The position numbers were made by a program, and so were the translations under genes. From IMG/VR virus record IMGVR_UViG_3300006736_000006: DNA of 20,000 nucleotides; one strand, given 5' to 3'. The notes under the pieces were generated by a model that worked only from the letters and a program-made list of their open reading frames with translations, was not told where the DNA came from and searched no databases. The stretch comes from an uncultured virus (IMG/VR IMGVR_UViG_3300006736_000006) (Duplodnaviria; Heunggongvirae; Uroviricota; Caudoviricetes). Below, in pieces: positions 1-20,000 of the stretch. How positions within the stretch are numbered: position 1 is the stretch's first letter; each line of letters opens with the position of its first letter.

Positions 1-273
1 CCATCCAGCAACTGCTGGGATATGAACGGTATAGATTGCAGAGTGATCACCTAATAAAATTGTCTTTCCGCTGTGAGATGCAGATAGCATACAGTCAGCA
101 CCGCTGAAACCAGATGTTCCTGGAGATACGACAACTCTCTCCTGTAGCATTCCGCCGAGAGATTGTCCATTGAGCTTTACACTTTTCTTAAACGTTGTTG
201 TACTTTGAACATCTACACCAGAACCTGCCTCCTGGACAAGTCCCTTACCATCTGTAATTGTTACCTTTGGCAT
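1..273 (-). CDS. Hypothetical protein, possibly virion-associated; runs off the left edge (3'-truncated)
   Basis: Not in the ORF track. ATG at 273 with AAAGGAG 7 nt upstream (281-287). Frame is open to base 1: MPKVTITDGKGLVQEAGSGVDVQSTTTFKKSVKLNGQSLGGMLQERVVVSPGTSGFSGADCMLSASHSGKTILLGDHSAIYTVHIPAVAGW... Confidence 0.8.
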   Translation of the reverse strand, partial: MPKVTITDGKGLVQEAGSGVDVQSTTTFKKSVKLNGQSLGGMLQERVVVSPGTSGFSGADCMLSASHSGKTILLGDHSAIYTVHIPAVAGW

Positions 274-287
274 AATCTTTCTCCTTT

Positions 288-334
288 GTCCGCATGATTC
301 CAATTCGCCGGCGGGGTCGGTTGATTATATGAAC
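288..334 (-). promoter_or_regulatory. Putative structured 5' leader (hairpin with palindromic loop) directly upstream of the RBS
   Basis: On the minus strand GUUCAUAUAAU (334-324) pairs with AUCAUGCGGAC (298-288), 9 of 11 pairs including G-U. An inner CCGA/UUGG stem encloses a loop containing the palindrome CGCCGGCG (306-313). It is a GC-rich island in an AT-rich spacer. Confidence 0.4.
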
Positions 335-394
335 TGGGCCTAATACTACATATCCCTATGGGGTTAAAATATCATTATAAAGTAATATAATTAT

Positions 395-1705
395 CTAAAA
401 TCCAGCGATTACAGAAATTGCTATTAGTCCAGGCAACCTTTGCTTGACATACACGCCTGAAAATAATGTATCTGTCCTTCCCCCTACATAAGAAAAAGCT
501 GCTTCAAGGTTCTTGCTCACACCTGGATTAGATGCCATCTCAGGAGTAACTATTAACAGCATCACTCCTGTTGATGCTTTTCCAGCTGGAGCAGGGCATG
601 GAGATGATTTTAAGCATCCCTGATAGAGAATTGATCCCAAATCTTGTCTGTTTACATCTCTAGCAACTGTGCTTCCAATGACCATTCTTCCTGTCGTGCT
701 AAGCACTCTCTCAAGATCCTTGGAGTCAAATGATTGTATTGGAGACGTCTCATCTGCTAGCTTCAAAACTTGCCATAGCAGCTTTGCAAAATTTCTATTC
801 GCTGAGGGATATAGGTCAAGCATTCCGACCTTTCCCCTTAGCAGCTGAAGCTGTTTCTCATTATCAATCATGATGTGTGGATGAAGAGCAACGTCAGACA
901 TTAAAGATTCATAATTTGCTGCTATTGTAGGATTGAGCAATTCCTGAGCAGTCGGTCTTGTAACAATATATACTACCTGGCCCGCTGCCTCTACTGATCT
1001 GAGGTATCTATCAAATGCTCCACCTAGAATATTGGAAGCGCTTCCTGTTCCTCCGCCGCCGCCGGCAATAACAAAAAGCCAGTCTACCTTTCCTATTCTA
1101 GTTCGAATAGCATCTTCAACAAGCGCACTATTATTTTCCAAAACCTTCTTTCCAAGTGCTATGTCTTTACCGACTCCATCAGCACCAGGCAGCAAAAGAA
1201 AATGCTCAGCCGAGACTCCCTCTGGCTGATCCTTTACAGTTGTATTTATGAGAAGAGTCTTATTAAATCCAAGATCTAGAAATGCCTTGGCGAGTTTTCC
1301 TCCCCCACCGCCGATTCCAAGAAATGCACACTTAATTGCAGATGCGGCAGAATTTTCAGGAAGCATCCTTTCATCTGCGGTAACCGGATCATCATCGTAC
1401 GCTTCAACGAAATCAAAATCATCAAAATCACCCTCATCTACTACAGGTGATTCATATTGAGAATGTTCAGGTTCTTCTTGAACATTATGACCTTCATTTA
1501 TCTGTGTGTCTGTATCTTGGTTACTCATTTGGGGCTCCTGTATTTCTTGTGGAGGCTGTCGTTGATCTTTTAACTCATTCGCAACATCCTTTAATGTCTC
1601 CTTGGCTGCTTGCTGGTAAAAGCTATCATTTACATCTGACATTATCTTATTATCCTCTTGTTGTTCATCTGCATAGAAAAAACTCGTCTTTATAGAGCTT
1701 GTCAT
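395..1705 (-). CDS. Tubulin/FtsZ-family GTPase (divergent, PhuZ/TubZ/CetZ-like) with an acidic N-terminal extension
   Basis: FLGIGGGGGK (T1 loop), LINT, GADGVGKD (T3), AGGGGGTGS tubulin signature (1040-1066), P..QE, IDNE, SFDSKDL (T7-like DxxD). An alternative start is ATG 1642 (MSDVND), with GAGGA 10 nt upstream. Confidence 0.9.
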   Translation of the reverse strand: MTSSIKTSFFYADEQQEDNKIMSDVNDSFYQQAAKETLKDVANELKDQRQPPQEIQEPQMSNQDTDTQINEGHNVQEEPEHSQYESPVVDEGDFDDFDFVEAYDDDPVTADERMLPENSAASAIKCAFLGIGGGGGKLAKAFLDLGFNKTLLINTTVKDQPEGVSAEHFLLLPGADGVGKDIALGKKVLENNSALVEDAIRTRIGKVDWLFVIAGGGGGTGSASNILGGAFDRYLRSVEAAGQVVYIVTRPTAQELLNPTIAANYESLMSDVALHPHIMIDNEKQLQLLRGKVGMLDLYPSANRNFAKLLWQVLKLADETSPIQSFDSKDLERVLSTTGRMVIGSTVARDVNRQDLGSILYQGCLKSSPCPAPAGKASTGVMLLIVTPEMASNPGVSKNLEAAFSYVGGRTDTLFSGVYVKQRLPGLIAISVIAGF

Positions 1706-1733
1706 GACATATATTACTCATTATTCCACATTT

Positions 1734-1741
1734 ATAAATAT
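1734..1741 (-). promoter_or_regulatory. Putative late-promoter motif ATATTTAT upstream of the tubulin gene
   Basis: Lies just downstream of the capsid terminator. Related 8-mers occur at 346-353, 5291-5298, 6759-6766 and 12779-12786, all intergenic and upstream of minus-strand genes. Confidence 0.4.
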
Positions 1742-1763
1742 CTAGCTGACAAACATCTATCAC

Positions 1764-1798
1764 AAATAAAAAAGGGGCGCCTCTATGAGGCGCCCCTT
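1764..1798 (-). terminator. Rho-independent terminator after the major capsid gene
   Basis: Perfect 12-bp inverted repeat AAGGGGCGCCTC-tat-GAGGCGCCCCTT (1772-1798) running into a T-rich tract (TTTTTTATTT) on the minus strand, 23 nt after the capsid stop codon. Confidence 0.92.
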
Positions 1799-1821
1799 AG
1801 TAGCTCATCTCTAAGGATATC

Positions 1822-3795
1822 TTAGATTATGTTAAGATCAAGAACCGTTACTGTTCCGTAGAAGTCAGCACGAACCATCTTCTTACCATACCGAGTCATC
1901 ACGCCCTTGCGAGGTGTGAAGTCTTCGGGGGCGAAGATAGTAGGAGTGACGATCAACGGCACGTAAGGTGCGTAGACATATCCTGTCTCAAGGTAGCTTC
2001 CACCCTTGTATCCAACTAGGACCTTATTCCGTGGGAAATAGGGATCCTTGTAAACCGTGAAACGGTTACTTAGGGAACCAATGGGTGTCGCACCAAGCGA
2101 GAATGGATTACTTGTCTGACCAGATCCATCAATAGTGATGTTGGGCTTGTAGAGCACCGAAGCCTCAAAGATCGTTGCGACCTCCGGGGAGCAAACCACG
2201 AAGTTAGCAGAACCTCTAAGGGTCTTACGGTGAATCTCATTAGCAACATCGATGATGGTCTCAACAAGAGTCTCATACCACTCACGAACTGTACCAGTGA
2301 ACTGAGGACCTGAAGCTAATGTGCTGGCCTTTGTTGCCTCAGCTGCAGTCTTCTTGTTAACGAACTTACCAGGCATACGTGACCAGTAGTAGTTAGCACC
2401 TCTCGCCTCTGTGAGAAGATCATTGAGAATCTCACGATCAATCTCTAGTGCGATCTGCTCGGAAAGGATCTGAGTTAACTCAACCTCAGCGTCAAGGCTG
2501 TGGTATGCGTTAAGATCCTGTGCGAGTTCCGGTGACCAACGAGCACGTAGCTTACGAGTCGCGGCTGTAACTGCGATTGACTCAATCTTGATGTCAATCT
2601 CAGGAATGACCGGACTTGGTGTAGCTGCGAAGTTAGACTCAAAGGTCGGAATCGTCAACACATCACCATCTGTACTATTAACACCAAGGTTAGGTGCCAG
2701 TGCATATGATGCAGTGAGGTCGGTAGACCCGTTCGCCGCTGTAGAGGGACCTGCATACGTTCCTGATACGACCATTAACAGTGCCGCATTGGCTGTTGCT
2801 GTCGTAACCAATGGTTGGGACGTGAACTGTCCACCCGAGTACGTTCCAAGCTGGTTGAGACGTCTAAGGTTAAGCACGTTCTTTCCACCCTGCCACTCAT
2901 CAGACAGAGCTGCAATAGAGTCTGCCAAGTTTGTGGGAGAGCTTTGGTTACTACCACCTGTGTTAGTTCTACTTGCTGAGAACAATGTGATGTCCTTTGC
3001 ATTAGTAAGATCAAGACCAGAAACACCACTAAGATCTGTGAGATCAAAGATTAAGAACTGGAATCGACCACTGCCAACACCTGAGGTATCTCCCTCGATC
3101 TTCGTAGTGACCTGTGGATCAAACTGAAGGTGACGTCCATCACTTCCTGTTGCAGCAGCAAGACGACCACTCTGTAACGAGGCATTACCCTGCCACGCAC
3201 CAGATGCTAGAAGTGTTAGTCTACTATTAGCAGAGGTTCCACTGATTGTCTTGTGAACCTTAGAGTAGGTAGCACCAACTAGATCATACTGACCACCGGT
3301 TGCGAGTGATCCTGATCGGACACCTTTACCTGTGGGGTTGTTATAGATTGATGTTCCCTTCTGATAGGTCTCAGCAGCAGCAGTGCCCTCAGTTCCGTCT
3401 GTGAGACTTGCATCACCACCGACGTTATCACCGTAGGTGTAATCCAGATAGAAGAGCAGACCAGAAGGAAGGCTCATTGGCTGAATAGAAACAAGCTCGT
3501 TGGATACGAGACCACCGAAGACACGACGAACGATCGGGAATGCGATATTTGTGAAGCCTCTGACGTCGCCAGAGGAGGCGAGGTTACCGCCACCTGTTGA
3601 TAGAGAGTTTTGCTCTCTCAGGAGCTGAGCAGCCTGATTTTCAAGAAGTCGAGACATGGTCTCCCGACCATGATCATGCAGGCCTCGAAGAAGTCCTGTT
3701 CGGGACCACTTTTCGACCAGTCGCATACCTTCAGCACCAATATTTCTATCTCTGATGCCTTCAGTAAGCTGATTTAGTGTGAATGACTTTGCCAT
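1822..3795 (-). CDS. gp23: Major capsid protein, T4 gp23-like, with a large internal insertion
   Basis: gp23 motifs LLENQ, FPIVRRVF, VSIQPMSLPSGLLFYL, VTAATRKLRARWSPELAQDLNAYHSLDAEVELTQILSEQIALEIDREI, GYKG, YAPYVPL, FTPRKGVMTRYG. SD AGGAG upstream. Confidence 0.97.
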   Translation of the reverse strand: MAKSFTLNQLTEGIRDRNIGAEGMRLVEKWSRTGLLRGLHDHGRETMSRLLENQAAQLLREQNSLSTGGGNLASSGDVRGFTNIAFPIVRRVFGGLVSNELVSIQPMSLPSGLLFYLDYTYGDNVGGDASLTDGTEGTAAAETYQKGTSIYNNPTGKGVRSGSLATGGQYDLVGATYSKVHKTISGTSANSRLTLLASGAWQGNASLQSGRLAAATGSDGRHLQFDPQVTTKIEGDTSGVGSGRFQFLIFDLTDLSGVSGLDLTNAKDITLFSASRTNTGGSNQSSPTNLADSIAALSDEWQGGKNVLNLRRLNQLGTYSGGQFTSQPLVTTATANAALLMVVSGTYAGPSTAANGSTDLTASYALAPNLGVNSTDGDVLTIPTFESNFAATPSPVIPEIDIKIESIAVTAATRKLRARWSPELAQDLNAYHSLDAEVELTQILSEQIALEIDREILNDLLTEARGANYYWSRMPGKFVNKKTAAEATKASTLASGPQFTGTVREWYETLVETIIDVANEIHRKTLRGSANFVVCSPEVATIFEASVLYKPNITIDGSGQTSNPFSLGATPIGSLSNRFTVYKDPYFPRNKVLVGYKGGSYLETGYVYAPYVPLIVTPTIFAPEDFTPRKGVMTRYGKKMVRADFYGTVTVLDLNII

Positions 3796-3832
3796 TTTTA
3801 TTTTTCTCCTATAATGCAGTTAATGATAAAAT

Positions 3833-5272
3833 TCACTTGATTCCGGCTAGCGTCGCCCATCTATTCACCTGATCGTCAGCTGAGTTGGCCGAAGACCGCC
3901 CAGTGACCTTAGAAGATGATCCGATAGCTCTGCGAACCGAAGATTCATTCATTGATCCTGACTTGCCCTTATCAAAGGATTCCGTCAGGCTCCTGTAAAG
4001 TAGCTTTACTTCTCTCAAGCTTCTAGCATTGTCAATGGACTCAACAACCGACTTTCTCTGAGCCGGTGTTATTTCCTTGCTTTGCAGAAGCTTATTTACA
4101 TAAAGAAGCTTAGCATTAAACAGGTTTAGATCTGTCAACTGCTCACGAAGTGTTTCAACAGCACCTCTGTATTCCTTGAGCCTCACCGAGAGAGATCGAT
4201 TATTACGTCTCTCATTTCTAAGTTGTTCTGAAAGAACATTTAACTTAACTTGTAGAGGATCCTTTCCAGGTTTTCCTCCTCCGAAATCTGCGCCTCTTGG
4301 CATCTTACCACCAGAGCCGCCATAAGAATTCTTTACACCAGACTTTCCAGAGCCTTTTCCGCCCCAGCTATCTTGCATGTCGCTCTTTATTCCCTTAATC
4401 TTTGTGAGATCCTTGGCTTCAGAAAGATGCTGTCTGAGACGAACTAGCTCGCTACGAAGAATCTTTTCGTCGATCTCAAATACTTCATCAAGACCTTCAA
4501 AATCCTCCAGCTCAATATCCACCTCTTCTTCTTCTTCAGGAGCCTCTGCAGCCTCAAGATCTTCTTCAGACTCCTCTTCCTCTTCTTCGACTACTCGAAT
4601 AGTAGGCATGAGGTCCTCTGGAATCTCGAGATCACCTAAGTCTATCTCTAGCCTTGCCTCATCAAGACTATTAAGTCCTAGCATTGACATAATTTCCTTG
4701 ATTTCTTGTGCCTCTGCTTTATCAATTGCATCCATGTTATCTCCAGATTTGAGCGTCTCTAGCTCAGAAAGATCAATTTCGTAAAGATTGTCATCATTCT
4801 TAGACGACAAATCATTGTTTGGATTATCATCCATATGACTACTTATTCTCTGTGAATCAAAAAGATCATCACTTTCACTAAGTTTATCAGCCATTTTTAA
4901 AAGTTTTTCTCGACTGTCGCCGTCGAGTTCAGATATTGATTCTTTAATTGCATCCCTAACTACGTCCTTGTCAGACACGCTCTTGAAATCATCAGCTCCA
5001 AAAAGATTCAATAATGCAGACATTGCACTATCATCTAAAATAACTTCACTATTAGATTCTGAAAGATCTGATCCAACTATCTCAGAGGCAACGTCCTGTA
5101 ATACATCTTCATTTGAACCATCATCAGAGGACTCTCCAATTAACTGCTCTTCTATAAACTCTCTTATCTTTGGAGTAACTGCTTCAATAATAGCATTTTT
5201 GGCATTCTTTTCCGCTGTATCTCTTAACAGCTTCGCCTCTGCTATCGCTTCCTCATAAAGAGATTTTGACAT
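3833..5272 (-). CDS. Prohead core/scaffolding protein (gp22 position)
   Basis: Immediately upstream of the capsid gene. Very acidic, with a C-terminal coiled coil (LREQLTDLNLFNAKLLY), a terminal RWATLAGIK and many L/I-x-E motifs. Start moved from 5290 to ATG 5272 (MSKSLYEE) because GAGGA lies 7 nt upstream. Confidence 0.75.
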   Translation of the reverse strand: MSKSLYEEAIAEAKLLRDTAEKNAKNAIIEAVTPKIREFIEEQLIGESSDDGSNEDVLQDVASEIVGSDLSESNSEVILDDSAMSALLNLFGADDFKSVSDKDVVRDAIKESISELDGDSREKLLKMADKLSESDDLFDSQRISSHMDDNPNNDLSSKNDDNLYEIDLSELETLKSGDNMDAIDKAEAQEIKEIMSMLGLNSLDEARLEIDLGDLEIPEDLMPTIRVVEEEEEESEEDLEAAEAPEEEEEVDIELEDFEGLDEVFEIDEKILRSELVRLRQHLSEAKDLTKIKGIKSDMQDSWGGKGSGKSGVKNSYGGSGGKMPRGADFGGGKPGKDPLQVKLNVLSEQLRNERRNNRSLSVRLKEYRGAVETLREQLTDLNLFNAKLLYVNKLLQSKEITPAQRKSVVESIDNARSLREVKLLYRSLTESFDKGKSGSMNESSVRRAIGSSSKVTGRSSANSADDQVNRWATLAGIK

Positions 5273-5297
5273 TATTGATCCTCTTCTCAATTAAATA

Positions 5298-5981
5298 TTA
5301 TGTATTTTGTGAATTTGCATGTAGCGTTTCATCAATTTTATTGAAAAGCCTAAGCAATCTAATTCTCTGCCTTAAAATAGATCTCTCTGTGGGATCGAGA
5401 TTAAAAATATCGTCCCATCCCATATTCTCTAAATCTTCATCTTCTAAATAGTCAATGGGTGCTCTAGAACTACCATACTGTGTTCCGGCACCGCCCACTT
5501 TTCCTGGACCAGTTGTATTAAATGCTTGACCTGCACCTCCAGTTCCAAGCGGAGGACCATCAAATCCATTTGGATACAATGTTCTATGAGAAAATGGAGC
5601 TATTCCACTCATCACAGCCGGCATATTATCAGACTCAGAAAGGTTTCCTATATCCCATCTCTGGAGACCAACCATGCTCCCCCTGTCTGCAGATCCTCTT
5701 CTTCCGACCTGCGGGTCTATTGCAAGGCGATCTCTACCAGTAACTGCGCTAACCTTTGATATTAATTCCATCTCATCTTCATCGATATCCTCAATAAAAT
5801 CATCCTCATATTCTTCATATGAAGTTGGCATCTTATATATTCCTGTTTCTGCCCAGCCCATAGATGTCTCTGACCCTAGACCTGTCCCAAAGCTAGGAAT
5901 TTTTTGTCCCTTTCCATAGCCATGACCTATCCTTTGATCAGAATTTGCAGTTGAAGGATTATAGTAAAGTCTGGTTGCCAA
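5298..5981 (-). CDS. Hypothetical Gly/acidic low-complexity protein in the head module
   Basis: 227-aa ORF with TTG start preceded by AGGGGA, tightly packed and co-oriented with neighbours. Confidence 0.75.
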   Translation of the reverse strand: MATRLYYNPSTANSDQRIGHGYGKGQKIPSFGTGLGSETSMGWAETGIYKMPTSYEEYEDDFIEDIDEDEMELISKVSAVTGRDRLAIDPQVGRRGSADRGSMVGLQRWDIGNLSESDNMPAVMSGIAPFSHRTLYPNGFDGPPLGTGGAGQAFNTTGPGKVGGAGTQYGSSRAPIDYLEDEDLENMGWDDIFNLDPTERSILRQRIRLLRLFNKIDETLHANSQNT

Positions 5982-5986
5982 AGAAA

Positions 5987-6478
5987 TTATCCCCTACCGT
6001 CAGATCCCTGATACGACCTTCCAGAAATATAATCACCCAACTTTTGGTCTGCTATATTTTCTGAAGTCTTAGAGGGAGATACTGTTCCTCCTAGTCCAGA
6101 CCCGAACTCTGGAGCAGATCCATCCGGTAGTTCTCCTGTATATTCTGGTTGATCAGCAGGAAATACGCTTCCTGGACCGGGAGATGAAAGATTTGGAACG
6201 TATGGAGAGGCAGGCTTTCCTCCGCCTCCTGTTTCAACATCTGATAGATCAGGTGCATTAGAAAAATCTCTATTAAATGAATTTAATCCCAGACCTCCCA
6301 CAACCGTTCCATCTAGTGCTAGTTCTTGAAAAACTTCTTTTCTTTCATCGTCATTTACATCACCAGCGTAAATTGGAGATGCTGAAAATGATGCTCGTAA
6401 ATTTATACCGTTTCTAGATCCGTATGGCTTATCATCAGATGCAGCCGGTTCAACTATTGTCTGTGGTTGGTCAGCCAT
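5987..6478 (-). CDS. Hypothetical Pro/Gly/Ser/Asp-rich protein, possibly a head-associated structural protein
   Basis: 163 aa, ATG with AAGGA SD, motif PASPYVPNLSSPGPGS, 1-nt gap to the upstream gene. Confidence 0.8.
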   Translation of the reverse strand: MADQPQTIVEPAASDDKPYGSRNGINLRASFSASPIYAGDVNDDERKEVFQELALDGTVVGGLGLNSFNRDFSNAPDLSDVETGGGGKPASPYVPNLSSPGPGSVFPADQPEYTGELPDGSAPEFGSGLGGTVSPSKTSENIADQKLGDYISGRSYQGSDGRG

Positions 6479-6479
6479 T

Positions 6480-6731
6480 CTATAATTCCTTTAAAAGTCT
6501 TATTTTGAGAATATTTCTAGCTTTTGTAATTCTGTTTGCTCTTCTACGAAGCGTAGATTCTCTTAGGCCAAGAGCTTTAACATAATCAATTTTATTAACT
6601 AGGTTGTCACCACCCGCCCACGCATCATCAACAGTGTCAGAGGATAACAATCCCTCTTTTTCTAATTTCTTCTTTTCTTCGATAACTATTTTTCTAAGAA
6701 CAGCCGGTGTTAATGTAGTGTGTCTTGACAT
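6480..6731 (-). CDS. Small hypothetical head-module protein
   Basis: ATG 6731 (MSRHTTLTPAVLRKIVIEE) with GGAG upstream; contains DAWAGGDNLVNKIDY and a basic C-terminal helix. Confidence 0.75.
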   Translation of the reverse strand: MSRHTTLTPAVLRKIVIEEKKKLEKEGLLSSDTVDDAWAGGDNLVNKIDYVKALGLRESTLRRRANRITKARNILKIRLLKEL

Positions 6732-6794
6732 ATGATCTCTCCACAAAGTGTCTCAATCATACATATTATGTAATGAAAGAATTAGCTACTCACA

Positions 6795-7268
6795 TTAAGA
6801 TCTTTTTGCTGTCGTAGCGAACGCTAAATCTGCCCATTTTTGTGCAGACTCACCGAATAATTCCTGCGGGTCTGATTTAGATGCTACCACAGCTGCTACA
6901 TCTCCGGATGCAGCAGTTGGTAGAGATGATCCCCCGGGTCCTGGCCTCTCAGCTCCTGCCTGTTCTTGCAGTGTCGTCATTGCAGTATCAGCCAGTATCG
7001 ACGATAAGACTGGATCGGCTGTCATACTTCTTGTCGTTTCTCTTATATTTTTTTCAAAATTAGGATTTGGAATTTCATCTTTTTGTGAAGTCTTATTATA
7101 AACTATATTATCAAGCCCAGCTCTTCTATTCACGCTCTGGCTTCTAGATTCGGATCTTACTGATTCTGATATCTGTACCTCTCTATGCTCTCCGATTCCT
7201 TCGCTTAATATCTCTATTAGGCATTCCTTTACTATTCCCTTTAATTTACTTCTAGCAGCTCTAGACAT
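6795..7268 (-). CDS. Hypothetical protein downstream of the prohead protease (possible core protein)
   Basis: ATG 7268 with AGGT upstream (TTG 7271 is an alternative). Motifs LKGIVKECLIEILSEG, ISE-S and KWADLAF. Confidence 0.8.
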   Translation of the reverse strand: MSRAARSKLKGIVKECLIEILSEGIGEHREVQISESVRSESRSQSVNRRAGLDNIVYNKTSQKDEIPNPNFEKNIRETTRSMTADPVLSSILADTAMTTLQEQAGAERPGPGGSSLPTAASGDVAAVVASKSDPQELFGESAQKWADLAFATTAKRS

Positions 7269-7277
7269 CAAATTTAC

Positions 7278-7886
7278 CTACCACGACAATATATCATTAA
7301 AAATTCTATCTATTTTATCTGTTTTGGTAAAATTTTTATCAACATCACCGGGGTTTATAGTCTTTCCTTCACTTATCATAAATGCTCCAGGTGTAGAGGG
7401 TTCACTAACCATATCAAAACAAATCAATTGAAAATCTTCCTGGACAACCTGCCTATCTCCGTCGTTTCTAGTAGAGCCCACACCTCTAGAAGAAATTCCA
7501 AGTGTTACACCAGATTCAACGAGACTTTGAAGTATTTGTCCAGCGGGTGTATTAAGTAGCTCAACATGCCCAACAACAGAATCACCCTCTATGTGTGCTT
7601 CTCGGACTATATGTGAAACATTTTTCAGTTCTACCACCGAGGAATCCGGATGATCACATTCACCGAGCGCTCGATTCTCTTTAATAAATTTTTGATAATT
7701 TAGCATCTCTCGCTCTAATATAGATCTGGGATAAACCCTTCCATTCTGATTTAAAGTGTCACATTTTTGTAATACACCTCTTAGAACTATCTTTCCATCG
7801 TTTTTTTCACGAGACTCTTTAATCATATTAGATGTATAAGATAGAGGAGTCCACTCAGTCAAAAGTTTTAATTTAAAATCACTCAT
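7278..7886 (-). CDS. gp21: Prohead core protease, T4 gp21-like
   Basis: GVLQ..DTLNQNGRVYP, ALGECDHP (catalytic His), LGISSRGVGS (catalytic Ser), FDMVSEPS. SD GGGAGG. Confidence 0.95.
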   Translation of the reverse strand: MSDFKLKLLTEWTPLSYTSNMIKESREKNDGKIVLRGVLQKCDTLNQNGRVYPRSILEREMLNYQKFIKENRALGECDHPDSSVVELKNVSHIVREAHIEGDSVVGHVELLNTPAGQILQSLVESGVTLGISSRGVGSTRNDGDRQVVQEDFQLICFDMVSEPSTPGAFMISEGKTINPGDVDKNFTKTDKIDRIFNDILSW

Positions 7887-8736
7887 ATATCGCCTCCCTT
7901 AATTCTCTCTTTAGTTGAATTAATGTTAAGAACCTGGCTATAGACTCATCATTCATTTCATTTATTGATTCATCATTAATTCTCTGTCTAACTGAATCAA
8001 TTTTCTCTAATAAGAAGCCATTATCTGTCTTTTTCTCAAATTCATTTAAACTATTAAGTGTCTGATCTTTAATATTTTGAACTTTTTCTAATATAGATGT
8101 TCCACCGTCATGTGACATTGAAAAGACATATGACCGTATAATATCTCTCTGTTCTGAACAGAAATTATTTTTATACTTTTCATTAATTTTTTCTGTCATT
8201 ATTTTTACAACAAGCGAATCAACGTCATGATCTATATTCTCTTCTATTGTTTGACATTTATCTTTTTCAGATAACATTCTTTCTATAACTTTTGATTCAT
8301 ACTGTACAGTTCTTGAAAGATCTGATCTATCGTTTGATCTCCAGTCATTGAGCAGCGTCTGGATTGTCGCATAAACTTGGTATTCTGGAACTCTCCTATG
8401 ATAGAACATCTTGTCGTCTAGAGTGTGATTTATTTCTTTAATAAGAAGAGATTTTTCCCTATCTAGTTTTCTAGAATCACACCTTCTCGCTGCTGATTTT
8501 GCCTCTGTTAAAATTGCAGCTGCAACAGCAGAATCACTTACAGTTGACTTAATTAGTGCATTAAAAAGCCGGAACTCTCTATAGAGCTCGCTGTCCTTGT
8601 TAAATCTAGATTCAATAATTTTAAGCGTTCTCTTGGCTGACTTCTTATCTCCCTGAATTAACAGGTTTGAAATGTTTCTAAGAAGCAGCTCATAGATTAT
8701 TCCAACATTTCTTTTTTTATTATGATTCCTCGGCAT
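7879..8736 (-). CDS. Helical hypothetical protein between portal and protease
   Basis: 285 aa starting HNKKRNVGIIYELL. Overlaps the portal stop and the protease start, suggesting translational coupling. Confidence 0.8.
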   Translation of the reverse strand: MPRNHNKKRNVGIIYELLLRNISNLLIQGDKKSAKRTLKIIESRFNKDSELYREFRLFNALIKSTVSDSAVAAAILTEAKSAARRCDSRKLDREKSLLIKEINHTLDDKMFYHRRVPEYQVYATIQTLLNDWRSNDRSDLSRTVQYESKVIERMLSEKDKCQTIEENIDHDVDSLVVKIMTEKINEKYKNNFCSEQRDIIRSYVFSMSHDGGTSILEKVQNIKDQTLNSLNEFEKKTDNGFLLEKIDSVRQRINDESINEMNDESIARFLTLIQLKRELREAIYE

Positions 8737-10750
8737 CGGGTATGCTTCCCTCCTCTGATGAATTTATCTCAGAGATTATAATCCCTTTATTACTTATCCT
8801 GCTCTCAAGTGATTTTAATGTAGATCTTATCTGTGATGTCATTTGTGTGTGATTTTTTATCTTTTCATTAAAGAAATTTGATAAAAATTCATCTTCTGTC
8901 AATTTTGGAATTTTTGCTACATTTCTAAGCGGGTTTTTAGAGTCACTGTTTCTTTGATATTGGGCATTTTTTCTTCCAAATGGATGAAAAAGAGAGTCTG
9001 ATGCATCCTTTCTATCATGACTATGATCTGGTGCCATTTGTGGAGATCTTCTTCTTCTAGGTGAGTTCCATATCACCTCTTTCTCTGCCGGCGTTAACTC
9101 TTTATCCTCCTCATCATCGTCGTCGTCTTCATCATCGACTATGACCTCAGATAATCTATCAACAGTATTTTGAGCCCTTATGGGTGCATTAACATCTGAT
9201 ATGGATAGGCCCGATATATCTATGCTTTCATCTCCTGTTAAAAGGCCTAGCTGATCCTTATTTCTTGTGTCACCTGCCAGTTCCATTTCTGCTGGTACGG
9301 GTTCCTCAACTGCTGCGTCTGCGATTGCCTCTTCTTCTGCACCCGGTAGTCGAACTGCTTCAATTTCCAGATCTTGTTCTTTATCTACAATTCTCTGATC
9401 AAGAATCTGATCAAGAACCTCATCTGTCATATTAAAGATATTCTTTCTTATCCAGTCTCTACTAACAAGCCCCTCAACACCCACGGCAGATGTAGCTATT
9501 TCGAATCTTGTTCTATATAATTCCAGCTTCTGCTGTTGTGCAATTGTAGAAGGATTTGATAATTGAAGAGTAAAATCAAGAATATCCTCTCCCTCAAATC
9601 CATTACAATATAAGTGTATTATTGCCAGCTTATTTAACTCAGCTACAACAGTTCTTTGAATCCTTGCGATCGTCCTAGAAAATCTAATATCCTCTTGAGA
9701 TAGTGTTGCTTTTGCTCCCAGACCTTCATCATATCCAAGATATGCTTTTGGAATTTTTAATGCTGCAAATAGCTTTTTCTGTATATATTCAACATCTTCT
9801 ATGGCAGTAGCATTTGCTCCTCCAGCAAGAGTGTCAATCTTAGTTCCTGAAGAATCACCTCTCACAGGAAGGTAATAATCTTCATCAACAGAAAGTGGAT
9901 TATATCTAAGATCAACTCTTCCTGTATCTTTATCTACGACCTGTGCTTTCTTTAATGTGGCTTGTACCTGCTCCATATAGTTTGGAATATCCTCTGGCGG
10001 AACATTTCCAACATCTATATAGAAAACTCTTCTTTCAGGAGACCTAACTACCCTGTAAACAAGCATTGCGTCCTCTACAAGAATAAGCTGTCTCCAGATT
10101 CTTCTTGCTGCCTCGAGAACAGATGACCCATAAGGTAAAAATGCATCATTGCCCAGAATTCTCATATGACAAACTTGCCAATTTTCAAGAACCTGATTCC
10201 CCTGAGTAACCCACCTGAACCTCACTGCCATGGGATCTAGTGGATCAAACCCCTCTTCTCTCTCTACCTCATTTACAGGAATTGGAAACGCATTAATTAC
10301 GCCGTGGTCTGGAGATACATCATTGAATAAAAAGAAATCTCCGTACTTACAAAGATTTCTAACCCATGCTGTCAAATTAAATTCCACATTTAAAGTATCA
10401 TAAAATAATTCATCAAGTAATCTTTGAATCGTTGGATTTTCTGAATATATGTGAAGGACTGATCCTTTTTCATCTGCAGAAACTGTCTCCTCAGCGTATA
10501 TGTCTAGAGCTGAACTTATCTCTGGTGTATATTCCATCTCAGAGAAGTCTGAATATCTAGCCATCCTATCATATGTTCCATATGCACTCATTGCTGTGCT
10601 ATAGACATGGCTCTGGGTCTTTCTAAAGACCTCGAATGCAGACGTTTGCTTGGATGACTTGCTAAAGTCACGTACCTTTCTCTTTATGACAGGCCCGCTT
10701 CTAAACAGCTGTGTTAGACGTCTAAATAATGTTTGGCTTTCCTGTGCCAC
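8720..10750 (-). CDS. gp20: Portal protein, T4 gp20-like, with a long C-terminal extension
   Basis: MEYTPEISSALDI, EDAMLVYRVVRSPERRVFYIDVGNVP, EDYYLPVRG, IDTLAGG, IEDVEYIQKKLFAALKIP, EDIRFSRTIARIQ. GTG start with GAGGA SD. Confidence 0.96.
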   Translation of the reverse strand: MAQESQTLFRRLTQLFRSGPVIKRKVRDFSKSSKQTSAFEVFRKTQSHVYSTAMSAYGTYDRMARYSDFSEMEYTPEISSALDIYAEETVSADEKGSVLHIYSENPTIQRLLDELFYDTLNVEFNLTAWVRNLCKYGDFFLFNDVSPDHGVINAFPIPVNEVEREEGFDPLDPMAVRFRWVTQGNQVLENWQVCHMRILGNDAFLPYGSSVLEAARRIWRQLILVEDAMLVYRVVRSPERRVFYIDVGNVPPEDIPNYMEQVQATLKKAQVVDKDTGRVDLRYNPLSVDEDYYLPVRGDSSGTKIDTLAGGANATAIEDVEYIQKKLFAALKIPKAYLGYDEGLGAKATLSQEDIRFSRTIARIQRTVVAELNKLAIIHLYCNGFEGEDILDFTLQLSNPSTIAQQQKLELYRTRFEIATSAVGVEGLVSRDWIRKNIFNMTDEVLDQILDQRIVDKEQDLEIEAVRLPGAEEEAIADAAVEEPVPAEMELAGDTRNKDQLGLLTGDESIDISGLSISDVNAPIRAQNTVDRLSEVIVDDEDDDDDEEDKELTPAEKEVIWNSPRRRRSPQMAPDHSHDRKDASDSLFHPFGRKNAQYQRNSDSKNPLRNVAKIPKLTEDEFLSNFFNEKIKNHTQMTSQIRSTLKSLESRISNKGIIISEINSSEEGSIPDAEES

Positions 10751-10758
10751 CTAAATCC

Positions 10759-12384
10759 TCACTTATAAATCCAGTCAAATTCTTTTGCTAGCCTCATCTT
10801 GCTATTCCACCCTGCAGATAAAGAATTTTTTCTCTTATTTTCAGATCCTTCCTTAGGATTTCTAGATGGAGCACTATGAGGTCTTCCCTCTGTTATCGCA
10901 CCAGGCATATCATCATACGAATTTCTTGTCATTTTCATACTTTTAAGCATAGCATCATTTAGCTCCTTTGAATGCTTGCTATGATCAGATGAGCTATCAA
11001 ATAGCCACATTCCAATTGCAAAGCTTATTACAAGATCGTCGTTATACCCTTTCATTGCCTTCGCTTTGTTTCCAGCCCACGTGAAAGTCTTTAGTTCCTC
11101 ATAAAATCTACTTGAATATATCTTAACATTTTTATTTCTAATTGTCTCTTCTAATTTAGATAATATTAAATTTCTAGTCTTTCCGCTCGTTGTAAAACCT
11201 GCTATATCACTATCTTTTGTTGGAACATAGTTTCCTATAAATACAGACTTTCTTTTCTTATGATACAGGTTTGGATAATCAAGATCCTTTAGCTTAATAA
11301 TTGTAGCGAATCCATAGCTATTATTTTCAGGACAAAGAAGCGCATCGTTATATTTTTTTCCAAATTCAAATAATAATTCTCCAAATCTATCGGGAGGAAT
11401 TTTTCCTCTATACTCTGCAACACACTCTCCTTCTCCGACATCAATGACGTGAAAAGTTGAAAAATCCTTAGAATCTCCCCTTGCAACATCAGCAGATATA
11501 ATATAGGAATGTTCTGACAGTGCATGCTTCCATACCCACACATTCATATCATGCCCTGCTCTTTCTATAGGAGATTTACACATTTCTCTTACCCACTCTA
11601 TATCTCCGGGTGTTAGAAATGTTTCTCCTGATGAGGCAAAGTCACACAGATACTCTTGAGAAATCTGTCTATGTGATAAATTTTTGGTCGTCTTATCAAA
11701 CCAGTCCTGACCTCTCTCAGGATGAACATCCCATTGAAGCTTAACTGAGATAAATTCATTAGATCGCTTCTCTGCGTCTGTGTAGAGTTTATAATACTGT
11801 CCGCCCACACCATTTGGAGTTGAAAGAAGTATTACGCGCCCACCTGTGGAAACTGTGGGGTATAGCCCAGTCCACAGCGTATCAAAATCTCTAACAAATG
11901 CTGCTTCATCAACAATTAATAGAGATAGTGCTTCTGATCGACCTGCGTCATCAGATGTAGGAATCGCCTTTATAGATGATCCATGGCTAAACTCTATAAG
12001 CTGCTTATTATTTGTGACTATTTCTGGAAGAACTATCCACTTTGGAAGACTTCTAATCATAGTCTTAACCTTGGTAATAAAGTTTTGTGCGACGCTTAGC
12101 TTTGTTGCAATAATAAGAATATTCTTGTCTTTTTGAAATAGGGCCATCCATACCGCATATGCTGCAACAAGTGTAGACATTCCAAGCTGTCGTGACTTTA
12201 ATATAATTGTAAATCTATTTTCCAAGAATGTCTCAACACAATCATCTTGAAAATCATAAGTATCAAATCCTATTAGACCCCTAACTGGGTGCTGTATCTT
12301 AAGATAGGAATTGAAAAAATACACAGGATCCTTACCAGATTTGATAATCTCCGATACCTGCCTAGATTTATTGACCCTTGACAT
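10759..12384 (-). CDS. gp17: Terminase large subunit, T4 gp17-like
   Basis: Q-motif YDFQ, Walker A KSRQLGMST, Walker B LLIVDEAAF, motif III LSTPNG, QEYLCDF, and nuclease domain ISADVARG ... PENN ... DDLVIS. Confidence 0.96.
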   Translation of the reverse strand: MSRVNKSRQVSEIIKSGKDPVYFFNSYLKIQHPVRGLIGFDTYDFQDDCVETFLENRFTIILKSRQLGMSTLVAAYAVWMALFQKDKNILIIATKLSVAQNFITKVKTMIRSLPKWIVLPEIVTNNKQLIEFSHGSSIKAIPTSDDAGRSEALSLLIVDEAAFVRDFDTLWTGLYPTVSTGGRVILLSTPNGVGGQYYKLYTDAEKRSNEFISVKLQWDVHPERGQDWFDKTTKNLSHRQISQEYLCDFASSGETFLTPGDIEWVREMCKSPIERAGHDMNVWVWKHALSEHSYIISADVARGDSKDFSTFHVIDVGEGECVAEYRGKIPPDRFGELLFEFGKKYNDALLCPENNSYGFATIIKLKDLDYPNLYHKKRKSVFIGNYVPTKDSDIAGFTTSGKTRNLILSKLEETIRNKNVKIYSSRFYEELKTFTWAGNKAKAMKGYNDDLVISFAIGMWLFDSSSDHSKHSKELNDAMLKSMKMTRNSYDDMPGAITEGRPHSAPSRNPKEGSENKRKNSLSAGWNSKMRLAKEFDWIYK

Positions 12385-12764
12385 TATTCACATTTAAAAT
12401 TGGTAAATCTTCTATAGTATGCAGTTTTTCTTGGTGTGAAGGGTGAAGATGTTATCATCTCAACACTATCACTTGTTCCTAAGCTTTTAGCGCTTAATGA
12501 TCTTCCCGATCCCTCTTTAAACTGCCTTTTTACATTCTTCATAAATTCATTTGTAATTTTTATAGATTCATCTTCAAACACTCTTACCTGATCTCTTAGG
12601 TTTCTTTCTGATGCTAGGTGAACAACTGTGACATACGAAACAGAAAGTGTGTCACCAGAAAGTGAAGCCTTAACAGACATTGTTGGAGATGAAATTGTTG
12701 AACTTTTTCCCCATGTTGAATCTAAAATTTGACCAAGAACGTTAACTTCTTCAGTACTAAACAT
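12384..12764 (-). CDS. Hypothetical protein upstream of terminase
   Basis: 126 aa, ATG with AGGAG SD; the stop overlaps the terminase ATG (TAATG). Confidence 0.8.
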   Translation of the reverse strand: MFSTEEVNVLGQILDSTWGKSSTISSPTMSVKASLSGDTLSVSYVTVVHLASERNLRDQVRVFEDESIKITNEFMKNVKRQFKEGSGRSLSAKSLGTSDSVEMITSSPFTPRKTAYYRRFTNFKCE

Positions 12765-12791
12765 AATAACTCCTGTTACTAATTATTGTGA

Positions 12792-13109
12792 TCATTCAAA
12801 AATAAAAAATGAAGATGCCTGTTTTATTATTTCTTTATGAGATAAAACTTCCTCATCTGACGGTCTCCAGCCTGATAACCACTTTTCTCTCATAGGTTCA
12901 GCCCATTTCATTCCACATTCAGAACAACACTTGAATCTTCTAATATAACTATAATCATCCGCTGTATTCATTGTAATTTGGCATACTGGACAAAATAGAT
13001 AAGATTTTTCTTCTCTATCTTCTGTTATTATCACAAACTTATCTCTATACTCATATTTCTTTCCCGAGCTTGATTCTTTAAGGATGGGAAACTTTTGTAT
13101 TTTTTTCAT
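12792..13109 (-). CDS. Small Zn-finger protein
   Basis: CPVC ... CCSEC, then WAE...W..GWRP. ATG with GGAG SD; overlaps the 3' end of the SbcCD fusion by 32 nt. Confidence 0.75.
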   Translation of the reverse strand: MKKIQKFPILKESSSGKKYEYRDKFVIITEDREEKSYLFCPVCQITMNTADDYSYIRRFKCCSECGMKWAEPMREKWLSGWRPSDEEVLSHKEIIKQASSFFIFE

Positions 13110-16100
13110 TCTTAATTATCTCCAAAGAGTTGTCTACTATATCTTTAATTTCATCCACATGAGATATTATTATAATATTTCTAAACCATTTTTTAAGAGA
13201 CTCTAATAGTCTACTGCATGCAGCGATATTTGTCTCATCAAGTGCACCAAATCCCTCATCAATAATTAGCATGTTCGTCTTAGTTAATGATGATACATTA
13301 ATGAGAGCAACTCTTATTGCAAGAGAAGACATCATCTTCTCCATTCCAGAGGCTAGTTCAATAACCCTTCTACTATCTCCGTAATCTATAAAAACATCCA
13401 TCGCATTTGTATCTATGTCTGCCTCTAGCTCAACAGTAAACCCCACAACACCTTGTAAAATTCTTGAAATTTCAGCATTAATTAAGGGAAGCTGTGACAT
13501 CATTATCTGAAGAGGTATACCTTTCTTAGACACAGCTTGCATAAAAAGATCATATGTTCTTAAATCTATCTTGACTTTTTCAAATTCTTTTCTCTTATTT
13601 TCCATATCAGAGACCTGGACTCTAAGGCTTGCCACATCTTCAAATAGACCTAATCTTTTCTTATCAATTCTTTGTATCTCATCTTCTAGAAGTATTATAT
13701 TTGATCTAATAACTGATGCTGGATTTTCTTCATCCCTAACTAGCCTAGATGACATGCCATCTAAAATAGAAGATTCTCTTGACAGGCTTGATTCTAGCTG
13801 GCCCATCTCATTTTCAATATTATTATGTCTAACTATCAATGATGAGATTTGAACAGATAAATCTGACTGTTTTTTAATCATTGCGTTGTATTTTTTAATT
13901 TTTTTCTCAACATTCTCACTTAAAATTGATTCAAAGGATATCTTTGCATCTCTTAAGGATGAAATAGATCTTTGTACTACCTCTCTCTGATCATTTATTA
14001 TCTTCTTATCTCTATGTGAATCTTTAATAAATTTACAAGTTGGAAACTTGTCTCCACAAGGAACCTCTCCTAATTTTTTGATGGAGCCCACTTGGCGATC
14101 AAGCTCTCTTTTATTTTTTTCAAGCTGATGATCTAAATCAATAACTGCTCTATCAAGTTCTTTTTGAATCTCAATCTTCATCTGTAGATCTTTTATAGAA
14201 AAGTCTGACTTTACCTGTTCTATTTTTGAATATCTTTTTTGCCTTAAAGCCACCTCACTGGTGATCTCTTCTTCCTTGTCTTTTAAGCTTTCTATATCTT
14301 TTTTATATCTTGAAACTATTTTTTTCTGGGCTTTGAGTTCTGACACTGTTATGATATCCGGATTGTCGGATGTAGCTAATTGAATATTGAGATCCTTTAG
14401 TGTGGTTCTTTTTTCAAATATATCTTTTTCAAGCAGCTCTATCTTCTCATCATTTTCAATTAAATAAAACTTAATATTATCAATTTCCTCATCCCAGTCT
14501 ATATCTGGATATGATTTTACTTTATTTCTTATATCATATGACTCTATCTTTGCTATTTCGTGCATCTTTTCAAACACACCCAGGTCGAGAAATTTTGTTA
14601 AAATCATTTTTCTTGATGTGGCGCCTTCTTTAACAAAAGTGCTCATCTCCCCTTGAGATGCTAGCGATGTCATTAAGAAATCATCAGCTGTCCCAATAAG
14701 CTTTCTTAGAATCTTTTCTGTTTCTCTTCTTTGCTCCTCAGTGATATCCTCCTCGATATCTCCCAAATTATTTAATTTGTATAGATTTAAAGAAGTTGAT
14801 GCATAAATCTCTCCCTTTCTTGTCTGGTGTTTTATTGTTGATCTTATGATCCTATAGGGGTCACCATTTAAATTTATATCAACTACAGCCCTGGCGCTAT
14901 TTTTTCTATTATTGATTATGTGAATATTTTTAATAGATCCTCTATCTGTTGTATTAAATAGACCATACATCAATGATCCAATTATAGATGACTTTCCTTT
15001 TGCATTTTTTCCAAAAATACCTGTTATCCCAGGAAGATTTTCAAAATTAACAATATTTTCATTTCCATACGAGAATAAGTTATCAAATCCCAGTGAATTA
15101 ATTTCCCACCTGGTGTTTCTTAGAGTATCTTCTTCCCTCGTCACCTGTGACATGTATTTTTCTATTAGCTCATCAAATTTTTCAAAATATTTTTCATTTA
15201 ATTTTCCATCTCTGTAGTACTCTCTAATTAATTTTTTATGAGTCTTTCCATCTCTAAGATTCTCCTTATTAAATGTTCCAGAGGCTGTCTTTATCTTGGA
15301 CGCATCAAATGTTGACTCTGACTTGAAGACTACCTCTGTGGCCTCTTTGACTCTCATTAGCTCATATTGTAATTGCTTACTATCTGCCTGAGCTATAACA
15401 CTATCTGATTTTACTCTAAACCTTGAACAATTGGGATATTTGTCAGCTTCATCTAGTGTCTTTTCAACAGATCCCTTCCAGCATATTGTTATAAATGGAT
15501 TCAAATGTTGTATTTCATAAAATTTGCTATTAAATGAGTTTTTATTTTCAATATCCCAGAATAAAAATCCTTTTCCTGTATCTTCACCATAATTTTGCTG
15601 TATAGATGATCCGCAGTATGCTATAGTTTTTTTATTGTCTAAATACTGTCTTTTGTGTATGTCTCCTAGAAGTGTGAAATCAAAATCACTAAAAAAATCA
15701 ACAGTTATATCTCCATCTATCTCCCAGTTAATATCAGTTGTTGAACCCCACACAGCACCATGAAATAATGCAATATTTATTTCGCCTTCAATAGGTTTAA
15801 CATTCTGCCATCCTTCCTCATCAAAACATGAAAAAACACACCAATTATATCCAGGAATACCTGTCGGATATGTTCCTGACCTTTTATAAAGAAAGATATT
15901 TGGATCATCTAATGCAGAGAGTATGGGAGATATCGCATCTTGTCTATCTGTATTGTGTTGTAATCCATCGTGGTTACCAAGAATGACATGCACAGGTGCT
16001 ATCCTAGACATCTCTGTAAACCACCAACAGAGACTGTCTATCAGCTCTGGAGATATCCCTTGGGTCTTACTGTGTACAATATCACCCCCAAGATAAATTA

Positions 16101-16212
16101 CATCTGGAGACAACTCTCTTATCTTTTCAAAGGCGTCAGAAAATGACTCTTTATACTCACTATGACGAGACAGCCCCCTCCAGTGAATATCAGCTAAATG
16201 AACAATTTTCAT
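13078..16212 (-). CDS. Fused Mre11/SbcD nuclease - Rad50/SbcC ATPase (T4 gp47-gp46 equivalent)
   Basis: N-terminal phosphoesterase motifs ADIH, GGDIVH, GNHD, FHG, GDIH, YCGS. Then Walker A GKNAKGKSS, Q-loop LASQGE, a coiled coil with central CGDKFPTC, signature ASGME, Walker B/D-loop LIIDEGFGALD and H-loop ISH. One uninterrupted 1044-aa ORF. Confidence 0.95.
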   Translation of the reverse strand: MKIVHLADIHWRGLSRHSEYKESFSDAFEKIRELSPDVIYLGGDIVHSKTQGISPELIDSLCWWFTEMSRIAPVHVILGNHDGLQHNTDRQDAISPILSALDDPNIFLYKRSGTYPTGIPGYNWCVFSCFDEEGWQNVKPIEGEINIALFHGAVWGSTTDINWEIDGDITVDFFSDFDFTLLGDIHKRQYLDNKKTIAYCGSSIQQNYGEDTGKGFLFWDIENKNSFNSKFYEIQHLNPFITICWKGSVEKTLDEADKYPNCSRFRVKSDSVIAQADSKQLQYELMRVKEATEVVFKSESTFDASKIKTASGTFNKENLRDGKTHKKLIREYYRDGKLNEKYFEKFDELIEKYMSQVTREEDTLRNTRWEINSLGFDNLFSYGNENIVNFENLPGITGIFGKNAKGKSSIIGSLMYGLFNTTDRGSIKNIHIINNRKNSARAVVDINLNGDPYRIIRSTIKHQTRKGEIYASTSLNLYKLNNLGDIEEDITEEQRRETEKILRKLIGTADDFLMTSLASQGEMSTFVKEGATSRKMILTKFLDLGVFEKMHEIAKIESYDIRNKVKSYPDIDWDEEIDNIKFYLIENDEKIELLEKDIFEKRTTLKDLNIQLATSDNPDIITVSELKAQKKIVSRYKKDIESLKDKEEEITSEVALRQKRYSKIEQVKSDFSIKDLQMKIEIQKELDRAVIDLDHQLEKNKRELDRQVGSIKKLGEVPCGDKFPTCKFIKDSHRDKKIINDQREVVQRSISSLRDAKISFESILSENVEKKIKKYNAMIKKQSDLSVQISSLIVRHNNIENEMGQLESSLSRESSILDGMSSRLVRDEENPASVIRSNIILLEDEIQRIDKKRLGLFEDVASLRVQVSDMENKRKEFEKVKIDLRTYDLFMQAVSKKGIPLQIMMSQLPLINAEISRILQGVVGFTVELEADIDTNAMDVFIDYGDSRRVIELASGMEKMMSSLAIRVALINVSSLTKTNMLIIDEGFGALDETNIAACSRLLESLKKWFRNIIIISHVDEIKDIVDNSLEIIKNEKNTKVSHP

Positions 16213-17162
16213 ACCAGCGTCCCTATCTTACCGACAAGAGATAAATCTCTAGACCAGAATATTGAATTTTTTCTTCTTTCTTTAAACTCATCTTTTGTCA
16301 TTTCTCCTACGTCTTGAAAATCACCCAGATCTATCACCCGTACATCACAGCAATATGAGCTTAAAAGATCTGCATATTTTCTAGTTTTCTTTTTCATATC
16401 AGAGTCAAGTGATAATAGAACTGGCGTTCTATTTGAAATAATTTTTTTAAAAATATATGATTCCTCTCTAAGCGATGATCCAAGAAGACATGTAGAATTC
16501 TGGTTACAAGAAAAAAGATCAAATGGACCCTCTACAATGGTTAATTCCTTTTTCCAGTTTAAATTAACCTCATTAAATACTATGTTCATCTTATCGGATT
16601 TTGAATTTATATATTTTGGCTTCCTATCTGGGTCTATTGACCTGGATACAAGATAATTTAATTTGCCATCTGAATCAAATGATGGAATTATTATTCTTCT
16701 CCTATGCACACCTGTTGAAGATGTTCCTAGCCTAAAGTACCAAAAATCCTTTTTTGTGAGTCCTCTTCTAAGAAGATACCTTATGCAATCTTTAATATCT
16801 GGATCATTACTTTCAAAACTTTTACAAAGAAGAGTGAATTTTTCCGGAAGAAGCACGTTAAAGCTATCATCTTCTCTCTCTAGATTATTGCATCCCTGAT
16901 CATCCTTTAAAAATCTCTCCCTATACCTGTGTGCTACATCGTGACTAAAACTTTTCTTTAATATTAGAAATAGATTTCTACCTTTTGCGTCACAAACCCA
17001 GCAGTGACAGTTCCAAGTTTCCACATTAATAGAAAACTTCTTTTTTCCACTTTTATTTTCACATACCGGACAATAGACAGCTACATTTACACCATCTCTT
17101 GCTATCTCGACTTCTCCAAAGACATGTCTTAAAAAGTCAATCTTATTTGTAAAGGTTTCCAA
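16209..17162 (-). CDS. DNA primase (DnaG / T4 gp61-like)
   Basis: Zn-ribbon CPVC...CHCWVC, YL..RG, RIIIP, KYIN, TOPRIM IVEGPFD and LDSD, then DVGE. TTG start; ATGA overlap with the downstream SbcCD gene. Confidence 0.9.
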   Translation of the reverse strand: METFTNKIDFLRHVFGEVEIARDGVNVAVYCPVCENKSGKKKFSINVETWNCHCWVCDAKGRNLFLILKKSFSHDVAHRYRERFLKDDQGCNNLEREDDSFNVLLPEKFTLLCKSFESNDPDIKDCIRYLLRRGLTKKDFWYFRLGTSSTGVHRRRIIIPSFDSDGKLNYLVSRSIDPDRKPKYINSKSDKMNIVFNEVNLNWKKELTIVEGPFDLFSCNQNSTCLLGSSLREESYIFKKIISNRTPVLLSLDSDMKKKTRKYADLLSSYCCDVRVIDLGDFQDVGEMTKDEFKERRKNSIFWSRDLSLVGKIGTLV

Positions 17163-17175
17163 TGTACCCTTTTAA

Positions 17176-17204
17176 AATATAATTCAAAAAATCTAACTGT
17201 TCAA
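17176..17204 (-). promoter_or_regulatory. Possible sigma70-type promoter upstream of primase
   Basis: Minus strand TTGAAC (17204-17199), 17-nt spacer, TATATT (17181-17176). Confidence 0.35.
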
Positions 17205-17738
17205 TTTAATTCCAGAGGAAGCTATTACATACGCGTCGGCGGCATCGTAGCATCCTGGCTCTAATATTATATTTCCTTTTCTTGGGCCAGATTTTAATTT
17301 TTTTGTCGGCCATTTAAAATTTATCTGGTTAGAGACCCATTGATGTACTTGTTCTTTAGTGGGTGCTCCTCCTTTTGATTTTCTTATGATTTTTAATCCT
17401 ACAGACTTTCTAGCTATATTGACATTAATATATGATGGCTCACAAAAAAACTCTTGCTGTGATAGATACCCAACTATTCCATTAAATCGCGCCAGAGTCA
17501 GTAGCGTCTTTGCAGAAGAGAGGCCTGGTCGAAAAGCCTGTAAGTTCTCTTCTATAAACACGTCTGTGATATCATAGCTTATGTTAAGTGATGATAGAGA
17601 TTCTTGAACTATTTGGGCCTTTTCAAATAAATTTTTTTCCTTAGATAGCGAAATATAACCTAGATTTACAAACGATCCATCTTCATCTAATATACACCAT
17701 CCCGTGCATGCTGTGGAAACATCTAATCCAAGAATCAA
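17193..17738 (-). CDS. RuvC-like Holliday junction resolvase
   Basis: ILGLDVSTACTGW (first catalytic Asp), VFIEE, TKEQV, DAADAYVIA (C-terminal Asp pair). TTG start with AAGGA upstream. Confidence 0.88.
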   Translation of the reverse strand: MILGLDVSTACTGWCILDEDGSFVNLGYISLSKEKNLFEKAQIVQESLSSLNISYDITDVFIEENLQAFRPGLSSAKTLLTLARFNGIVGYLSQQEFFCEPSYINVNIARKSVGLKIIRKSKGGAPTKEQVHQWVSNQINFKWPTKKLKSGPRKGNIILEPGCYDAADAYVIASSGIKLNS

Positions 17739-17739
17739 T

Positions 17740-20000
17740 TTAAAAATCCTTTTTAAATTTAATCAAAAACTCATCACTTCTTCGCTTCTTGATGGGTTGT
17801 GCTAGGTTAGATCTCATTATAACATTTAAATTATCATCATGTAGGTTTAATCCGGTGATGTACACAAAATCAGGATCATATTCATTTGGATCAAGAGATG
17901 CTGATATAGGCTTAAACACTGGATTAGATGAAGAATTAAACATTCCTACACCCGCCGGAATATTAACTGTTAACATGTGAATATTTTGCTCGCCCTTACA
18001 TTTTAATTCAAATTCATCCTTTCCAAAAAATGGAATATTTGGAGACTTGATAACAGCCACACCCTCATTGTAAAGAACAGTTCCCACATTTGCCCAAGTC
18101 GGGTGTGTTGTCAATGCATCTGCTCTAAACAGGCCACCCCTCCCATTATCTTTAAGTGATATTCTAACTTTTCCTCCGGATCCGGTTACATTAGGGTCTG
18201 TTATAAAAAGTGATCCAGGAAGTATTCTATTTCCATAGAATAAATTAGACATATCAAAGACAGTCACCTCATTTGAGCTTGGGTCTAATGTTCTATCATA
18301 AATAGTTAAGACTGGACCGACTGAGGTTTCTATTCCACCAAGATCTGTAGGCGTGCATCCCGCTACAGCTTCTGAAATTTCTTGAGGAAGGAGCGGAAGA
18401 GCTGCAGAATCAGGGACCATATCATTAATATTGATTACAGAGAGGTCAATTCCACCCAATATATTTGTAAATTGTGACATATTTGTGCTGACTGATCCGC
18501 TTGTGAGAAGATCAAAGTCTGGAACAAACCTTCCATTGTCATTTGGAAGAACTGTTAGGTTTCTTTTTCTTGTTGATCCTGATGCATACACATACCCATT
18601 TGCTGTTATATCCAGCACTGTATGATCTAACGTAGATGCCGTTAAATTATAAAGTCTAGGATAATACCCTTTAACAAATTCTCTACTAAAGTTTTCTAAA
18701 TTAAGAAGTCTTCCTCCCACACCAAAAGAAAAATTAACATTGAACGGATCAGTAGGTGCCTTTCTCTCAGTCTGAAAAGGTGTTATTAAAACATTTCTCT
18801 CTCTAGACTCTTTGGCAAAAAAAGGCGGCACATAAAATAATAGGTCTTTTGTATCTGATCTTCCTGATGATATATTCTGCTTTATCTCATCACCATTTAA
18901 ATCTCTATCGAATATTTTAATATCATGAATCTCTGCATTTAGTGGATGATCAAGATCAAAAAATATGGGATCGTTAGTAAGGCCCGCTGTTTTTGGAAAA
19001 AATCCTTCTCGGGAAGCTGCTGTAGTATTAAAAAACTTAGCCTCATTGTCCCATCCTTCATAATAATTTCCCAAAACTAACGCCTCTGAAGATACATGCT
19101 TCGGAGGAAGTATTGAGGAAGATGGCACAGAAAATGGATAATGATCATTATCTATCCAGATGCTTCCTGTTCCATCACTTACACTCTTTCCTCCCCACGC
19201 TATGGAGACATGATGCCAATTATTTTTACTTAAAGAATTATCAGCTGTTACAAAAATCAAATCTTCAGGATACGATCTTGTATTGTTTTTTGTATTTAAA
19301 TTTACCCTAGATGGTCGTCTATCTGCACTATGACTAAGTTGAAGTAATATTCTATATCCACTTACATTCCCATCTCCATCTCTGCCGCTTCCCGAAACTA
19401 ATGATACAGCAAATGCTGAAGAAAGATGCATAATCGTTCCGGCTTTGAAGTCTTTTCCGGGATCGTTTGTATATCTTGGGTTTATATAAAAATCTATTGT
19501 AAAAGATCCAGTCGGGTAATACGGCCTTGTCTCTCCTGCCTTTCTTTGAGCATTTGAGTATATTAGTGCTGAATCAGATGGAACTAGTGAAGAAGTAAAA
19601 AAGTTAAGAGTATGATAGTTTGTATACACAAATTGACAATTATCATAACTAGAAGCATAGTATGGCATCAAAATATTTCTTACTATACTTTTTGCTGCTG
19701 TGTTCAGATTAAATAAGTATGGTGGGTCGAATCTTACAACATTAAATCGTTTTGAGTTTCTAGCGATTTGAGATGATGAATTAACTATCTCCATATAGTC
19801 AGACATGCTTGACCTAAGATCATAGCCTGTTCCAGCTTCAATTGCCTCAATTGCTGTTCTAGAAATATTTTCTAAATCAATTGCTGCCGCATAATCTTCC
19901 TCATTAAACCCTGGAACACCAGAGCTTTCTGCATCATACGAATTCTCTCCCCATTGAGAAGGATCTATTAGATTTTTAAAACACTTGCTAGGCCTAGCAG
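17740..20000 (-). CDS. Large virion structural (tail/baseplate-type) protein with a LamG/concanavalin-A-like domain; 5'-truncated
   Basis: LamG-type pattern FTIDFYINP...WHHVSIAW...LVLGN...AEIHDIKIFDRDL, and C-terminal YITGLNLHDDNLNVIMRSNLAQPIKK. The frame has no stop between 19806 and the window edge, so the true start is probably outside the window. Confidence 0.7.
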   Translation of the reverse strand, partial: ARPSKCFKNLIDPSQWGENSYDAESSGVPGFNEEDYAAAIDLENISRTAIEAIEAGTGYDLRSSMSDYMEIVNSSSQIARNSKRFNVVRFDPPYLFNLNTAAKSIVRNILMPYYASSYDNCQFVYTNYHTLNFFTSSLVPSDSALIYSNAQRKAGETRPYYPTGSFTIDFYINPRYTNDPGKDFKAGTIMHLSSAFAVSLVSGSGRDGDGNVSGYRILLQLSHSADRRPSRVNLNTKNNTRSYPEDLIFVTADNSLSKNNWHHVSIAWGGKSVSDGTGSIWIDNDHYPFSVPSSSILPPKHVSSEALVLGNYYEGWDNEAKFFNTTAASREGFFPKTAGLTNDPIFFDLDHPLNAEIHDIKIFDRDLNGDEIKQNISSGRSDTKDLLFYVPPFFAKESRERNVLITPFQTERKAPTDPFNVNFSFGVGGRLLNLENFSREFVKGYYPRLYNLTASTLDHTVLDITANGYVYASGSTRKRNLTVLPNDNGRFVPDFDLLTSGSVSTNMSQFTNILGGIDLSVININDMVPDSAALPLLPQEISEAVAGCTPTDLGGIETSVGPVLTIYDRTLDPSSNEVTVFDMSNLFYGNRILPGSLFITDPNVTGSGGKVRISLKDNGRGGLFRADALTTHPTWANVGTVLYNEGVAVIKSPNIPFFGKDEFELKCKGEQNIHMLTVNIPAGVGMFNSSSNPVFKPISASLDPNEYDPDFVYITGLNLHDDNLNVIMRSNLAQPIKKRRSDEFLIKFKKDF

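Follow-up and report, generated by a model that had tools for sequence, protein, structure and literature searches.

Phage tubulins are known from two settings, PhuZ at the phage nucleus and TubZ partitioning a plasmid prophage, according to the available parts of two published accounts (PMC7950403, PMC13282480). The available part of a marine jumbo-phage survey reports tubulin in the phiKZ-like group only (PMC9123017). In Bacillus phage G, the available excerpts of a further study equate gp138, a "putative FtsZ-like cell division protein", with the FtsZ/tubulin-like GTPase ps43 and list it as not detected proteomically (PMC12484599). For tubulin use by a lytic phage, PhuZ is the working model.

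The window analysed here, a stretch of 20,000 nucleotides, belongs to a 38-kb contig that covers ~14% of the genome of an uncultured marine T4-like jumbo phage. Based on Pfam and PHROG matches, a structural and replication module is present and the genome resembles that of a lytic T4-type phage; the lineage of its capsid gene is represented by at least 604 IMG/VR contigs. Our main reading, to which we assign a probability of roughly 0.7, is that a gene adjoining the capsid gene codes for an FtsZ/TubZ-like GTPase that is functional and polymerises by itself, and that this protein belongs to a large virus-only family of uncultured marine T4-like jumbo myoviruses without a phage nucleus.

The FtsZ-like gene and its predicted fold

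The features of the locus are as follows.

1..303, minus strand: beginning of a downstream ORF that is strain-specific and reaches 199 aa in the full contig, a singleton in neighbour clustering
395..1705, minus strand: FtsZ/TubZ-like GTPase gene, 436 aa, complete, a monocistronic-looking cassette (from ORF, family and fold)
398..1345, minus strand: two-domain FtsZ/tubulin fold, residues 121–436, with GTPase domain, helix H7 and C-terminal activation domain (AlphaFold2, VIA)
716..730, minus strand: T7 loop FDSKD, residues 326–330, catalytic aspartate pair, aligned to FtsZ LDFAD
1040..1066, minus strand: T4 signature AGGGGGTGS, residues 214–222, read from the sequence
1295..1318, minus strand: T1 loop GIGGGGGK, residues 130–137, read from the sequence
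1352..1426, minus strand: acidic-aromatic peptide, residues 94–118, DDFDFVEAYDDDP...D..LLP.N, directly before the GTPase domain (alignment A2)
1427..1705, minus strand: N-terminal extension, residues 1–93, fast-evolving and mostly disordered (pLDDT, alignment A2, dN/dS)
1729..1741, minus strand: putative promoter-like motif ATATTTATAAATG, AT-rich, ~23 nt upstream of the FtsZ-like start codon
1762..1798, minus strand: intrinsic terminator after the capsid gene, with 12-bp stem, 3-nt loop and T-run (hairpin analysis)
1822..3795, minus strand: gene for a 657-aa major capsid protein of gp23 type, which carries a large Gly/Ser/Thr-rich insertion (PF07068, phrog_138)

The capsid protein matched Pfam Gp23 (4.3e-78) and the PHROG "major head protein" family (4.7e-73), and its closest cultured relative was found in Flavobacterium phage immuto, at 47% identity. 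As the first-pass annotation had described, the FtsZ-like gene lies directly 3' of the capsid gene, behind a terminator and a candidate late promoter. The terminator is real, with a perfect 12-bp stem at 1772–1798 on the minus strand that contains 9 GC pairs and is followed by TTTTTATTT, and its position is kept in the relatives L004/L005 and L009. For the promoter, the motif itself was borne out: on the coding strand ATATTTATAAATG matches at 7/8 positions the T4 consensus TATAAATA, and "ATATTTATA(A/T)" recurs just 5' of the homologous gene in L004/5, L009, L015, L008 and L016/25, in both genomic contexts. The number of TATAAATA occurrences in the window, however, was not above chance (2 observed vs 1.74 expected), and the assignment goes no further than the motif. 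On the other side of the FtsZ-like gene, the downstream ORF had no Pfam or PHROG match and is not a conserved partner of the gene.

The start codon of the FtsZ-like gene is supported by relatives, which keep M-[ATP]-S-[ST]-[VI]-K as their N-terminal peptide. In alignment A1 (45 sequences spanning 24–90% identity), 17 columns over T1, T4, T6 and T7 were invariant, including G132, G135, G217, G219, G221, N282, D327 and D330. In alignment A2 (27 sequences), G132, G133 and G135 of the T1 loop were invariant; G217, G219, G221 and S222 of the T4 signature were so in both alignments, and the T7 aspartates were retained in 45/45 sequences of A1. P251, E255 and N282 align to T5 and T6 of FtsZ. Hence, the tubulin/FtsZ motif set recognised earlier is intact at T1, T4 and the DxxD T7 loop, and the predicted fold agrees with it.

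Against Pfam Tubulin (PF00091) the protein scored 22.9 bits, below the curated cut-off of 33 bits; among three full-length family representatives, P0121 reached 24.6 bits and P0123 33.2 bits, while P0122 went unmatched. At such sub-threshold scores, annotation pipelines probably miss the family. A phmmer search of PDB sequences retrieved S. aureus FtsZ (7e-10), CetZ 3zid (5e-6) and c-st TubZ (3e-4). The AlphaFold2 model had a mean pLDDT of 85.5, with block means of 90–98 from about residue 111 on, ~50–52 for residues 91–110, so that the acidic-aromatic peptide is placed at low confidence, and 43–55 in the N-terminal extension outside its predicted helix. VIA structural alignments of the model covered residues 121–436 and superposed it on TubZ, CetZ and FtsZ with Z scores of 28–32 and rmsd values of 2.3–3.3 over 290–308 residues (TubZ Z 32.4, CetZ2 4b45 Z 32.2, FtsZ Z ~29), and the top Foldseek match was CetZ 3zid (9.4e-21). 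By sequence and fold, the protein is thus a genuine phage-encoded GTPase of the FtsZ/tubulin superfamily, with predicted activity.

Outside this fold, the N-terminal extension consists of a short leader, of which the first 6–8 residues are kept across the family, a predicted helix (residues 28–48) and an acidic and P/Q-rich linker, and its length varies among the sequences of A2. The acidic-aromatic peptide at its end reads DDFDFVEAYDD. Within residues 94–118, F97, F99, L115 and N118 were invariant in A2 and D98, V100, A102, Y103, D104 and P116 were at least 90% conserved. The architecture is unusual in that a C-terminal tail is absent, the protein stopping at the last beta strand in both A2 and the AlphaFold2 model.

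Family, phylogeny and selection

Homologues numbered 995 proteins at E<=1e-3 among 8000 scored candidates, and the best 120 of these 995 were all marine or metagenomic, on contigs of up to 288 kb. The family is encoded at 27 IMG/VR loci; in 185,579 species genomes it was found at 4 loci only, all on MAG contigs of 2.7–8.2 kb. Neighbour clusters in the ESM Atlas were 87–100% viral, which we note as a lead only. The family was monophyletic in two trees (SH-aLRT 97 and 91) and sat on a long stem, and an FtsZ clade of E. coli, two Flavobacteriales MAGs and one Hyphomonadaceae MAG split off with a support of 100. The trees were computed without CetZ, archaeal FtsZ, Bacillus TubZ and BtubA/B sequences, and the comparison with CetZ is accordingly one of structure alone. 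Judged from these sequence comparisons, the family is large, virus-only and forms a clade distinct from bacterial FtsZ, PhuZ and c-st TubZ. It is apparently new to the literature, no paper describing it having been found.

Purifying selection on the GTPase core is very strong, with a dN/dS of 0.011 (dS 0.72) against L009 and 0.089 against L073. For the N-terminal region the corresponding values were 0.42 and 0.17.

Aligned with hhalign as a family profile against single sequences, the family matched phage G gp138 best (97.7% probability, 1.5e-12), followed by E. coli FtsZ (96.3%, 1.9e-9, in an alignment of 213 columns that takes in H7 and T7) and c-st TubZ (95.8%, 6.5e-9), and it did not match phiKZ PhuZ (0.1%, 0.58). 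The uncharacterised gp138 is also the nearest cultured-phage protein by BLASTP (64 bits, 1e-15, 25% identity over 225 residues). Both proteins carry IIDNEK...GK and FDxxDL motifs and are encoded by stand-alone genes of jumbo myoviruses without a phage nucleus, but gp138 has no N-terminal extension, ends in a helical or basic C-terminal region of ~130 residues, and falls in a broad unnamed radiation outside the marine family.

PhuZ (phiKZ gp039, 201phi2-1 gp59) resembles the marine protein in being the stand-alone tubulin of a jumbo phage and in having a flexible linker that bears an acidic peptide at one terminus, with C-termini ...IDADDNVDEDGMVV and ...LDVDDQATSSGLVFD. The two proteins carry it at opposite ends, however, and PhuZ needs its C-terminal acidic tail for filament assembly. 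A sequence relationship was not detectable by BLASTP (0.058) or hhalign; phrog_4733 (PhuZ) was unmatched at E<=0.01, whereas phiKZ PhuZ itself scored 4.6e-118; PhuZ structures were absent from the best 50 VIA matches; and PhuZ matches in BFVD trailed the best match by about 10 orders of magnitude. The first-pass annotation had recognised no chimallin in the window, and this extends to related records: neither chimallin (phrog_4795) nor the beta subunit of a phiKZ-type multisubunit RNA polymerase (phrog_2987) was detected in any of four such records, whereas the phiKZ positive control was, although at 37–75% completeness of these records the absence is unproven. We rejected an assignment to PhuZ on the missing phrog_4733 match, the hhalign result, the lack of a C-terminal tail and the absence of chimallin in these relatives. 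PhuZ nevertheless joined beside the family in both trees, on very long branches for which long-branch attraction was flagged as possible, and the two may be distant sisters.

Similarity to FtsZ and CetZ lies in the two-domain fold, the T1–T7 loops and the catalytic aspartate pair, FtsZ giving the best PDB E-values by sequence and CetZ the best by Foldseek. FtsZ is a known target of many phages, and the first-pass annotation had offered an FtsZ mimic that blocks host division as one possibility. Such a protein could co-assemble with or cap host FtsZ, or build a competing ring, arresting division and providing a large cell for a jumbo-phage burst. The bacterial FtsZ matches in the PDB, the E. 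coli FtsZ alignment through H7 and T7, and a gene without a DNA-binding partner are consistent with this, but we consider it unlikely. Identity to FtsZ is just ~20–27%, the family stands apart from the four bacterial FtsZ sequences and was seen only on viral contigs, the protein had no FtsZ_C match (PF12327, E<=0.01), and it has neither the C-terminal linker nor the FtsA/ZipA-binding peptide; canonical FtsZ was rejected on these grounds. The known phage division inhibitors, moreover, are small peptides, and simple capping does not require a strictly conserved catalytic T7 loop. Nothing specific was found in favour of an FtsZ mimic. Trees and hhalign agree in separating the family both from PhuZ and from a recent host FtsZ transfer.

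Genomic position and neighbouring genes

Synteny was assessed in the 80 best capsid-gene-related loci, 52 of which had enough downstream DNA to judge. The FtsZ-like gene followed the capsid gene in 10/52 informative loci, and in 33/52 the capsid gene led to the neck gene without it. In sister phages, whose capsid proteins are ~64–68% identical, the gene is ~75 kb from the capsid gene and adjoins a tmRNA gene among non-structural genes. Because related phages carry it at different sites in the genome, its place behind the capsid gene is incidental: the gene is an independent movable cassette with a terminator-bounded upstream region, and the capsid–neck junction is a variable cargo site. The gene was also missing from 4/4 other large fragments of capsid-related phages (38–52% complete), which suggests that it may be accessory rather than core and weakens the case for an essential organising role.

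These data bear directly on the coupling to head assembly that the adjacency had suggested. Non-conserved synteny with the capsid gene was among the refuting outcomes named in the first-pass annotation, and on that basis this coupling fails. A related explanation is that the protein is associated with the head, being made late and guiding procapsids, or being packaged in the capsid through its N-terminal leader for delivery to the next cell. The location between capsid and neck genes here and in the ten syntenic relatives, the late-promoter-like motif and the conserved leader fit such a role, but the 33 loci without synteny and the distant gene in the sister phages speak against it. The leader was found in no other ORF of the contig, and the Glu of FVE-AY, where a protease might cut, is not conserved, P0121–P0123 having M, N or D there. 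We regard head association as the least probable of the explanations considered.

Partition in the manner of c-st TubZ, in which the filament would segregate an extrachromosomal phage genome in a carrier or pseudolysogenic state, draws on the structural comparison. TubZ proteins of pBtoxis/pXO1-type Bacillus plasmids and c-st gave the best superpositions (4ei7, Z 32.4, rmsd 2.3, 308 residues; 2xka, Z 31.3; c-st 4xcq, Z 29.0), BLASTP to c-st TubZ gave 7e-9, and many relatives at 27–36% identity match PF22453 (TubZ-like_C) or PF21493. TubZ is, in addition, a polymerising GTPase of this fold on a mobile element, and polymerisation is predicted for the marine protein. The marine protein itself, however, matched neither of these TubZ-type C-terminal domains at E<=0.01 and lacks the C-terminal tail, and c-st TubZ formed its own long branch in the trees. 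Neighbour clustering across 16 loci found no TubR-like or other conserved partner, in line with the earlier observation that no TubR-like gene is recognisable, and no iterons, tandem repeats or centromere repeats were present within 4–6 kb of the gene. The genome looks lytic, and the 38-kb contig, covering ~14% of it, showed neither integrase nor partition genes. Partition is thus very unlikely.

A proposed filament system

With its T7 loop and nucleotide-binding loops intact, the protein would be expected, by analogy with other members of the superfamily, to assemble head to tail into GTP-dependent filaments. FtsZ, TubZ and PhuZ use a C-terminal tail for partner or inter-subunit contacts, and in the marine protein the N-terminal acidic-aromatic peptide on its flexible linker may substitute for that tail. 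The filament could then organise the cell during a large-genome infection, for instance through the placement of phage DNA or assembly sites; for such a filament, partition of a plasmid prophage or action on the host divisome seems improbable. A more specific proposal, which we advance tentatively and with some doubt, is that marine T4-like jumbo phages without a nucleus build a tubulin-type cytoskeleton of their own from this virus-only family, whose functional tail would have relocated to the N-terminus. DDFDFVEAYDD would act as an inter-subunit "knuckle" or cargo adaptor site, and the filament would determine where phage DNA or assembling particles lie in the infected cell.

The family is abundant (~1000 homologues) and strongly conserved, and surveys have probably overlooked it because its Pfam score falls under the threshold. 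If our reading is correct, it would represent a third setting for phage tubulins, in T4-like jumbo phages of the ocean without chimallin, and a virus-encoded cytoskeleton that organises the cell interior would not be tied to a phage nucleus. Its natural "tail-swapped" architecture would, moreover, be useful for learning how the tails of tubulin-family proteins work.

The FtsZ-like GTPase: motifs, fold and architecture

The minus strand carried every gene of the window, among them one for a GTPase of the FtsZ/TubZ fold that is intact, under strong constraint and complete in its T7 loop. The gene, its upstream neighbour and the signature motifs, read in the sequence and in the alignments, were located as follows:

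Window 1822-3795, minus strand: gp23-type major capsid protein gene, 657 aa (Pfam PF07068, 4.3e-78; phrog_138, 4.7e-73)
Window 1772-1798, minus strand: hairpin with a perfect 12-bp GC-rich stem, then a T-run, after the capsid gene stop codon
Window 395-1705, minus strand: FtsZ-like gene, 436 aa, tubulin/FtsZ signature, 116 bases downstream of the capsid gene
Residues 130-137: T1 loop, GIGGGGGK
Residues 214-222: T4 signature, AGGGGGTGS
Residues 326-330: T7 loop, FDSKD, with D327 and D330 invariant in 45/45 aligned sequences

The tubulin/FtsZ motifs beside a gp23-type capsid gene that the first-pass annotation had reported are real, and the terminator it had placed between the two genes is present as the GC-rich hairpin and T-run.

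The Pfam Tubulin score of the protein was 22.9 bits, under the curated cut-off of 33. By phmmer, its matches among PDB sequences were S. aureus FtsZ (7e-10), CetZ (5e-6), c-st TubZ (3e-4) and RepX (0.04), and PhuZ was absent from these matches even at E<=10. An AlphaFold2 model built from a 45-sequence input had a mean pLDDT of 85.5, and its block means from about residue 111 on were 90-98. Foldseek comparison of the model with the PDB returned CetZ (3zid, 9.4e-21), S. aureus FtsZ (7.8e-20) and TubZ (4ei7, 9.2e-19), and VIA-align returned TubZ 4ei7 (Z 32.4, rmsd 2.3, 308 residues), CetZ2 (Z 32.2), TubZ-Bt (Z 31.3), c-st TubZ (Z 29.0) and FtsZ (Z about 28-29). PhuZ structures were not among the 50 VIA matches listed, which is an absence from that list and not proof of differing folds. 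Judged from the model, the FtsZ/tubulin fold is certain; the structural scores for TubZ, CetZ and FtsZ were nearly tied, so that structure leaves the subfamily undecided. An uncontrolled two-copy complex prediction of residues 88-436 with GTP scored 0.00 and speaks neither way on self-assembly. By the Nei-Gojobori method, dN/dS for the core of the gene was 0.011 against the related locus L009 (dS 0.72, 220 codons) and 0.089 against L073, and for the first 93 residues 0.42 and 0.17, respectively.

The protein ends at the last beta strand of its C-terminal domain (...LPGLIAISVIAGF) and thus has nothing that corresponds to the linker and C-terminal peptide of FtsZ or to the C-terminal tails of TubZ and PhuZ. 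The N-terminal region opens with a short leader, M-[ATP]-S-[ST]-[VI]-K, that is conserved. The disordered linker that follows is variable, acidic and rich in P/Q; this subclade has a long version and the others a short one. An acidic-aromatic peptide with strong conservation (DDFDFVEAYDDDP..D..LLP.N) directly precedes the GTPase domain. Within this peptide region F97, F99, L115 and N118 were invariant in the 27 sequences of the closer alignment. The C-terminal tails of PhuZ are likewise acidic with a hydrophobic end, and by analogy the N-terminal peptide may be the functional equivalent of PhuZ-type tails. No further ORF of this contig had the leader. In one related phage (L010:7559-7876, plus strand, equal to L030:3555-3872), a small, basic, lysine-rich ORF of 105 aa that sits between the capsid and FtsZ-like genes begins MPSSVRK, the same leader as that phage's FtsZ-like protein (MPSTVRR). 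A protease site between FVE and AY, considered under the idea of a capsid-targeting leader, was dropped since the Glu is not conserved.

Relationship to FtsZ, TubZ and PhuZ, and distribution of the family

Two maximum-likelihood trees (LG+C20 PMSF, quick search) of 85 and 41 rows were built with E. coli FtsZ, FtsZ of three MAGs (two Flavobacteriales, one Hyphomonadaceae), c-st TubZ and PhuZ of phiKZ and 201phi2-1 as references; phage G gp138 was in the second tree only, and both trees left out CetZ, archaeal FtsZ, Bacillus TubZ and BtubA/B. The protein and its close, virus-only homologues, here called the family, formed one clade on a long stem (SH-aLRT 97 and 91), with an FtsZ clade apart (support 100) and c-st TubZ and phage G gp138 as long branches inside an unnamed radiation. 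PhuZ attached beside the family on the longest branches, a placement flagged as possible long-branch attraction. The profile comparisons argue against a genuine PhuZ link: with hhalign, the family profile gave 97.7% / 1.5e-12 for phage G gp138, 96.3% / 1.9e-9 for E. coli FtsZ and 95.8% / 6.5e-9 for c-st TubZ, and 0.1% / 0.58 for phiKZ PhuZ. The corresponding pairwise BLASTP values were 1e-15, 0.003, 7e-9 and 0.058. Best matches in BFVD were an 'FtsZ cell division GTPase [uncultured Caudovirales phage]' (8.3e-22) and a Myoviridae 'cell division protein' (6e-18), with PhuZ of phage Noxifer at 8.2e-12.

Taken together, the trees and the profile and pairwise comparisons indicate that the FtsZ-like protein is neither nested in PhuZ nor a recent capture of host FtsZ. 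By these sequence comparisons its place is in a distinct viral clade; the cultured relative closest to that clade is the uncharacterised gp138 of phage G. The proposal of a separate phage cytoskeletal-type GTPase was borne out. One study describes the FtsZ/tubulin-like GTPase of phage G as undetected proteomically (PMC12484599). A less likely rival explanation, raised earlier as an FtsZ mimic, is that the protein manipulates host division; it resembles FtsZ in sequence and profile, and it stands apart from the FtsZ clade in the trees.

The family is abundant in metagenomes. A word-indexed search (8000 candidates scored) found at least 995 homologous proteins at E<=1e-3, of which the best 120 were 62-89% identical, came from marine and other metagenomes on contigs of up to 288 kb, and were named, if at all, only by the automatic label 'cell division GTPase FtsZ'. 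At the same threshold, 640 matches came from an exhaustive search of 50%-identity representatives; three were full-length family representatives (71, 44 and 41% identity), and many others were unnamed proteins of 25-36% identity. The 80 distant relatives scanned had Pfam Tubulin, often plus TubZ-like_C (PF22453) or Tubulin_2, and FtsZ_C in 0/80. Of five proteins of 25-36% identity (P0222, P0270, P0245, P0220 and P0226), two have the GTPase domain interrupted by inteins with LAGLIDADG endonucleases, two have an AAA+ lid domain and one is a fusion with a PilM/FtsA-type actin fold.

IMG/VR held 27 loci with the family, and 185,579 species-representative prokaryote genomes only four, all on MAG contigs of 2.7-8.2 kb (three Flavobacteriales, one Hyphomonadaceae), which are most simply phage DNA binned with cells. 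Neighbour clusters of the family in the ESM Atlas were 87-100% viral, a lead only. The FtsZ-like protein had no tblastn match at 1e-3 in 50,697 phage records; phage G gp138 was reached only via distant relatives and direct pairwise comparison.

Phage lineage, genomic contexts and upstream region

The window comes from one viral contig of 37,991 bp with a CheckV completeness of 14%. In the direction of transcription the contig encodes RuvC, primase, a fused Mre11-Rad50, TerL, a T4-type portal, an S77 prohead protease, an acidic scaffold-like protein, the capsid protein and the FtsZ-like protein, and lastly gp13- and gp15-like neck proteins, two giant tail-sheath paralogues, a tail tube and a baseplate hub. 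Completeness ratings of 71-75% for related records of 185-255 kb imply genomes of roughly 260-340 kb, and phages of this lineage are jumbo T4-like myoviruses. Among cultured phages, Flavobacterium phage immuto and Microcystis phage Mel-JY01 had the closest capsid proteins (45-47% identity). The first-pass annotation had recognised no chimallin gene in the window, and the related DNA agreed: chimallin (phrog_4795) and the phiKZ-type RNA polymerase beta subunit (phrog_2987) were each found in 0/4 related records (37-75% complete), with phiKZ positive in the same search, and a direct search with phiKZ gp054 had no match in five records. Within the limits of these incomplete records, the phages are not nucleus-forming.

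Several other genes had unusual features. A single 1044-aa ORF (window 13078-16212, minus strand) encodes an Mre11/SbcD-type metallophosphoesterase (residues 1-190) in fusion with a Rad50/SbcC-type SMC ATPase (phrog_77, 1.4e-47; SMC_N; SbcC Walker B); in T4 these functions reside in two genes, gp47 and gp46. The tandem tail-sheath paralogues (1012 and 1062 aa; contig positions 3060-6098 and 6134-9322, minus strand, outside the window) match phrog_23 in their C-terminal thirds only, and the pair is kept in related loci. Compared with the Pfam Gp23 profile, the capsid protein has about 260 inserted residues rich in Gly/Ser/Thr/Ala (roughly residues 110-378), and the best-matched stretch of the protein, 378-647, corresponds to profile positions 105-355; the insertion region has the highest GC of the window (0.48-0.49 vs 0.32-0.42 elsewhere). 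Between the prohead protease and capsid genes (window 3833-7271, minus strand) lie five ORFs of 158, 88, 163, 227 and 485 aa without a family match. From its composition, the extremely acidic 485-aa ORF with a coiled-coil-like C-terminus is a probable scaffold, and the other four, which are Gly/Pro/Ser-rich, are candidate prohead core or internal proteins. Window position 10733, inside the 5' end of the portal ORF (8720-10750), was the sole base differing from the genome record.

Loci found with the FtsZ-like protein fell into two genomic contexts. In the first, the order scaffold, capsid, 0-3 variable ORFs, FtsZ-like gene, 0-4 variable ORFs and gp13-like neck gene persisted down to 59% identity of the FtsZ-like protein. 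In the second (L008 and L016-L025; 67-73% identity), the neighbours were genes for tRNA nucleotidyltransferase, polynucleotide kinase, HD hydrolase, peptide deformylase, a sigma factor, GroEL, exonuclease, RNR, DnaB, UvsX and PhoH. Context-two records encode a capsid protein 68% identical over its full length by genome search (63-64% by tblastn), and these phages belong to the same lineage as the window phage. In the sister phage G001, the capsid gene was about 75 kb from the FtsZ-like gene and directly followed by the gp13-like gene.

Seeding the loci from the capsid protein removed the ascertainment bias. Capsid relatives were encoded on at least 604 IMG/VR contigs; among the best 80 loci (L054-L133; 62-100% identity, tblastn), 28 had too little downstream DNA and 52 were informative. 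The FtsZ-like gene followed the capsid gene in 10/52, the capsid gene led straight to the neck gene in another 10, other genes (1.1-4.7 kb) filled the capsid-neck gap in 23, and nine had a flank without either the FtsZ-like or the gp13-like gene. Four large capsid-related fragments (38-52% complete) lacked the FtsZ-like gene. Given these mixed occupants, the capsid-neck junction is a site of varying cargo, which at times includes the FtsZ-like gene. Adjacency is therefore no evidence of a functional tie to head assembly, and the coupling proposed in the first-pass annotation did not hold up in synteny. A rival explanation of a related kind, and an unlikely one, is a head-associated or packaged protein: the gene's placement between the capsid and neck genes in 10/52 informative loci speaks for it, the lack of the gene there in 33/52 against it.

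No neighbour of the FtsZ-like gene was conserved across contexts. The downstream ORFs in this contig (199 and 92 aa) had no family match and no homologues in other loci. An ORF after the homologue in L025, considered as a ParA/MinD partner, is instead a zeta-toxin/AAA_33-type P-loop kinase, and the HD hydrolase and tmRNA genes were rejected as partners since they recur in the non-structural context only. TubZ-like partition of a carrier-state genome is a further, unlikely rival explanation; the fold comparisons place TubZ among the closest structures, and no iterons or tandem repeats were found near the gene. A tmRNA gene lay directly upstream of the FtsZ-like gene in four of the six context-two loci scanned and adjacent to it in a fifth:

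L025:9464-9808, plus strand: tmRNA gene immediately upstream of the FtsZ-like gene
L021:8185-8539, plus strand: tmRNA gene immediately upstream
L022:5350-5706, plus strand: tmRNA gene immediately upstream
L008:5725-6130, plus strand: tmRNA gene immediately upstream
L020:11897-12276, minus strand: tmRNA gene adjoining the FtsZ-like gene

The tag peptides were ANNNNHFEYALAA, ANDNVEFDYALAA, ANNNDNYDYALAA and ANNNNYELALAA. Tags that start with AN and end with ALAA we take to be proteobacterial in appearance and not Bacteroidota-like, which conflicts with the co-binning in Flavobacteriales MAGs.

A candidate late promoter had been proposed ahead of the gene. After the terminator, about 23 nt ahead of the ATG, ATATTTATAAATG agrees at 7/8 positions with the late-promoter consensus of T4, TATAAATA. 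The TATAAATA octamer was not above chance in the window (2 found vs 1.74 expected) and a sigma-70-type scan gave 8 sites vs 10.2 expected, so the element is left as a motif only with regard to promoter status. The form ATATTTATA(A/T) occurred just ahead of the homologue in L004/5, L009, L015, L008 and L016/25, which include phages whose FtsZ-like gene has a quite different neighbourhood. In 296 kb of related DNA, 7/14 occurrences were intergenic although the intergenic share is only 8.6%, and three of these seven were directly upstream of the homologous gene. Conservation, not count, thus suggests that the ATATTTATAAATG motif is a candidate promoter travelling with the FtsZ-like gene. Outside the window, upstream of the 92-aa ORF (contig about 12880-12960, minus strand), a second terminator-like hairpin (AGGCGACTTTTAAGTCGCCT and a T-run) is followed by CATATAAATG; this terminator-then-TATAAATG layout is common to both upstream regions.

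Possible role and significance

In this superfamily, the active site of a subunit is made complete by the T7 loop of its neighbour in the filament. Since T7 is strictly conserved, head-to-tail polymerisation with assembly-dependent hydrolysis is implied. A lytic, nucleus-less jumbo phage would then make a cytomotive filament, in which the N-terminal peptide could serve as an inter-subunit or adaptor contact and which, by analogy with PhuZ, may organise phage DNA or assembly in the cell.

Literature searches, with subscription journals and bioRxiv supplements outside their scope, found no description of this family. A jumbo-phage comparative genomics study speaks of 'two distinct representatives', citing phiKZ and c-st (PMC7824862), another paper names two phage subgroups, TubZ and PhuZ (PMC7950403), and a 2026 review treats tubulin solely as PhuZ (PMC13282480). 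A marine jumbo-phage survey places tubulin in the phiKZ-like cluster only, with no mention of FtsZ (PMC9123017), and a study of huge phages reports PhuZ homologues and tmRNAs (PMC7162821). What makes the family interesting is mainly that it is abundant, confined to viruses, built with a swapped tail and present in phages other than the nucleus-forming ones.
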